DNA of 64,000 nt, taken from assembly GCA_937975235.1 (NCBI GenBank), contig CALJUZ010000064.1, forward strand, positions 9,306-73,305, given 5' to 3'. Source of the DNA: an uncultured Bacillota bacterium. Its GTDB lineage: Bacteria; Bacillota; Limnochordia; Limnochordales; ZCTH02-B6. The translations under genes and the position numbers were made by a program. Shown here in pieces: positions 1 through 64,000 of the stretch (position 1 is the stretch's first letter; each line of letters opens with the position of its first letter). The notes below the pieces were generated by a model. It was not told where the DNA came from and searched no databases. It saw only the letters and a program-made list of their open reading frames with translations.

Positions 1-161
1 GCGGGGTCGGGCTCGACGCGGCCGTTGACCGCCACCCGCTCCGCCCTCACCTCGCGGGCCATGCGCGTGCGAGACAGGCCGAAGCCGAGGCTGCCCACGG
101 CGTCGAGCCGGGGCGACGCCACGGTGCCTTTGACCACTTTCTCCCGGGGTGTTTCGTCCAT
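1..161 (-). CDS. ylmH: S4-domain RNA-binding protein, YlmH-like (5' part only; gene continues past the left edge)
   Basis: Reverse strand from ATG 161..159 reads MDETPREKVVKGTVASPRLDAVGSLGFGLSRTRMAREVRAERVAVNGRVEPDP, an S4-like RLD...SR...V.VNG pattern. ATGA overlap with the yggT stop. Its position after yggT matches the ylmE-sepF-yggT-ylmH division cluster. Confidence 0.55.
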   Translation of the reverse strand, partial: MDETPREKVVKGTVASPRLDAVGSLGFGLSRTRMAREVRAERVAVNGRVEPDP

Positions 162-433
162 CAGAAGAACAACACCTGCCGCAGAATGCTCATCACCAGC
201 GTGCGCAGGAGGCGCAGCGCGAAGAAGGCCAGGATGGGCGAAATGTCCACGGCGCCCAGCGGCGGCAGCAGGCCGCGAAACAGGTTCAGAAACGGATCCG
301 TGACCCTGGCGATAAACTGCACCAGCGGGTTGTACGGGTCCACGGGAAACCACGTCAGCAAGATGCGGATGATCAGGAGCCACGTGTACACTTCGAACGC
401 CAGCCCGACCAGTCGGTACAGTTCGAAAGCCAA
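161..433 (-). CDS. yggT: YggT family membrane protein (YlmG)
   Basis: ORF 161..505 contains the YggT-like core LIIRILLTWFPVDPYNPLVQFIARVTDPFLNLFRGLLPPLGAVDISPILAFFAL. I place the start at TTG 433..431, preceded by AGGGGG and just downstream of the proC stop at 445. Confidence 0.8.
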   Translation of the reverse strand: MAFELYRLVGLAFEVYTWLLIIRILLTWFPVDPYNPLVQFIARVTDPFLNLFRGLLPPLGAVDISPILAFFALRLLRTLVMSILRQVLFF

Positions 434-444
434 AGGAAAACCCC

Positions 445-1254
445 CTAAGACGTCCGGCCCAGCTCCCGGGACCGCCGCGAGGCCGCATCGACCGCGCCGA
501 TGCACGCAGCGCGCAGACCCCGCTCCTCCAGCACTTTGACGCCGGCGATGGTGGTGCCCGCGGGCGACGTCACCATGTCCTTAAGCTCTCCGGGGTGGCG
601 GCCCGTTTCCAGCACCATCCGCGCCGCGCCCAGCACCGTCTGGGCCGCGAGCTTCAGGGCCGTGTCCCGCGGCAGGCCCGCGTGCACGCCGCCGTCGGCC
701 AAAGCCTCAATGAACATGTACACGTAGGCCGGCCCGGAGCCGCTGAGGCCCGTCACCGCGTCCATCAGCTTCTCCTCCACCACCGCCACGGTGCCCACCG
801 CGGCAAACAGCGTCTTCGCCCGCTCCACGTGCTCCGCCGTAGCGAACGCGCCCGGGGCCAGCGCCACGGCGCCTTCCCGCACCAGACAGGGCGTGTTGGG
901 CATGGCCCGGACGGCCGCCGTGCCTGCGGGCAGACCGCCCTCGATGACGGCCAGCGGCACCCCTGCCGCGATGGAGACTACGCACGCGCCCGGGCGCAGC
1001 GCGCCGCCGATGTCCTGCAGCACCGCCGGCACCACGTCGGGCTTGACGGCCACGATGACCGTGTCCGCCTGCGCGGCCGCGTCGCGGTTGCCCGCCGCCC
1101 GCACGCCGTACCGCTGCGCGACCCGCCGGGCCCGCTCCTCGTCCGCGTCCGCCACGAACACGTCTTCCGGCGCGACCAGTGCCGCCTGCACCATGCCGCC
1201 CACCAGTGCCTCGCCCATGGCGCCCACTCCGATGCAAGCCAGCGTGCCCGCCAT
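445..1254 (-). CDS. proC: pyrroline-5-carboxylate reductase
   Basis: 269 aa with N-terminal GxGxMG dinucleotide fold and the ProC motifs AMPNTP and SPAGTT. Confidence 0.95.
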   Translation of the reverse strand: MAGTLACIGVGAMGEALVGGMVQAALVAPEDVFVADADEERARRVAQRYGVRAAGNRDAAAQADTVIVAVKPDVVPAVLQDIGGALRPGACVVSIAAGVPLAVIEGGLPAGTAAVRAMPNTPCLVREGAVALAPGAFATAEHVERAKTLFAAVGTVAVVEEKLMDAVTGLSGSGPAYVYMFIEALADGGVHAGLPRDTALKLAAQTVLGAARMVLETGRHPGELKDMVTSPAGTTIAGVKVLEERGLRAACIGAVDAASRRSRELGRTS

Positions 1255-1255
1255 G

Positions 1256-1726
1256 TCAGCGTTCCACCTCGAAGTCGTCGTAGCCTTCCAGCGCGGCGGC
1301 CTCCGGCACTTCGATGACCACGTTGCTGGGCGTGAACAAGAACAGCGCCTCGCTGAGCCGCACCATGCGCCCGTCCAGCGCGTAGGCCGCGCCGCTGACG
1401 AAGTCCACCAGCCGCCGCGCGATCTCCTTCGGGACCAGCTCCACGGACAAAATGACGGGACGGCGCTCTTTCAGGCAGTCGGCCACCATCTGCACGTCGT
1501 CGAAGCTGGTGGGCCGCTGCACCACCACGCTCAGCAGCTGCCCGTCGCCGCGCCGCGAGCCGGGCAGGCTCACCAGCCGGCCCCGCCGGGGTTCGGACGC
1601 AGGCTCGCGGGACAGCGGCGCCTCCGCGGGCTGGGCATCTCCCGCGGCCGCCTGCTCCTGTTCGATCCCGAGAAAATTGAACACCTTGTCGATAAATCCT
1701 TTGTTGGCGGGCGCGGGCTCGCTCAC
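1256..1726 (-). CDS. sepF: cell division protein SepF
   Basis: C-terminal SepF domain (PTSFDDVQMVADCLKERRPVILSVE...VDFVSGAAYALDGRMVRLSEALFLFTP). GTG at 1726..1724 forms a GTGA overlap with the ylmE stop. The longer ORF to 1825 is probably a 5' over-extension. Confidence 0.9.
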   Translation of the reverse strand: MSEPAPANKGFIDKVFNFLGIEQEQAAAGDAQPAEAPLSREPASEPRRGRLVSLPGSRRGDGQLLSVVVQRPTSFDDVQMVADCLKERRPVILSVELVPKEIARRLVDFVSGAAYALDGRMVRLSEALFLFTPSNVVIEVPEAAALEGYDDFEVER

Positions 1727-2421
1727 GGCGTCCTCTTCCCGAACAGCGCCGTCCCAATCCGCACCATGGTCGACCCTTCCTCGACCGCGACCTCGAAGTC
1801 GTTGGTCATCCCCATGGATAGACAATGCATGTGCACCCCCTGAATGTCCGCCTCCGCCACCTGGTCCCGCAGCTCCCGCAGCCGGCGGAACACCGGCCGC
1901 ACCGTCTCGGGGTCTTCGGCAAAAGGCGCCATGGTCATCAGGCCTTCGATCCGCAGACCCGGCAGCTTGGCCATCTCCCGCACGAAGTCCAGCACCCGCT
2001 CCGGCGCCACCCCGTGTTTCGTCGCTTCGCCGGCCACGTTGACCTGCACCAGCACGGGCACTTCGACGCCCAGCGCCGTCGCGCGCCGGGACAGCGCCTC
2101 GCCCAGGGACGGCCGGTCCAGCGAGTGAATCATGTCGAAAAGCTGCAGCGCGTGCCGCACTTTGTTGCTCTGCAAGTGCCCGATCATGTGCCGGCGCGCG
2201 CCCGGCGGAAACACCAGCTCGGGAAACTTGGCGCGGGCCTCCTGGACGCGGTTTTCGCCGATGTCGGCCACGCCCAGCTCCAGCGCCGCCTGTACCGTGG
2301 GCGCGTCCACGCCCTTGGTGACGGCGACGATGGTCACCTCCTCGGGACTGCGGCCGGCCCGCTCCGCGGCGCGCCGCACCCGCTCGCGCACACGCGCCAA
2401 ATTGTCTGTCAAGTTCTCCAA
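1723..2421 (-). CDS. ylmE: YggS/YlmE family pyridoxal-phosphate homeostasis protein
   Basis: C-terminal about 230 aa of ORF 1723..3021 (VTIVAVTKGVDAPTVQAALELGVADIGENRVQEA...HMIGHLQSNKV...LSMGMTNDFEVAVEEGSTMVRIGTALFG). Start set at TTG 2421 (alternative TTG 2412). The upstream Arg/Gly/Pro-rich part is not credible coding. Confidence 0.9.
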   Translation of the reverse strand: MENLTDNLARVRERVRRAAERAGRSPEEVTIVAVTKGVDAPTVQAALELGVADIGENRVQEARAKFPELVFPPGARRHMIGHLQSNKVRHALQLFDMIHSLDRPSLGEALSRRATALGVEVPVLVQVNVAGEATKHGVAPERVLDFVREMAKLPGLRIEGLMTMAPFAEDPETVRPVFRRLRELRDQVAEADIQGVHMHCLSMGMTNDFEVAVEEGSTMVRIGTALFGKRTP

Positions 2422-2570
2422 CGACTCCGACTCCCCTGCCTGCAGCTGCGCCCTTCGGCCCCGTGTCCGAAGCCGAAGCCGCGGACGCCCCGGTCCGCTG
2501 TCTTCGCTTAGCCTATTTCTGCTTCGGGGAACGCCGCTCCTCCCGGCGGCGGGCGGACGGAGCCGGGCAC

Positions 2571-2596
2571 AAAAAAGCCGCCGCTGGCGCGGCGGC
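2571..2596 (-). terminator. rho-independent terminator after ypeB
   Basis: Minus strand reads GCCGCCGC-GCCA-GCGGCGGC followed by TTTTTT, 26 nt after the ypeB stop. Confidence 0.7.
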
Positions 2597-2621
2597 GGTG
2601 TGGTGCGGTCCCGGATGAAAG

Positions 2622-3992
2622 TCAGATGACCAGCGTTCCCTCCTCGGTCTGGAGCAGCTTCAGGATGCGTTCCTCGTCGCCCGTCGCCGCGTTGATGTAG
2701 ATGATGTACGGGTCGCCGTCCAGGTCGGCGGGAAACTCCCACGTCAAGACCTCTTCCAGCGTCTCGAGGGGAATGAGGGCCAAGCGTCCCCGGCCCACCG
2801 ACAAGAGCGGGCTCACGCGCGCCCGGGCCTCCTCTTCGCTCAGCGCGGGCCGGGGGATGGTGCGGTCGTGGTGCGACATCAGGTAGCCCATGGCCTCGTA
2901 GCCGACGATGTCGCCGTTGTCCAGCGCCACCGTCACTTTCACCAAATCGGGATAAATGACGACGCCCTCCTCCACCGCCGCAAAGGGGATGACAGCCCGG
3001 TGGCCCGCGGCCGACGCCCACGTGGGCTCCATGGCGGCCAGGCCCCGTTGGGCCAGAAACTGCCGGGCCTTCTGCACGGCTTCGTCGAGGGACAGATTGG
3101 TCTCGCCGACGGGCCGCGCGTCCAGCATCCAGACGACGTGGCCGCCCTTTTTCGACACGTCCACGTCGATGAGCCCGGCGCGCCGCATGGCCCGCACGCG
3201 GAAGGCGGGCACGGGCCCCTCGACTTCGCCCGGGGCCGTCAAGTCGTCCTCGCTCAGGTCGTAGGGCAAGAACTCCCGGGCGACGCGCCGCGCCTCGTCC
3301 GCGTCGATGTCCGGACCCGCGAGCCCTTTCGGCTCCCGCTGCAGCACGTGATCCGAAAACGGGCCGTCGTAGATGAGCGTCGGGAACTCGGCCAGCTGCA
3401 GCTCCAGCCGTTGAAAGCCGTCGCGAAAGGCCCCGGGGCCGTCGTCCAGCCGGCCGCGGGCCAGGCGCTGCAGCTCGCTCCAGCTCATGGCGCCGTGGGC
3501 CGCGTCGTCCAGGACGCCGTGAAGCTGCTCGGCGATGACGCGCACCTGCCGCTGCAGCTCGCCCAAAGTGCGCCAGTCGTCCTCGGACACCGCGTCGCCC
3601 CGCGCGGTTTTTCGGGCCAGCATGTAGGCGTAGTCACCCGCCTGGGTCAGCAGCTGGGACGTGCGCATCAGGGCGCCCGCGCCCAGGGGCAGCTGGTTCA
3701 GGCTGGCCTGCGCCCCGAAGGACTGCCGCCAGACGTCGGTCAAGTACATGACTCGCCTGGGGTCCGAACCGGAGACCAGGCTTTTCGCCATCAGCAGCTC
3801 CGTCTGCTCCACCTGCGCGATGAGCTCGAACAACGCCCGCTGAAACTGGGCCGTGTACATCCGCTCGGCCCGCACCCGCTCCGTCCGCTCCAGGGCGCCC
3901 CAGACGAGCGCGGCCAGAAGCAGCACCGACAGCAGGGCGGCCACGGCGCGCCTGCGGCGTTCCGTCCCGGTCCACTGTTGCGCTTCCCTCAC
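2622..3992 (-). CDS. ypeB: germination protein YpeB
   Basis: 456 aa with an N-terminal membrane anchor, a YpeB-type N-domain (MYLTDVWRQSFGAQASLNQLP...) and C-terminal PepSY-like repeats. Lies directly downstream of sleB, as in Bacilli and Clostridia. Confidence 0.9.
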   Translation of the reverse strand: MREAQQWTGTERRRRAVAALLSVLLLAALVWGALERTERVRAERMYTAQFQRALFELIAQVEQTELLMAKSLVSGSDPRRVMYLTDVWRQSFGAQASLNQLPLGAGALMRTSQLLTQAGDYAYMLARKTARGDAVSEDDWRTLGELQRQVRVIAEQLHGVLDDAAHGAMSWSELQRLARGRLDDGPGAFRDGFQRLELQLAEFPTLIYDGPFSDHVLQREPKGLAGPDIDADEARRVAREFLPYDLSEDDLTAPGEVEGPVPAFRVRAMRRAGLIDVDVSKKGGHVVWMLDARPVGETNLSLDEAVQKARQFLAQRGLAAMEPTWASAAGHRAVIPFAAVEEGVVIYPDLVKVTVALDNGDIVGYEAMGYLMSHHDRTIPRPALSEEEARARVSPLLSVGRGRLALIPLETLEEVLTWEFPADLDGDPYIIYINAATGDEERILKLLQTEEGTLVI

Positions 3993-4055
3993 CCGGCGCT
4001 CACCGTCCCCTCCACCCTTCTCTCCCGGCGGGCCGCCCGCCCCTGGCGGGCTCCG

Positions 4056-4535
4056 TCAGCGTCCGAACACGTGGCTGCCGATGCGGACGACGATAGTGCG
4101 GGTCCAAATCCACGGGCTTACCGGCTTGCTCGGATTCCAGAAAAACAAGGAGCCGTAGGAGGGATCCCAGCCGTTCAGGGCGTCGCGGGCCGCGTTGTAC
4201 GCCTGGGCCGACGGCTGGCGCCGCCAAATCAGGCCGTTGCTCACCGATTCGAAGGCCAGGGGCTGGTAGGCGACGCCGCTGATGCTGTTGGGAAACTGCG
4301 GGCTGTCCACCCGGTTCAGGACGACCGCGGCCACGGCCACCTGGCCGGCGTAGGGTTCGCCCTCGGCCTCGGCGGCCACCAGCCGCGCCAGCAGCTCCAG
4401 CTCGTCGGCCCGCACCACGCCCCGCACGAACCACATCTGGGACGACGCGTGCTCGGGCCGCGCCCCGTGCAGAAGGAGCAGGGCGATGCCCATGGCCGTG
4501 ACCAGCTTCCACGCCGACAAAATTCTCCGCAGCAT
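4056..4535 (-). CDS. sleB: spore cortex-lytic enzyme, SleB/CwlJ (Hydrolase_2) family, short form
   Basis: Catalytic domain LVAAEAEGEPYAGQVAVAAVVLNRVDSPQFPNSISGVAYQP.AFESVSNG...GSLFFWNP. ATG at 4535 (MLRRILSAWKLVTAMGIALLLL) is preceded by GGGGAGG. The ORF portion upstream of it is not credible. Confidence 0.85.
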   Translation of the reverse strand: MLRRILSAWKLVTAMGIALLLLHGARPEHASSQMWFVRGVVRADELELLARLVAAEAEGEPYAGQVAVAAVVLNRVDSPQFPNSISGVAYQPLAFESVSNGLIWRRQPSAQAYNAARDALNGWDPSYGSLFFWNPSKPVSPWIWTRTIVVRIGSHVFGR

Positions 4536-4659
4536 GCCCCTCGCCTCCCCCGCCGGCGCCGGGCGGCGGTCCGCCGGGCCGGCCGTCGTTCGCCGTCCAC
4601 CAAATTGTTTCCGGCGCCGGGCGAGGCTATGCGGAGGCGTTCCCGGCACAAGGCGGGGG

Positions 4660-4872
4660 TCAGCGGCCCTGAGGCGGCCACGCCGCGCCCGGCTGCCATT
4701 CGGGCCGCAAATAGTCGGCCGGGTCGGTGGACAGCAGCCGGTGCACGCGCGCGGTGCCGTCGGGGCCGTGCTCCAGCACGAGGCGGCTCCTGCCGACGGA
4801 CATCTCGACAAAGGACGCGGGGGCGTCGTCTTCATCCATCACCACGTCCATGGGCATGACGGTCCACAGCAC
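4660..4872 (-). CDS. ylzJ: YlzJ-like protein
   Basis: 70 aa (MLWTVMP...[18 protein letters not shown]) resembling the small YlzJ family as I recall it. Immediately follows tepA, as in B. subtilis. GTG start. Confidence 0.55.
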
Positions 4873-5731
4873 CGTTGTCCCCCCTTCCGGCGCCGGCGGG
4901 CCGGCCGAAGAACGGATCCCCGGGCGCCCGCCACGGCCTCAGCGGCCCGTTATGGACCGCCTGGGCGCCGGCATGCCCGGCCGGTGCGGCCCGCCGCACG
5001 GCGATGAGCCGCTGCAAGGCGCGCAGCGCGTCGTGCAGGCCGCCCAGCTGGTCGATGAGCCCGATTTCCACCGCGTCCCGGCCGATCAACACCGTTCCCA
5101 CGTCCCGCACCAGCTCGCCCGTGCGGAACATCACCTCCCGCAGCCGCGCCTCGGTGATGCGGGAGTGTTTGACCAAGAACTGGATGACCCGGTCCTGCAT
5201 TTTGTCCAGGTACTCATACGTCTGGGGAACGCCGATGACGAGGCCGCTCAGGCGGATGGGATGAATGGTGATGGTCGCGGTGGGCGCGATGAAGCTCATG
5301 TCCGCGGCCACCGCGATGGGGGCGCCGATGGAATGGCCCCCGCCCAGGACCAGCGACACCGTCGGTTTGGAGAGGCTGCCCACCATCTCCGCGATGGCCA
5401 GCCCCGCCTCGATGTCGCCGCCCACGGTGTTCAAAATGACGAGGAGGCCCTCTATCCTCGGATCCTGCTCGACGGCCACCAGCTGCGGCAGCACGTGCTC
5501 GTACTTGGTCGTCTTGTTTTTCGAAGGGAGAAGCAGATGGCCCTCAATCTGGCCGATAATGGACAGAACGTGAATGCCCGGCGGCTGCCCGTCGGGCGGC
5601 TGCACCGCGCCCGGCAGCCGCAGAGCCTCCGGGCGGGCGGACTCCGCCGGCCCTTCGGTCTCCGGCTCGTCGCAAACCGGAATCGGGTCGTCCATGGCCC
5701 ACATCGGGAGGAGGGAGCTCTGTTCGCTCAC
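4832..5731 (-). CDS. tepA: ClpP-fold serine protease TepA
   Basis: [13 protein letters not shown]...[66 protein letters not shown] matches TepA (ClpP-like). The N-terminal start is uncertain (GTG 5731 or downstream ATGs). The 3' end overlaps ylzJ by 41 nt. Confidence 0.85.
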
Positions 5732-5809
5732 GGGCCGGCCTCGCTTTCACGGATGGGCGGGACCGCCGGCGGCGCCGGCCGCCGGCGGGTCCGCCTTCGT
5801 GCACGGGGC

Positions 5810-5839
5810 TAGTATGAGGCTCCCCCGCCCCAATCATGC
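5810..5839 (-). promoter_or_regulatory. candidate forespore (sigma-F/G type) promoter upstream of tepA-ylzJ
   Basis: Minus strand reads GCATG - 18 nt - CATACTA, matching the G[ACT]AT[AG] / CAT[AT][ACT]TA consensus as I recall it. Lies about 80 nt upstream of the tepA start. Confidence 0.35.
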
Positions 5840-5846
5840 GCCCAAC

Positions 5847-7514
5847 TTACACTTCCATGACGATGGGCAAAATGATGGGCCGCCGCTTGGTGCGCTCGTA
5901 AAGGAAACGGCTCAGCGCATCGCGCATGTTGTTTTTCAGCACGTTCCACTGCGTGATTTGACGCTCGCTCATTTCGGCCAGCGTTTCCTGCAGCCGCACG
6001 CGCGCTTCCTCCAGCAGCTCCTCCGATTCCCGAATGTAGACGAAGCCCCGGGAGACGATGTCCGGCCCCGCCACCACCGCGCCGGTGCGCTTGTCGATGG
6101 TGACGACCGCGATCAAAATGCCGTCCTGGGACAGCTGGCGCCGATCCCGCAGCACCACGTTGCCCACGTCGCCCACGCCCAGGCCGTCCACGAACACCTG
6201 CCCCGAAGGCACCCGCCCGGTGACGGCCGCGGTGCCGTCGGCCCGAAACTCCAGCACGTCGCCGATGTCCAGCAGGAACACGTTTTCCTCGGGCACGCCC
6301 ACGGACATGGCCAGCTGCGCGTGCTGCCACAGCATGCGGTATTCGCCGTGAATCGGGATAAAATATTTCGGCCGGCACAAGTTGAGCATCCACTTGAGCT
6401 CCTCCTGGGCGGCGTGGCCCGACACGTGCACGCCCTGAGCCTCACCGTGGACCACCTGCGCGCCCAGCTTGTAGAGCTGGTTGACGGTGCGGCCCACCAG
6501 CCGCTCGTTGCCCGGAATGGGATGCGCGGAGATGATGACCGTGTCGCCCGGCACGATCCGGATCTGACGGTGCTCGGAAGCGGCCATCCGCGACAGGGCC
6601 GCCATGGGCTCGCCCTGGCTGCCGGTGCTCAGCACCACCACCCGGTCCGGCGGGTAGTCGTCCACCTCCGCCACGTCAATAAGCATGCTTTCGGGGAACT
6701 TCAGATACCCCAGCTCCGAGGCGATGCGCACCACGTTGACCATGCTGCGGCCCACGACGCACACTTTCCGCCGCACCGCCGCCGCGGCGTCAAACACTTG
6801 CTGGATGCGGTGCACGTTGGAAGCGAACGTGGCCACCACGATGCGGCCTTTCGCGTTGCGGAAAATGTCCGAGAACCCTTCGCCCACGATGCGCTCCGAC
6901 GGCGTGTAGCCGGGCTTCTCCGCGTTGGTCGAGTCGGAGAACAACGCCAGCACGCCCCGCGCGCCCAGCTGCCCCAGCCGCTGCACGTCGGTGGGCCGCC
7001 CGTCGATGGGCGTGTGGTCGAACTTGAAGTCCGTGGCGAAAACGATGACGCCCGCGGACGTGTCCACCGCCAGCGCGACGACGCCGGGGATGCTGTGATT
7101 GACGTGGATGAGCTCGATGCGCAGCTTGCCGGCCCGGATCCGGTCCCCGGCCCGCACCTCCTTCATCTCCACGCCGTTGATCTCGTGCTCCTGCAGCCGG
7201 GCCCGCACCAGGCCCAGCGTCATGCGGGTGCCGTACACCGGCACGGGCACTTCTTTGAGCAAATACGGCAGGGCGCCGATGTGGTCTTCGTGGCCGTGGG
7301 TGAGCAGCACGGCCCGCACCTTGTCCTTGTTCTCTTTCAAATACGAAATGTCGGGAATGACCAGGTCGACGCCCAGCAAATCTTCCTCGGGAAACATAAC
7401 GCCCGCGTCGACGACGACGATGTCGTCGGGCGTCTCGATGAGCCACATATTTTTTCCGACTTCGCCCAGGCCGCCCAAAGGGATGACGGCGACGGCGTTT
7501 TCCGATACAGGCAT
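5847..7514 (-). CDS. rnj: ribonuclease J
   Basis: 555 aa with beta-lactamase/beta-CASP signature (VIPLGGLGEVGKNM...LLTHGHEDHIGALPYLL...HVSGHA). Confidence 0.95.
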   Translation of the reverse strand: MPVSENAVAVIPLGGLGEVGKNMWLIETPDDIVVVDAGVMFPEEDLLGVDLVIPDISYLKENKDKVRAVLLTHGHEDHIGALPYLLKEVPVPVYGTRMTLGLVRARLQEHEINGVEMKEVRAGDRIRAGKLRIELIHVNHSIPGVVALAVDTSAGVIVFATDFKFDHTPIDGRPTDVQRLGQLGARGVLALFSDSTNAEKPGYTPSERIVGEGFSDIFRNAKGRIVVATFASNVHRIQQVFDAAAAVRRKVCVVGRSMVNVVRIASELGYLKFPESMLIDVAEVDDYPPDRVVVLSTGSQGEPMAALSRMAASEHRQIRIVPGDTVIISAHPIPGNERLVGRTVNQLYKLGAQVVHGEAQGVHVSGHAAQEELKWMLNLCRPKYFIPIHGEYRMLWQHAQLAMSVGVPEENVFLLDIGDVLEFRADGTAAVTGRVPSGQVFVDGLGVGDVGNVVLRDRRQLSQDGILIAVVTIDKRTGAVVAGPDIVSRGFVYIRESEELLEEARVRLQETLAEMSERQITQWNVLKNNMRDALSRFLYERTKRRPIILPIVMEV

Positions 7515-7530
7515 TGCTTCGAAATTCCTC

Positions 7531-8412
7531 CTAGCTCAAAAGGCCGCTCTCCTTGAGAACGGTTCGTATCGCGTTGAGTTCTTCCTCCGTGGGCTCGCGC
7601 AGCGGCGGCCGCACCGGCCCCGCCTCCAGCCCCATCAAGTTGACGGCGGCTTTCACCGGGATGGGATTCGTGGTGACGAACATCGCTTTGAAAATCGGCC
7701 AAAGCTCCATGTTGATGGCCGCGGCGGTGCGGTGATCACCCTTTTGAAACGCCTCAATCATGGCCCGCAGGCGGCGTCCCACCAAGTGCCCGGCCACGCT
7801 CACCACCCCCGCGCCGCCCACGGCCAGAATGGGCAGCGTCAGCGCGTCGTCGCCGCTGTAGATAAGAAAATCCTCGGGCGTCCGCCGCCGCAGCTCGGAC
7901 ACGTACGCGAGGTCGCCCGAGGAGTCTTTGATGGCCGCCACGTTGTCGATTTCCGCCAGCCGCGCCACCGTCTCCGGCGCCAGCCCCGCGCCCGTGCGGG
8001 ACGGGATGTTGTACAGCATCACGGGCAGGGACGTGCTCTCGGCGATAGCCTTAAAGTGCTCGTACAGCCCTTCCTGGGGCGGGCGGTTGTAGTACGGCAC
8101 GACGGCCATGATCGCGTCGACCCCCAGCTTCTCCGCTTCCTTCGTCAGCTCCACGCTGTGCCGCGTGTCGTTGGTGCCGGTGCCCGCCACCACCGTGGCC
8201 CGGCCCCCCACCTCGCTCACCACGGCGCGAAACAGTTCCAGCTTTTCTTCATCGGTCAGCGTCGGCGACTCGCCGGTGGTGCCGGCGACGACGACGCCTT
8301 CGTTGCCGATGTCCACCAGGTGCCGGGCCAGGCGGGCCGCCTGCACGGCGTCCAGCGCTCCGTCCGGCTTGAAGGGCGTTACCATGGCCGTCAGCAAGCT
8401 ACCCAGCTTCAT
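7531..8412 (-). CDS. dapA: 4-hydroxy-tetrahydrodipicolinate synthase
   Basis: From ATG 8412: MKLGSLLTAMVTPFKPDGALD...VVVAGTTGESPTLTDEEK...YYNRP...LYNIPSRTG. The upstream part of ORF 7531..8733 is an artefact overlapping dapG. Confidence 0.95.
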   Translation of the reverse strand: MKLGSLLTAMVTPFKPDGALDAVQAARLARHLVDIGNEGVVVAGTTGESPTLTDEEKLELFRAVVSEVGGRATVVAGTGTNDTRHSVELTKEAEKLGVDAIMAVVPYYNRPPQEGLYEHFKAIAESTSLPVMLYNIPSRTGAGLAPETVARLAEIDNVAAIKDSSGDLAYVSELRRRTPEDFLIYSGDDALTLPILAVGGAGVVSVAGHLVGRRLRAMIEAFQKGDHRTAAAINMELWPIFKAMFVTTNPIPVKAAVNLMGLEAGPVRPPLREPTEEELNAIRTVLKESGLLS

Positions 8413-9661
8413 GGACCGTCGCCTCCCGTTGTCCTTCTGCGACCCCGAGACCGAACTCGTCGTGCAGCGCCTGCACGACGCGCGGCACGTCCTCCGCCGG
8501 CACCAGGCACGCGATGCTGGCGTGGGAGTCGGCCGTAGCCAAAAGCTCCGTGCCGGCCGCGTCCAGCGCCCGCATGACCCGAGCCATGACGCCCGGCACG
8601 CCGTGCATCCCGGCGCCGACGACGGACACTTTCGCCAGCCCGTCGCGCACGGTGTAGCGCAGGCCCGCGGCCTCCAGCACCCCCTCGGTCTTCCGCCGGT
8701 CGGCGGCCGCGACGATGAAGCCGACGCCCGCATCGGACACGTCGATCATGTCCACGCTGACCCTCCGGGCGCCCAGGGCCTCGAACAGCGCCAGCGTGCG
8801 CGCGCCCGCGCCCCCCTCGTCCAGGGCCGGCAGGCGGAACCGGACCCGCCGCGGGACGTGGGCGACGCCGGTGACGACCCGGTCCAGCTCCAGCGCCGAG
8901 CCCCGGCCGGCGGCCCCGTCGGTCACCAGGGTGCCGGGCGAGGAGCCGTCCGCCGCCAGAATGCGCAGCGGGATGCGCCCTTCCATCGCGATCTCCACGG
9001 CCCGCGGGTGGACGACGTTGGCGCCCGAGTGGGCCAGCTCCGCGACCTCCCGGTACGCCACCCGCTTCAGCAGCACCGCGTCCGGCACCAGGCGCGGATC
9101 CGCGGTGAACACCCCCGGCACGTCCTTGAAAATGTCTATGCGCTCGGCGCCGAGGGCCACGCCCAGCACGGCGGCCGTCGTGTCGCTGCCGCCGCGGCCC
9201 AGGGTGGTGACGTGGCCGTCTTCGGTCACGCCCTGGAATCCCGCGACGACGGCCACCCGCCCTTTCCGCAAGTGGGCCAGCACCGGCTCGGGCTCGGCCC
9301 GCAGCACGCGCGCGCTCCCGAAATTGTCGTCGGTAATGATGCCCGCCTCGCGGCCGGTCAGCGCCGCCGCGGGCACGCCTTCGGCCCGCAGAGTGTGGGC
9401 CAGCACGACGCAGGCGATGATCTCCCCGCAGGCGGCCAGCAGATCCCGCTCCCGCGGGTCCGCCTCGGCGCCGCCGTCATCGCCCAGCAAGCCCAGCAGC
9501 GTGTCCGTCGCGTACGGATCCCCCGCCCGGCCCATGGCCGACACCACGGCCACCACGTGCAGCCCTTCCGCCAGCGCCTCGCGAATGCGCGCCGTGACGT
9601 TTCGCCGAGCCGCCGGCGTCACCACCGACGTTCCGCCGAACTTTTGCACGACGATGCGCAC
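8399..9661 (-). CDS. dapG: aspartate kinase (DapG-type)
   Basis: MRIVVQKFGGTSV...VVSAMG...TTLGRGGSDTTA plus C-terminal ACT domains. 14-nt overlap with dapA. Confidence 0.95.
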   Translation of the reverse strand: MRIVVQKFGGTSVVTPAARRNVTARIREALAEGLHVVAVVSAMGRAGDPYATDTLLGLLGDDGGAEADPRERDLLAACGEIIACVVLAHTLRAEGVPAAALTGREAGIITDDNFGSARVLRAEPEPVLAHLRKGRVAVVAGFQGVTEDGHVTTLGRGGSDTTAAVLGVALGAERIDIFKDVPGVFTADPRLVPDAVLLKRVAYREVAELAHSGANVVHPRAVEIAMEGRIPLRILAADGSSPGTLVTDGAAGRGSALELDRVVTGVAHVPRRVRFRLPALDEGGAGARTLALFEALGARRVSVDMIDVSDAGVGFIVAAADRRKTEGVLEAAGLRYTVRDGLAKVSVVGAGMHGVPGVMARVMRALDAAGTELLATADSHASIACLVPAEDVPRVVQALHDEFGLGVAEGQREATVHEAG

Positions 9662-9698
9662 GGCCCCACCTCCCGCCGGGCTTTTCCCCCGTTGGTCC

Positions 9699-10736
9699 TC
9701 ACCGCGGCCGGCCGCGCTCCGCCAGCAGCTCCGCGATCTGAAGCGCGTTCAGCGCGGCGCCTTTGCGAATCTGATCGCCCACGACCCACAAGTTCAGTCC
9801 GCGCTCGATGGAAGGATCTTTCCGGATGCGGCCCACGAATACCTCGTCCTTGCCCGACGCGTCCAGCGGCATCGGATAGCGCTGCGCCTCGGGCTCGTCC
9901 ACCACGGCGACGCCCGGCGCCGCGGCCAAAAGCTCCCGCGCCCGCTCGGGCGTCAGGGGCGCGCGGGTTTGCACGTTGATGCTTTCCGCGTGGCTGCGCA
10001 GCACCGGCACCCGCACCGTCGTCGCGCTGACGCCGACCGTGTCGTCGTCCCACACTTTGCGGGTTTCCCGCACCATTTTCCACTCTTCTTTGGTGTAGCC
10101 GTCGTCGTCGAAGACGTCCACTTGCGGGATGACGTTGAACAAAATCGGGTAATGCCTGGGCTGCCCGGCCACGGGCAGCCGCCGGGCCGTCAGGGGCTTT
10201 CCGGACTGATAGTCCTCCACTTGCCGCAGCAGCTCCTGCATGGCCGCCGCGCCCGCCCCCGACACCGCCTGGTACGTCGACACGACGATGCGCTCGATGC
10301 CGGCCTCCCGGTACAGCGGGTTCAAGGCCACCAGCATAATGATGGTGGAGCAGTTCGGGTTGGCAATGACACCGTGGTGACGCAGCGCGGCGTCCGGGTT
10401 GACCTCCGGCACCACCAGAGGCACGTCCGGATCCAGGCGGAAGGCGCTGGTGTTGTCGATGACGACCGCGCCGGCCTCCACCGCCGCCCGCACCCACTGC
10501 CGGCTGACCGAGCCGCCGGCGCTGAAAAAGGCCACGTCGACGCCCCGGAAGGCCTCCTCGGACACGGCCTGCACGACCACGTCTTCTTCGCCGAAGCGGA
10601 CGGTTTTGCCGGCGCTGCGCGGCGAGGCCAAAAGCCGCAGTTCTCCCACGGGAAAGTTCCGCTCGCGCAAAAGCTGCAGCAGTTCGGCGCCGACGGCTCC
10701 CGTCGCGCCCAGGACCGCGATGTTGAGCAGTTTCAC
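9699..10736 (-). CDS. asd: aspartate-semialdehyde dehydrogenase
   Basis: 345 aa: NIAVLGATGAVG...IANPNCSTI...STYQAVSGAG. Confidence 0.95.
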   Translation of the reverse strand: MKLLNIAVLGATGAVGAELLQLLRERNFPVGELRLLASPRSAGKTVRFGEEDVVVQAVSEEAFRGVDVAFFSAGGSVSRQWVRAAVEAGAVVIDNTSAFRLDPDVPLVVPEVNPDAALRHHGVIANPNCSTIIMLVALNPLYREAGIERIVVSTYQAVSGAGAAAMQELLRQVEDYQSGKPLTARRLPVAGQPRHYPILFNVIPQVDVFDDDGYTKEEWKMVRETRKVWDDDTVGVSATTVRVPVLRSHAESINVQTRAPLTPERARELLAAAPGVAVVDEPEAQRYPMPLDASGKDEVFVGRIRKDPSIERGLNLWVVGDQIRKGAALNALQIAELLAERGRPR

Positions 10737-10776
10737 GTCGCTTCCTCCAATGCCGGCCGCGGCCGGCGCGGCCCCG

Positions 10777-11415
10777 TTACCGCACGGGCCGCAGATTTCG
10801 CTGGATCAGCATGGGCTGGAGCTGCCGTCCCTCCAGCGCCGCGGCCACCGTATCCACGATGAGGCGAAACTCCGCGACGCACGAGGTCGGCTTCTCGTCC
10901 GGGTTGTCCTGGCCGAAGGGCACGAAATAAATGTGCTTTCGCATCAAGAGCAAGGCCAGGTTCATCGCGTTGCCGCCCAAAATGTCGTTGCTGGACACGG
11001 CGACCACGACGGGCCGCTGGTTGCGCAGCGTCCCTTTGGCCGCCATCAGCACGGGCCCGTCCGTAAACGCGTTGGCCAGCCGGGCCAGCGTGTTGCCCGT
11101 GCACGGCGCGATGACGAACGCGTCAAACGTCTTTTTCTGGCCCGTCGGCTCCGCGTCCACGATGGAGTCGATGGGCTCATGTCCCGTCAGCTCCGTCAGC
11201 CGCTCCCGCAGCGTCCGGGCCGCGGTGAAGCGGGTGTCGGTGGTGCGCACCGTTTCCGATACGACCGGCACCACCGCGGCTCCTTCGTCGCGCAGGCGCG
11301 CAATTTCCGGCAGCACTTCATCGTAGCTGCAATGGCTTCCCGAAATGCCGATTCCGATGGTTTTGCCGCGCAGCCGCACGGTGCATCGCCCCGATCCCTC
11401 TGCGGTTTCGTACAC
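10777..11415 (-). CDS. dpaB: dipicolinate synthase subunit B (flavoprotein)
   Basis: GKTIGIGISGSHCSY...VIAPCTGNTLARLANAFTDGPVLMAAKGTLRNQRPVVVAVSSND. The start may be the internal GTG at 11379 (MRLRGKTIG...), which fits the B. subtilis SpoVFB N terminus better. Confidence 0.9.
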   Translation of the reverse strand: MYETAEGSGRCTVRLRGKTIGIGISGSHCSYDEVLPEIARLRDEGAAVVPVVSETVRTTDTRFTAARTLRERLTELTGHEPIDSIVDAEPTGQKKTFDAFVIAPCTGNTLARLANAFTDGPVLMAAKGTLRNQRPVVVAVSSNDILGGNAMNLALLLMRKHIYFVPFGQDNPDEKPTSCVAEFRLIVDTVAAALEGRQLQPMLIQRNLRPVR

Positions 11416-11427
11416 GGGACGGGGACG

Positions 11428-12318
11428 TCAAAGCCGCTCCAGCTCGGCCCGGATCAGGGCGGGCAAATACGCCGCCAGAATCCGGCCCGCGGTGACCGGC
11501 GCCGTCTTTCCCGGGAGGCCCCGGGCCAGCATCGCCGTGCGGCCCAGCCGGCGGGCCGCCTCGAAGTTGGTGCCGCCCGGCGGGGACGCGATGTCGACGA
11601 TGAGCACGTCCTCGCGCGTCGCCGCCAGCACCGCGGCCGTCAGCACCACCGCCGGCACCGTGTTGAAGATGACGTGCCGGTCCGCCACGGCCTCGGCCAG
11701 CTTCGACCACGGCCAGGGCGTCAGGCCCATCGCGGCGATTCTCGCCCGGTCCGCCGCGCGGCGGGCGACGACGCCCACGTCCGCGCCCATGGCGTCCAGC
11801 AAACGGGCCAGCGTGGTGCCGCAGCGCCCGAAGCCCAAAACCAGGGCTTTGGACCCGTGGATGGTGACGGGCAGCCTTTCCATCGCGAGCCGGACCGCGC
11901 CCTCGGCCGTGGGCACCGAGTTGGCGACGGCGATCTCGTCCACCGACGCCAGCTCCACCACCCGCACGCCGCGGGCCGCCGCCGCGGCGGCCAAGGCCGG
12001 TGGCAGCGCGCCGATGAAGAGCGGCCGTTTGGGCCCGATGGCCGACAGCAGGCGCCCGTCCAGCCGAATCCGCGTGTCCGGATCCAGCGGCGTCGGCAGC
12101 CGGCCTTGCCCGTCGGCGCCGCTCATGGGCGCGATGACCGCCCGCGCCATTTCCACCGCGGCCGCCGGGTCCGACAGCCGCTCGGCCGGCACGCCGTCCG
12201 TCGGCAATCCTACCACGCGCAGGCGGGCGCCACCTGCCGCCAGGGCGCGCATGAGCTCCACTTCGCGCTGGTCGCCGCCCAGCAGCGCCAAGGGACATCC
12301 GTCCAGCAGGGAAGCCAC
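11428..12318 (-). CDS. dpaA: dipicolinate synthase subunit A
   Basis: 296 aa NAD-binding dehydrogenase-like protein immediately upstream of dpaB (VLGFGRCGTTLARLLDAMGADVGVVARR). GTG start. Confidence 0.9.
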   Translation of the reverse strand: MASLLDGCPLALLGGDQREVELMRALAAGGARLRVVGLPTDGVPAERLSDPAAAVEMARAVIAPMSGADGQGRLPTPLDPDTRIRLDGRLLSAIGPKRPLFIGALPPALAAAAAARGVRVVELASVDEIAVANSVPTAEGAVRLAMERLPVTIHGSKALVLGFGRCGTTLARLLDAMGADVGVVARRAADRARIAAMGLTPWPWSKLAEAVADRHVIFNTVPAVVLTAAVLAATREDVLIVDIASPPGGTNFEAARRLGRTAMLARGLPGKTAPVTAGRILAAYLPALIRAELERL

Positions 12319-12375
12319 CCCCGTTGCGGCTCTGCGCCGAGCCGGACCGTTTCCGCCGCATCCCGCGTACGGAGG

Positions 12376-12403
12376 CAGTATATGATCCGGCCGGGGGCGG
12401 CGT
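12376..12403 (-). promoter_or_regulatory. candidate sigma-K type promoter for dpaA-dpaB
   Basis: Minus strand reads AC - 17 nt - CATATACTG, close to the AC / CATAnnnTA consensus as I recall it. Lies about 60 nt upstream of the dpaA GTG. spoVF is sigma-K dependent in B. subtilis. Confidence 0.3.
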
Positions 12404-12437
12404 GAGCCGGCGGCGGCCGCCGGCGCGGCGCCGGCCG

Positions 12438-13184
12438 TCAGCCCTCGGGAAAAAGCAAATCTTCCAGGCGGTGCACGCCCCGCAGCCCGCCGACGCGGCG
12501 CACCGCCAGCAGCACGCCCGGCATGAACGCCCTCCGGTCCACCGTGTCGTGGCGAATGCGAAGCGCTTCGCCGTCGGACCCGAAAATAACCTCCTGGTGG
12601 GCTACATGGCCCGGCAGCCGCACGCTGTGGATGCGCACGCCCGCGTGCAGCCCGCCTCGGGCGCCCGGCGCCAGCTCCAGCCGGTTTTCCGAGGACACGG
12701 ACGCGGCGGGCCGCACCGTGGCGATGGCTTCCGCGGTGCGCATCGCGGTGCCCGAAGGCGCATCGTGCTTCCCTTCATGATGAAACTCGACGATTTCTGC
12801 GTGAGGAAACCAGCGGGCCGCCTCGCGGGCGAACCGCGCCATAAGCACCGCACCCAGCGAGAAATTCGGCTCGATGACGAGACCCACGCCGCGGCGCCGG
12901 GCTTCCTCGTCCACCTGCCCCACGTCGTCCGCCGTCAGGCCCGTCGTACCCACGACCATGGGAATGCCCGCGGCCAGCCCGATGCGGATGTGGTCCAGCA
13001 CCGCCTCGGGCACGGTGAAGTCCACCAGTACCGTGGGCCGGACCCGTTCGATGACGGCGGCCAGGTCGTCGCTTCGGCCGGCGCCGCCGACAAACTCCAT
13101 GTCGTCCGCCGCGGAAACCGCCTCCACCACGGCTCGTCCCATGCGTCCGGAGGCGCCCGCCACCACTACGCGATGCTTTGTCAT
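12438..13184 (-). CDS. dapB: 4-hydroxy-tetrahydrodipicolinate reductase
   Basis: From ATG 13184: MTKHRVVVAGASGRMGRAV...VVGTTGL...EIVEFHHEGKHDAPSGTA. Confidence 0.95.
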   Translation of the reverse strand: MTKHRVVVAGASGRMGRAVVEAVSAADDMEFVGGAGRSDDLAAVIERVRPTVLVDFTVPEAVLDHIRIGLAAGIPMVVGTTGLTADDVGQVDEEARRRGVGLVIEPNFSLGAVLMARFAREAARWFPHAEIVEFHHEGKHDAPSGTAMRTAEAIATVRPAASVSSENRLELAPGARGGLHAGVRIHSVRLPGHVAHQEVIFGSDGEALRIRHDTVDRRAFMPGVLLAVRRVGGLRGVHRLEDLLFPEG

Positions 13185-13308
13185 CGCCTTGCGCCCCATT
13201 TCACCGGCCCGCCGGCCGTCGGCTCCGCCGGTGCGCGGCCTCGGCACGCCGGTTCGGCGCGTTCCGTCCGCGCTCCTGGTTTGACAATTTCCGGCAGGGT
13301 CGGCAAAC

Positions 13309-13357
13309 AACGCAAGGCGGTTAGCCTCATGCGCGGCCAACCGCCTGACCTTGCGTT
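13309..13357 (-). terminator. hairpin downstream of the stress-protein gene (weak terminator or dapB leader element)
   Basis: Minus strand reads AACGCAAGG..GCGGTT-(16 nt loop)-AACCGC-CTTGCGTT followed by GTTTGCC. The U-tract is weak, so function is uncertain. Confidence 0.3.
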
Positions 13358-13399
13358 CATTGTGCTACAGCCCGCGTCCGATGTCAAGCCGGAAGGGGT

Positions 13400-13885
13400 T
13401 TACCGGCCGCCGTGGGTTTCCACCTCGTCGGCGCCCGCCTCGTTCATCAGGCGCGCGGCTTCCTCTGCCCGTTCGTCGTCGGCTTCGACGATGCACAATA
13501 TGCGCCCCTGCTTCACGTCCTCCTCGTACTGCCGGCCCCGGTCCTCGGGAATGCCGAGGTCCAACAGGCCGCCGCCGATGCCGCCGGCGACGGCCCCGGA
13601 CAGCGTGGCCGCGATGGGACCGGCCGCCAGGATGGGCCCGACGCCCGGAATGGCCAGGGCGCCCACGCCCGCCATCAAGCCGCCCAAAGCCCCGATGCCG
13701 CTGCCCCAGGCGGCGCCGTCGGCGATGTTGTCCATCCCCATGCCCCCGCCGCCGCCTCCGCCGTCGCGGTCGTCTCTGGCGACGATGGAGATTTCGTCGT
13801 CGGTGAAGCCTTCCTCGTGCAGCGCCTCCACCGCCTGCTCGGCCTCACGGCCCGAGCTGAAAACGCCGATGGTCGTGGCCACCAC
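13400..13885 (-). CDS. general stress protein, YflT/GSP17M-like with Gly-rich membrane segment
   Basis: N terminus TTIGVFSSGREAEQAVEALHEEGFTDDEISIVARDD is typical of the 17M-like domain, followed by a Gly/Ala-rich hydrophobic stretch. GTG start preceded by GAGGGGGA. Confidence 0.6.
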   Translation of the reverse strand: MVATTIGVFSSGREAEQAVEALHEEGFTDDEISIVARDDRDGGGGGGGMGMDNIADGAAWGSGIGALGGLMAGVGALAIPGVGPILAAGPIAATLSGAVAGGIGGGLLDLGIPEDRGRQYEEDVKQGRILCIVEADDERAEEAARLMNEAGADEVETHGGR

Positions 13886-14219
13886 GTGATCCCCCTCGAG
13901 ACGAGTATTTGGAGTCCCGCGTAGTATCCCCGACCGCTGCGGCGCTATGCAGCGCGGTCCGGTCCGCCGCCCGGACCGCCTCCCGGTCCACCGCCGTGCT
14001 GAGATCCACGATAATCAGATCCACGCCGATTTTGCGGATGCCGTGCCAAGGGATCTCCAGCTCCCGCCGGCTCCAAAACCCGCCCCGGGCCGGAATGACG
14101 ATGGCCGCCACCCGCCCCTCGGCCGTGTCGATGATGAGATCGGTGTCGTTGACGACGCCGAGGCGAATGCCCTGGTCGATGTCGATAATTTCCTTGCCCG
14201 CCAGGTCGCTGTAGCGCAC
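13845..14219 (-). CDS. ylmC: YlmC/YmxH family sporulation protein (PRC-barrel)
   Basis: MRYSDLAGKEIIDIDQGIRLGVVNDTDLIIDTAEGRVAAIVIP...EIPWHGIRKIGVDLIIVD is the canonical YlmC/YmxH pattern. The tail overlaps the next gene by 41 nt. Confidence 0.85.
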   Translation of the reverse strand: MRYSDLAGKEIIDIDQGIRLGVVNDTDLIIDTAEGRVAAIVIPARGGFWSRRELEIPWHGIRKIGVDLIIVDLSTAVDREAVRAADRTALHSAAAVGDTTRDSKYSSRGGSRGGHDHRRFQLGP

Positions 14220-14337
14220 GGGCCCACGGCTCCTCCCCGGCGGAAGCGGCCGTGCGCGCCGCCTTTCCGCGCCCGTCAGTGTCCCTTATCCAGCGTATGC
14301 GCCGGGGCCCGGCCTAGAAGTCCGGAAGTCCCCGCGC

Positions 14338-15741
14338 CTAGAAGACGACGCGCACGCCCGCGGCCCAACCCGGAGGCCGGTTCCAGCCCACGTCCAGGCG
14401 GCCCTGATCCGGCTCCATCCACTGCAGCCACACCTGACCGAAACCGGGCACGTCGCGGGTGATCGACGCGTGGAACCAGCTGACGACGCCGCGATCCGAG
14501 TACGTGCGCTGCTTGACCACCAAGGCCGCGCTCCACGGGGCGTCGGGCGTCCACCGCCACTCCAGGCGCCAGCCGGGCAGCCGATCGTCCGCGGACAGCC
14601 GCACCCGCCACGCGCCGTCGTCCCACGTCATGGACGCGCGCCGCCTGGGCACGCCGCCGGCCGGGACGGTCAGCGAAAGGGATTGCTCGAAGCGGCGGTC
14701 CGGATTCGTCAAGGTGAACGTGACGCCGTGCTCGGCAGCCGCGCCGTCCACCCAGGCCGTCTCCGCATCCACCCGCCAGCCCCAGCGGCCCCAGGACATG
14801 GAGGAAAATCCGGCCTCCAGCACCGCGTAGTCCGGGGCGTTCACGGGCAGCCGGCGCTGGGCGTAGACGCTCAGCAAGCGGCCGGTGGCCGGCCGCCACT
14901 GCCAGCGGCCTTCCGCCGCCGCGGCGCCCCGGCGAAACGGGTAGTCTGACGCGGCCAGCGACCGGAAGCCCGGCGACGTGTCGTGCAGCAGCAGCCAGAC
15001 GCGGTGACGGCCGAAGGACGTCTCCGTCCGCACGAAGGCGGCCCGCTCGCTGACCTGGCTGAAGCCGGACGCCCCCGAAACTTCGACGCCCGTCTGCCGG
15101 GCCGCTCCCCAGCGCCACCGCCACCGGCCCGCGGACCACTCGCCGTCCAAGGCGACGAACTCATGCCTCAGGCGGCTCGTTCCGTACGCCAGGGCCGTCA
15201 GCCGCACGGCGGGCTCGAAGGGAGCCTGAACCTGTCCGTACAGCAGCGGTCCGCTCGCACCCCGCAGCGGCACCGCGCTGACGTACTGAACCACGGCCGG
15301 AACGGGACCGTCCCAGCCCGCGGCCACCGCGGCCGAAGTCGGAGCGTGCACCGACCCGTGGACGAGCCGGAACGGGTCGTCCGACGAGCGGTGCCTTTCA
15401 TGAAGGTACACGTTCAGTGAGAAGGAAGCGCGCGTCAGCGACACCACCGCGCCCCAGGAGGACGGCCCGCCTTGGGGCAGCGTGTGCCGCAGCGAGACCG
15501 AACCGGCGCCCGGCACGCCGTGCGCTTCGGAAAGGTCTGCAGAATGTCCGCCCGCGGACGGGGCGGTTTTCTCTAGAAAGAGGAAAAGCGGCAAATGCAG
15601 CCGCTGCTCGACGGCGGCGGCCCAATCGTCCGTCCGGACGGACACGCTGGCTTCATACTCCGCCTGCTGCGCGAGGGCCGCCGACGCCCACGCCGCGACG
15701 ATGACCAGCGGGCCGACGACGCCCGCGAGAAACCGGCGCAC
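14338..15741 (-). CDS. secreted hypothetical protein with beta-barrel-like C terminus
   Basis: Start set at GTG 15741, 6 nt after GGAGAGGTG, giving the signal peptide MRRFLAGVVGPLVIVAAWASAALA|QQ. The mature part is Trp/Arg/Ser-rich with alternating hydrophobicity and ends ...GWAAGVRVVF. I recognise no family. Confidence 0.7.
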   Translation of the reverse strand: MRRFLAGVVGPLVIVAAWASAALAQQAEYEASVSVRTDDWAAAVEQRLHLPLFLFLEKTAPSAGGHSADLSEAHGVPGAGSVSLRHTLPQGGPSSWGAVVSLTRASFSLNVYLHERHRSSDDPFRLVHGSVHAPTSAAVAAGWDGPVPAVVQYVSAVPLRGASGPLLYGQVQAPFEPAVRLTALAYGTSRLRHEFVALDGEWSAGRWRWRWGAARQTGVEVSGASGFSQVSERAAFVRTETSFGRHRVWLLLHDTSPGFRSLAASDYPFRRGAAAAEGRWQWRPATGRLLSVYAQRRLPVNAPDYAVLEAGFSSMSWGRWGWRVDAETAWVDGAAAEHGVTFTLTNPDRRFEQSLSLTVPAGGVPRRRASMTWDDGAWRVRLSADDRLPGWRLEWRWTPDAPWSAALVVKQRTYSDRGVVSWFHASITRDVPGFGQVWLQWMEPDQGRLDVGWNRPPGWAAGVRVVF

Positions 15742-15813
15742 ACCCGTCACCTCTCCGGCCCAGGGGACGGTCGGCACGTGTGTCCACCATGCTAGCAAGG
15801 ACGCCGCCGCGTG

Positions 15814-16290
15814 TCAACGTCCGACGCCCGTGGAGCCGAACCCGCCTTCGCCCCGCTCCGACGGCGGCAGCTCGTCGGTCTCCTCCCACGTCACCGCCAC
15901 CACCGGCACCACCACCAGCTGCGCGACGCGGTCGCCGTCCCGGACGACGAAGGGCTCGCGGCCGCTGTTTTGCAGCGCGACTTTGATTTCGCCCCGGTAG
16001 TCGCTGTCAACGACCCCTACGCCGTTGGCCAGCGAGATGCCGTGGCGGGACGCGAGGCCGCTGCGGGCGAAGATGAGCGCAACCAGGTGCGGCCCGGGCA
16101 GGGCGATGGCGATGCCCGTCGGCACCAGGGCCCGCTGGCCCGGCAAAAGCTCCAGCGGCTCATCCAACGCCGCGGTCAGATCCATGCCCGCCGCGCCGGG
16201 CGTTTCGTAGGCCGGCAGCGGCCTTTCGCCCCCGCCCCGCAGGCGCTTGACTTTCACCGCGGCCGCAAGGCGCGCCAGCTGTGCCTTCAT
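15814..16290 (-). CDS. dut: dUTP diphosphatase
   Basis: AAGMDL...ARSGLASRHGISLANGVGVVDSDYRGEI...GDRVAQLV...RGEGGFGSTG. Confidence 0.95.
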   Translation of the reverse strand: MKAQLARLAAAVKVKRLRGGGERPLPAYETPGAAGMDLTAALDEPLELLPGQRALVPTGIAIALPGPHLVALIFARSGLASRHGISLANGVGVVDSDYRGEIKVALQNSGREPFVVRDGDRVAQLVVVPVVAVTWEETDELPPSERGEGGFGSTGVGR

Positions 16291-16291
16291 A

Positions 16292-17593
16292 TTAGCCCAT
16301 CGCCTCCCTGGCCGCCTCCCGCCGGCGCCCCGCCGCGGCCGCCCGGCGCACCGGCGCCGGCTTTTCCGCGGCCACGGGCCCCAGCATGACGACCGACAGC
16401 CGCTCGGGGGCGAACAGCTCGTCGGCCAGCGCCCGCACGTCCTGGACGGATACCCGCTCGATCCGGTCGATGAGCTCGCCCGGGCTCAGATACGGTTCCC
16501 GCCACAGCTCGGCGCCGGCCAGCCGCCCGACGCGGGTCGCGGTGTTTTCCAGCGCCAGCATCAGGCTGCCCTTCGCGTGTTCCCGGGCCCGGTCCACGTC
16601 TTCCTCCCGGATGCCGCCCGCGGCCATCTCGCCCAGCTCGCGCCCGATGACTTCCAGCACTTCTTCGACCCGCTCGGGCCGGGTGGCGGCGTAGACGCCG
16701 AAGACGCCCGTTTCGGTGTACGAGGCGACAAACGAATACGTCGAGTAAACGAGACCCCGGTTTTCACGCAGCTGCTGGAACAGGCGCGAGCTCAGGCCGC
16801 CGCCGACGATGGTGTCCAATAGGTGCATCGCGAAGCGCCGCGGGTCGGCCCGGCGCAGACCGGGCCCGCCGACGCAGACGTGAACCTGTTCCGTGTCCTT
16901 CTCCACCGCCACCCGCCCCGGGGTATACGCCAAGGGCCGCGTGACGCGCCGCGGCGGCTCGGGACCGCTCATGCCGCCGAACAGCCGCGCCGCTTCGTCC
17001 ACCAGCCGCCCGTGGTCCACGCTGCCCGCCGCGGCGATGACCAGGTTGGCGGGCGTGTAGTGCCGCCCCACGAAGCGGAGAATATCCTCCCTGGTATGCC
17101 CCGCCACGGACTCGCGCGTGCCCAGGATGGGACGGGCCAGCGGGTGCCCGGCGAAGACGTGGGCGTCGAACAGCTCGTGCACCAGGTCCTCGGGCATATC
17201 CTCGGCCATGCTGATTTCTTCGAGAACGACCTCTTTTTCGCGCGCGAGCTCCTCCTCGGCGAAGGTGGAGTTGATCAGCATGTCCGCCAGCAGATCCAGC
17301 GCCACGGGCATGTGTTCGTCCAGAACCCGGGCGTAGTACGCGGTGGCTTCCTTGGTCGTATACGCGTCCAGCATGCCGCCCGTCGCGTCAATGGTCTCGG
17401 CGATGACCCGGGCCGAACGCCGGGTGGTCCCTTTAAACATCATGTGTTCGATGAGATGCGCGAGACCGCCCTGCCCGGCGGTCTCGTCCCGTGAGCCCAC
17501 GGCCGCCCACACGCCGACGCTGACGGACCGAACGCCCGCGACACGGTCGCTCAGCACGCGAATCCCGTTGGGCAGGGTCGTCTTTTTCGGCAC
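16292..17593 (-). CDS. M16 family zinc peptidase (YmxG/MlpA-like)
   Basis: 433 aa with the inverted zinc motif HLIEHMMFKGT and typical M16 N- and C-domains. Confidence 0.9.
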   Translation of the reverse strand: MPKKTTLPNGIRVLSDRVAGVRSVSVGVWAAVGSRDETAGQGGLAHLIEHMMFKGTTRRSARVIAETIDATGGMLDAYTTKEATAYYARVLDEHMPVALDLLADMLINSTFAEEELAREKEVVLEEISMAEDMPEDLVHELFDAHVFAGHPLARPILGTRESVAGHTREDILRFVGRHYTPANLVIAAAGSVDHGRLVDEAARLFGGMSGPEPPRRVTRPLAYTPGRVAVEKDTEQVHVCVGGPGLRRADPRRFAMHLLDTIVGGGLSSRLFQQLRENRGLVYSTYSFVASYTETGVFGVYAATRPERVEEVLEVIGRELGEMAAGGIREEDVDRAREHAKGSLMLALENTATRVGRLAGAELWREPYLSPGELIDRIERVSVQDVRALADELFAPERLSVVMLGPVAAEKPAPVRRAAAAGRRREAAREAMG

Positions 17594-17789
17594 GGCTTCG
17601 CCCCCTATGCCACGTTCACCATCCCATTATAGCCGCCGGTCCGGGCGCGCCGCAACGAGGGGCCGGAAATGCTTGCCCGCCGGCGGAGAGTCCTGCCTCC
17701 GGAGCCGGATGTTGACGAAAGGAGGCCCGGCCAGCGGCTAGAAGGCTTGAGGGAACGCCTATCGCTTCTAGCTATTACGGGAGGATTCC

Positions 17790-19115
17790 ATGTCGGCTCA
17801 AACGTTGCTGCTGATCCTTCTGACCGTCATCATCGGCTTCGGCTCGGCGCTGGCCCCGGGCGGCCCGCCGCCGGGCCCGGCCCCGGGCGCCGGGGAACAT
17901 GCACCGGCCCCGGTCGGGCCCCGGGCCGTCCTGGCCGTGGTCACCGGCGACGCGGCGCCGCTGTACGCCGCGGCCGACGCCGGCCACGCCGCGGGGCAAC
18001 TGGCGAAGGAAGATCCCCTCATTGTCCTTGAGGACGCGGGCTCCCGCCTTCGGGTCCGCACGGCGGACGGCCGCGAAGGCTACGTGCCGCGCCCGCTGGT
18101 GCGTCTTCTGACCGCGCCGCCCGTGCCTGAAAACTTCCGGGTGCTGGGCTACTACATGAACGATCCGGACGGGGCGTCCCGGCGGTCCCTGGAACAGAAC
18201 AAGGACACGCTGACGGACGTGGCGCCCTGGACCTGGGGCGTCACGGCCCGGGGCGAGCTGGTGACGGTTTATTTCGACGAGCGGCGGCTGGGCGAGCTGC
18301 TTTCCTGGGCGGGACGCAACGGGCTGAAGACCCAGGCGCTGGTGCACAACTTCAATCCGGCCAAAGGGGCCTTCGACCCCGAACTGGCCGACGCGCTGCT
18401 GTCGAACGCCGCCGCGCGGCGCGCGGCGGTGCAAAATATCGTCGACACGGCGGCGCGCTGGGGACTGAGCGGCGTTCACGTCGACTTCGAAGGCGTGCCC
18501 GCGGCGCGCCGGGACGACTTGACGTCGTTCATGGCCGAGCTGGCCCGCCGCGCGCACGAGCACGGACTGGAAGTCAGCATGGCGGTGCCGGCCAAGACCG
18601 CGGCCGCCGCGTCGGCCCTTTGGTCGGCGGCGTACGACTACCGCGCGTTGGCCGAATACGTGGACTTTCTCATGATCATGGCGTACGATCAGCACTGGCG
18701 GGGCGGCGCGCCGGGACCCGTCGCGGCCCTGCCGTGGGTGCGCGACGTCATCGAGTACGCGCTGGACCCCGAAGGCGGCGCCGTGCCGCCTGACAAGCTG
18801 TTGCTAGGCGTGCCCGTGTACGGCTACGACTGGCCCGCGGGCGGCGGGTGGGCCGACGCGGTCACCTACGCGCAAACCATGGCCCGTCTCGGGGCGCTGC
18901 AGGCGCACGGCGCCGGGGTCACCGTCCGCTGGCATCCCGGCCACCGTTCTCCGTTTTTCACCTACTCCGGACGGACCGTGTGGTATGAAAACGCCCACAG
19001 CGCCGCCTATAAACTGCTGCTGGCCGCCGAATACGGCCTGGGCGGCGTCGCCTTCTGGCGCCTGGGGCAAGAGGATCCGCACCTTTGGGACGTCCTGCGC
19101 CGCGCCGTGCGCTGA
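17790..19115 (+). CDS. glycoside hydrolase family 18, spore peptidoglycan hydrolase-like (YdhD/YaaH type) with N-terminal SH3-like domain
   Basis: Only plus-strand gene. ATG preceded by GGAGGA. Has a signal/TM segment, an SH3-like segment (LRVRTADGREGYVP), and a GH18 core with GVHVDFEGV (DxxDxE-type) and MAYDQHW. Confidence 0.85.
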   Translation: MSAQTLLLILLTVIIGFGSALAPGGPPPGPAPGAGEHAPAPVGPRAVLAVVTGDAAPLYAAADAGHAAGQLAKEDPLIVLEDAGSRLRVRTADGREGYVPRPLVRLLTAPPVPENFRVLGYYMNDPDGASRRSLEQNKDTLTDVAPWTWGVTARGELVTVYFDERRLGELLSWAGRNGLKTQALVHNFNPAKGAFDPELADALLSNAAARRAAVQNIVDTAARWGLSGVHVDFEGVPAARRDDLTSFMAELARRAHEHGLEVSMAVPAKTAAAASALWSAAYDYRALAEYVDFLMIMAYDQHWRGGAPGPVAALPWVRDVIEYALDPEGGAVPPDKLLLGVPVYGYDWPAGGGWADAVTYAQTMARLGALQAHGAGVTVRWHPGHRSPFFTYSGRTVWYENAHSAAYKLLLAAEYGLGGVAFWRLGQEDPHLWDVLRRAVR

Positions 19116-19927
19116 GACCGGCGCTCCAGGAGGGCGCCCACCGGGACCACGCGCCAGCCGCGCGCGGTCAGTTCCTCCAGAATGGACGGCAAGGCGGCCA
19201 GCGTCGGCTCCGTCGGATGCATGAGCACGATGGCGCCCGGCTGCACGTGGGGCACCACGCGCCGCACGATGACCTCCGGGGCGGGCCGCCGCCAGTCCAC
19301 CGTGTCGATGGTCCACATGACGGTCCAGTGGCCCGTGCCGGCGGCGATGCGGGCGATGCGCGCGTCCACCTCGCCGTAGGGCGGCGCGTACAGCTTGGTC
19401 TCCACGCCGGTCAGCTCCTTTAGCCGCTGCCGGGCGAGGACGATGTGGTCTCGCAGCGCCGCGTCGTCCAGCGCCTTCGGGTGGTCGTGCCGCCAGCCGT
19501 GGTTGCCCAGTTCGTGGCCGGCCCGAACCAGGCCTCGAACGAGTTCCGGCTCCAGCTCGGCGAAACGGGCCGTCGGAAAAAAGGTCACCCGCGCGCCGTA
19601 CCGGTCCAGCACGGCCAGCATGTCAGGCAGCAGTTCCCCGCCCCAGTCCAGGTTGACGGCGAAAGCCACCAGCTGCTCGTCCACGGGCACCCGGTAGACG
19701 GGCGTGTCGGCCCGCAGCGGCGCCGCCTCCGCAGGCGGTCCCGCGGCCGCGGGCGCCGCGCCGCCCGGAGCAACGTTCCCAAGGACGCCCGGAACGGCGG
19801 CAGGCAGGACGTCGGGCAACAGGCCCAGGCCGGCCGCCAGCGCGGCCAGCAAGACCGCCGCCAGCGCCGCCGAGCCCACCCGCCGCGCGGGGACGTGAAT
19901 GGCGACAAAGGCCGGCCCTTTCCGCAA
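19007..19927 (-). CDS. polysaccharide deacetylase (PdaA/PdaB-like, CE4)
   Basis: NodB-type motifs VAFAVNLDWG, GHELGNHGWRHDH, LYAPPYG, IVLMHP. TTG start preceded by GAGAGGTG. The C-terminal about 40 aa is low-complexity and overlaps the convergent GH18 gene. Confidence 0.85.
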   Translation of the reverse strand: MRKGPAFVAIHVPARRVGSAALAAVLLAALAAGLGLLPDVLPAAVPGVLGNVAPGGAAPAAAGPPAEAAPLRADTPVYRVPVDEQLVAFAVNLDWGGELLPDMLAVLDRYGARVTFFPTARFAELEPELVRGLVRAGHELGNHGWRHDHPKALDDAALRDHIVLARQRLKELTGVETKLYAPPYGEVDARIARIAAGTGHWTVMWTIDTVDWRRPAPEVIVRRVVPHVQPGAIVLMHPTEPTLAALPSILEELTARGWRVVPVGALLERRSQRTARRRTSQRCGSSCPRRQKATPPRPYSAASSSL

Positions 19928-19999
19928 ACGGCAGCACCTCTCACGGAAACGTATGCCGGAGATGCGGTCGCGTATGCGGCGGGCCGGGTCAGCGTCTCG

Positions 20000-22183
20000 T
20001 CAGGCGCGCGCAGCGCCGTCTCCGGGCGGGGCCGCGGGCGGCAGCCAGCGCCGCACCGCCTCGGCCAGCGAGCGCGCGTCGGTCTGCAGCCGCGTGCATG
20101 CGGGGAGGGCGTCCAGGAAGCGGCGGCCGTAGCCCCGCTGGTGAACCCGGATGTCGGCGATGATGACGGCGCCCCGGTCCGACTTGGTGCGAATGAGCCG
20201 CCCGAAGCCCTGCCGGAAGCGCATGACGGCCCGCGGCAGAGCGTAGTCGTTGAAGGCGTCGCCTCCCCGCTGCGCCACGGCCTCGGCCCGGGCCTTTTCC
20301 ACGGGGTCCGTGGGCACGCGAAACGGCAGGCGGCAGATGACGACCAGCGACAAGGCCGGGCCCGGCACGTCTACGCCTTCCCAGAAGCTGTCGGTGCCGA
20401 AGAGCACGGGCCGAAGGGCGCGGCGAAAGCGCTGCAGAAGGCGCGTGCGGGAGCCGTCGCCTTGCTTCAGCACCGTCATTCCTTGGGCGCTCAAAGGGGC
20501 GGCCAGCACGCCGTAGGCCGCTTCCAGGGACCGGTAGGACGTAAACAGCACGAAAGCCCGCCCGGCGCTGGCCTGCAGCCAAAGCCCGAGCGCGTTGGCC
20601 AGCGCGCCGTCAAAGGCCGGATCGTCGGGCGCGGGCAAGTCGGCCGGCAGTCCCAGCAGCACTTGCGCGGAGTAGTTGAAGGGCGACGGGATGCGCTGCT
20701 CGACGGCGACGGCAGGCCAGCCGGCCAGGCCGGTGCGGCTTTTGAAGTAGTCGAACTCGTCGCCCGCGGACAGCGTGGCGGACGTAAACACCGCGGTCTT
20801 GACGTGCCGCAGCAGGGAGTCCTGCAGCAGCGTGCCCACTTCCACCGGTGCGGAGCGCAGGGCGTACTCCTCCCGCCGCCCTCCGGCCCGCTCCAGCCAG
20901 TATACGAACCGGCCGTCGGCGGCCTCGGCCAGGTCCACCAAGTCGGCCGCGGCGTCCACGGCCCGGCGGCCCAGCGCCTCGGCTTCCCGGGCGAGAATTT
21001 CCGCCTCCTGGTCTCCCGGCCGCCAGCGCCGCACCGCTTCCGACAACGCCTGAAGGGCGAGGCCCAGCTGTTCCAGGCCGTCGGCGGTGCGCGACCACCC
21101 GGCCGGCTCCAGCTGTCCCGGCGACAGCTCCACGTGGCCCTCGCCGCGCCCGCGGCCGTCCGCCCCGTCGGCCGCCCGGGCGGCGGCCGTCAAGTAGGCA
21201 AACAGGCCGTCCGCGGCCTGCTGCACCGCGGCGGCCCACTCGGGCACGGCCTGCAGCCGCTGCACCACCTGTCCGGCATCCTGGCCCGCGGGCCGGCCGG
21301 CGATGAAATGCTGCAGCCTCTCCAGCAGGCGGCCGCGGCCGGTTATCCGGGACAGCAGCCGCCGCACGCGCGTGCGGCTGAAGCGCGCGCCGAAGTGTTC
21401 GGTCACCACGTCCTCCAGGTGATGGGCTTCGTCGAAGATGACGTGCTCATAGCCCGGCAGGACGCTGATGTCGGTTTCCCAGCCCAGCTGGGCCCGGACG
21501 GCTGCGTCCGCGCACACGAGGTGATGGTTGGCGATGATGATGTCGGCCTCCTGGGCCCGGCGGCGGGCGCGGAAGAAGTAGCACCGCTCGTAAAAGGGAC
21601 ACGAGTGGCGCACGCACGTATCGCTTTCGGCGTGAATTTCGTCCCAGAGGGCGTCGTCGACGGTCAGCGGCAAATCGTCCCGGGAGCCCGAGTGAGAGTC
21701 GTCTTCGGCCCACTCCTTCAGCCTCCGGGCCGCCTCCCGCTCCGCGGGGAAAAGCGACATCTGGCCGTTCAGCGCCTGCTCCAGCCGCAGCAGGCAGACG
21801 TAATTGGTCCAGCCTTTGAGCACGGCCGCCCTAAAGGGCGCGTGGCGGGCCAGCGCCTCCTGCACCAGCGGCACGTCTTTGCGAAGCAGCTGTTCCTGCA
21901 GATTGATGGTGTTGGTGGACACGACGATGCGGGTGCGTTTGGCCCGGGCCGCGGCGGCCGCCGGGACCAAATACGCCAGCGACTTGCCGGTGCCCGTGCC
22001 GGCTTCCAGCAGCGCCACGCCGCCTTCCGCCAGGACCCGGGCCACCGCCTGGGCCATCTGCAGCTGCTGAGGGCGAACTTCGAACCCGGGCATGCGCCGG
22101 GCCACCGGACCGCCGGGCTCCAGCCACGCCGCGGCCTGCCGGATGCGAAGTTCCTGGGCATTGTCTTCCGTTCGCTCGGTCAA
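20000..22183 (-). CDS. ATP-dependent DNA helicase, DinG/XPD (Rad3-related) family
   Basis: 727 aa: Walker A EAGTGTGKSLAY, DEAHHLED box, a four-Cys cluster (CVRHSCPFYERC...VCAD) typical of Fe-S helicases, and C-terminal helicase motifs (FWEGVD). No N-terminal exonuclease domain seen. Confidence 0.85.
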   Translation of the reverse strand: MTERTEDNAQELRIRQAAAWLEPGGPVARRMPGFEVRPQQLQMAQAVARVLAEGGVALLEAGTGTGKSLAYLVPAAAAARAKRTRIVVSTNTINLQEQLLRKDVPLVQEALARHAPFRAAVLKGWTNYVCLLRLEQALNGQMSLFPAEREAARRLKEWAEDDSHSGSRDDLPLTVDDALWDEIHAESDTCVRHSCPFYERCYFFRARRRAQEADIIIANHHLVCADAAVRAQLGWETDISVLPGYEHVIFDEAHHLEDVVTEHFGARFSRTRVRRLLSRITGRGRLLERLQHFIAGRPAGQDAGQVVQRLQAVPEWAAAVQQAADGLFAYLTAAARAADGADGRGRGEGHVELSPGQLEPAGWSRTADGLEQLGLALQALSEAVRRWRPGDQEAEILAREAEALGRRAVDAAADLVDLAEAADGRFVYWLERAGGRREEYALRSAPVEVGTLLQDSLLRHVKTAVFTSATLSAGDEFDYFKSRTGLAGWPAVAVEQRIPSPFNYSAQVLLGLPADLPAPDDPAFDGALANALGLWLQASAGRAFVLFTSYRSLEAAYGVLAAPLSAQGMTVLKQGDGSRTRLLQRFRRALRPVLFGTDSFWEGVDVPGPALSLVVICRLPFRVPTDPVEKARAEAVAQRGGDAFNDYALPRAVMRFRQGFGRLIRTKSDRGAVIIADIRVHQRGYGRRFLDALPACTRLQTDARSLAEAVRRWLPPAAPPGDGAARA

Positions 22184-22229
22184 TCCCGCCGCCTCCGCCG
22201 ATCAGTTCGGCGCGGCGGCGGTGCCTCCT

Positions 22230-23048
22230 TCAGCGCCGCCCCAGCTCGTCCAGCCGCCGCAACAGGGGGACGCGCTCGATAGCCGCGCTGATGGACCCCC
22301 GCTCGGCCCATACGTGCAGGAGGACCAGAAAAGCGGCGGCCGCGCCCAAACCCCGCAGCGACAAGGCCGCGGCCGCCGCGGCACCCACCGCGGCGCCCAC
22401 GGCGTTGGCGCCCGCGTCGCCCATCATGGCCCGGGCCCGCAGATCGTACGGCGCGTAGGCCGCCAGCGCGCCCCAAAGCGGCAGCGTGTACAGCCAGGCC
22501 TGCCGGTCCGGCGAGACGCCGGCCAGCGCCGCCGCCAGCAGCGCCGCTCCCTTCACCGCCCTGCCCGGCCGCAGATCCAGCAGATTGACGGCGTTGGACG
22601 CCAGAGCGATGACCAGCGCTCCCAAAAGGAGGCCCGCGGCGCCGTCCCTGAGCACGGCGGCGGCGCCCAGCCCCGTGACGCCGCCGAAGACGGCCTTGAG
22701 CCCTCCGGTGGACAGTCGGCCCCGCAGCAGCAGCCCCATGTGTCCCCACAGCCCCTGGACGGTCTTGTCGCCCAGAACGTCATCGACGAATCCGACGAAG
22801 CCCATGGCGACGGTGACGAAGAGCAGCGTGACAGGAAAAGCCGCCGGCCGCGCCAAGGCCGCCGCGGACGCCGCCGAGAGAACCGTCGCGTAGACCAGGA
22901 CGATGAAAATCCCCGCTCCCGCCGGGACGGCTTCCCCGCGATAGTTGCGGCGTACCAGGCCCCCGTCCGCCAGCAGCCCCAGGCCGCCGGGCAGCGCGAC
23001 GCGGGCCAGACCGTACGCGGCCGCGGACAGGATGAGCCAGACCGCCAT
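22230..23048 (-). CDS. polyprenyl-phosphate sugar-phosphate transferase-like membrane protein (MraY/WecA GT4 family, short)
   Basis: 272 aa polytopic membrane protein with VDDVLGD and NAVNLLDLRPG motifs reminiscent of the MraY/WecA family. ATGA overlap with the upstream GT2 gene. Confidence 0.65.
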   Translation of the reverse strand: MAVWLILSAAAYGLARVALPGGLGLLADGGLVRRNYRGEAVPAGAGIFIVLVYATVLSAASAAALARPAAFPVTLLFVTVAMGFVGFVDDVLGDKTVQGLWGHMGLLLRGRLSTGGLKAVFGGVTGLGAAAVLRDGAAGLLLGALVIALASNAVNLLDLRPGRAVKGAALLAAALAGVSPDRQAWLYTLPLWGALAAYAPYDLRARAMMGDAGANAVGAAVGAAAAAALSLRGLGAAAAFLVLLHVWAERGSISAAIERVPLLRRLDELGRR

Positions 23049-23728
23049 CAGGGCGCCGCCGCCCGCCGCAGCAGCCGCGGCGCCAGCGCGCCAAAAAGGT
23101 GCGCCAGCTGGCGCCCCCGGTGGAGGAAGCCGGCCGCATCCCGTCCCGTACGGCGATGACGCATGTCCACCGGCACCTCGACGACCCGGAAACCCGCCCG
23201 GGCCGCGTCCACGGTCAGCGCCGCGTCGACGCCGAACCCACGGGCCAGGGGGCCGATCCGCTCCAGCACCGCCCGCCGCACCGCCCGCTGGCCCGAGAGG
23301 GGGCTGGCCATCTCCAGGCCCGTCAAGCCGCGCACCGCGAGACGGGCCACGCCCTGCACCAGCCCGAAACCCGACGGGCGGGCGCCGCGCGGAAACGCGC
23401 CCACCGCCATATCCGCCCGTCCGGCCAGCACGGGGTGCAGAAGCTTGGCCGCCTCCGAGGCGCTGGCCCCCAGGTCCGCGTCCAAAAATAACAGAACCTC
23501 CCCGCGCGAGGCCCGCACGCCGGCGGTGAGTGCCGCCCCTTTGCCCATATTGAACGGGAGCCGCACCACCGCGGCCCCTCGCTTCGCCGCGGCCGCCCCC
23601 GTGCCGTCGGAAGAGCCGTCGTCCACCACGATGACTTCATCAGGCCCCAGAGCCGCCACGGCCGCCAGCGTCGCCGGCAGCGGGCCGGCTTCGTTGAAGG
23701 CCGGTATGACGACCGATACAAGCGTCAA
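23048..23728 (-). CDS. glycosyltransferase family 2
   Basis: From TTG 23728: LTLVSVVIPAFNE...VIVVDDGSSDGT...FLDADL, the GT2 DxD pattern. TTGA overlap with the upstream gene. The longer ORF to 24124 is an artefact. Confidence 0.8.
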   Translation of the reverse strand: MTLVSVVIPAFNEAGPLPATLAAVAALGPDEVIVVDDGSSDGTGAAAAKRGAAVVRLPFNMGKGAALTAGVRASRGEVLLFLDADLGASASEAAKLLHPVLAGRADMAVGAFPRGARPSGFGLVQGVARLAVRGLTGLEMASPLSGQRAVRRAVLERIGPLARGFGVDAALTVDAARAGFRVVEVPVDMRHRRTGRDAAGFLHRGRQLAHLFGALAPRLLRRAAAP

Positions 23729-24372
23729 AATCCCTGCGCCCCCTCCGGCGCCGCCCCGCCGGCGTGCATGCCCGTCCCGGCCTCCGCCAGCCCCTCCACC
23801 ACGGCCTGCAGCCCCTCGGGCGCCGGAAGCAGCGGCACCACCCCGGGCCGGGCCCCGCCGGCGCTTCCGCCCGGTGCCGACGCCGCGGCCACGACGCCGC
23901 CCGGCGGCGGGGCGTCCCAGAGCTCCTCCACGGGGCCCCAGCCCTGGGCCCACAGCACAACGTAAGGCGCCGCCAGCTGGGCCGGCGGCGGCGGGTCCGC
24001 GGCCCACTTGACGGCTACCCGGACCCCGGCCAGCTCCAACACCGCGCGCAGGCGCGAGGCCAGCGGGTCGTCTTCCGCGGCGTACAGCGTGACGGGGCCG
24101 GCGGGCAGCCGGCCGCCGGCCCACGACGCGATGGCCGCGTCGACAAAGCGCTCCTCGCGCCGAAGCCGCTCCGTCAGGGCGTCCACCTCTTCCTGCAGCC
24201 GCCGGTTTTCCGCGCGCATGCGGTTCAGGCCGTCTTCAATGCGCTCCACCAGCCGCATTTGTTCCTCCAGAAGCATGCCGTCCTGGCTGAGCTGGGTGCC
24301 GATGAGCATGCCGACGCCGAGGGCCAGAAACACGCCGACAATGCCGGCCAGATGGCAGCGAAAATCGATCAC
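23725..24372 (-). CDS. copper transporter MctB-like family protein
   Basis: N terminus MIDFRCHLAGIVGVFLALGVGMLIG followed by a coiled-coil (LEEQMRLVERIEDGLNRMRAENRRLQEEVDAL), as in the MctB-like family found next to steA. Confidence 0.65.
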   Translation of the reverse strand: MIDFRCHLAGIVGVFLALGVGMLIGTQLSQDGMLLEEQMRLVERIEDGLNRMRAENRRLQEEVDALTERLRREERFVDAAIASWAGGRLPAGPVTLYAAEDDPLASRLRAVLELAGVRVAVKWAADPPPPAQLAAPYVVLWAQGWGPVEELWDAPPPGGVVAAASAPGGSAGGARPGVVPLLPAPEGLQAVVEGLAEAGTGMHAGGAAPEGAQGF

Positions 24373-24390
24373 GGCCTTCCCCCCGCCCGC

Positions 24391-25509
24391 CTACAGTCCC
24401 GCCAGAAGGCGCAGATGCAGCCACGCCAGCTTCAGCCACTGTTTCAGCGTGCCGCCCAGGGCCACCACGATGCCCGCCGGCACCAGGGCCGCCAGCGCGA
24501 TTTGCACGGGCTGCGACGGCCGCGGGCGGGCGCGGTACAGCCGGCTGACGCCCCGGGCGTCCACCAGCCGGGTGCCGATTTTCAGGCGCACGAGAAAGGT
24601 GGAACCCATGCCCGGACGGCCTTTTTCCAGAAAATCGACCAGATTGGAATGGGAACCGACGGCGACAATCAGGTCCGCGCCCGCTTCGTACGCGATGAGC
24701 ATGGCCAGGTCCTCGCTGGTGCCCGGCGCCCGCACCACCGACGCGGCCACGCCGGCCGCCTCGGTGCGCAGCAGTCCCGGCGCGCGGCCGTCGGGGTAGC
24801 CGTGCACGATGACGTCCGCGGCCGCCCGCAGCGCCGCATCCGACACGCTGTCCATATCGCCCACCACCACGTGGGGCCGCAGCCCCGCCTCCAGGAGGGC
24901 GTCGGCCCCGCCGTCGACGCCGATGAGCACCGGCTGCACGTCGTCGATATACGCCCGGAGGGCCGCGAGGTCGGCGCGATAGTTGTGGCCCCGCACCACC
25001 ACCAGGGCGTGCCTTCCCCGGACAGGCGTTTTCATCGGCGGCAGAGGCAGCGGATCGATGACCAGGCGCTTCTCGCGGCGGGCGTGCTCCAGCGTGTTCT
25101 CGATAAACCGCTCGGCCTGGGCCGGCAAGTTGCGCCGGGCCGCCTCCAGCCGGCGGGCCACCGCGTCCTCGGTTAGCCACACGCCGGTCGCGACCGGCGC
25201 ACCGCCGGCATAAATCCGCCCTCGGCGGTCAATGGCCACTTCCTGGCCGTCGGCCAGCAGGCGCCGCAGCGCGCCGGGCCCGTCCAGCAGCGGGATGCCG
25301 GCCGCCAGCAGCAGCGACGGTCCCATGTTCGGATACCGCCCGGTAATGGACGACGACGTGTTGATGACCGCCCGCACGCGCGCCCGCCGCAGGCCGTCCG
25401 CGGCCACTTCGTCCAGGTCCGGATGGTCGATGAGCGCGATCTCGCCCGGACGCAGGCGGCTCACCAGCGCCTTCGTGCGATGACCAAGCCGCACCGTTCC
25501 GCGAATCAC
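24391..25509 (-). CDS. steA: putative cytokinetic ring protein SteA
   Basis: 372 aa. N-terminal RLGHRTKALVSRLRPGEIALIDHPDLD, a thiamine-pyrophosphokinase-like core (VVGDMDS) and a C-terminal TM helix. Starts 24 nt after the spo0A stop. Confidence 0.8.
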   Translation of the reverse strand: MIRGTVRLGHRTKALVSRLRPGEIALIDHPDLDEVAADGLRRARVRAVINTSSSITGRYPNMGPSLLLAAGIPLLDGPGALRRLLADGQEVAIDRRGRIYAGGAPVATGVWLTEDAVARRLEAARRNLPAQAERFIENTLEHARREKRLVIDPLPLPPMKTPVRGRHALVVVRGHNYRADLAALRAYIDDVQPVLIGVDGGADALLEAGLRPHVVVGDMDSVSDAALRAAADVIVHGYPDGRAPGLLRTEAAGVAASVVRAPGTSEDLAMLIAYEAGADLIVAVGSHSNLVDFLEKGRPGMGSTFLVRLKIGTRLVDARGVSRLYRARPRPSQPVQIALAALVPAGIVVALGGTLKQWLKLAWLHLRLLAGL

Positions 25510-25533
25510 ATGAGTAGTATGGCCCCGGGGGAG

Positions 25534-26289
25534 CTAGCTGACGCGCATCTCGATGCACACCTGATCGGCCAGGCGGCCGATGAAGGAGGAATTGGACGGC
25601 TTGCCTTTGCCCGAGTCCACCAGGTAGCCGAACACCCGCTGAATCTCCTCCAGATTCCCTCGGGTCATGGTCACCTCGACGGCATTGCGGATGGCCCGCT
25701 CCACCCGCTCGGGCGACGTGTTGTGCCGGCGGGCGATGGAGGGATACAAGTCTTTCGTCACCGTGTGCAGCAGCGTCCGGTCGTAGACCACCATCAGCAC
25801 CGCGTCCAGCAGGTACTGATACCCTTTGAAATGGCCAGGCACGCCCAGCCGGTTCAGCCGCTCCGCCACCACCCGCAGCACTTCCCGGCGGCGCGCCTCC
25901 TCGCCGGCGGCCAGCAGGGCCGGCCCGGAGCCGGCAAACTGGCGCATGCGCCGCAGCAGCGTCGCGATGTCGAAAGGCTTGATTATGCAATAATGCGCGC
26001 CGAGGGACACGGCGCGCGCCAGCTCGCTTTCGTCCGACGCGTAGGCCGTGACGAAGATTTTCGGGCGCGGCGGCTCGCTGCACAGGCGCTGCAGCAGCTC
26101 GAAACCGTCCACGCCGGGCGGCTCCAGCTCCATGAGCACCAGCTGGGCGCCGCTGCGGCGGACCTTGGGAACGGCCTCGCGGCCGTCGTGCAGCACGGCC
26201 ACTATGTCGATGTCGCCCGCGAGGCGCGCCTCCTCGCTGACTCGCTCGCAAAATGTGCGATCAGAATCAATCATGAGGACTCGAATCAT
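25534..26289 (-). CDS. spo0A: sporulation master regulator Spo0A (atypical receiver: Glu at the acceptor position)
   Basis: Receiver domain plus the diagnostic Spo0A C-domain (GVPGHFKGYQYLLDAVLMVVYDRTLLHTVTKDLYPSIARRHNTSPERVERAIRNAVE...KPSNSSFIGRLAD). Gapless alignment to the B. subtilis receiver puts E54 (GAG, 26128..26130) at D56 and S9 at D11. Confidence 0.95.
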   Translation of the reverse strand: MIRVLMIDSDRTFCERVSEEARLAGDIDIVAVLHDGREAVPKVRRSGAQLVLMELEPPGVDGFELLQRLCSEPPRPKIFVTAYASDESELARAVSLGAHYCIIKPFDIATLLRRMRQFAGSGPALLAAGEEARRREVLRVVAERLNRLGVPGHFKGYQYLLDAVLMVVYDRTLLHTVTKDLYPSIARRHNTSPERVERAIRNAVEVTMTRGNLEEIQRVFGYLVDSGKGKPSNSSFIGRLADQVCIEMRVS

Positions 26290-26303
26290 AGTGCTTCCAT
26301 ATT

Positions 26304-27653
26304 TCAGCGAAGGAGTTTTGTTTCCTCCCTAATTTCGGAATTCATCGAGAAAATTTCCGCCTCGTAAGCCATCCACTCGGCCAGGATGCCGTAGCCGCGC
26401 CGGGGGTCGTTGACGAAGACGTGGGTGACCGCGCCCACCAGCTTGCCGTCCTGCAGAATGGGGCTGCCGCTCATGCCCTGGACGATGCCGCGCGTCGCCT
26501 CCAAAAGCCTCGGGTCGGCAATCTCGATGACGAGCCCGCGGCCGTCGGCCCGCCGGTTGGGATGCACCTGGAGAATGCGCACGGCAAAGGACTCCACCCG
26601 CTGCCCTTCGATGACGGTCAGCATTTCCGCGTCGCCGGGCCGGACCTCGTGGGCCAGCGCCACCGGCACCGGGCCGGTCACGTAGCCGTGGCGAGGCGGC
26701 TCGAACAGCACGCCGTAGATGCCGTAGCGGGTGTTTTTTTCGATGACGCCCATCTCACCCCGCCGGCCGTCGAACACGCCGATCTTCTCCCCCGGAAAAC
26801 CGCGGGCGCCTTGCTGCACCCCGCGGATAACGGCTTCGACGATGCGCCCGTCGTGCACCTGGACAGGCCTGTTGGACCCGTCGGTGATCATGTGGCCCAG
26901 GCCGCCGAAGCGCAGCGCCTCGGGGTCGTAGAAGGTCAGCGTGCCTACGCCCGCCGCGGGATTTTCCAGCCGCAGCCCCAGCCGGTACTCCACCCGCACC
27001 GCCTCGCCGTCCCGGACGGCCACGGCCGCGGGATGCACCACCCGGCGCAGGCGCGCGCCGTCGCGCACGACGGTGACGGGCACGGGCTCGCCGCGCCGGC
27101 CGAAGCGGTCGACGATTTCATGCACCTGGTCGACGCTGCGCACGGTGACGCCGGCCATCTCCACGATCATGTCGCCCGCGGCCAGGCCCGCGTCCCGCGC
27201 CGGCTGCCGCACGACCCCGTCCACGTCCACCACGCGCGTCGTCTGCGACACCACCAGCCCGTGGGAGCTGATCAGCACGCCGATGGCCTGTCCGCCCGGC
27301 ACCACCGACAGCGCCGGCACGACGCTCACCTGCACGCTGCGCAGGGGCAGCAGGCCGAAAAGGCGCAGCTGCAGGCGGGCGCTGCCCAGCTCCTCGCCCC
27401 GCACCCGCAGGCCGCCGCCGGCGGCTTCCACCAGTAGACGGCTGGCCGACACGTCCACCGCCGTGAGCCAGCGGCCCAGGTCCGTGCCCCACTCCTGGCC
27501 GGGCAGAAGCCGCACCTGCGCCGGCAGGCTCAGCGCGGCCCGCACCTGCGAGCCCACGGAAAACACCATCAAGAAGACCAGCATGAACGACAGCCGGCGC
27601 ACGAAGCGCCGGTATGAACCAGCGCGCCCCACGGTCCACGCCTCCCCGGACAC
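26304..27653 (-). CDS. spoIVB: SpoIVB peptidase (S55)
   Basis: 449 aa with signal anchor, PDZ region and S55 catalytic region (GIVQGMSGSPILQDGKLVGAVTHVFVNDPRRGYG). Located upstream of spo0A as in other spore formers. Confidence 0.9.
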   Translation of the reverse strand: MSGEAWTVGRAGSYRRFVRRLSFMLVFLMVFSVGSQVRAALSLPAQVRLLPGQEWGTDLGRWLTAVDVSASRLLVEAAGGGLRVRGEELGSARLQLRLFGLLPLRSVQVSVVPALSVVPGGQAIGVLISSHGLVVSQTTRVVDVDGVVRQPARDAGLAAGDMIVEMAGVTVRSVDQVHEIVDRFGRRGEPVPVTVVRDGARLRRVVHPAAVAVRDGEAVRVEYRLGLRLENPAAGVGTLTFYDPEALRFGGLGHMITDGSNRPVQVHDGRIVEAVIRGVQQGARGFPGEKIGVFDGRRGEMGVIEKNTRYGIYGVLFEPPRHGYVTGPVPVALAHEVRPGDAEMLTVIEGQRVESFAVRILQVHPNRRADGRGLVIEIADPRLLEATRGIVQGMSGSPILQDGKLVGAVTHVFVNDPRRGYGILAEWMAYEAEIFSMNSEIREETKLLR

Positions 27654-27732
27654 GCGGCCTTTCCGGCCGCTGTATCCTAGCGTGCCCGCGGACGGGCCGG
27701 GAATAATGGGATTTTCCCTGGAATGAACCGCG

Positions 27733-29469
27733 TCAGCTGGCGGGATTGGCCCCGTGGGCCAGCTCCAGAAGCTCCCTGGCGTGGTCCAGCGTGCTGGCGG
27801 TCAGGACGCCGGCCAGCATCCGCGCGATCTCTTCCACCCGGTCCTCGCCGGCCAGGGGCCGGACCGTGACCGACGTGCGGCCTTCGCGCGCGCCTTTGGT
27901 GACCAGCAGGTGGTGGTCAGCCATGGTGGCCAGCTGCGCCAGGTGCGTCACGGAAATGACTTGCCGCGCGGCCGCCACCGCCCGCAGCCGCTGCGCGACG
28001 GCCTGGGCCGTGCGGCCGCCGATGCCCGCGTCCACCTCGTCAAAGACCAGCGTCGGCACCGAGTCCACCGCGGCCAGCACGCGCTTGACGGCCAAAGCCA
28101 CCCGGGACAGCTCGCCGCCCGAGGCCACCCGGGCCAGCGGCCGCGGCGGCTCGCCCGGATTGGCCGACAGCAAAAACTCCACCCGGTCCACGCCCGTCTC
28201 GCCGGCGGCCCAACGGCCGCCGGCCAAAGCCAGGCCGTCCTCCGCGGGCGTTCGCTCCAGCTGCACGACGAAGCGGCCGGGCCCCATGTGCAGCCCCTCC
28301 AGCTCCGCGGACACCGCGTCCTGCAGCGCCGCGGCCGCGTCATGGCGGGCTTTCGACAGCTCGGCGGCCAGCGCGGCCGCCTCCTTTTCCAGCGCGGCGA
28401 TTTCGGCGGTGAGCTCACCGGTGCGGGCTTCACCGGCCAAAAGCCCGTCCAGCTCCGCCCGCAGCTCTTCCGCGAACGCCAGCACCTCCGCCACGGTGGC
28501 GCCGTACTTGCGCTTCAGGTCCGAGATGACGGCCAGGCGCCGCTGCACCTCCTCCAGCGCGGCCGGATCCGCTTCCAGCTGGTCCGCGTAGCGGCGCAGC
28601 ACGCCCGCGACTTCCCGCACCTGCACCGCGGCTCCGTCCAGGAGCTGGGCCGCTTCGGACAGCTGCGGGTCCAGCTGCGCCAGGGCCTGCAGCGTGTACG
28701 CGGCGTCGGCCAGCACGTCGGCCGCGGCCGGCGCGCCGTCCCCGCCCTCGTGCAGCGCCGCGTACAGCCGGGCCGTCTCGGTCTGCAGCTTCTCCAGATG
28801 CTGCAGGCGCCGGCGCCGGGCCTCCAGCTCCTCTTCCTCGCCGGGATCCAGCCCGGCCGCGGCGATCTCGTCCAGCTGAAAGCGAACCAGGTCAATGCGC
28901 CGGGCCCGCTCCCGCTCGTCCTCCAGCAGGCGCGCCAGCTCCCGCCGGGACTCGGTCAGCCGCCGCCACACGTCGGCGAACCGCCGGCGCAGCGCCAGCA
29001 CGGCGTCGCCGCCGTAGGCGTCCAGAAGGTCCAGCTGGGTGCGGGGGCGGGTCAGCGACTGATGATCGTGCTGGCCGTGGATGTCCACCAGGTGCTCGCC
29101 CACCGCGGCCAGCTGCGCGACGGTGACCAGGTGGCCGTTGATGCGGCAGCGGGAGCGGCCGTTGCTGAAGACGTCCCGCCGCAGCACCAGCGTGTTCGGG
29201 TCCTCGGCGTCCAGCACGTGCATTTCCTCCAGCACGGCCTTGACCGGCGCATCGTCGGCGAGCTCGAACACCGCCTCCACCAACGCCGCGTCGCGCCCCG
29301 CCCGGACCAGGTCCGAACGGGCCCGGCCGCCCAGCACCGTCTGCAGCGCGTCGACGACGATGGACTTGCCTGCGCCCGTCTCGCCCGTCAGCACGTTGAA
29401 GCCGGGCCGGAACGCAATGTGCAGCCGGTCGATGACCGCGAAGTCGCGAATGTGCAGCTCCACCAGCAA
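27733..29469 (-). CDS. recN: DNA repair protein RecN
   Basis: 578 aa: N-terminal Walker A GETGAGKS, long coiled coils, C-terminal SGGELSRV signature and FDEVDAG. Confidence 0.95.
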   Translation of the reverse strand: MLVELHIRDFAVIDRLHIAFRPGFNVLTGETGAGKSIVVDALQTVLGGRARSDLVRAGRDAALVEAVFELADDAPVKAVLEEMHVLDAEDPNTLVLRRDVFSNGRSRCRINGHLVTVAQLAAVGEHLVDIHGQHDHQSLTRPRTQLDLLDAYGGDAVLALRRRFADVWRRLTESRRELARLLEDERERARRIDLVRFQLDEIAAAGLDPGEEEELEARRRRLQHLEKLQTETARLYAALHEGGDGAPAAADVLADAAYTLQALAQLDPQLSEAAQLLDGAAVQVREVAGVLRRYADQLEADPAALEEVQRRLAVISDLKRKYGATVAEVLAFAEELRAELDGLLAGEARTGELTAEIAALEKEAAALAAELSKARHDAAAALQDAVSAELEGLHMGPGRFVVQLERTPAEDGLALAGGRWAAGETGVDRVEFLLSANPGEPPRPLARVASGGELSRVALAVKRVLAAVDSVPTLVFDEVDAGIGGRTAQAVAQRLRAVAAARQVISVTHLAQLATMADHHLLVTKGAREGRTSVTVRPLAGEDRVEEIARMLAGVLTASTLDHARELLELAHGANPAS

Positions 29470-29475
29470 GGGGCA

Positions 29476-29952
29476 TCACTCCCGCAAATCCTGCAGGCGG
29501 CGCATGACCTCCAGCACTTCCGCCGGCGGCGCCTCGCCGGCCGCGGTGCGCACGACCACCAGCACCGCGTCGTCCCCGGCCAGCGTGCCCAAAACGCCCG
29601 GCGGCTGCCACTCGTCCAGCGCCGCGGCCACCGCGTTGGCGCGGCCGGAGAGGGTGCGCAAGAAAATAAGGTGGCCGGCGGGCTCGATGTCCAGCACGTA
29701 GTCGCGGAACGCCCTCCGGGCCCGCTCCAGCGCGTCCTGCGGCTCCACGTCCAGGGCCGCCGGCCGCGCATAGCGAGGCCGCCCGCCGGCGCTGCGCACT
29801 TTGATCAGGCCCAGCTGCGCGATGTCGCGCGATACCGTGGCCTGGGTCACGTCGAACCCTTCCCGCTGCAGCAGCGCCAACAGCTCCGCCTGCGTCTCCA
29901 CGGGCCGCTCCTCGATGATGCGCAGTATCGCGGCGTGCCGGCGTTGTCTCAT
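29476..29952 (-). CDS. argR: arginine repressor
   Basis: From ATG 29952: MRQRRHAAILRIIEERPVETQAELLALLQREGFDVTQATVSRDIAQLGL...GTLAGDD. ATGA overlap with the nadK stop. Confidence 0.9.
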   Translation of the reverse strand: MRQRRHAAILRIIEERPVETQAELLALLQREGFDVTQATVSRDIAQLGLIKVRSAGGRPRYARPAALDVEPQDALERARRAFRDYVLDIEPAGHLIFLRTLSGRANAVAAALDEWQPPGVLGTLAGDDAVLVVVRTAAGEAPPAEVLEVMRRLQDLRE

Positions 29953-30836
29953 GCGTCCAGCCCGCCCTCCCCCGGAATGGTGTACGCTTTCCCCTGGCCC
30001 AGCCGCTCCCGGAGCTCGCGGTAGAAGCGGTCCCGGCCGAAGCGCACCAGACGCACCGGACGAGGCGCCCGCCCGATGCGCACCACGTCGCCGGGCGCGA
30101 TGCTGAAGCCCACCTGCCCGTCCACCGTGACCATAATGTCGGCGTGGGAGGCCGTCACCCGCACCACCACTTCCTCGTCGGCGTGCACCACCACCGAGCG
30201 CGACGCCAAGGCGTGGGGACAGATGGGTGTCAGGATGACCGCGTCGATGCGCGGATTGACGATGGGACCGCCCGCGGACAAGGAATATCCCGTGGAGCCG
30301 GTAGGGGTGGCCACGATCAGGCCGTCGCCGGAGTAGTCGAAGACCAGCTCGCCGTCGACGGTGGCCTCGATGCGGATGATGCGGGCGAAGGTGCCCCGGT
30401 TGATGACGACGTCGTTGAGCGCCACGACGTCGGCAAACACCTCGCCCTTCCGGGTGAGCCGGGCTTTCAGCATCATGCGCTCTTCGACGTGAAACTCCCC
30501 GGCGAGAAGGCGCGTCAGCGCCTTCTCCAGCGCGTCGTGATCCACCTCGGTCAGAAACCCCAGCCGGCCTACGTTGACGCACAGAAGCGGCGTCGTGTCC
30601 TGCGTCAGCGCGCGCGCCGCCCGCAGCACCGCGCCGTCGCCGCCGACGACGACGACCGCGTCCAGATCTTCCCACGACGGAGCGGGCAGGGCCAGGTCGT
30701 CCCGTCCCAGCGCGCGAGCGGCTTCGGGCTCCAAGACGACGGCCGCGCCCGCTTCCTCCAAATAGTTCAGCGCCTGGCGGCCCACTTCCAGCGCCTTGCC
30801 CTTCCCTGTGTGAGGCATGAGTCCGAATCGCTTCAC
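29949..30836 (-). CDS. nadK: NAD(+) kinase
   Basis: 295 aa with GGDG motif (VVVGGDGAVLRAAR) and NDVVI...TPTGSTGYSLSAGGPI. GTG start. Confidence 0.9.
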   Translation of the reverse strand: MKRFGLMPHTGKGKALEVGRQALNYLEEAGAAVVLEPEAARALGRDDLALPAPSWEDLDAVVVVGGDGAVLRAARALTQDTTPLLCVNVGRLGFLTEVDHDALEKALTRLLAGEFHVEERMMLKARLTRKGEVFADVVALNDVVINRGTFARIIRIEATVDGELVFDYSGDGLIVATPTGSTGYSLSAGGPIVNPRIDAVILTPICPHALASRSVVVHADEEVVVRVTASHADIMVTVDGQVGFSIAPGDVVRIGRAPRPVRLVRFGRDRFYRELRERLGQGKAYTIPGEGGLDA

Positions 30837-30983
30837 CGAGTGCAGAGTTATCGGCCCCCGTCATCGGTACGGTAACGTATCATTTGCCGCCGCGGGACGG
30901 ATTTTCCTTCTTAAGCGCGGCTTCCCCGCCGGGAGCCGCCTGGGCTTCCGCCGCCCGGCCGGAAAACGCGGGCCCGGACCGGC

Positions 30984-31808
30984 TCACGTCGTGGGCAGAT
31001 CCGCCTCGTGGGCCGCGGCCACCGTGTCCGCGACGATGCGCTCCCACGCCGCCGGGTCCCGGGCCGGAGCGCTCCGCCGCGCGCCGGCCAAATACTCGAT
31101 GTTGCCTTCGGGCCCACGCAGCGGCGAAAAGGTGAGATGCTCGGGCTCCAGGCCGCTGTCGCGCAGCGCGGCCAGGACGCGGAGGACGACCTCGCGGTGA
31201 ACGTCCGGATCTTTCACGACGCCCCGCGGCCCCACCCGTTCGGGACCGGCCTCGAACTGAGGTTTGATCAGGCAGATCAGTCGCCCGTCCGTCTTCATCA
31301 GGGGAACCACCGCGGGGAAAATTTTCGCCAAGGAGATGAACGACACGTCGATGACGACCCAGTCCACGGGCTCGGGCAAATCGCCGGGCTTCAGGTGGCG
31401 GGCGTTGGTACGCTCCATGACCACGACGCGCGGGTCGTTGCGCAGCCCCCAGTGCAGCTGTCCGTAGCCGACGTCCACGGCGTACACGCGCCGGGCGCCG
31501 TGCTGGAGCAGGCAGTCGGTGAAGCCGCCGGTGGACGCGCCCACGTCCAGCGCGACGGCGCCCGCGGGATCCCAGCCGAACGCGCGCAGCGCCTTCTCCA
31601 GCTTGAGCCCGCCGCGGCTGACGTACGGCATCGGATCGCCCCGCACCTCCACCCGGGCGTTCACCGGCACCATGGTGCCGGCCTTGTCCACCCGCCGGCC
31701 GTCCACGTACACGAGCCCGGCCATGATGGCCCCCAGCGCCTGCCGCCGGCTGGCGAAGGCTCCCCGTTCCACCAACAGAAGGTCGAGACGGCGCCGCTGC
31801 TCGCTCAC
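30984..31808 (-). CDS. tlyA: TlyA family rRNA (cytidine-2'-O)-methyltransferase
   Basis: From GTG 31808: S4-like N terminus (RLDLLLVERGAFASRRQALGAIMAGLVYVDG) and FtsJ-like SAM domain (LDVGASTGGFTDCLLQHGA). GTGA overlap with the upstream membrane-protein gene. Confidence 0.9.
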   Translation of the reverse strand: MSEQRRRLDLLLVERGAFASRRQALGAIMAGLVYVDGRRVDKAGTMVPVNARVEVRGDPMPYVSRGGLKLEKALRAFGWDPAGAVALDVGASTGGFTDCLLQHGARRVYAVDVGYGQLHWGLRNDPRVVVMERTNARHLKPGDLPEPVDWVVIDVSFISLAKIFPAVVPLMKTDGRLICLIKPQFEAGPERVGPRGVVKDPDVHREVVLRVLAALRDSGLEPEHLTFSPLRGPEGNIEYLAGARRSAPARDPAAWERIVADTVAAAHEADLPTT

Positions 31809-32473
31809 GACGTTCGGCCTCGCTTTGCGTTGTTGTTGCTTTGTCCCCGACGGGCGTTGCCGTTTTTTCGCCCGCGGCCGCGACGGGAACCGCCGGCGAA
31901 GCGGATGCCCGTCACCCGGCCGATCACGTGCAGGACCCGCCCCGACCACAGGACGATTTCGGTGCGCCGCTCAAACGCGATCGTCTTGGCGTACGCTTTC
32001 CCTCCCACGGCCAACGCGGCGATGACCGCGATGAGAAGAGTCGACAAGATCGTTTCGTTGAGGCCGGGATACGCGGTGACCAGGCGGAACACGATGGTGG
32101 CGCCGATGGCGCCGCTGAGGGTTCCCACCACGTCGCCCACGATGTCCAGCGTGAAGCTGGCCACCTGGTCTTGATGGCGCACCAGCCAGCTGGCTTCCCG
32201 CGCGCCGGGAACGCGCTGCACCGCCATCGCGTGGAACGGATCCTCGCGCGACGCGGTGGTGGCAACGCCAATCAGGTCAAACAGGATGCCGACGGCGACA
32301 ATGACCAGCAGAAGAAGAAAACTCGTGAAAAGGTCAAGCCAGGCCAGAAGACCGGTGCTCAGAAGGGAGAAGACGATGGAAGTGAAAAACGTCAGTATGC
32401 CGACGCGCCAAAAGCGACTCAGTTTTGCTGTCCACCGTCCGTGTGAAAAAAGAGGTGGCAAGTGGCCACGCAC
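31805..32473 (-). CDS. oapA: four-TM membrane protein with basic C-terminal tail, OapA-like (OLE-associated protein A candidate)
   Basis: Four hydrophobic helices (ILTFFTSIVFSLLSTGLLAWL / FLLLLVIVAVGILFDLIGVA / VASFTLDIVGDVVGTLSGAIGATIVF / ILSTLLIAVIAALAVGG) and an Arg/Gly/Lys/Asn-rich tail. Sits directly 3' of the structured non-coding region. Start unresolved (GTG 32473, TTG 32461 or CTG 32422). Confidence 0.6.
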   Translation of the reverse strand: MRGHLPPLFSHGRWTAKLSRFWRVGILTFFTSIVFSLLSTGLLAWLDLFTSFLLLLVIVAVGILFDLIGVATTASREDPFHAMAVQRVPGAREASWLVRHQDQVASFTLDIVGDVVGTLSGAIGATIVFRLVTAYPGLNETILSTLLIAVIAALAVGGKAYAKTIAFERRTEIVLWSGRVLHVIGRVTGIRFAGGSRRGRGRKNGNARRGQSNNNAKRGRTS

Positions 32474-32474
32474 C

Positions 32475-33081
32475 GGGTAAACCTTGTGGCTTAAGGTCCA
32501 GCAGGATTTCCCAACGCTCCTCCGCAGCGTCGCCGCCGCGGCGGTTTCCCCTTTCCGAGCGCTCTGCCGCGTCACCGCCGGCAGGGCTGGATTACCACTG
32601 AGCACACACCCTAATCCCCGGCGCGCTACCCCGCAGGGAACAGCCTAGGAGTTTTCCTCGGCGACGCTCATCGTCCCCTAGCCTCTTTTGCGCAACAATC
32701 TTCGAGCGGCAACGAACCCGCGGCCGTGGCCTTTGGCCCGCGGGTCTGAACCCGCTCTCCCGACTGCTCCGCTCAAGGCAGGCTACGCTGCACCCAACGC
32801 TCCCCGCACGGCGTGCGTGTCGCATCGAGCTGCAGGTTCTTCCCAAGTCGTAGCGACGGGGCCTCACGACCCGGCCGCCACGCACTTGGGTCTCCGCGGA
32901 AGCAGGGTCAACGCCTGCATGCCGTTGCAGATCGCCCCACTTCCTTAACCCCCAGCAGCAACCCCCGACTGGGCGTCGGGAGCCACCACCAGAGACTTCA
33001 TCGATGTGCCCTGTCCGGATTTTTAGGCCCGGCTTCGGAGACGCGAGCACCGACTAGGATACTGCGCCACTTGCCCTTCGC
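32475..33081 (-). ncRNA. ole: large structured non-coding RNA, OLE (ornate, large, extremophilic) RNA candidate
   Basis: About 600 nt between ispA and the OapA-like gene with no credible ORF. Composition is less GC-rich than the flanks, and many local and nested complementary segments are present. Size, strand and ispA / membrane protein / tlyA-nadK-recN context match what is known for OLE RNA. Ends are approximate. Confidence 0.6.
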
Positions 33082-33087
33082 AACGCC

Positions 33088-33117
33088 ATTGTATCATACC
33101 GCCGCCCCGCGCCGCAA
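33088..33117 (-). promoter_or_regulatory. candidate sigma-A promoter (extended -10) in front of the OLE-like RNA
   Basis: Minus strand reads TTGCGG - 18 nt - TACAAT, with TGa immediately 5' of the -10 (TGATACAAT). A GCGCCGC-GTT-GCGGCGC hairpin overlaps the -35, just after the ispA stop. Confidence 0.4.
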
Positions 33118-33128
33118 CGCGGCGCCCC

Positions 33129-34052
33129 TCACCGGTCTCTGCCGACGGCGAAGTCGGCCAGAGCCGCCAGCACGTCCCGCCCGGGAGACGGCAGTCCGGC
33201 CACGGCCTCCCGGGCCGCGGCCGCGGCCTGCCGCGCCATCCTGCGGGCCTCCTCGAGCCCCACCAGCGCCGGATACGTGGCCTTGGCCCTTTCGCTGTCC
33301 CGGCCCGGCCGTTTGCCCAGCGCCTGCGGGTCGCCGGTGACGTCCAAAATGTCGTCGGCGATTTGAAACGCCAGCCCGAACGCGTCCGCGTAGTCGGTCA
33401 GCGACTGCAGCGTCTCCGGCCCCGCACCGGCCAGGAGCGCCCCGCAGCGCACGCACGCCCGGAACAGCGCGCCGGTTTTGCGCAGGTGGATGGAACGCAG
33501 GTGATCCACCGTGACGTCGGTGCGGCCTTCGGCCTCCAGGTCGGCCACCTGGCCGCCGATGAGGCCCATGGTGCCCGCCGCGTCGGTCAGCTCTTCAATG
33601 ACGGCCAGGGCCGTCCCGGCCGAAACGCCCGCCAGGCGCGGCAGGCGCCCCAGCACCCAAAACGCATGCGTCAGCAGCGCGTCGCCGGCCAGCACCGCCA
33701 TGCCTTCGCCGAACACTTTGTGGGTCGTGGGCTTGCCCCGCCGCATGTCGTCGTCGTCCATGGCCGGCAAGTCATCGTGGACCAGCGAGTACGCGTGAAT
33801 CATCTCCAGCGCCGCGGCCAGCGGCAGGGCCTTCTCTTCGGCGCCGCCCGCGGCCCGGCACGCCGCCACGGCCAGCACGCCCCGCAGGCGCTTGCCGCCG
33901 CCCAGGGCGCTGTAGCGCATGGCCCGGTGGATGGTGGCGGGATCGTCCCCTTCCGGCGGCAGCAGGCTTTCCAAAGCCCGCTCCACCGCCCGGGCCTGCT
34001 CCGCCACGTACGCCATAGGATCAAACGTGGCTCGATCAAGAGATTCCGTCAT
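33129..34052 (-). CDS. ispA: polyprenyl (farnesyl/geranylgeranyl) diphosphate synthase
   Basis: From ATG 34052: both Asp-rich motifs (LVHDDLPAMDDDDMRRG and FQIADDILD). ATGA overlap with the xseB stop. Confidence 0.9.
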   Translation of the reverse strand: MTESLDRATFDPMAYVAEQARAVERALESLLPPEGDDPATIHRAMRYSALGGGKRLRGVLAVAACRAAGGAEEKALPLAAALEMIHAYSLVHDDLPAMDDDDMRRGKPTTHKVFGEGMAVLAGDALLTHAFWVLGRLPRLAGVSAGTALAVIEELTDAAGTMGLIGGQVADLEAEGRTDVTVDHLRSIHLRKTGALFRACVRCGALLAGAGPETLQSLTDYADAFGLAFQIADDILDVTGDPQALGKRPGRDSERAKATYPALVGLEEARRMARQAAAAAREAVAGLPSPGRDVLAALADFAVGRDR

Positions 34053-34372
34053 CAATGGTCGTCCGTTTCCGTGGGAAGATCGGGTTCCAGGTGGGGCGCG
34101 TCCACTTCCTCGGCGCCGTCCGGCCCTGCCACCAGCACGCGGATGCGCGCCTCGGCCTCGTCCAGCCGCCGCCGGCAAAAGCGGGCCAACGCCACGCCTT
34201 CCTCAAACAAGGCCAGCGCCTCCTCCAGCCCCGCGTCGCCCCGCTCCAGCCTGGCCACCACCTGCTCCAGCCGGGCGAAGGCCTCTTCAAAGGTCGCCGG
34301 CCCGGAGTCCGCGTCGCCCCCGGCCCCCTCGGCCGGCTCTCCGATCTCCTTCATCGTCTCGTCCGTGTTCAT
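34052..34372 (-). CDS. xseB: exodeoxyribonuclease VII small subunit
   Basis: 106 aa with FEEAFARLEQVVARLERGDAGLEEALALFEEGVALARFCRRRLDEAEARI, the XseB helical hairpin pattern. Confidence 0.9.
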   Translation of the reverse strand: MNTDETMKEIGEPAEGAGGDADSGPATFEEAFARLEQVVARLERGDAGLEEALALFEEGVALARFCRRRLDEAEARIRVLVAGPDGAEEVDAPHLEPDLPTETDDH

Positions 34373-34430
34373 GCAGCCTTTCCTCCCCGCTCGGTCCGTC
34401 CGGCGGTCCCCCCGGCGCCGGCCCCGCCCC

Positions 34431-35678
34431 TCAGCCGCCCGCGGCGTCGGCGGCCAGCTCCGGCGCGGGCGCCACGGCTTTCACGCTGGCCGTCAGTTCC
34501 GCGTCCACCACCCGGATCAGGAGTTCGTCGCCTGCCGCGACCTGGCCGCCGCGCCGCACCACCTGGCCCGTGTCGGCCCGGCGGGCCACGGCGTACCCCC
34601 GGGCCAGCGTCGCCACCGGGCTCAGCGCGTCCAGTTTGCCCGCCGCGGCCGCCAGCGCCCGCTCCCGCTGATCCAGCATGTCGCGGGCCGCGCGGCCGGC
34701 CCGCTCCTCCGCATCGTCCACCCGCTGGCGGTACTCCAGGAGGAGCTCCCCCGGCCGGGCCAGCACCGGCCGGCTCTCCAGCAGCCGCAGGCGGGCCCTG
34801 CCCTGCTCGATGCGCCGCCGGACACCGCTCTGAAGCCGCTCGTACTGCCCTTGGATGTGAGCCAGCAGCGCCCGCTTGTCCGGCACCGCCATCTCCGCGG
34901 CCGCGGACGGCGTAGGCGCCCGCTTGTCCGCGACGAAATCCGCGATGGTAAAGTCGGTCTCGTGGCCCACGGCCGAGATGACCGGAATCCGCGATGCGGC
35001 AATGGCCCGGGCCACCCGTTCGTCGTTGAACGTCCACAGGTCCTCCAGGCTGCCGCCGCCCCGGCCCACGATCAGCACATCCACGCCGCCGTGCTCGTTC
35101 ATGAGCCGGATAGCGCGCACGACGCTGTCGGGTCCCTCCTCGCCCTGGACGACGGCCGGCGCGAGCAAAATCGGCATATTCGGAAAGCGGCGGCGCGTGA
35201 CGCTGATGATGTCCCGCAGCGCGGCGCCCTCCGGCGACGTGACGACGCCGATGCGCCGGGGCAGCACGGGAAGCGGCCGCTTGCGTTCTTCGTCGAACAG
35301 CCCTTCCGCGGCCAGTTTTTGTTTCAGCTGCTCGAAGGCCAGCGCCAGCTCGCCGTGGCCGGCGGGCACCATCTCCCGCACGTACAGCTGGTAGTCGCCC
35401 GCGGCTTCGTACACGCTGACGTCGCCTTTGGCGATGACGGCTTGTCCGTCCGCGGGGCGAAAGCGGAGCCGCATGTTTTCCCGCCTGAACATGACGCAGC
35501 GCAGCCGGCTGTGCTCGTCCTTGAGGGTGAAATACATGTGGCCCGACGAATGGTGCTTGAAGTTGCTGATCTCACCCAGCACCGCGACGCCCGCCAGGCG
35601 CGGGTCGCTGGTGAGGCGCTCTTTGACCATCGCGGTCAGCTCGCGCACGCTGTAAATCTGCGGTTCCGATGCCGCCAC
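34431..35678 (-). CDS. xseA: exodeoxyribonuclease VII large subunit
   Basis: 415 aa: OB-fold N terminus (YSVRELTAMVKERL...GEISNFKHHSSGHMYFTLKD) and catalytic core (GVVTSPEGAALRDI...RGGGSLEDLW.FNDE). GTG start. Confidence 0.95.
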   Translation of the reverse strand: MAASEPQIYSVRELTAMVKERLTSDPRLAGVAVLGEISNFKHHSSGHMYFTLKDEHSRLRCVMFRRENMRLRFRPADGQAVIAKGDVSVYEAAGDYQLYVREMVPAGHGELALAFEQLKQKLAAEGLFDEERKRPLPVLPRRIGVVTSPEGAALRDIISVTRRRFPNMPILLAPAVVQGEEGPDSVVRAIRLMNEHGGVDVLIVGRGGGSLEDLWTFNDERVARAIAASRIPVISAVGHETDFTIADFVADKRAPTPSAAAEMAVPDKRALLAHIQGQYERLQSGVRRRIEQGRARLRLLESRPVLARPGELLLEYRQRVDDAEERAGRAARDMLDQRERALAAAAGKLDALSPVATLARGYAVARRADTGQVVRRGGQVAAGDELLIRVVDAELTASVKAVAPAPELAADAAGG

Positions 35679-35706
35679 CTCCCCGCTCCGTCCGGCGCCG
35701 GTCCCG

Positions 35707-35877
35707 CTATCCGTCCCCCGCGCCTCCGCCCCGGGCGGCGCGGCGCTGCAGCCAGACGTCGGCGCCCGCCCCCGCCAGTACGCCCACGGTCACCCACAGA
35801 GGGTACCCGGGCGGCGCGAAGCTCCCGATCACGAATCCCAGCGCGGCTCCTGCGGCGATTTTCCACCACATAGTCAT
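35707..35877 (-). CDS. small hypothetical membrane protein (56 aa)
   Basis: ATG 35877 preceded by GGGGAGGTG. MTMWWKIAAGAALGFVIGSFAPPGYPLWVTVGVLAGAGADVWLQRR has two short hydrophobic segments. No family recognised. Confidence 0.4.
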   Translation of the reverse strand: MTMWWKIAAGAALGFVIGSFAPPGYPLWVTVGVLAGAGADVWLQRRAARGGGAGDG

Positions 35878-35987
35878 CGGCACCTCCCCGGTTTGGTGGA
35901 TGACTATGCGGCGCATGCGGACTCCTATGCCGCGGCGGACGTCTTTTCCCGGACCGCGCCCCGCGCGGCGCCGGCCGCGCCCGCGGT

Positions 35988-37079
35988 TCAGCGCTGTTCG
36001 CCCGGCGAGCCCAGCCACACGGCGCCGGCCAGCGCGACGCCGATGGCGTTGTCGACGCTGCAGCGCGGCGCAGCGAAAACGCAGCGCACGCCCAGCGGTG
36101 AGAGGGTCTCGGACAGCCGCCGGCGCAGCGCCTGGTTGGCCATGACGCCGCCCACGCCCAGAAACAGCGCGGGGGCACCTTCCGCCAGCACCTGGGCCGC
36201 CCAGCGCGACAAGCTGGCCGCGACGCACTCCTGGACCGCCGCGGCCACGTCCGCGGCCGCCACCCCCCGCTCCGTCAGCCGGGCCGCGGCCGTGTCGGGC
36301 CCGGAGAAGCTCAGGCGATGCCCGCGCACCGCCACCGGCAGCGGCGCCGCAGCCGGATCACCCTCGGCGGCCAGCCGCTCCAGATGGGGACCCGCGGGAA
36401 AGGGCAGTCCCAGGCGCACGCCCGCCCGGTCGATGAACTGCCCCGCGTACAGATCCTCCGACGCCGCCAGGGATTCGACGATCCAGCGGGCCGAAGCAAA
36501 CGGCTCTTCCGGCCCGTCGCCGGCCCGCCGCGTCCGCCGGGCCCGCAGCAGCTCCGTGGTGCCGCCCGATGCGTGCAGGACGACCACGTCGTCCACGTCG
36601 CGCCACAAAGCCGCGGCGGCGCCGTCCGCTTCGGTCCCCCCGGGCGCCGCCGACCACAGTCCCGCCCAAATATGGCCGTCCTGATGGGAAACGTCGATGA
36701 AGGGAACGCCGTGCCACGCGGCCAGGGCCCGGGCGAAGCCGGCGCCGGCCCGGAAGACGGGCATGTACGAGTCGGGCCGGGACCGCGGCGCGACGCTGGC
36801 CGCCACGGCCGCCAAAGGCAGCGCCCCGCCGCCCGGGCTCGCCGCGCCGGCGGACGCTGCCAACCAGGCCGCGGCGTCGGCCGCGGCGGCCTCCAGCAGC
36901 TCCGGCAAGCGGGTGACGTGCTGAAACACCGCGTCGGACTGGCGCAAGCCGCGCCGGCCCGCGGGCACCGCCAGCACCTGCCGGCGGTCGCTGACCAGCC
37001 GGCCGTCCACGGTCACCACGGCCACGGAAGTCGTGTACGCGCTGGTGTCGACTCCCAGCACCAAACGGTCTTCGCTCAT
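35988..37079 (-). CDS. TsaD/Kae1 (peptidase M22, ASKHA fold) family protein, divergent paralogue
   Basis: LGVDTSAYTTSVAVV, SHQDGH (HxxxH metal motif), HASGGTTE, DLYAGQFIDRAGVRLGLPFPAGPHLERLA, GGVMANQALR, CSVDNAIGVA follow the TsaD/Kae1 motif order. ATGA overlap with the nusB stop. Confidence 0.7.
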   Translation of the reverse strand: MSEDRLVLGVDTSAYTTSVAVVTVDGRLVSDRRQVLAVPAGRRGLRQSDAVFQHVTRLPELLEAAAADAAAWLAASAGAASPGGGALPLAAVAASVAPRSRPDSYMPVFRAGAGFARALAAWHGVPFIDVSHQDGHIWAGLWSAAPGGTEADGAAAALWRDVDDVVVLHASGGTTELLRARRTRRAGDGPEEPFASARWIVESLAASEDLYAGQFIDRAGVRLGLPFPAGPHLERLAAEGDPAAAPLPVAVRGHRLSFSGPDTAAARLTERGVAAADVAAAVQECVAASLSRWAAQVLAEGAPALFLGVGGVMANQALRRRLSETLSPLGVRCVFAAPRCSVDNAIGVALAGAVWLGSPGEQR

Positions 37080-37498
37080 GGCTCTTCCGCGGCGCGGCGC
37101 CGCACCAGCTCGCCCAAAATGCCGTTGACGAACTTGCCCGATTCGGCCTCGCCGTACTTTTTCGCCAGCTCCACCGCTTCGTTCACCGCGACGCTGTCGG
37201 GAATGTCCGGCCGATGCAAAATTTCGTAGACGGCCAGCCGCAAGATGTTGCGGTCCACCGCCGCCATGCGCTGCACGGTCCAGTCCACCGCCAGCCCGGA
37301 GATGACCGCGTCGCTTTCGTCTCTGTGCGCCAGCGCGCCCTCGGCCAGCTCCCGCGCAAAAGCCGCGTGCTGAGGCGCCAGGTCGGCTTCGGCCAGCACG
37401 TCCTCCAGCACGCGCTCCAGCGGGATCTTCCCCAGATCCACGGCGAACAGCGCTTTCAGCACGGCTTCGCGGGCCAGCCGCCGGCTCACGACGACCAC
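37076..37498 (-). CDS. nusB: transcription antitermination factor NusB
   Basis: 140 aa: RRLAREAVLKALFAVDL...VDRNILRLAVYEIL...NEAVELAKKYGEAESGKFVNGIL. Confidence 0.95.
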   Translation of the reverse strand: MVVVSRRLAREAVLKALFAVDLGKIPLERVLEDVLAEADLAPQHAAFARELAEGALAHRDESDAVISGLAVDWTVQRMAAVDRNILRLAVYEILHRPDIPDSVAVNEAVELAKKYGEAESGKFVNGILGELVRRRAAEEP

Positions 37499-37501
37499 TC
37501 C

Positions 37502-37726
37502 TCAGCGCCGGCGCCGCACGAGTATGTCATACAGTCCGTCCCAGCCTTCACGATCAACCAGCGCGCCGATGAAAAAGCCGGCCGCGACGAAGGCCGCCGC
37601 CAGCATGCCTCTCCAGAATCCGTAGCGGATGACGAGCCAGCCCAGAATGAGCCCGAACACCGCCCCCACGATCTTGCCCTTATGCTCCAGAAACGCTGCA
37701 AGGAGCCCCTCGCGGTCCGTCGTCAT
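37502..37726 (-). CDS. DUF2273 small integral membrane protein
   Basis: 74 aa with HKGKIVGAVFGLILGWLVIRYGFWRGMLAAAFVAAGFFIG. Usual partner of amaP/asp23. Confidence 0.75.
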   Translation of the reverse strand: MTTDREGLLAAFLEHKGKIVGAVFGLILGWLVIRYGFWRGMLAAAFVAAGFFIGALVDREGWDGLYDILVRRRR

Positions 37727-37739
37727 GGCCGGTCGCTCC

Positions 37740-38279
37740 TCACTCCACCCGGGCCTTGTGCCCGGACGCGATGTTGCGCACCGCGACGCTGACCCGCCCC
37801 ACGGGCACGCCCACCACGTCCTGTACGTGCCGGGTGACGCGCTGTTGAACCTCCGCGGCCAGCTCGGGCACCGGCCGCTCGGACGTCACCAGCACCGAAA
37901 GGTCCACCGTCAGCCGGCCCTCTTCCTGGCCCAGGCGCGTCGTCGCCTCCCGCACGCCCCGGATGGAGGAGGCGGCCTGAAGCACCAGCGACTCCACCGC
38001 CCGCAGCGAGACCGACACGTCCCCCAGCTCGCCGGGCAAGGCGATGTTCCCGGGCTCGGTCTCCCGCTGTCCCGCCAGGGCCAGCAAGTAGACGCCCACG
38101 GCCGCCGCCAGCAGGCCCGTCAGCGCGCTCTCCAGGCGCGCCGCGCCCCGGGCGGCCATGATGACATCGACCGCCCACAGCACGCCGTTCCAGCCGGCGG
38201 CCAGACTCAGCGCCGCCACGCCGAACGCCAGCGCCAGCAGCGCCGCCAACGCAATGACGAACCGGTCCATTACCCGCAT
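37740..38279 (-). CDS. amaP: alkaline shock response membrane anchor protein AmaP
   Basis: From ATG 38279: two N-terminal TM helices and an Asp23-like C-terminal part (VSVSLRAVESLVLQAASSIRGVREATTRL...). Directly follows asp23. Confidence 0.75.
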   Translation of the reverse strand: MRVMDRFVIALAALLALAFGVAALSLAAGWNGVLWAVDVIMAARGAARLESALTGLLAAAVGVYLLALAGQRETEPGNIALPGELGDVSVSLRAVESLVLQAASSIRGVREATTRLGQEEGRLTVDLSVLVTSERPVPELAAEVQQRVTRHVQDVVGVPVGRVSVAVRNIASGHKARVE

Positions 38280-38283
38280 GGCA

Positions 38284-38688
38284 CTACTTGACCCGGGGAT
38301 CCTCGGGCTGCTCCTCCGCTTGCGCAAAATGCACGCCCTGCACGTGGACGTTGACTTCGACCACCTGCAAGCCGGTCATGCTCTCCACGGCCCGCTTGAC
38401 GTTTTCCTGGATCTTCCACGCCACTTCGGGGATGCGCACGCCATAGTCAACGATGATGGACAAGTCCACCGCGGCCTGCTCCTCCCCCACTTCGACGCGG
38501 ACGCCTTTGGACAGGTTCTTGCGGCCCAGCATCTCCGCGACGCCGCTCGCGATGCCGCCGCTCATGCCCGCGACGCCTTCCACTTCCGTCGCGGCCAGCC
38601 CGGCCACGATGGAAACGACCTCGTTCGCAATCCGAATTTCGCCCAGGTCACTGCGTTCCGCCGCATTCGACACGTGTATCGCCTCCAT
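38284..38688 (-). CDS. asp23: Asp23/Gls24 family envelope stress protein
   Basis: GEIRIANEVVSIVAGLAATEVEGVAGM...KGVRVEVGEEQAAVDLSIIVDYGVRIPEVAWKIQENVKRAVESMTGL. Confidence 0.9.
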   Translation of the reverse strand: MEAIHVSNAAERSDLGEIRIANEVVSIVAGLAATEVEGVAGMSGGIASGVAEMLGRKNLSKGVRVEVGEEQAAVDLSIIVDYGVRIPEVAWKIQENVKRAVESMTGLQVVEVNVHVQGVHFAQAEEQPEDPRVK

Positions 38689-38694
38689 GCCTTG

Positions 38695-40047
38695 TTACGA
38701 CGCGCTCAACAGCCGGCGCCGCTCGATGAAATCGGTGGACAGCTCGCCCCGCTGAAACGCTTCGTCGTCCATCAGCTTCAGGTGGAACTCAATGTTCGTC
38801 TGAATGCCCTCGACCACCAGATCGTGCAGCGCCGCCCGGCAGCGGGCGATGGCCTCGGCCCGGTCGCGGCCGTGCACGATGAGCTTGGCAAACATCGGGT
38901 CGTAATACGGCGACACCAGCGCGCCGCTGTACACGCCGGAGTCGAAGCGGACCCCCGGACCGCCCGGCGCGTGGAGGAGCGTGATGCGTCCCGGCGACGG
39001 CATAAAGTTGCGGTCCGGAATTTCCGCGTTGATGCGGCATTCGATGGCGTGCCCGTTCCAGGCGATGTCTTCCTGCTTCCACGGCAGCGGCTGGCCCGCG
39101 GCGATCAAAATCTGCTGCTTCACGAGGTCGATGCCCGTCACCATCTCGGTGACCGGGTGCTCCACCTGAATGCGGGTGTTCATTTCGAGGAAATAAAAGT
39201 TGCCGTCCTCGTCCAGCAGAAACTCCACGGTGCCCGCGTTCATGTAGCCCACCGCCCGGGCCGCCCGCACGGCCGCTTCGCCCATGGCCGCCCGCAGCTC
39301 GGGCGTCACCGCCGGCGACGGCGACTCCTCCACCAGCTTCTGGTGGCGGCGCTGGATGGAGCACTCGCGCTCGCCCAGATGGATGACGTTGCCGTGCTCG
39401 TCGGCCAGCACCTGGATTTCCACGTGGCGCGGGCGAAGGATGGCTTTTTCGATGTACACCTCGGGGCTGCCGAAGGCCGCCTGCGCTTCGGTCCGGGCCA
39501 CCTGGAACGCCTGGGCCAGCTGCTCGGAATGGTGCACGACCCGCATGCCCATGCCGCCGCCCCCCGCGGCGGCTTTGATAAGGACGGGATAGCCGATCTC
39601 CTCGGCGACGGCCGCGGCTTCGTGGACGTCGGCCACGGGCCCGTTGCTGCCGGGGATGACCGGCACGCCCGCGGCCCGCACCGTCTCCTTGGCCGCGGCT
39701 TTGTCGCCCATGCGCTCGATGCTCTCGGGCGCGGGCCCGATGAACTTCATGCCGTGGCCCGCCACGATTTCGGCGAAGTGGGCCTGCTCGGACAAATAGC
39801 CGTAGCCCGGGTGGATCGCGTCCACGCCCGCCAGCACCGCCGTGCTCATGATATTAGGGATGTTAAGATAGCTCTGCGAAGACGGCGGCGGGCCGACGCA
39901 GTACGCCTCGTCGGCCAGAAGAACGTGAAGCGACTCCCGGTCGGCCTCCGAGTAGATGGCCACGGTGCCGATGCCCAGCTCACGGCAGGCCCGGATGACG
40001 CGCACCGCGATTTCGCCGCGGTTGGCGATGAGCACTTTTTCAAACAA
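38695..40047 (-). CDS. accC: acetyl-CoA carboxylase biotin carboxylase subunit
   Basis: 450 aa: [23 protein letters not shown]-grasp core, [17 protein letters not shown] start. Confidence 0.97.
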
Positions 40048-40068
40048 AGCTTGTCCCCCCGACCGGGC

Positions 40069-40527
40069 TCACACTTTCTCGATGACGAAAAGCGGCTGCC
40101 CGTACTCCACCGGCTGCGCGTTCTCCACCAGAATCTCCTTGATCCGGCCGGAGACTTCGGCTTCGATCTCGTTCATGAGCTTCATCGCCTCGATGATGCA
40201 CAGAGGCTGGCCCACTTCGACGACGTCGCCCACTTTGACGTACGGATCCGCGTCCGGCGCGGGCGCCCGGTAGAAGGTGCCCACCATGGGCGCCGTGACC
40301 ACGGTGGTGTCGGACGCCGCGGCGGGCTGCTCCTGCGCAGGCGCCTGGGGCGCCGGAACGGGTGCGGGCGCCGCCACGGGCGCGGCGGGCTGCACGACGG
40401 GCGCGGCCGCCGCGGCCTGGGCGCCTTGCCGGATGGAGACTTTGAATTCGTCCGTTTCGAGCTCGAACTCGACTACGTCCGTGCCCTGCAAGATGTCGAT
40501 GAGCTGCTTTATCTGCTCGAGATTCAA
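40069..40527 (-). CDS. accB: acetyl-CoA carboxylase biotin carboxyl carrier protein
   Basis: Start TTG 40527, 7 nt after AAGGAGG ([13 protein letters not shown]...). Pro/Ala linker and biotinylation motif EAMKLMNEI. Confidence 0.9.
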
Positions 40528-40561
40528 AGAGCGTTCCTCCTTGGCAGTCCTCCCCGTTATC

Positions 40562-41230
40562 TTACCTCCCTGACGAAACGCCGTCAACGATAGTCACCGT
40601 CTCCCGCTTCACGCCCGCAATGCGGTGGGTCAGCTCGCCGATGAGCGCGGCCGCGGCCTGGTCCAGCACCGCGTCCACCACCACGTGGGCGCCCGCAGGG
40701 CTCAGCACCGCCACCGCGTCGTACCCGTGGGCCCGGAGCAGCTGTTCGATTTCCAGCTCCCGTGCCTCCAGCTCCCACAGCGCCAGCAGTTCCTCATGGG
40801 CCTCCCGCCGCCGCGCTTCGCCGGCGGCCGGGTCCAGCGCGGCCGCCTGCAGCAGCTCCGCCTGGCGCGAGCGCAGGCGCTCCCGCTCCAGGCGCAGGTC
40901 GTCGAAAGGATGAGACCGCGGCGGCGCGGAGGCAGGGCCTTCGGCCGCGGCCGGCGGCGCCGGCGTCAAGGAGACGGCGGCCGAGTCGTCCGCCGCCGGG
41001 CCCGACGCCGCCGCCGGCACGGCCAGTACGTCCGCGTCCGCCGGGGGCGCGACGGCGTCCGTCGCGGCCGGCCCGGGCGGCGCCTCGCCCTCCGGACGCT
41101 GCTGCCACCACGCGGCCAGCGCCAGGAAACCGACGGCCAGCGCCAGCAGCACCGCTTGCCAGGCGCGCCGGGAAAAGGTGACGAAATACACCCGGCCGCC
41201 GCTGTTTTCGCCTCGCACCGCTGCGTTCAT
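40562..41230 (-). CDS. spoIIIAH: stage III sporulation protein AH
   Basis: N-terminal TM, Pro/Ala-rich linker, C-terminal region ([28 protein letters not shown]) typical of SpoIIIAH. Last gene of the spoIIIA operon. Confidence 0.8.
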
Positions 41231-41303
41231 CGTCCTCGCTCCCTTCCGTTGAACTTCCCCTGCAGCCGTCGGGGCGGGCGCCGTCCCGCCCCTTGATGCG
41301 TCT

Positions 41304-41918
41304 TCACGGCTGCCGCGGCATGACGTACACCCGGTGGGCCGGCAGCCCCAGCAGCGTCATGACCGCGCGCGTGATTTCGTAGCGCCGCCGCGCGTCCCGG
41401 GCCGCATCGGTAATGACCAGCACCCCGGAAACGACGGGGGCGTGTTCCACCAGCACCACCGGTTCCTCCCGGCGCTGCTGGTCGCTGCGCACCAGCACCG
41501 GCTGGGCCGACCGCCGCTCGTCCAGCACGACGTCCCCGGTGCCCGCCGCGCCGGGAGCACCGCCGGTGCGGCGCTCGGTGGTCACGTGCTCCGCCAGCAC
41601 TCGCCGCGGGCCCGTCTCGACGGTGACCGACACGTGCACCGGAGCCGCACCGAAAAGCTGTCCCAGAGCGGCTTCCACCTGTCGCTCCAGCGCCCGCGCG
41701 TAGTCGTCCGCGGCGCCCGCGCCGCGGGCCGCGCCCGCCGCGGGCGCGGCCGGATCCAAGTGCGTTCGCTGGCCCACGTCCCCGGTCGGCCTCGGTCCAA
41801 ACGTCAAGAGCACCACGCCTGCTGCCAGCAAAATCAGCAGGTGGCCGAGATAACGGCGCTGCCCGTCGCTCAGCCGCCAGCGCCGCGCCCATCCGCGCAG
41901 GGGCTCCCGTTCCGTCAC
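41304..41918 (-). CDS. spoIIIAG: stage III sporulation protein AG
   Basis: TM anchor plus YARALERQVEAALGQL...VHVSVTVETG...SGVLVITDAARDARRRYEITRAVMTLLGLPAHRVYV. GTGA overlap with spoIIIAF. Confidence 0.85.
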   Translation of the reverse strand: MTEREPLRGWARRWRLSDGQRRYLGHLLILLAAGVVLLTFGPRPTGDVGQRTHLDPAAPAAGAARGAGAADDYARALERQVEAALGQLFGAAPVHVSVTVETGPRRVLAEHVTTERRTGGAPGAAGTGDVVLDERRSAQPVLVRSDQQRREEPVVLVEHAPVVSGVLVITDAARDARRRYEITRAVMTLLGLPAHRVYVMPRQP

Positions 41919-42442
41919 CGCTGCATGCCTCCTTGCCCACCGTGCTCCGCGGCCCGAACCCGCACCTGTTCGGGCCGGAGGCCGAGGTAGCCGGCGATGA
42001 GCCGGACGGCTCGATCCGCGTCCACGGGCCCGTCCGCCGGCCCGACGGTCGCGTCGATGCCCTCGATGCCGCCGTCGGGCCGCCAGCGCACGTCCAGCTG
42101 CTCGGGCGCCGCGCCCAAGGCTAGCTCCACCACGCCCGCCACGTGCTCGTAGGCCCGCCGCCGGCCCTCCTCCGCCACCCGCTCCAGCGCCCGCCGGGCC
42201 AGGAGCTCGCCCTCGGCCGCCACGTTCTCCGCGCCCTGCGGGAAACCGCCGAACCAGTCCGCGTCACCCGGGTCCCAGCGCAGCAGCTGCAGCGCCGGCG
42301 CCAGCAGCGCGCCGATGACGACCAAGCCCGCCATGAAGCGGACGTAATCCCGCAGCCGGTTTTCCGGCAGGAGCATGTACGCGGCGCTGACGAAAAAGAC
42401 GACGACCACCAAATCCCGCACCCAGCCCGCCAGCCAGCCCAC
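41915..42442 (-). CDS. spoIIIAF: stage III sporulation protein AF
   Basis: WVRDLVVVVFFVSAAYMLLPENRLRDYVRFMAGLVVIGALLAP matches the SpoIIIAF N terminus. GTG start after GGAAGGAGGGA. Confidence 0.8.
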   Translation of the reverse strand: MGWLAGWVRDLVVVVFFVSAAYMLLPENRLRDYVRFMAGLVVIGALLAPALQLLRWDPGDADWFGGFPQGAENVAAEGELLARRALERVAEEGRRRAYEHVAGVVELALGAAPEQLDVRWRPDGGIEGIDATVGPADGPVDADRAVRLIAGYLGLRPEQVRVRAAEHGGQGGMQR

Positions 42443-42463
42443 GCCGCAGTCCCTCCTTCCGCG

Positions 42464-43684
42464 TCAGCGGACCAGCGCCGCCCAGTTGCCGATGCCGACG
42501 ACGACGGTAATGACCACGAAAAACATCAGCGCCGCCGCGGCCACCGCCGCCATGAGCAGCGTCAGCGTCTGGGCCATGGCGCCCAGCGCGTCCACCAGGC
42601 GGGGATCGCTGATGGGCTGCACCACGGCGGTGGCGACGCGGTAGATGATGACCAGGGCGAAGATCTTCATCAGCGGAAAAGCCAGCAGCACCAGCAGCGT
42701 CGCCATGCCGAACGCGCCGACGGCGTTCTTGATGAGCAGCGAGCCGCCCAGGACGACCTCCATCGCGTCGGCCATCATGCCGCCGATGACCGGGATGAAC
42801 GAGCCGGCCAGAAATTTGGTCGTTCTCAGCGCGATGCCGTCGGCCACCGGCGCGATGGCGCCCCGGATAACCATGACGCCCAGAAACAGCGTCAAAAACA
42901 GCCCCAGGGCCGTCGTCGCGGCCTGCCGGAGCAAATCGGCGATGCGAGAGACGGGAAACCCGGCCGCGACGCGGCCCACCACCCCGAGCACCGCCGCGAA
43001 AAACAGCAGCGGAAACACGACTTGTTCGATCAAGCTGGCCACCAGCGTCACCACCGTCAGGAGCAGCGGATGAAACAGGGCGGCGCTGGAGACCGCGCCC
43101 ACCGCGGCCAGCATGGTGGACAGCAGGGGCAGCAGCGCCAGCATAAAGGCGCTCATGTCGGCCAGGACGCCCCGCCCCACCTCCGCCGCCGCGGAGAAGC
43201 TTTGCAGCGCGACGAAGATGATGACCATGTACGCGACCAGAAATCCGAACTCCGTGGCCGCCGGCGAAAAGGAGCCGGCCGCGTTGTGCAGCAAGGCGCA
43301 CAAGACGGCCAGCACGATGAGCTGTCCCAGCAGGCGGGACTGCAGCAGCACCTCGGCCAGCAAAAACCGCGTCAGCTCCCGGAGCAGCTCCGCCGGGTGC
43401 AGCCGCAGGCCGCCTTGCGGGTCCACGATGACGTCGCGGACGCTGCGGGCAGGCAGCCGTTCCCGGACGTCGTCGTCCAGCCCCGCCAAAATCTCCTCCA
43501 GCGGCCGCAGGTCTAGGTGGCGCACTTGCTCGTCCACCGCCGCCTGCAGCGGATCCAGCGAGTCCGCCGGGCCGGCCGCGGGCATTTTCACCGGCACTGC
43601 GGCCGCGGGCCCGGGCGTCCAAAGGGCCGCCGTCACCACCAGCAGCGCTGACGCGACGACGATGCCCCTCCGCCTCCTCTGCAC
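42464..43684 (-). CDS. spoIIIAE: stage III sporulation protein AE
   Basis: 406 aa polytopic membrane protein with signal sequence, in position five of the spoIIIA operon. Confidence 0.9.
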   Translation of the reverse strand: MQRRRRGIVVASALLVVTAALWTPGPAAAVPVKMPAAGPADSLDPLQAAVDEQVRHLDLRPLEEILAGLDDDVRERLPARSVRDVIVDPQGGLRLHPAELLRELTRFLLAEVLLQSRLLGQLIVLAVLCALLHNAAGSFSPAATEFGFLVAYMVIIFVALQSFSAAAEVGRGVLADMSAFMLALLPLLSTMLAAVGAVSSAALFHPLLLTVVTLVASLIEQVVFPLLFFAAVLGVVGRVAAGFPVSRIADLLRQAATTALGLFLTLFLGVMVIRGAIAPVADGIALRTTKFLAGSFIPVIGGMMADAMEVVLGGSLLIKNAVGAFGMATLLVLLAFPLMKIFALVIIYRVATAVVQPISDPRLVDALGAMAQTLTLLMAAVAAAALMFFVVITVVVGIGNWAALVR

Positions 43685-43735
43685 CCGGCTTCGCCTCCGT
43701 TTCGCCCCGGCCGTGGCGAAGGCCCTGTCCGCCGC

Positions 43736-44125
43736 TCAGGGCAGAATGCGCAGCAACGTGTCCAAAATACCCGTCAGCACCGGCAGCGCCAGCAGCGCGA
43801 TGATGATTTTGCCCGCCAGCTCGATGACCCCGCCCAGCGCCTCCTCCTTGGCGTCGCGGCAAACCTGGGCCCCGAAGGAGGCCACGTACGCCACGCCGAT
43901 GACGCGCAGCACCGCGTCCACGTAGGCCGTATTCACCTGCGCGCGCCTCCCCAGGTCCGCGAAGGCGCTGACAATGCGTTCCAGGGAAGGCGCCAGCAGA
44001 AGCAGCACGCCCGCGACGAAGGCCGCCATCAGCTGCACGGCCACCGCGGGATACCGCTCCCGTAGCACGACCAGCACCACCGCGGTCACCACCGCGGCGC
44101 CGACGATGCGGGCCAGTTCCGGCAT
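43736..44125 (-). CDS. spoIIIAD: stage III sporulation protein AD
   Basis: From ATG 44125: MPELARIVGAAVVTAVVLVVLRE...VIGVAYVASFGAQVCRDAKEEALGGVIELAGKIIIALLALPVL. Confidence 0.9.
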   Translation of the reverse strand: MPELARIVGAAVVTAVVLVVLRERYPAVAVQLMAAFVAGVLLLLAPSLERIVSAFADLGRRAQVNTAYVDAVLRVIGVAYVASFGAQVCRDAKEEALGGVIELAGKIIIALLALPVLTGILDTLLRILP

Positions 44126-44129
44126 GGAA

Positions 44130-44327
44130 TCACCACCAGCGGAAGACCGTCTCCACGTCACGGAACAGCTGCGCGATGAGCTGAATGAGCCAGAGCAGCA
44201 CGATGACGACCCCGGCCAGGCTCAGCATCTGCGCCTGCTCCTGGCGGCCGGCCTGGGACAAGAAGATGTTCAAAATCGCGATGATGATGCCCAAACCCGC
44301 AATCTGGTAAATCATCGTGATGTCCAA
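44130..44327 (-). CDS. spoIIIAC: stage III sporulation protein AC
   Basis: 65 aa tail of the artefactual ORF 44130..46025: LDITMIYQIAGLGIIIAILNIFLSQAGRQEQAQMLSLAGVVIVLLWLIQLIAQLF. TTG 44327 lies 8 nt after GGAGGTG. Confidence 0.85.
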   Translation of the reverse strand: MDITMIYQIAGLGIIIAILNIFLSQAGRQEQAQMLSLAGVVIVLLWLIQLIAQLFRDVETVFRWW

Positions 44328-44344
44328 CGCCGGCGCACCTCCCG

Positions 44345-44863
44345 TCAGGCCAGCGCGATGACCAGCAGACCGCCGACGCACACGCCCAGCCAGCGCCACA
44401 GCCGGGCCTGCACCGCCGCCTCGGCCTCCGCCTCCTGCTGCTGACGGGCCAGGCGGGCCAGCGCCAGACGCAGGTGCCGTTCCTGGTCCGCGGCGGACGT
44501 GCGGCCGAGATACGGCGCCAAGTCCAGGAGCGCTTCCTCGTCGGCCGCGGTCAGGCACCAGCGCCGGCGCTGGGACAGCAGGGCCCGCCGCCACGCCTCC
44601 GGCGCCGGCAGCGGCCGCCGGCGTGCCAGCAGCGCCGCGGCCTCGGCGAAAAACGGCGCCACGGCCGGCGCGGTCCTTCGGCCCACCCGTTCCAGCGCCT
44701 CGGGCAGCGGCGTCGCGCCGTACACGATTTCCGTATGCAGCATGGTCAGCGCCGTCTGCAGGCCGGCCAGGATCGCGGGCCGTTGGCTGTACGAGCCGGC
44801 CACCACGAAGCCCGCAGCGCCCGCCGCGACCAGAATCAGCGCCGCGCCGAGCCAGCTCCCCAC
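44345..44863 (-). CDS. spoIIIAB: stage III sporulation protein AB
   Basis: 172 aa: ILVAAGAAGFVVAGSYSQRPAILAGLQTALTMLHTEIVYGATPLPEAL is the SpoIIIAB pattern. Confidence 0.85.
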   Translation of the reverse strand: MGSWLGAALILVAAGAAGFVVAGSYSQRPAILAGLQTALTMLHTEIVYGATPLPEALERVGRRTAPAVAPFFAEAAALLARRRPLPAPEAWRRALLSQRRRWCLTAADEEALLDLAPYLGRTSAADQERHLRLALARLARQQQEAEAEAAVQARLWRWLGVCVGGLLVIALA

Positions 44864-44944
44864 GAAGGCGCCCCCTTCCGCCCGGACGTTTGTCCACCAC
44901 GTGCCGCCGGGCCCGTGCCCGCGGGGCCGGCGCGCCGCAGCCCG

Positions 44945-45967
44945 TCAGCGTATGTGTACGGACGCGGCCGCGGGGATATGACCGCCCCCGCGTGGGGACG
45001 GCGGGGCGGTCACCGCTTTCACCGTCCCAGGCTGGTCCGGGCCGCCCAGCACGGCCAGCAGCTCGAACAGGCACGGGTTCAGGAGAGCCTGCAGCCCCGG
45101 CCGCCGCACCACGTCCTCCCAGCCGGCGCCGTGGGCGGACGCGATGACGGCAACGCCCGCGTGGGCGGCCTCGAACAGCGCGGCCGCGTCTTCGGGCCCT
45201 CCGATCTCGTCGGTGACGATAACCCGGGGCGACATGGTCCGCAGCGCCTGCATGACGCCCGCCGCCTTGGGGCAGCCGTCCACCACGTCGGTGCACGGCC
45301 CCACGTCCAGCTGGGGCACGCCCCGCACGCACGCCGCGATTTCCGACCGCTCGTCGACGACGCACACGGGCAGGCGGGCGCCCAGCCGGCGGGCGATGTC
45401 TCGGAGCACCGTGGTCTTGCCGCCCCCCGGCGGCGAGATGACCAGGGTGTGGCGGGGCCGTCCCGGGCCGCGCGCGATGTGAGGCACGATGCGCTCCGCG
45501 GCCCCCGGCACTTCGCGAGCGATGCGCAGGTTGAAGGAGCCCACGTGGCGCAAGGTGCGGGGTCGGCCGCCCTCCAGCGCCGTTTCGCCGCACAAGCCGA
45601 CGCGGTGGCCGCCCGGCAGCGTGATGTAGCCGTGCCGAAATTCCTCTTCCAGCGCGTACACCGACGAGCGGCTGATCCTCTCCAAAAACTCCCCGGCGTC
45701 GGCCGGCGCGAACGTCTCGGCCGCGTCCGGCACGGCCAGCGCCCCGCCGCGCCCGACAAACAGCTGCCCCCGGCCCCGGACGGTGACCGCCAGCGGGCGC
45801 CCGACCCGCAGCCGGATTTCCAGGAGACCGGTCAGCGCGTCTTCGGGCAGCAGCTGAAACAGAGGCTTGAGCCTTTCGGGCAGAAACGCCAGCGCGCCCG
45901 CGACGCCCCGCAGCTCCCCGCCCGCCCGCGCCTTCCCGCCCGCCTCCCGCACCGGCACCGCCGCCAT
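44945..45967 (-). CDS. spoIIIAA: stage III sporulation protein AA (ATPase)
   Basis: 340 aa with Walker A ISPPGGGKTT and VTDEIG Walker B-like segment. ATG preceded by GAGGAGG. Confidence 0.9.
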   Translation of the reverse strand: MAAVPVREAGGKARAGGELRGVAGALAFLPERLKPLFQLLPEDALTGLLEIRLRVGRPLAVTVRGRGQLFVGRGGALAVPDAAETFAPADAGEFLERISRSSVYALEEEFRHGYITLPGGHRVGLCGETALEGGRPRTLRHVGSFNLRIAREVPGAAERIVPHIARGPGRPRHTLVISPPGGGKTTVLRDIARRLGARLPVCVVDERSEIAACVRGVPQLDVGPCTDVVDGCPKAAGVMQALRTMSPRVIVTDEIGGPEDAAALFEAAHAGVAVIASAHGAGWEDVVRRPGLQALLNPCLFELLAVLGGPDQPGTVKAVTAPPSPRGGGHIPAAASVHIR

Positions 45968-45986
45968 GGCCCCGCCTCCTCACTGC

Positions 45987-46015
45987 ACCGTATGCCCGGG
46001 AAGGACAGGCTATGC
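45987..46015 (-). promoter_or_regulatory. candidate sigma-E type promoter of the spoIIIA operon
   Basis: Minus strand reads GCATAGC - 14 nt - CATACGGT, resembling the (k)mATAtt / CATAcanT consensus as I recall it. Lies about 20 nt upstream of the spoIIIAA RBS. Confidence 0.4.
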
Positions 46016-46029
46016 CGGGGCCCACCGTG

Positions 46030-46071
46030 AAAAAAAACGCCGCGGCGCCCGCAATCAGCGGCGCTCGCGGC
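46030..46071 (-). terminator. rho-independent terminator after the Zn-ribbon gene
   Basis: GC-rich imperfect hairpin (GCCGCG...CGCGGC with an inner GCGCC/GGCGC stem) followed by a run of eight T on the minus strand. Confidence 0.6.
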
Positions 46072-46131
46072 CTTTTCGCTCTCGTCTGTTCACAAGGGCG
46101 CCGGCACGGTCCCGGCCGCCCGCCCGGCGGC

Positions 46132-46626
46132 CTACGCCCGCGGCGGGCCGTCTTCGCCGGCGTCGCCCCCGGTTCCCTCGGCGTCTTCGTCTTCCTCGCG
46201 TCCGCTGGCGTCCCCGTTGCTCTCGACGCCGTTCAGGACGTAGATGAGCCGGCCGCACTCGGGGCAGGCCACCTCGTGCTCGCCGAACAGAAAGTGCTCT
46301 TCGAAATACACGGTTTCCCCGCAGTTGGGACACTGCATTTCCACGAAGTGCGCGTCCTCGTCGTCGTCGTCGAGGCCGTCGTCATCGTCGTCGAAGTCGT
46401 CCCCGAGCACTTCCTCTTCGAGATCCGCCAGATCGGCATCGATGGCTTCCAGATACTCTTCAATCTCTTCCTGCCCCAGCTCCAGCTCGTCCAGCCGATC
46501 GGCCACCGCGTCCAGGATTTCCAAGATCTTCTCCCAGACGACCCGGGCCTGCGGCCCGTTGCCGGCCAGGTCCGTGCCTTCCAGAAGGCCGCGCAGGTAC
46601 GCGATTTTTTCCCTTACCGTCGCCAT
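46132..46626 (-). CDS. CD1247 N-terminal-domain-like protein with acidic linker and C-terminal zinc ribbon
   Basis: N terminus MATVREKIAYLRGLLEGTDL..., a long Asp/Glu tract, then CPNCGETVYF...CPECGRLI (CxxC...CxxC). Conserved position upstream of spoIIIAA in Clostridia, as I recall. Confidence 0.65.
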   Translation of the reverse strand: MATVREKIAYLRGLLEGTDLAGNGPQARVVWEKILEILDAVADRLDELELGQEEIEEYLEAIDADLADLEEEVLGDDFDDDDDGLDDDDEDAHFVEMQCPNCGETVYFEEHFLFGEHEVACPECGRLIYVLNGVESNGDASGREEDEDAEGTGGDAGEDGPPRA

Positions 46627-46693
46627 CGACCAACACTCCTCTCCGGTCTGCGCCCGCTGGTAGTTTCCCCGCGACCGGCGCCCGATAGCAGCG

Positions 46694-47251
46694 TCAGGCG
46701 CGGGACAAATACTCGCCGGTGCGGGTGTCGACTTTGATGACGTCGCCCTGGTCGACGAACAACGGCACCTGCACCACCAGGCCCGTCTCCAGCGTGGCCG
46801 GCTTGGTCGCGCCGGTGGCGGTGTCGCCCTTGAAGCCCGGCTCCGTCTCCACGACCCGCAGTTCCACCGCGTTGGGCAGGTCGACGCCGATGGCCTGTCC
46901 TTCGTAAAACTGGATGTGGATGTGATCGTTCTCCTTGATGTACTTGGGCGCGTCGCCCAGCTGCTCCGACGTCAGCGTCACCTGCTCGTACGTTTCCGTG
47001 TCCATGAACACGTGCTCGTCGCCGCTGGCGTACAAGTACTGCATCTCACGGGTTTCGATGTGGGCGCGCTCCACCCGCTCGCCGGCCCGGAACGTGCGCT
47101 CCACCACGTTGCCCGTGCGCACGTTTTTCAGCGTGGTGCGCACGAACGCCGCGCCCTTGCCCGGCTTGACGTGCAGGAAGTCGACGACGCTGTACACGCC
47201 GTCGTCCAGGCGAATGGTCAGGCCTCTGCGAAGATCGTTGACGGAAATCAC
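46694..47251 (-). CDS. efp: elongation factor P
   Basis: 185 aa: [49 protein letters not shown] start after AAGGAGG. Confidence 0.97.
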
Positions 47252-47281
47252 GCGGAAAACCTCCTTGCTGAATCACGCGGA

Positions 47282-48370
47282 CTACGCCGGCAAGCAGATC
47301 AGTTCCTTGGTGGATTTCGTGAGAATGCGGCAGCCATCCTCCGTCACCACCACCAAATCCTCGATGCGGATGCCGCCGCGGCCGGGCAAATACACGCCGG
47401 GCTCGATGCTGCCCACCATGCCGGGCTCCAGCACCACCCCTCCCCGCGTGCTGAAGCGCGGGATCTCCTCGTGCACGTCCAGCCCGATGCCGTGACCCAA
47501 GCCGTGGCCGAAAAAGTCGCCGTAGCCCGCTTCGGCGATGATGTTTCGGGCCGTCGCGTCCACGTCCTTGGCCACCACGCCGGGCCGGACGGCCTCCACG
47601 CCGGCCTGCTGCGCCCGCAGCACCAGTTCGTACAGCACCCGGTCTTCGTCGGTGGGCCGGCCGATGAAAACGGTGCGCGTCATGTCCGAACAATAGCCTT
47701 TCCAAACGCAGCCGAAATCCAGCGTGACGAACTCGCCCGCTGCCAGGGGCTTGTCCGTCGGCCGCGCGTGGGGCAGCGCGCCGTTGGGCCCGGACGCGAC
47801 GATGGACGGGAATGCCAGCGCCTCCGCGCCCTGCTCCCGCATGAACACTTCCAGCTTCCAGGCGATCTCTTTTTCCGTCGCGCCCGGCCGGAGATGGTCG
47901 AGAATGTACGAGAAAGCCCGGTCCGCCACGTCGACGGCCGCCTGGATGAGCTCCAGCTCCTCCTGGCTCTTGCGGCCGCGCAGCTCTTCCACCAGCCCTT
48001 TGACCGGCACCCACTCCACCGCGGCCGGCTGGCCGTCCGGCGGGTTTTTCAGGTTTTCCAGCTGCTCCACCGTGACGTGGTGGCTTTCAAAGCCGATGCG
48101 CCGCCCGGCGTAGCGGGCCAGCCGCTGGTGCAGCGTCGCGTACGGGTCATCGTAACGCACCAGCGTGTAGTCGGGCGCCTGGGCCTTGGCCTGCTCCACG
48201 TAGCGGAAATCCGTCAGAAACAGCGCCTCTTCCCGGGTGATCAGCGCCATGCCGGCGCTGCCGGTAAAGCCGGTCATGTAGCGCCGGTTGGTGGCGCCCG
48301 TCACCAGCAGGCCGTCGATGTCAGCGTCCTTGAACGCGGCCCGCAGCCGCTCGATCCGCTCCTGCATCAC
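47282..48370 (-). CDS. pepP: Xaa-Pro aminopeptidase (M24B)
   Basis: 362 aa creatinase/prolidase fold: [42 protein letters not shown]. Confidence 0.9.
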
Positions 48371-48373
48371 TGG

Positions 48374-48856
48374 CTATTCCTCGCTTTCGTCGCCTTTTTC
48401 CTCAAGCCGGCGCCGCGCCGCGGACACGGCCGCGATCAGCCCCAAAAGGTAGCTGTCCGGCCCGAAGCCCGCGATTTGGCCCGCGCACGCGGGCGCGACG
48501 ACCGAACGCCGGCGGAAAGGTTCCCGGGCGTGAATGTTGGACAGGTGCACTTCCACCACGGGCACGCCGACGGCTTTAATCGCGTCGTGCAGCGCGTAGC
48601 TGTAGTGGGTCAGCGCGCCGGGGTTGATGACGATGGCGTCGGCCTGGCCCGGTGCCTCGTGGATCGCGTCGATGAGCCGCCCCTCGTGGTTGGACTGAAA
48701 AAAGCGCACCTCGGCGCCCAGGTCGTCGGCCGACTCGCGCAGCCGCCGTTCGATGTCGGCCAGCGTCGCCGCACCGTACACGCCGGGCTCCCGCGTGCCC
48801 AGAAGATTCAGGTTCGGCCCGTTCAGCACCAATACCCTTACTTTGCGCTCGCCCAT
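48374..48856 (-). CDS. aroQ: type II 3-dehydroquinate dehydratase
   Basis: [21 protein letters not shown]...[12 protein letters not shown]...[15 protein letters not shown]...[15 protein letters not shown]. Confidence 0.95.
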
Positions 48857-50463
48857 CGGTTTCGCTGCTCCCTTACAATTTCCAGCACCAAGTCATCAGG
48901 AACGTCGTCCCGCACCACCCAGCGGCCCGGCTGTTCCGCGAGCACGAAGCGGATTTTCTGGTCCACCGTCTTCTTGTCGCGCCGCATCAGCGTCAGCAGC
49001 TTCGCTTCTTCCACCGGCGGCGGGGCCGCCGGCAAGCCCGCCCGTTGGAGCAGATCCGCCAGGCGCTGCACCTCGGCTTCGGGGAAACCGGTCAGGCGCG
49101 CGGACAGCATGGCCGCCGCGACCATGCCGGCCGCCACCGCCTCGCCGTGCAGCATGCCCTCGTAGCCGAAAGCCGCCTCCAGCGCGTGGCCGATGGTGTG
49201 GCCGAAGTTCAGGCACTCCCGCACGCCCTCGGTCTCCCGCTCGTCCTCGGCCACGACGGCCGCCTTGATTTCACAGGAGCGGGCCACAATGCGCAGCAAA
49301 GCCGCCCGGTCTCCCGCGGCCAGCCGGTCCAGGCGGTCCTCCACGAACTGAAGCAGGTCCGGATCCCCGATGACGCCGTACTTGATGACTTCCGCCAGTC
49401 CCGCGGCCAGCTGCCTCTTCGGCAGCGTGCGCAGCGTGTCCACGTCGGCGATGACGATGCGCGGCTGGTGAAACGCGCCCACCAGGTTTTTCCCTTCATC
49501 CAGGTTGACGCCGACTTTTCCGCCCACCGCGGCGTCCACTTGCGCCAGCAGCGTCGTCGGCACCTGGATGAGGGCCACGCCGCGCAAGAACGTGGCGGCG
49601 GCGAAGCCCGCCAAATCCCCCACCACCCCGCCGCCCAGGGCGATAAAAAACGACCGCCGGTCCAGGCGGTGGCCCACCGCGGCCCGGTAAACCCGCTGGG
49701 CCGTTTCCAGGGTCTTGTACTGTTCGCCGTCGGGGATGTCGACCCGGGGCACTCGCAGGCCGGCCAGGGACAGGGAGCGCTGCACCAGCCCGCCGTAGAG
49801 CGAGCCCACCGTCTCGTTGGTGATCAGCAGGCCCTTGCTGAACGCGCCTCCCTGGCAGCAAAGGGAGCCCGCCTGATCAAGCAGGCCCGAGCCCACGTGC
49901 ACGTCGTAGGACCGCCCGTCCAGCCGCACCGGCACGCGCTGGGGCGCGGGCCGCTCATGTCCCGTGAGCAGCCGCTCGACTTGGTCCGCCACCTCGTCGG
50001 GAGACTTGCCTGACACGTCCACCACGTAGTCGGCCAGCCCGTAGATGCGCTCGCGGTCGGCGTACAGGCGCTGCAGGTCGGCACGGGGGCGCGTCAGGAG
50101 AGGGCGCGGACGCTCCGCTTCGGCCGCGGCCCTCGACAAAAGCTCCTCCAGGTCGGCCCGCAGCCAGACCAGGGGGCCCGTCCGGCGCAGCAGCGACAAG
50201 CTGCCGCGATCCATGACGGTGCCGCCGCCGGCCGCGATGACTTGCCCGCCCTCGCGGCAAATCCGCCGGACCGCGTCGGCCTCCCGCCGGCGAAAGCCGC
50301 TTTCGCCTTCCGCGGCGAAAATGTCCGGGATCGACATGCCGGCGCGCGCTTCGATGACGGCGTCCACGTCCACGAACGGACGGGACAAGCGGGCCGCCAG
50401 CCGCTGCCCGACGGTGGTCTTGCCCGCGCCCATGAAGCCGATGAGCGTCACATTGTCTTCCAT
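48838..50463 (-). CDS. aroKB: bifunctional shikimate kinase / 3-dehydroquinate synthase (AroK-AroB fusion)
   Basis: N-terminal about 170 aa shikimate kinase ([19 protein letters not shown]), then a full AroB ([42 protein letters not shown]...HTIGHALE). 19-nt overlap with aroQ. Confidence 0.9.
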
Positions 50464-50525
50464 ACGGACGAGGGGTTCAACACGGACGGGCGGATTCCTG
50501 CGACGGAAGGACGGTCAACGGCGGC

Positions 50526-51068
50526 TCACTGCCGGGCCTTTTGCCGCAGCTGCCAGTCGCGCTCATCCAGCAGGCCCTGGCGGACCAGCTCCCGCAGCAC
50601 TTTGCGCTCCAGCCGGCGCATCATGCGGGTGGCGCCCAGTTCTTTGGCGCTCAGAGGATTGACCAGCACGGTGAAGGTGTTCATGCGGTTGCCGCCCAGC
50701 ACGTCGGTGAACACCTGATCACCGATAACCGCCGTCTCGTCGGGCCTGGTGCCCAAAAGCCGCATGGCCCGGCGGAACGCGCGCCCGATGGGCTTGGCCG
50801 CGTTGGCGATGGCCGGGATGTTGAACTCCCGGGCAAAGTGGCGGACGCGCCTCGAGCGCGCGTTGGACGTGAGGCAGATCTTAAAGCCGCGGCCCAGCGC
50901 GTCCTCCACCCACCGCCGGGCCTCCTCGGTGGCGTGGGGGTTGCCGTATTCGATGAGCGTGTTGTCCAGATCGACGATGAGCCCGCGGATGCCGCGGGCT
51001 TTCAGGTCGTCCAGGTCCACGGCGAAGAGCGACTCGTAAACGGCGTCGGGAGCCAGAAAACGCAGCAT
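50526..51068 (-). CDS. yqeG: YqeG family HAD-IIIA phosphatase
   Basis: IRGLIVDLDNTLI (DxD), LTSNA, KP, GDQVFTDVLGGN, with the typical YqeG length and order. Confidence 0.85.
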   Translation of the reverse strand: MLRFLAPDAVYESLFAVDLDDLKARGIRGLIVDLDNTLIEYGNPHATEEARRWVEDALGRGFKICLTSNARSRRVRHFAREFNIPAIANAAKPIGRAFRRAMRLLGTRPDETAVIGDQVFTDVLGGNRMNTFTVLVNPLSAKELGATRMMRRLERKVLRELVRQGLLDERDWQLRQKARQ

Positions 51069-51111
51069 CGGTTTCCTCCGTGTCTTCCACGCTGCCTGCG
51101 ATTATACCACA

Positions 51112-51813
51112 TCAGCCGTCGGCCAGCATCCGCTCCTGCAGCTTGTGGATGGCCCGCTTCTCGATGCGGGACACGTAGGACCGGGAGATGCCCAGAAGCT
51201 TCGAGATTTCCCGCTGCGTCTGCCTCACGCCGTCCAGCAGGCCGTAGCGCAGTTCCAAAATTTTCTTCTCCCGGCGGCTGAGGCCGGTCAGCGTCTCCCG
51301 CAGCCTTTGGCTTTCGATGCGCCGCTCCACCCGGTCCGCCACCATGTCCGCGTCGGTGCCCAAAATGTCCAGCAGCGTGATTTCATTGCCCTCTTTGTCC
51401 GCGCCGATGGGGTCGAAGAGGAGCACCTCGCCCCGGGTTTTCTTCGTGGCCCGCAGGTGCATCAAGATTTCGTTTTCGATGCACCGGGCCGCATAGGTGG
51501 CCAGACGGGTGTTCTTGCCGGGGTCGAAGGTGTTGATGGCCTTGATCAAGCCGATGGTCCCGATGGAGATGAGATCATCCGCGTCCTCGCCGGTGTTGTC
51601 GAACTTTTTCACGATGTGGGCCACCAGCCGCAAGTTGTGCTCCACCAACAGGTTGCGGGCGTCGGCGTCGCCGTCGGCCATGCGCTCCAAAAGGCGGGCT
51701 TCCTCGTCGGGCGGCAGCGGCTGCGGGAAGACGCTGTTGCTGATGTACGCCGCCGCGACGAGAAAGCCGTCCAGAAGCCACGCCGCCGCGGCCGCAATGA
51801 AAGGCGGGATCAA
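51112..51813 (-). CDS. sigK: sporulation sigma factor SigK (pro-sigma-K, uninterrupted)
   Basis: Pro-sequence plus [11 protein letters not shown] (B. subtilis YVKNNAFPQPL), [69 protein letters not shown] start 8 nt after AGGAGGTG. Confidence 0.9.
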
Positions 51814-51838
51814 GCAGACGCACCTCCTGAGAATGAAA

Positions 51839-51890
51839 GACCCGCGTGCGCGGGTCCGGGCGCTTCGGCGCCGTTCTCAGGAAGTGTATG
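51839..51890 (-). promoter_or_regulatory. sigK upstream region: mother-cell-type -10 (CATACACT) and two leader hairpins
   Basis: Minus strand has CATACACT (51890..51883) with AC 17 nt upstream, then GGCGC-CGAA-GCGCC (51872..51859) and GACCCGC-GCAC-GCGGGTC (51856..51839) followed by TTTCATTCTC and the RBS. Confidence 0.35.
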
Positions 51891-51926
51891 AAAAAGCCGG
51901 GCGGCGCGTGCCTGGACGCGCCGCCC
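51891..51926 (-). terminator. rho-independent terminator after mltG
   Basis: GGGCGGCGCG-TCCAGGCA-CGCGCCGCCC on the minus strand, followed by GGC and TTTTT. Confidence 0.65.
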
Positions 51927-51944
51927 GCATCCGGGCCGCCCGCG

Positions 51945-53030
51945 TCAGCGGTTCAGCTGCTGGCGGGCCCGCACGTGCTCGTTGAAGGTGCGGCTGAAAA
52001 TGTGGGTGCCGTCGCCGCGGGCCACGAAGTAATACCATTCGGTCTCCGCGGGCTCCAGCACCGCTTCGATGGCGCTGAGGCCCGGGCTGCCGATGGGGCC
52101 GGGCGGCAGTCCCCGGTTGCGGTACGTGTTGTAGGGCGAGGGAATCTCCAGGTCCGCGTACAAAATCCGCGGGCGGTGCTCGTCAAACAAGTACGCAATG
52201 GTCGGATCCGCCTGCAGCGGCATATCGATGCGGAGACGGTTGATGAACACCGAGGCGATGATGGGCTGCTCCCGCTTGAGCAGCGCCTCCTTCTCCACGA
52301 TGGAGGCCAGCGTCACCACTTCGTGCAGGTTCATGCCCAGGGGCGCAGCGCGCCCTTCCACTACGGGCAGGACCACCTCGACGAAGCGGTTCACCATGGT
52401 GCGGATGATTTGCTCTTCGGTCATGGACGGAGAGAACAAGTACGTGTCCGGGAACAAGTAGCCTTCCAGGGAAGGGACCGGCTTTTCAATGGGCGGCTGG
52501 TCGCCGTACACCAGCGACTCGTCGCCGGCGAGCATCAGGAACCGCTCCCGGTCCACCAGGCCTTTGGCCGCCAGCACGTCCGCGATTTGCCGCAGGTGGA
52601 GACCTTCCTGAATGGTCACCCGCTCCGCGTGAATGCGCCCGCGGCGCAGCGTCTCCATGACCGTCAGCAGTCCCATGTCGCTGCTGAGCAGGTAGTCGCC
52701 GGCCTGCAGCTGGGACTCGAAGCCGTACAGCCGGCTCATCAGCCGAAAGTGGCGGGCGTCGCGGATGAGCCCTTCCCGTTCCAGCATGTCGGCGATGTCG
52801 CCGCTGCTCATCCCCGGAGGGATGGTGACGATGGCCGCGTGGGCGTCGGCGGCCGACGTCAGCGGCATGGTCATGTAGCCGTGCGCCGCCAGCGCGGCCA
52901 ACGCGCCCAAGCCCAGCAGCAGCAGAACCCACGATACCGCGCGCAAAACGCGCCGGCCGAAGCGCGGGTCCGCCGCCGCCGGGCTCGGATTATGTCCGGA
53001 GGGGACCAAATTTGCGGAAAAATGATCCAT
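51945..53030 (-). CDS. mltG: endolytic transglycosylase MltG (YceG-like)
   Basis: N-terminal TM, then the YceG domain (GDYLLSSDMGLLTVMETL, LASIVEKEA, INRL...MPLQADPT..Y, YNTY...GLPPGPIGSPG). Start set at ATG 53030 after GAGGTGGGA. The ORF extends to TTG 53078. Confidence 0.9.
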   Translation of the reverse strand: MDHFSANLVPSGHNPSPAAADPRFGRRVLRAVSWVLLLLGLGALAALAAHGYMTMPLTSAADAHAAIVTIPPGMSSGDIADMLEREGLIRDARHFRLMSRLYGFESQLQAGDYLLSSDMGLLTVMETLRRGRIHAERVTIQEGLHLRQIADVLAAKGLVDRERFLMLAGDESLVYGDQPPIEKPVPSLEGYLFPDTYLFSPSMTEEQIIRTMVNRFVEVVLPVVEGRAAPLGMNLHEVVTLASIVEKEALLKREQPIIASVFINRLRIDMPLQADPTIAYLFDEHRPRILYADLEIPSPYNTYRNRGLPPGPIGSPGLSAIEAVLEPAETEWYYFVARGDGTHIFSRTFNEHVRARQQLNR

Positions 53031-53080
53031 CGTTCCCACCTCGGCCACAATTATAGCGGGCCGGGCGTCCCGTGGCAAAT

Positions 53081-53422
53081 TCAGGCTTCGTCGTCTTCGT
53101 CGTCCTCGAAGTAGTCGTAGTCGTCTTCGTCCTCGTCGAAGCCGTAGTCTTCGTGGTCCTCCAAGTGGAGGCGAAACGCGGTCTCGACGCGCTCAAACTC
53201 CTCGTCGTCGTCCACGGCCACGAAAAATTCCTCGCCGTCCTCGTCTTCCTCCACGCGGAACACGTAGGCGTAGTTTTCCTCGCCCTCCTCGGGCTCCACC
53301 AAAGCGGCCAGCACGTACTCCACGTCGTCCACGACGATAGAGTCCAGCACCTGGAAATCGATCTCGTTGCCTTCGTCGTCCAGCAGCGTAAAGACGCCGG
53401 TTTCTTCGGTCACCGGGACCAC
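53081..53422 (-). CDS. DUF1292 family acidic protein
   Basis: From GTG 53422 (6 nt after GGAG): FTLLDDEGNEIDFQVLDSIVVDDVEYVLAALVEPEE...YVFRVEEDEDGEEFFVAVDDDEEFERV, ending in a poly-Asp/Glu tail. Confidence 0.75.
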   Translation of the reverse strand: MVPVTEETGVFTLLDDEGNEIDFQVLDSIVVDDVEYVLAALVEPEEGEENYAYVFRVEEDEDGEEFFVAVDDDEEFERVETAFRLHLEDHEDYGFDEDEDDYDYFEDDEDDEA

Positions 53423-53439
53423 TCCAATCTCCGTTTGGG

Positions 53440-53865
53440 TTATCTTTGTCGGCGTTTGCTCTCCAAATACGTCTGCAACACGATGGCGGCGGCTACTTGA
53501 TCCACCACCCGCCGCCGGCGGGACCGCCGCATGCCGGCCGAAACCAGCAGCCGCTCGGCTTCGGCCGTCGAAAAGCGTTCGTCCCAAAATTCGACGGGAA
53601 CCCCCAAACCTTCCGCCAACCTCCGCCCAAACGCGAGCACGTACTCCGCTTCGGGTCCCAAGGTGCCGTCGGTTCGCTTGGGCAAACCGATGACGATGCG
53701 GCCGACGCCGTATCGTTCCACCAGGTCCGCCAAGGCCGCGATGACGTCCTCATCGCCGGTGTTCTCGACGAACGTCAACGCCTGCGCGGTCAATCCCAGT
53801 TCGTCGCTGACCGCGACGCCGATGCGCCGCCGGCCTACGTCAAGGCCCAAAATCCGCGGCGTCAC
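53440..53865 (-). CDS. ruvX: Holliday junction resolvase-like RuvX (YqgF)
   Basis: [24 protein letters not shown]...[18 protein letters not shown]...[15 protein letters not shown] overlap with ireB. Confidence 0.9.
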
Positions 53866-54122
53866 CGATTGTGCACCAGATATGCCTTCACCAACTCCTC
53901 CAAGAGCTCCGAGCGTTCCACGCTGCGCACCAGGCTGCGGGCCTGCTTGTGGCTCGTAATATACGTCGGATCCCCTGACAGCAGGTAGCCGACGATTTGG
54001 CTGACGGGATCGTAGCCCTTCTCCTCCAGCGCTTCGAACACCTGCTTCAAAATCCGACCCGTGCGCGACACCGTTTCCTGCTCGAAGCGGAACAGCATCG
54101 TGCGATCGAGTTCCTCGCCCAT
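53862..54122 (-). CDS. ireB: IreB family regulatory phosphoprotein (UPF0297)
   Basis: From ATG 54122: [11 protein letters not shown]...[42 protein letters not shown]. Confidence 0.85.
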
Positions 54123-54182
54123 GAACGGCCCAACCTCCTTGCCGACCCCGTTCAGTACCCCCGCGGACAAGGCGGAAGACGC

Positions 54183-56843
54183 TCAGCTCCGGGCCTGCAC
54201 GGCCTCAATCTGCTCCTGAGCCACCGCACGGGCCCGCGCCAGCGCCTCCTCCAGCTTGGCCGGGTTTTTGCCGCCGGCGCGCGCCATGTGAGGTTGTCCG
54301 CCGCCGCCGCCGTCCACCACGGCCGCGGCCTCCCGCACGATGGTTCCGGCGTGGACCCCCCGCTTCACCAGGCCCGGCGTCACCATGGCCACCAAGGAGA
54401 CTTTGCCGCCGGCGGCCGTGCCGAGAACCACCACCGCCTCGCCCAGCCGGTCGCGCAGCGCGTCGCCCATGGCCAGCAAGTCGCCGGGTTCCGTCCCTTT
54501 CACTTCGGCGGCCAGCACTTTCGCGCCGTTGACGCTCTCCGCCCGGGCCGCCAGCGCCTCCGCGTGCACGCCGGCCAGCCGCCGCTTCAGCTCGTCGCGC
54601 TCCCGCTCGAGGCTGCGCACCTGCTCCAGCATGCCGTGCACCTGCTCCCGCAGCTGCTGCGGCCCGGCCTGCAGCAGGCGCGAGAGGCTGCGCACCAGCT
54701 CGTCCTGACCCGCGATGTAGCGCCACGCCGCCTCGCCGGCTACCGCCTCGATGCGCCGCACGCCCGCGGCCACGCTGCCCTCGGAAACGATCTTGAACGG
54801 GCCGACCTCGCCACTGTTATTCATATGCGTGCCGCCGCAAAGTTCGAGACTGTAGTCGCCGATGCCCACCACCCGCACGACGTCGCCGTACTTCTCGCCG
54901 AACAGGGCTTTGGCGCCTCTCCGGCGGGCTTCCTCCAGCGGCATTTCCTCCCACGTGACGGGAAGGGCGGCCATAATTTTCTCGTTGACCAGCCGCTCGA
55001 TGGCATGCAGCTGCTCATCGGTCAGCGGCTCGAAGTGGGTGAAGTCAAACCGCAGCCGGTCCGGCGCCACCAGCGAGCCGGCCTGCTCCGCGTGTTCGCC
55101 CAGCACCCGGTGCAGCGCGGCGTGCAGCAGGTGCGTGGCCGTATGGTGCCGCTGCGTGGCGACGCGGGTTTGCTGGTCCACCGTGGCCAGAACCACGTCG
55201 TTGACCCGCAGCCGCCCCGAGGCGACGTGCGCGAAGTGCACGTACACGCCCGCCTCGTTCTTCTGCACGTCGGTCACTTCGGCCTGCCCGTCGGCGCCGG
55301 TGATGGTGCCCCGGTCGCCCACCTGACCGCCGCCTTCGGCGTAAAAGGGCGTCCGCTCCAGCACGATGAGGGCCTCCTGGCCCGCCCGGGCCTCGTCCAC
55401 GCTTTGGCCTTCCACGAACAGCGCGACGACCCGCGACTCGTCGGACAGTCTCGTGTAGCCCACGAACTCCGTGGGCGGCACGCCGTCGATGACGTCCGCC
55501 ACCGCGCCGCCGGCGCCCAGGTACGTGCCGCCGACGCGCGCCGCGCGCGCCCGCTCCCGCTGCGCGGCCATCGCCTTTTCAAACCCGTCCAGGTCCACCT
55601 CGAAGCCCCGCTCGGCGGCGATCTCCTGGGAGAGCTCCTTGGGAATGCCGAAGGTGTCGTACAGGCGGAAGACGTCCTCGCCTTTGACGACTTTTTCGCC
55701 CCGGGCCTCCAGGTCGTTCATGAGCTCGTTGAGCAGGTTGACGCCCTGGTCCAGCGTCTCCCGGAAGCGCCGCTCCTCCAGATCGATCATGTTATAAATG
55801 AAGTCCCGCCGGGACGGCAGATCCGGGTAGCCGACGGACATCTGCCGGATGACCACGTCGCTGATGTCGGCCAGCACCGCTTCCTTGATGCCCAGCTGGC
55901 GGGCGTGGCGGGCGGCCCGGCGCAGCAGCCGCCGCAGAACGTAGCCCCGGCCTTCGTTGCCGGGCACGACGCCGTCGAAGATGAGGAACGTGACGGCCCG
56001 CATATGGTCCGTGACCACCCGCAGCGACACGTCGGCGTCGGGGTTTTCGCCGTACTTCACGCCGGCCCGCTCGGCCACCGCGTCCACGATGGGCCGCACC
56101 AGATCGATGTCGAAGTTGCTGGGAACGCCCTGCAGCACCGCGGCCACGCGCTCAAGGCCCATGCCCGTGTCGATGCCCGGCCGCTCCAGCTTCGTGTACG
56201 TGCCGTCTTCGTTCTTATGAAACTCGATAAAGACCAGATTCCAAATCTCCAGATAACGCTCGCAGTCGTCGCAGCCCGGCTTGCACTCTTTGTCCGCGCA
56301 GCCGAACTCGGGGCCGCGGTCGATGTAAATCTCCGAGCACGGGCCGCACGGGCCGACGCCGATCTCCCAGAAGTTGTCCTCTTTGCCCAGGCGCACGATG
56401 CGCTCCTGGGGGACGCCGATCTCCTCATGCCAGATGCGGGCCGCCTCGTCGTCCTCCCGGTAGACGCTGACCCAAAGCCGGTCCTTGGGCACCTCCATGC
56501 GCTCGGTGACGAACTCCCACGCCCAGGCGATGGCTTCGCGCTTGAAATAGTCCCCGAACGAGAAGTTGCCCAGCATCTCGAAAAACGTGTTGTGCCGCCT
56601 GGTGTAGCCTACCTGATCGATGTCCGGCGTGCGGACGCAGCGCTGGCACGTCGTAATGCGCGGGTGCTCCGGCTTGCGCTGGCCGAGAAAGTACGGCTTG
56701 AAGGGCACCATGCCCGCCGCGGTCAGCAGCAGCGTCGGGTCGTCACGGGGCACCAGCGTCGCGCCGGGATGCACGAAATGGTCTTTTTCCTCAAAAAAAC
56801 GCAGAAACTCGCGGCGCAGTTCGTCCGCAGTCCACCGCTTCAT
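54183..56843 (-). CDS. alaS: alanine--tRNA ligase
   Basis: From ATG 56843 (after GGGAGGAAG): WTADELRREFLRFFEEKDHF.VP...FTNAGM-like core, editing-domain HTATHLLH, C-terminal DHHA1-like GGGGGQPHMA. Confidence 0.97.
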   Translation of the reverse strand: MKRWTADELRREFLRFFEEKDHFVHPGATLVPRDDPTLLLTAAGMVPFKPYFLGQRKPEHPRITTCQRCVRTPDIDQVGYTRRHNTFFEMLGNFSFGDYFKREAIAWAWEFVTERMEVPKDRLWVSVYREDDEAARIWHEEIGVPQERIVRLGKEDNFWEIGVGPCGPCSEIYIDRGPEFGCADKECKPGCDDCERYLEIWNLVFIEFHKNEDGTYTKLERPGIDTGMGLERVAAVLQGVPSNFDIDLVRPIVDAVAERAGVKYGENPDADVSLRVVTDHMRAVTFLIFDGVVPGNEGRGYVLRRLLRRAARHARQLGIKEAVLADISDVVIRQMSVGYPDLPSRRDFIYNMIDLEERRFRETLDQGVNLLNELMNDLEARGEKVVKGEDVFRLYDTFGIPKELSQEIAAERGFEVDLDGFEKAMAAQRERARAARVGGTYLGAGGAVADVIDGVPPTEFVGYTRLSDESRVVALFVEGQSVDEARAGQEALIVLERTPFYAEGGGQVGDRGTITGADGQAEVTDVQKNEAGVYVHFAHVASGRLRVNDVVLATVDQQTRVATQRHHTATHLLHAALHRVLGEHAEQAGSLVAPDRLRFDFTHFEPLTDEQLHAIERLVNEKIMAALPVTWEEMPLEEARRRGAKALFGEKYGDVVRVVGIGDYSLELCGGTHMNNSGEVGPFKIVSEGSVAAGVRRIEAVAGEAAWRYIAGQDELVRSLSRLLQAGPQQLREQVHGMLEQVRSLERERDELKRRLAGVHAEALAARAESVNGAKVLAAEVKGTEPGDLLAMGDALRDRLGEAVVVLGTAAGGKVSLVAMVTPGLVKRGVHAGTIVREAAAVVDGGGGGQPHMARAGGKNPAKLEEALARARAVAQEQIEAVQARS

Positions 56844-56905
56844 GGAGGACTTCCTCCCTCGATGAGCCGATGACGCAGTAAAATGCGCTTTTTCGTCGTT
56901 AGTTG

Positions 56906-56934
56906 ATCGTAGCAACTCGCCTGGAGAGTGTCAA
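56906..56934 (-). promoter_or_regulatory. candidate sigma-A promoter of alaS
   Basis: Minus strand reads TTGACA - 17 nt - TACGAT, about 60 nt upstream of the alaS ATG and immediately after the preceding terminator. Confidence 0.45.
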
Positions 56935-56940
56935 GCAATG

Positions 56941-56970
56941 GAAAACGGCGCAAGTTGCCCTGCGCCGTTT
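56941..56970 (-). terminator. rho-independent terminator after the small ORF
   Basis: AAACGGCGCA-GGGCAACT-TGCGCCGTTT followed by TCC. The stem starts 1 nt after the stop at 56972. Confidence 0.55.
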
Positions 56971-56971
56971 C

Positions 56972-57175
56972 TTACCGGGGACTGGCGGACTGGATGGCTT
57001 CGCTGACCCACTGCACGCCGGGGGATTTTTTCACGCGGCGGGCGGCCCGCTCCATCCGGCGGCCCATTTGGCGGGCTTCCCGCATCCACCGCCGCCGGGT
57101 GCGGGGGCTGGTGCGGCCCATCAGCCAGGCGCCGAGGGCGAAACCCGCCAAACCCCACGTCAGCTTGCGCAACAT
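56972..57175 (-). CDS. small hypothetical protein (67 aa) with N-terminal TM helix and basic tail
   Basis: ATG 57175: MLRKLTWGLAGFALGAWLMGRTSPRTRRRWMREARQMGRRMERAARRVKK... Flanked by an RBS-like GAAGGAG and a terminator. No family recognised. Confidence 0.4.
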   Translation of the reverse strand: MLRKLTWGLAGFALGAWLMGRTSPRTRRRWMREARQMGRRMERAARRVKKSPGVQWVSEAIQSASPR

Positions 57176-57275
57176 GGCTCCGTCAGCTCCTTCGGCACGG
57201 TCGTCGCGGCGCCCGCCCCTCGGGGCCGCGCGCCCACGCTGCGCCGGCGCGGCCCGCCGGCCCGGTGGGCCGGCC

Positions 57276-58529
57276 TCAGCGGGTGCCGGCCGCGATAGTA
57301 TGCCCCGCCGGCTGCCGGATGTTGCCCCCGGCCGCGGAATCGGGCAGCTGCCGGTCGATGACGCCGCCGCCGACGACGAAGTCGCCGTCGTACCACACCA
57401 CCGCCTGCCCGGGGCTGATGGCCCGCTGGGGCTCGATGAGGCGCGTGATGATCTCGCCGTTTTCGCCCGGGTAGATGACGGCGTCAGCCGGCTCCGCATT
57501 GTAGCGGATTTTCGCCTGGACGCGCACGGGCCCGTCGATGGGGCCGGTGCTGACCCAGTTCACGTCCCGCACGGCCAGCGTCGTGCCGAACACGTCGTCC
57601 TCGGTGCCCACCACCAGCGCGTTGTTTTCCTCATCGATGGCGATGACGTACAGGCGCTCGGAGCTGCTGATGCGCAGACCTTTGCGCTGGCCCACGGTGT
57701 AGAACGCGATGCCGTCGTGGGTGCCCAGGCGCTTGCCGGTCTTGTCCACGATGGGCCCCGGCTTGTGGGCTTCGGGCCGGTACTCCCGGAGGAAGCGGCG
57801 GTAGTCGTTGTCGGGAATGAAGCAGATTTCCTGGGAGTCGGGCTTGAGCCCCACGCCCAGGCCCATCTCCAGCGCCATCCGCCGAATCTCTTCCTTCGTG
57901 TAGTCGCCGCAGGGCGTCAGCGTGCGCGCCAGCTGCTCCTGGGTCTGCCCGTAAAAGGTGTACGTCTGGTCTTTGTGCGGGTCCGCGGACTTGCGCACCA
58001 CGTAGCGGCCCCGCTGGGGATCATAGCCGATGCGGGCGTAGTGGCCCGTGGCCACGTAGTCCGCGCCCAGCTCCATGGCCTTCTGCAGCAGCATGCCGAA
58101 CTTGACCTTCTGGTTGCAGATGAGGCACGGGTTGGGCGTTTCGCCCCGCAGGTACTCCTCGACGAACACGTCAATGACCGCTTCCTGGAACGGCTCCTGG
58201 AAATTGACTACGTAGTACGGAATGCCCAGCTTGTAGGCGACGCGCCGCGCGTCCTCCACCGCCGTCAGGCTGCAGCAGCCGCTCTCGGAGCGCTCGCCGA
58301 AGGGCAAATCCGAGGGCCACAGCTGCATGGTGATGCCGATGACGTCGTAACCTTCCTCTTTGAGCAGCGCCGCCGCCACCGAGCTGTCGACGCCGCCGCT
58401 CATGGCCACGACGACGCGGATTTGGTGCTTGGGCGGCGCACCGGGCGGCAGCGGCCACCCGGGCGGCAGGTCGCGGGTCGCCTTTCCGTCCCGGCGCCAA
58501 TGGGTGTTGAGCTTCTCGTTCGGCTTCAT
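57276..58529 (-). CDS. mnmA: tRNA 2-thiouridine(34) synthase MnmA
   Basis: From ATG 58529: PP-loop VVVAMSGGVDSSVAA, GCCS, TPNPCLICNQKVKF, ATGHYAR, DQTYTFY. About 35 aa N-terminal extension, so the start is uncertain. Confidence 0.95.
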   Translation of the reverse strand: MKPNEKLNTHWRRDGKATRDLPPGWPLPPGAPPKHQIRVVVAMSGGVDSSVAAALLKEEGYDVIGITMQLWPSDLPFGERSESGCCSLTAVEDARRVAYKLGIPYYVVNFQEPFQEAVIDVFVEEYLRGETPNPCLICNQKVKFGMLLQKAMELGADYVATGHYARIGYDPQRGRYVVRKSADPHKDQTYTFYGQTQEQLARTLTPCGDYTKEEIRRMALEMGLGVGLKPDSQEICFIPDNDYRRFLREYRPEAHKPGPIVDKTGKRLGTHDGIAFYTVGQRKGLRISSSERLYVIAIDEENNALVVGTEDDVFGTTLAVRDVNWVSTGPIDGPVRVQAKIRYNAEPADAVIYPGENGEIITRLIEPQRAISPGQAVVWYDGDFVVGGGVIDRQLPDSAAGGNIRQPAGHTIAAGTR

Positions 58530-58534
58530 GGCCG

Positions 58535-59716
58535 TCACTCTCCGTGCAGGAGGCGGGCGGCCGCGGCGGCGCGCCCGCGCAGTTTCTCTATCGTCTCGGC
58601 GACGATGTCCACCACCGCCGCCACGTCTTCTTCCGTCGTGTGCCTGCCCACCGTCAGGCGCAGACCCGAGGCAGCCAGCTCCTTCGGCAGCCCGACGGCC
58701 GTCAGCACGTGGGACGGCTCCAGCGATCCGGACGTGCACGCCGAACCCGCGGACGCCGCCACGCCGGCCAGGTCCAGGTTCAGCAGCAGCGACTCGCCGT
58801 CGACGCCCGGAAAGCTGAAGTGCACGTTGTTGGGCAGCCGGCGAACGGGATGGCCGTTGAGCACGGCGCCGGGGACGCGCCGGCGGATGCCGTCGATGAG
58901 CGCATCCCGCAGCCCCTCCAGCCGCGCGGCCTCGCCGGGCCGGTGGTCCAGCGCCTTCTTCAGCGCCGCGGCCAGGCCCACGATGCCCGCCACGTTTTCC
59001 GTGCCGGCCCTGAGGCCCCGCTCCTGGCCGCCGCCGTGCAGCAGCGGCTCCAGCTTGGTGCCCGTGCGCACGTACAGAACGCCGACGCCTTTCGGCCCGT
59101 ACAGCTTGTGGGCCGACAGCGCCAGCAGGTCGCAGCCGATGTCGTCGGGCCGCACCTCCAGCAGCCCCGCAGTCTGCACCGCGTCCACCAGCAGCGGCAC
59201 GCCCCGGGCCCGGGTGATGCGGGCGATTTCTTCCACCGGCTGGATGGTCCCGATTTCGTTGTTCGCGTGCATGACGGCCACCAGCGCCGTGTCGGGCCGC
59301 AGCGCTTCGGCCACCGCGACCGGGTGCACGACGCCATACTCGTCCACGGGCACCCGCGTCACCCCGAACCCTTGCCGCTCGAGAAAGGCCGCGGAGGCCA
59401 GCACCGCCTGGTGCTCCACGGCCGAGACCACCACGTGCGCGCCCCGGCCCCGCTTCCGGGCGGCGAAGGCCGCGCCTTTGACGGCCAGGTTCAGCGCCTC
59501 GGTGCCGCCGGAGGTGAAGTACACTTCGCCGGGCTTGACGTCCAGCGCTTCGGCCACCTGCACCCGCGCGTCGTCCACGGCGGCTCGCGTCAGGCGCGCC
59601 GCGGCGTAGGGCGACGACGGGTTCCCGTACCCTTCCCGCAGCCATGGAAGCATGGCCTCCAGCACGTCCGGGTCCAGCGGCGTCGTGGCCGCGTAGTCCA
59701 TGTAAATCGTCCGCAT
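58535..59716 (-). CDS. nifS: cysteine desulfurase (NifS/IscS class)
   Basis: From ATG 59716: IYMDYAATTPLDP, FTSGGTEALN, SAHKLYGPKGVG (PLP lysine), SAGSACTSG (active Cys). Confidence 0.93.
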   Translation of the reverse strand: MRTIYMDYAATTPLDPDVLEAMLPWLREGYGNPSSPYAAARLTRAAVDDARVQVAEALDVKPGEVYFTSGGTEALNLAVKGAAFAARKRGRGAHVVVSAVEHQAVLASAAFLERQGFGVTRVPVDEYGVVHPVAVAEALRPDTALVAVMHANNEIGTIQPVEEIARITRARGVPLLVDAVQTAGLLEVRPDDIGCDLLALSAHKLYGPKGVGVLYVRTGTKLEPLLHGGGQERGLRAGTENVAGIVGLAAALKKALDHRPGEAARLEGLRDALIDGIRRRVPGAVLNGHPVRRLPNNVHFSFPGVDGESLLLNLDLAGVAASAGSACTSGSLEPSHVLTAVGLPKELAASGLRLTVGRHTTEEDVAAVVDIVAETIEKLRGRAAAAARLLHGE

Positions 59717-59757
59717 CGTGTTGGGCCACCTCCCGCGTCCGCGGCCCGGGCCTACGG

Positions 59758-60210
59758 TCAGATGTAGTACACGTACTCGCTGCGCTGGGCCCGCTCTCGT
59801 TCCGCGTGGACCAAAAGCTCCGCCACGGTCATCGAGTCCAGCAGCTCCACGATCCGGCGGTTCAGCTCCCGCCACAAAAAACGCGTGCCGTATTTGGGCA
59901 CGCAGCGGGCGTCGGTGCCCAGCGGCCCGCCGTCGTCCACCCGGATCTCCACGTCGCCCTCCAGCGCTCGGAGCACGTCGCCCACCGTCATCTGCTCCGG
60001 CGGCATGGCCAGCCGGTACCCGCCCTGGGCGCCCCGGACGCTGGTGACGAACCCCGCTTTGCGCAGCACGCCCATGAGCTGCTCCAGATAGTGCTCCGAC
60101 ACTTCCTGCCGGGCGGCAATCTGCCTGAGCGGAATCGGGTCCCGCCCGCCGTGCTGCGCCAAGTCCAGCAGGGTCCGCAGGCCGTACTCGCCCCGGGTGG
60201 AAATCCGCAT
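59758..60210 (-). CDS. cymR: Rrf2 family transcriptional regulator (CymR/IscR-like)
   Basis: MRISTRGEYGLRTLLDLAQHGG..PIPLRQIAARQEVSEHYLEQLMGVLRKAGFVTSVRGAQGGYRLA. Upstream of nifS-mnmA as in B. subtilis. Confidence 0.9.
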   Translation of the reverse strand: MRISTRGEYGLRTLLDLAQHGGRDPIPLRQIAARQEVSEHYLEQLMGVLRKAGFVTSVRGAQGGYRLAMPPEQMTVGDVLRALEGDVEIRVDDGGPLGTDARCVPKYGTRFLWRELNRRIVELLDSMTVAELLVHAERERAQRSEYVYYI

Positions 60211-60263
60211 CGCGCGTTCCTCCAGTTTGCAATTCCGACTGTTCCGGTGGACTTTGCGGACTT

Positions 60264-60292
60264 ATACTAGCACGGAACGAAGGCGCCGTCAA
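60264..60292 (-). promoter_or_regulatory. candidate sigma-A promoter of the cymR-nifS-mnmA operon, with nearby CymR-box-like sequence
   Basis: Minus strand reads TTGACG - 17 nt - TAGTAT. Downstream, TCGGAATTG (60238..60230) resembles the GGAATT core of the B. subtilis CymR box as I recall it. Confidence 0.45.
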
Positions 60293-61686
60293 CGACGGCC
60301 CGCGGCGTCGGGGACCGGGCCGGGCCCGCCGCCCGAGGCGCCGCCCCGTTCCCGCAGCCGCTCCAGGCGCCGGCGGACCGCGGCCTCCTCGCCTTGGTCG
60401 CTGGGCTCGTAAAACGTCCGGCCCGCCACGTTGTCGGGCAAATACTGCTGCGGCACGTAATGGTCCGGATAGTCGTGCGGATATTTGTATCCGGCGCCGT
60501 GGCCCAGCCGTTTCGCGCCGCGGTACGATGTGTCGCGCAAATGGATCGGCACCGGCTCCCACCGCTCGGTGCGCACCGCCTCCAGCGCCCGGTCGATGGC
60601 CAAATACGCGGCGTTGCTCTTGGGCGCCGTCGCGATGTAGATGGCCGCCTGGGCCAGGGGAATCCGGGCCTCGGGCAGTCCCACGTGCTCCACGGCCTGG
60701 GCGGCCGCCACGGCCAGGGGCAGCGCCCTCGGATCCGCGTTGCCCACGTCCTCGGCCGCATGCACGATGAGCCGCCGGGCGATGGCCCGGGGATCCTCCC
60801 CCGCCTCCAGCATCCGGGCCAGCCAGTACACCGCCGCGTCCGGATCGGAGCCCCGCATGCTCTTGATAAAGGCCGACATGGTGTCGTAGTGCGCGTCGCC
60901 GTCCCCGTCGTAGACGATGGCCCGGCTCTGCATGGCCGCCCGCACCGCCTCGGCCGTGACCACGACGGGCCCGCCCGCGGGCCGGCCCTCGATGCGGGCT
61001 TGCGCGGCGGCCACCTCCACCGCGGCCTCCAGCCCGTTCAGCGCGGCGCGCGCGTCGCCGTTGGCGCCCCGGAGCAGCTCCGCGAGGGCGTCCTCCTGCA
61101 GCTCCACGGGCCGCCGGCCCAGGCCCCGCTCCTCATCAAGCAGGGCGCGCCGAATCAGCGTGGTCAGGTGCTCGTCGCTCAAAGCCTGCAGGCGCAGAAG
61201 GCGCGCCCGGGACAGCAAGGGCGCGTTGACGGAAAAGTACGGGTTCTCCGTGGTGGCGCCGATCAAGATGACGGTGCCGTCCTCCACCGCCGGCAGCAGC
61301 GCGTCTTGCTGCGCTTTGTTGAACCGGTGGATTTCGTCGATGAAAAGAATGGTGCGCCGGCCGTGAAACCGCAGGGCGTCTTTGGCCTCTTCGATGACCT
61401 TGCGGACGTCGGCCACGCCGCTGCCCACGGCGTTCAGCTTCGCAAAGCGGGACCTGGTCGTCTGCGCGATCACTTCGGCCAGCGTCGTCTTGCCCGATCC
61501 CGGCGGGCCGAACAAGATCAGCGACGGCAGCCGATCCGACTCGATGGCCACCCGCAAGGGCCGGCCGGGGCCGATGAGTTCCTCCTGGCCCACCACCTCG
61601 TCCAGCGTGCGGGGCCGCATGCGTGTGGCCAGCGGCGCCGACGCGCGGCGCGCCTCCTCGGCCGCCGCGGCAAACAAGTCACCCAT
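60289..61686 (-). CDS. rarA: replication-associated recombination protein A (RarA/MgsA AAA+ ATPase)
   Basis: From ATG 61686: RMRPRTLDEVVGQEEL, LILFGPPGSGKTTLA, LFIDEIHRFNKAQQDALLP, GATTENP, MgsA C-terminal domain (HYD..SAF.KS.RGSDPDAA.YWLARM). Confidence 0.93.
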   Translation of the reverse strand: MGDLFAAAAEEARRASAPLATRMRPRTLDEVVGQEELIGPGRPLRVAIESDRLPSLILFGPPGSGKTTLAEVIAQTTRSRFAKLNAVGSGVADVRKVIEEAKDALRFHGRRTILFIDEIHRFNKAQQDALLPAVEDGTVILIGATTENPYFSVNAPLLSRARLLRLQALSDEHLTTLIRRALLDEERGLGRRPVELQEDALAELLRGANGDARAALNGLEAAVEVAAAQARIEGRPAGGPVVVTAEAVRAAMQSRAIVYDGDGDAHYDTMSAFIKSMRGSDPDAAVYWLARMLEAGEDPRAIARRLIVHAAEDVGNADPRALPLAVAAAQAVEHVGLPEARIPLAQAAIYIATAPKSNAAYLAIDRALEAVRTERWEPVPIHLRDTSYRGAKRLGHGAGYKYPHDYPDHYVPQQYLPDNVAGRTFYEPSDQGEEAAVRRRLERLRERGGASGGGPGPVPDAAGRR

Positions 61687-61779
61687 AGCATCCACCTCGG
61701 TTCCGCCCGTGCGCCTTCCGCGCTCCGGCCGCCGGCGTCCGCTCCGGCGCCGGCCTGGCTTTACCGCCATTATGGCACA

Positions 61780-62002
61780 AAAAAACGGGAGCGTCGCTCC
61801 CGAAGAAGTACCCCGCCATGCCGCTGAACCGACCTTAATGAACCTGCGCTCAAGCAGGTGGGTGTCCTCCTGGGCGCTTGTGAGCTTCCCCGTCAGGCGA
61901 GGCCTGCTCGCCACGCCCAGAGTCCAGACTCCCAATGTAGTAGGTGTTCGGTCATTAATAGGTCCGGTTGCATGGCGCACACAGCAGGGCATGTGTGTCC
62001 GC
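61780..62002 (-). ncRNA. ssrS: 6S RNA-like small RNA
   Basis: Lies in the 431-nt aspS-rarA gap. 5' arm CGCCAUGC-AACCGGACC-..-UUAAUGACC pairs with 3' arm GGUUCAUUAA-GGUCGGUU-..-GCAUGGCG. A large asymmetric internal bubble carries an ACCUGC/GCAGGU hairpin on its 3' side, and there is a distal CUGGGCG/CGCCCAG stem. Ends in CGGGAGC-GAC-GCUCCCG plus seven U. Confidence 0.6.
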
Positions 62003-62008
62003 AACCCG

Positions 62009-62038
62009 ATCATACCACAAGGCCCGCCCGGCCGACAA
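62009..62038 (-). promoter_or_regulatory. candidate sigma-A promoter (extended -10) of the 6S-like RNA
   Basis: Minus strand reads TTGTCG - 18 nt - TATGAT with TGg directly upstream (TGGTATGAT). Confidence 0.45.
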
Positions 62039-62070
62039 CCACCCGACCGTGGCAGATCGTGACAAACGAG

Positions 62071-62105
62071 CCGGGGCGGGGCGTCTCTCGCGCCGGCCGC
62101 CCCGG
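62071..62105 (-). terminator. GC-rich hairpin after aspS (possible terminator)
   Basis: CCGGGGCGG(CC)GGCG-loop-CGCCCCGCCCCGG on the minus strand, 13 nt after the aspS stop. Followed by CTCGTTTGTC, a weak U-tract. Confidence 0.4.
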
Positions 62106-62117
62106 CAGGCCATGCGG

Positions 62118-63913
<1,796 letters not shown>

Positions 63914-63917
<4 letters not shown>

Positions 63918-64000
63918 TTCTCGCCTCTCTTCTCCTGCAAAACGTGTACCGCTTCGTCCACGCCCACCGTTCGCTCGTCGCCCGACTCCATGTCGCGCAG
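63914..64000 (-). CDS. hisS: histidine--tRNA ligase, 3' end only
   Basis: Reverse frame reads ...LRDMESGDERTVGVDEAVHVLQEKRGEK*, the anticodon-binding-domain tail typical of HisRS. hisS-aspS synteny supports it. The gene enters from the right edge. Confidence 0.7.

Follow-up and report, generated by a model that had tools for sequence, protein, structure and literature searches.

A very probable 6S RNA gene of the 6S-1 type between aspS and rarA in a high-GC Limnochordales bacterium from compost

The DNA analysed here is a stretch of 64 kb with a G+C content of 70%, referred to as the window. Near one end of it, two protein-coding genes flank an intergenic gap:

62118..63917, minus strand: aspS, aspartyl-tRNA synthetase of 599 aa (Pfam tRNA-synt_2, 2.8e-126; GAD, 3.7e-30; tRNA_anti-codon (OB), 2.8e-19)
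60289..61686, minus strand: rarA/mgsA, AAA+ ATPase of 465 aa (Pfam MgsA_C, 1.3e-74; AAA_assoc_2, AAA and RuvB_N)

The gap is exactly 431 nt long, from the end of the aspS stop codon (62118) to the start of the rarA ATG (61686). Pfam searches together with public copies of the contig, in which hisS is present upstream of aspS, gave the gene order hisS-aspS-6S-rarA-Rrf2 regulator-cysteine desulfurase (Aminotran_5)-mnmA, where 6S stands for the element in the gap that is the subject of this study. This order agrees with that of the Bacillus region hisS-aspS...rarA-cymR-iscS-mnmA.

The window is nearly identical to contigs of several public compost-type datasets (L081-L084; 4-11 mismatches in 6.7 kb). 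When compared to contig QGSR01000034.1 (GCA_003387805.1), 4 of the 6712 overlapping positions differ, and a 421-nt intergenic segment is identical in two of four public contigs, including this one. GCA_003387805.1 is the MAG ZC3RG10, which was obtained from thermophilic zoo compost and belongs to family ZCTH02-B6 of the order Limnochordales (PMC8434746). By exact protein match, the 465-aa RarA was found on at least 22 public contigs. The exact protein has entries in 58 blocks of the collection, and hence the organism is met repeatedly in different samples. An exact scan with a 35-nt stretch covering the 3′ bubble and P2 region of the RNA described below gave no match in the one-genome-per-species GTDB contigs, and the species seems to be absent from that collection.

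The whole 64-kb window was scanned against Rfam 15 at gathering thresholds, which gave two matches in total. One of these is RF00013 (6S/SsrS) at 61993..61806 on the minus strand, in the gap between aspS and rarA. The initial annotation had read this gap as the ssrS gene of the organism and had proposed a search with RF00013; the score of 104 bits is well over the gathering score of 46.4 (E = 7e-20). The match covers positions 1-187 of the 187 positions of the model and is full-length, with a core of 188 nt. The match is single in the window, as no second 6S-like element was found elsewhere in the 64 kb at E <= 0.05. Permissive Rfam scans of 58000-64000 and of the whole window showed no competing RNA family at the 6S locus, and no riboswitch, T-box or leader family scored even at E <= 0.05. 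A snoRNA match in 58000-64000 was at chance level (17 bits compared to a threshold of 55, E = 0.64) and was ignored.

Elsewhere in the window, a full-length OLE (Ornate Large Extremophilic) RNA is located at 32446-33086 on the minus strand (RF01071, 445 bits, E = 2e-127). Its surroundings (30984-34178) consist of a polyprenyl synthetase (ispA-like) ORF at 33129-34178 on one side and two downstream ORFs on the other, a 115-aa ORF at 31924-32271 without Pfam match, which is a putative oapA-like partner, and an FtsJ/S4 (tlyA-like) ORF at 30984-31949. A further ORF of 462 aa (29476-30864, minus strand) has arginine-repressor domains only in residues 306-442. The actual argR gene probably covers far less than this mechanically derived ORF, which would be over-extended upstream. 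No tRNAs were found within the 64-kb window.

The 188-nt core has a minimum free energy (MFE) of -86.1 kcal/mol, compared to -68.8 +/- 4.3 kcal/mol for dinucleotide shuffles (z = -4.0; 0 of 200 shuffles were as good). When the Rfam consensus structure was mapped onto the core, 47 of its 50 pairs were canonical. The core folds as a rod, in which a closing stem is followed by the P2 helix, a central bubble with a small hairpin in its 3′ strand, and a terminal stem:

61975..61992, minus strand: closing stem, 5′ strand (A/UGCCCUGCUGUGU.GCG), on which Rfam consensus and MFE fold agree
61808..61825, minus strand: closing stem, 3′ strand (CGGCAUGGCGGGGUA), on which both again agree
61958-61950, minus strand: P2 helix, 5′ strand UUAAUGACC, paired with GGUUCAUUAA in Rfam consensus and MFE fold
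61844-61835, minus strand: P2 helix, 3′ strand GGUUCAUUAA, in Rfam consensus and MFE fold
61934..61949, minus strand: central bubble, 5′ strand GAACACCUACUACAUU, 16 nt unpaired in the Rfam consensus
61859-61842, minus strand: small hairpin of the 3′ bubble strand, ACCUGC (61859-61854)-UUGAGC-GCAGGU (61847-61842), in MFE and centroid folds
61866..61933, minus strand: terminal (apical) stem, with GGGAGUCUGG/..GGAGGACACCC, CUGGGCG/CGCCCAG and an apical GGCCUCGCCUGACGGGG hairpin

The comparison with the 6S consensus that had been proposed for this fold thus found the closing stem, the central bubble and the terminal stem all present. In the consensus mapped onto the sequence, CCCUGCUGUGU.GCG of the closing stem pairs with CGGCAUGGCGGGG, and the P2 helix closes the central bubble at its closing-stem side. 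The 5′ bubble strand gains a few weak pairs in the MFE fold and is mostly open in the centroid. Because the MFE fold partly closes it, the open bubble is based on the family consensus and the centroid and not on thermodynamics alone.

All sequence motifs quoted in the initial annotation were found on the minus strand where it had placed them, among them the helix motifs CGCCAUGC (61977-61970), GCAUGGCG (61821-61814), AACCGGACC (61969-61961) and GGUCGGUU (61834-61827). The distal stem that it had described, CUGGGCG (61920-61914) with CGCCCAG (61876-61870), is part of the terminal stem. Its proposal of a long interrupted helix can be kept in part: the motifs are present and the P2 helix UUAAUGACC/GGUUCAUUAA is in the fold, but the pairing CGCCAUGC/GCAUGGCG lies outside the conserved fold. 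This helix was rejected, as it is found in neither the MFE fold nor the Rfam consensus; in both of these the 3′ strand GCAUGGCGGGG pairs instead with CCCUGCUGUGU (about 61989-61979), further 5′.

The window RNA was aligned with six RF00013 homologues from rarA loci (seven sequences) using MAFFT, blind to structure. The RNAalifold consensus of this alignment contained 44 pairs, 23 of them with compensatory changes. For a recount, a small alternative hairpin of this consensus was swapped for the P2 helix, giving a structure of 47 pairs. In this structure 25 pairs were changed on both sides, compared to 11.3 +/- 2.3 in shuffles (0 of 500 reached 25) and 3-10 in slid registers. Cells forming a standard pair amounted to 88.5%, compared to 78.1 +/- 1.4% in shuffles and 38.6-52.2% in slid registers. 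Compensatory changes were found in the closing stem (helix 1; 5 of 14 pairs, 91.8% of cells paired) and in the terminal stem (helices 3-6; 14 of 21 pairs). The two P2 column pairs 38/185 and 39/184 are A-U in the window and U-A in relatives. The small hairpin of the 3′ bubble strand (helix 7; 2 of 5 pairs compensatory, 90.9% paired), which had been suggested from the window sequence, is present in the predicted folds and covaries in relatives. The 6S fold is maintained by compensatory substitutions in the six relatives.

A template for product-RNA synthesis was predicted by homology to B. subtilis 6S-1:

61959-61946, minus strand: predicted product-RNA template AUUAAUGACCGAAC, RNA nt 35-48

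The predicted product RNA is 5′-GUUCGGUCAUUAAU-3′, which would initiate opposite C61946. For B. subtilis 6S-1, a 14-mer product RNA has been determined experimentally, 5′-GUUCGGUCAAAACU-3′ (PMC10578484). This product RNA implies that B. subtilis 6S-1 has the template AGUUUUGACCGAAC where its 5′ bubble strand meets P2, and AUUAAUGACCGAAC sits at the same structural position; the comparison uses the product RNA as published, together with the Rfam model. The first 9 nt of GUUCGGUCAUUAAU are identical to those of GUUCGGUCAAAACU, with a G start and GG at positions 5/6. GG at product-RNA positions 5/6 is conserved according to a survey of LAB (PMC8414754). For the duplex of the predicted 14-mer with its template, -18.6 kcal/mol was predicted. 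In a fold with the template masked, P2 was lost and the rest remained unchanged, with no clear helix for a collapse of the central bubble in this thermodynamic prediction alone.

Two signals for transcription flank the core:

62038..62009, minus strand: sigma-70/sigma-A-type promoter-like site with extended -10, TTGTCG-18-TG-g-TATGAT, 9/12 hexamer matches
61802..61779, minus strand: intrinsic terminator, CGGGAGC (61802-61796)-GAC-GCUCCCG (61792-61786) followed by U7 (61785-61779)

A consensus scan of 61600-62200 found exactly one promoter-like site, with a weak -35 hexamer (TTGTCG) and a spacer of 18 nt, compared to an average of 0.0 in shuffles of the region. It also found exactly one terminator-like site (7 pairs, 6 of them G-C), compared to 0.3 in shuffles. 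Both are those that the initial annotation had pointed out, and each is the sole site of its kind in this region. When the 225-nt transcript was folded, the terminator formed a separate hairpin and the remainder folded as in the 188-nt core. Because the -10 hexamer ends at 62009, its spacing places the predicted start near G62002, some 9-11 nt ahead of the closing stem. From the promoter-like and terminator signals together, the primary transcript is predicted to be about 224 nt long and to run from 62002 to the end of the U-tract at 61779, and its ends are possibly trimmed to a mature RNA of ~190 nt. For B. subtilis 6S-1, a longer precursor is matured at its 5′ end by RNase J1, and 3′ trimming is documented as well (PMC10578484).

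Such 5′ maturation would also fit a different origin of the same RNA. It could be made mainly by processing of read-through from hisS-aspS, in which case the promoter-like site would be incidental and the terminator at 61802-61779 would end both RNAs. The consensus scan of 61600-62200 found no terminator-like site in the stretch from the aspS stop (62118) to the 6S core, and the single terminator may serve the hisS-aspS operon too. However, the closing stem is preceded at some 7-16 nt by the extended -10 promoter-like site, which shuffles do not reproduce, and LAB 6S genes are reported to be monocistronic with their own promoter (PMC8414754). We consider mainly processed read-through to be unlikely; it bears on how the RNA is made and not on its identity.

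The 6S gene and rarA are co-oriented, with 119 nt between the 6S core and rarA and 92 nt between the U-tract (61779) and the rarA ATG (61686). In B. subtilis, bsrA (6S-1) is located in the aspS-yrvM region (work from 2002 cited in PMC10578484), and rarA has been reported in the vicinity of the 6S locus for every LAB family and also for B. subtilis 6S-1 (PMC8414754). The aspS...rarA neighbourhood of bsrA, which the initial annotation had named, agrees with both of these reports. We collected RarA-encoding loci from one-genome-per-species contigs and scanned all 80 with Rfam. The best RarA matches among them are 48-60% identical, so that they are informative on synteny and are not close relatives. 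RF00013 was found upstream of rarA on the same strand in 9 of the 80 loci:

L006, Bacillota MAG: RF00013, 102 bits, aspS just upstream of 6S
L009, Alicyclobacillus herbarius: RF00013, 85 bits, aspS just upstream of 6S
L015, A. pomorum: RF00013, 75 bits, aspS just upstream of 6S
L001 and L005, MAGs: RF00013 match upstream of rarA, same strand
L003:739-3001, Thermoanaerobacterales MAG: 6S directly after aspS, about 1.9 kb upstream of rarA
L029:128-280, Omnitrophota MAG: RF00013, with rarA at 430
L028:2670-2830, Endomicrobiaceae MAG: RF00013, with rarA at 3001
L040:254-435, Nitrospirota MAG: RF00013, with rarA at 956

The arrangement aspS-6S-rarA of the window is thus also present in L009, L015 and L006, and the arrangement known from Bacillus extends to a deep Bacillota lineage, the Limnochordales. 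Beyond the window, the distance from 6S to rarA is 26-520 nt in eight loci, with L003 as the exception. In L003, three small genes (encoding a CsoR-type metal-sensing repressor, RseC/MucC and DUF3048) lie between 6S and rarA. Because these three genes are inserted before rarA, the aspS-6S junction is the more stable half of the synteny in this locus. In the Omnitrophota, Endomicrobiaceae and Nitrospirota MAGs, 6S shares the strand of rarA and precedes it by 150-520 nt. Since 9 of 80 far exceeds the chance placement of a single-copy gene, the linkage of 6S and rarA seems to reach beyond Bacillota.

In the window, the scan gave no consensus promoter in 61600-61780 that could serve rarA separately. 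Because no consensus promoter is present between the 6S terminator and rarA, read-through or a promoter that departs from the consensus may be needed for the expression of rarA. The recurrent position of 6S directly upstream of rarA on the same strand, in the window and in eight loci with 6S within about 520 nt (Bacillota, Nitrospirota, Omnitrophota, Endomicrobiaceae), could reflect a functional coupling, for instance a regulated read-through of the 6S terminator that expresses rarA. We regard this as quite unlikely. If true, a replication-restart ATPase would be tied to the cycle of RNA polymerase sequestration, and one terminator here would also end the hisS-aspS operon.

A further reading is that the element acts in cis instead of in trans, as a leader or attenuator of rarA in which the structured RNA and the terminator control read-through into rarA. 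The shared strand, the short distance of 92 nt from the U-tract to the rarA ATG and the lack of a separate consensus rarA promoter in 61600-61780 would fit this, as would the eight other loci of several phyla in which 6S is 26-520 nt upstream of rarA (about 1.9 kb in L003). On the other hand, the covariance model identifies the element as a full-length 6S RNA, no leader family scores, and 6S and rarA are ordered or oriented differently in LAB and in B. subtilis (PMC8414754). Because of these differences, a role in cis cannot be the conserved function. We therefore consider a cis-acting leader very improbable, whereas some read-through of the terminator into rarA may occur as a side effect.

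That the region is coding, as an N-terminal extension of RarA (574-aa ORF, 60289..62013) or as a shadow ORF, with a fold incidental to 70% GC, is hardly conceivable. Upstream of its start, the rarA frame continues without a stop as far as an ATG at 62013, and long plus-strand ORFs are present at 61382..62062 and 61858..62424, but the 109-aa extension, a 52-aa minus-strand ORF and the two plus-strand shadow ORFs matched nothing in Pfam at E <= 0.1. In addition, the alignments of RarA homologues begin at residue 1-3 of the 465-aa protein, and gene callers chose this length on four public contigs. The ATG at 62013 falls within the -10 hexamer, DNA of 70% GC is expected to contain long spurious ORFs, and the covariation keeps base pairs and not codons. 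The earlier view that the gap has no credible ORF therefore holds, with the caveat that the rarA frame runs open, without Pfam match, through the 6S gene to 62013. This open stretch covers 327 nt upstream of the real start (61687-62013, minus strand) and spans the whole 6S gene. It is an annotation trap, since gene calling could wrongly turn the frame into a protein of 574 aa that overlaps the 6S gene.

Taken together, the element in the aspS-rarA gap is almost certainly the 6S RNA gene (ssrS, or bsrA-type 6S-1) of this high-GC thermophilic Limnochordales member of the Bacillota, as judged from its sequence. The full-length RF00013 match, the fold, the covariation and the synteny all support the initial reading of the gap as ssrS. 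The 6S-1 type is favoured over 6S-2 or Ms1 because of the synteny and the G-initiated template. The gene is a canonical, textbook representative of the Bacillus 6S-1 type, and the identification is correct but ordinary, as this kind is already known. Its main value lies in a correct annotation, with little beyond that: an RNA of the canonical 6S-1 type, whose product RNA can be predicted, is now placed in an uncultured Limnochordales thermophile of compost with 70% GC. As the compost source of the near-identical MAG has metatranscriptomes (PMC8434746), the RNA could act as a marker in such existing datasets.

From the known mechanism of the family, we infer that the predicted 6S transcript is expressed and that the candidate RNA binds and inhibits the sigma-A RNA polymerase holoenzyme. 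The transcript of ~224 nt, which would start near 62002 and end at the U-tract (61779), would mimic an open promoter with its open central bubble flanked by helices, and would thereby occupy the active site of the holoenzyme. 6S RNAs, which are rods of about 180-200 nt, are typically stable and abundant, and their level rises towards stationary phase. Accumulation of the 6S RNA would then damp transcription. Upon a nutrient upshift, the 5′ bubble strand would serve the polymerase as template, with initiation opposite C61946, and the short product RNA (GUUCGGUCAUUAAU) would unwind P2, upon which the 6S RNA would refold and the enzyme would be released.

The closest known counterpart in these comparisons is 6S-1 (bsrA) of B. 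subtilis. Both RNAs belong to RF00013 and form a rod with closing stem, P2, bubble and terminal stem. In both, the 3′ bubble strand carries a small pre-formed hairpin, which has been described for the free B. subtilis 6S-1 RNA (PMC8876501). Their product-RNA templates are nearly identical, with GUUCGGUCAUUAAU predicted here and GUUCGGUCAAAACU determined experimentally in B. subtilis, and both genes are located immediately downstream of aspS and near rarA. They differ in that the host of the window RNA is a Limnochordales bacterium with 70% GC and its helices are G+C-rich. In B. subtilis, yrvM lies in between and rarA reportedly points the other way (PMC8414754), whereas in the window rarA follows directly and is co-oriented. 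Moreover, the window RNA is without an obvious helix for the collapse of the central bubble in thermodynamic prediction.

The 6S RNAs of the Lactobacillales share with the window RNA a 6S-1-like fold, the linkage to rarA, an own promoter and a rho-independent terminator, as well as a conserved start of the product RNA with GG at positions 4-6 (PMC8414754). In Lactobacillales, rarA is upstream and uspA downstream of 6S, whereas in the window aspS is upstream and rarA downstream. The genomic context of E. coli 6S is ssrS-ygfA. E. coli 6S (ssrS) belongs to the same family and likewise acts by open-promoter mimicry and product-RNA-driven release (PMC8876501). RNAs of the E. coli type have an unstructured 3′ bubble strand, in which a 9-bp hairpin forms only after P2 unwinding (PMC8876501), whereas the window RNA, with its pre-formed hairpin of 6 bp, resembles B. 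subtilis 6S-1. B. subtilis 6S-2 (bsrB) and actinobacterial Ms1 are also polymerase-binding, rod-like RNAs of about the same size. However, 6S-2 sits at another locus, and Ms1 binds the core polymerase and represents a separate family (PMC9130861).
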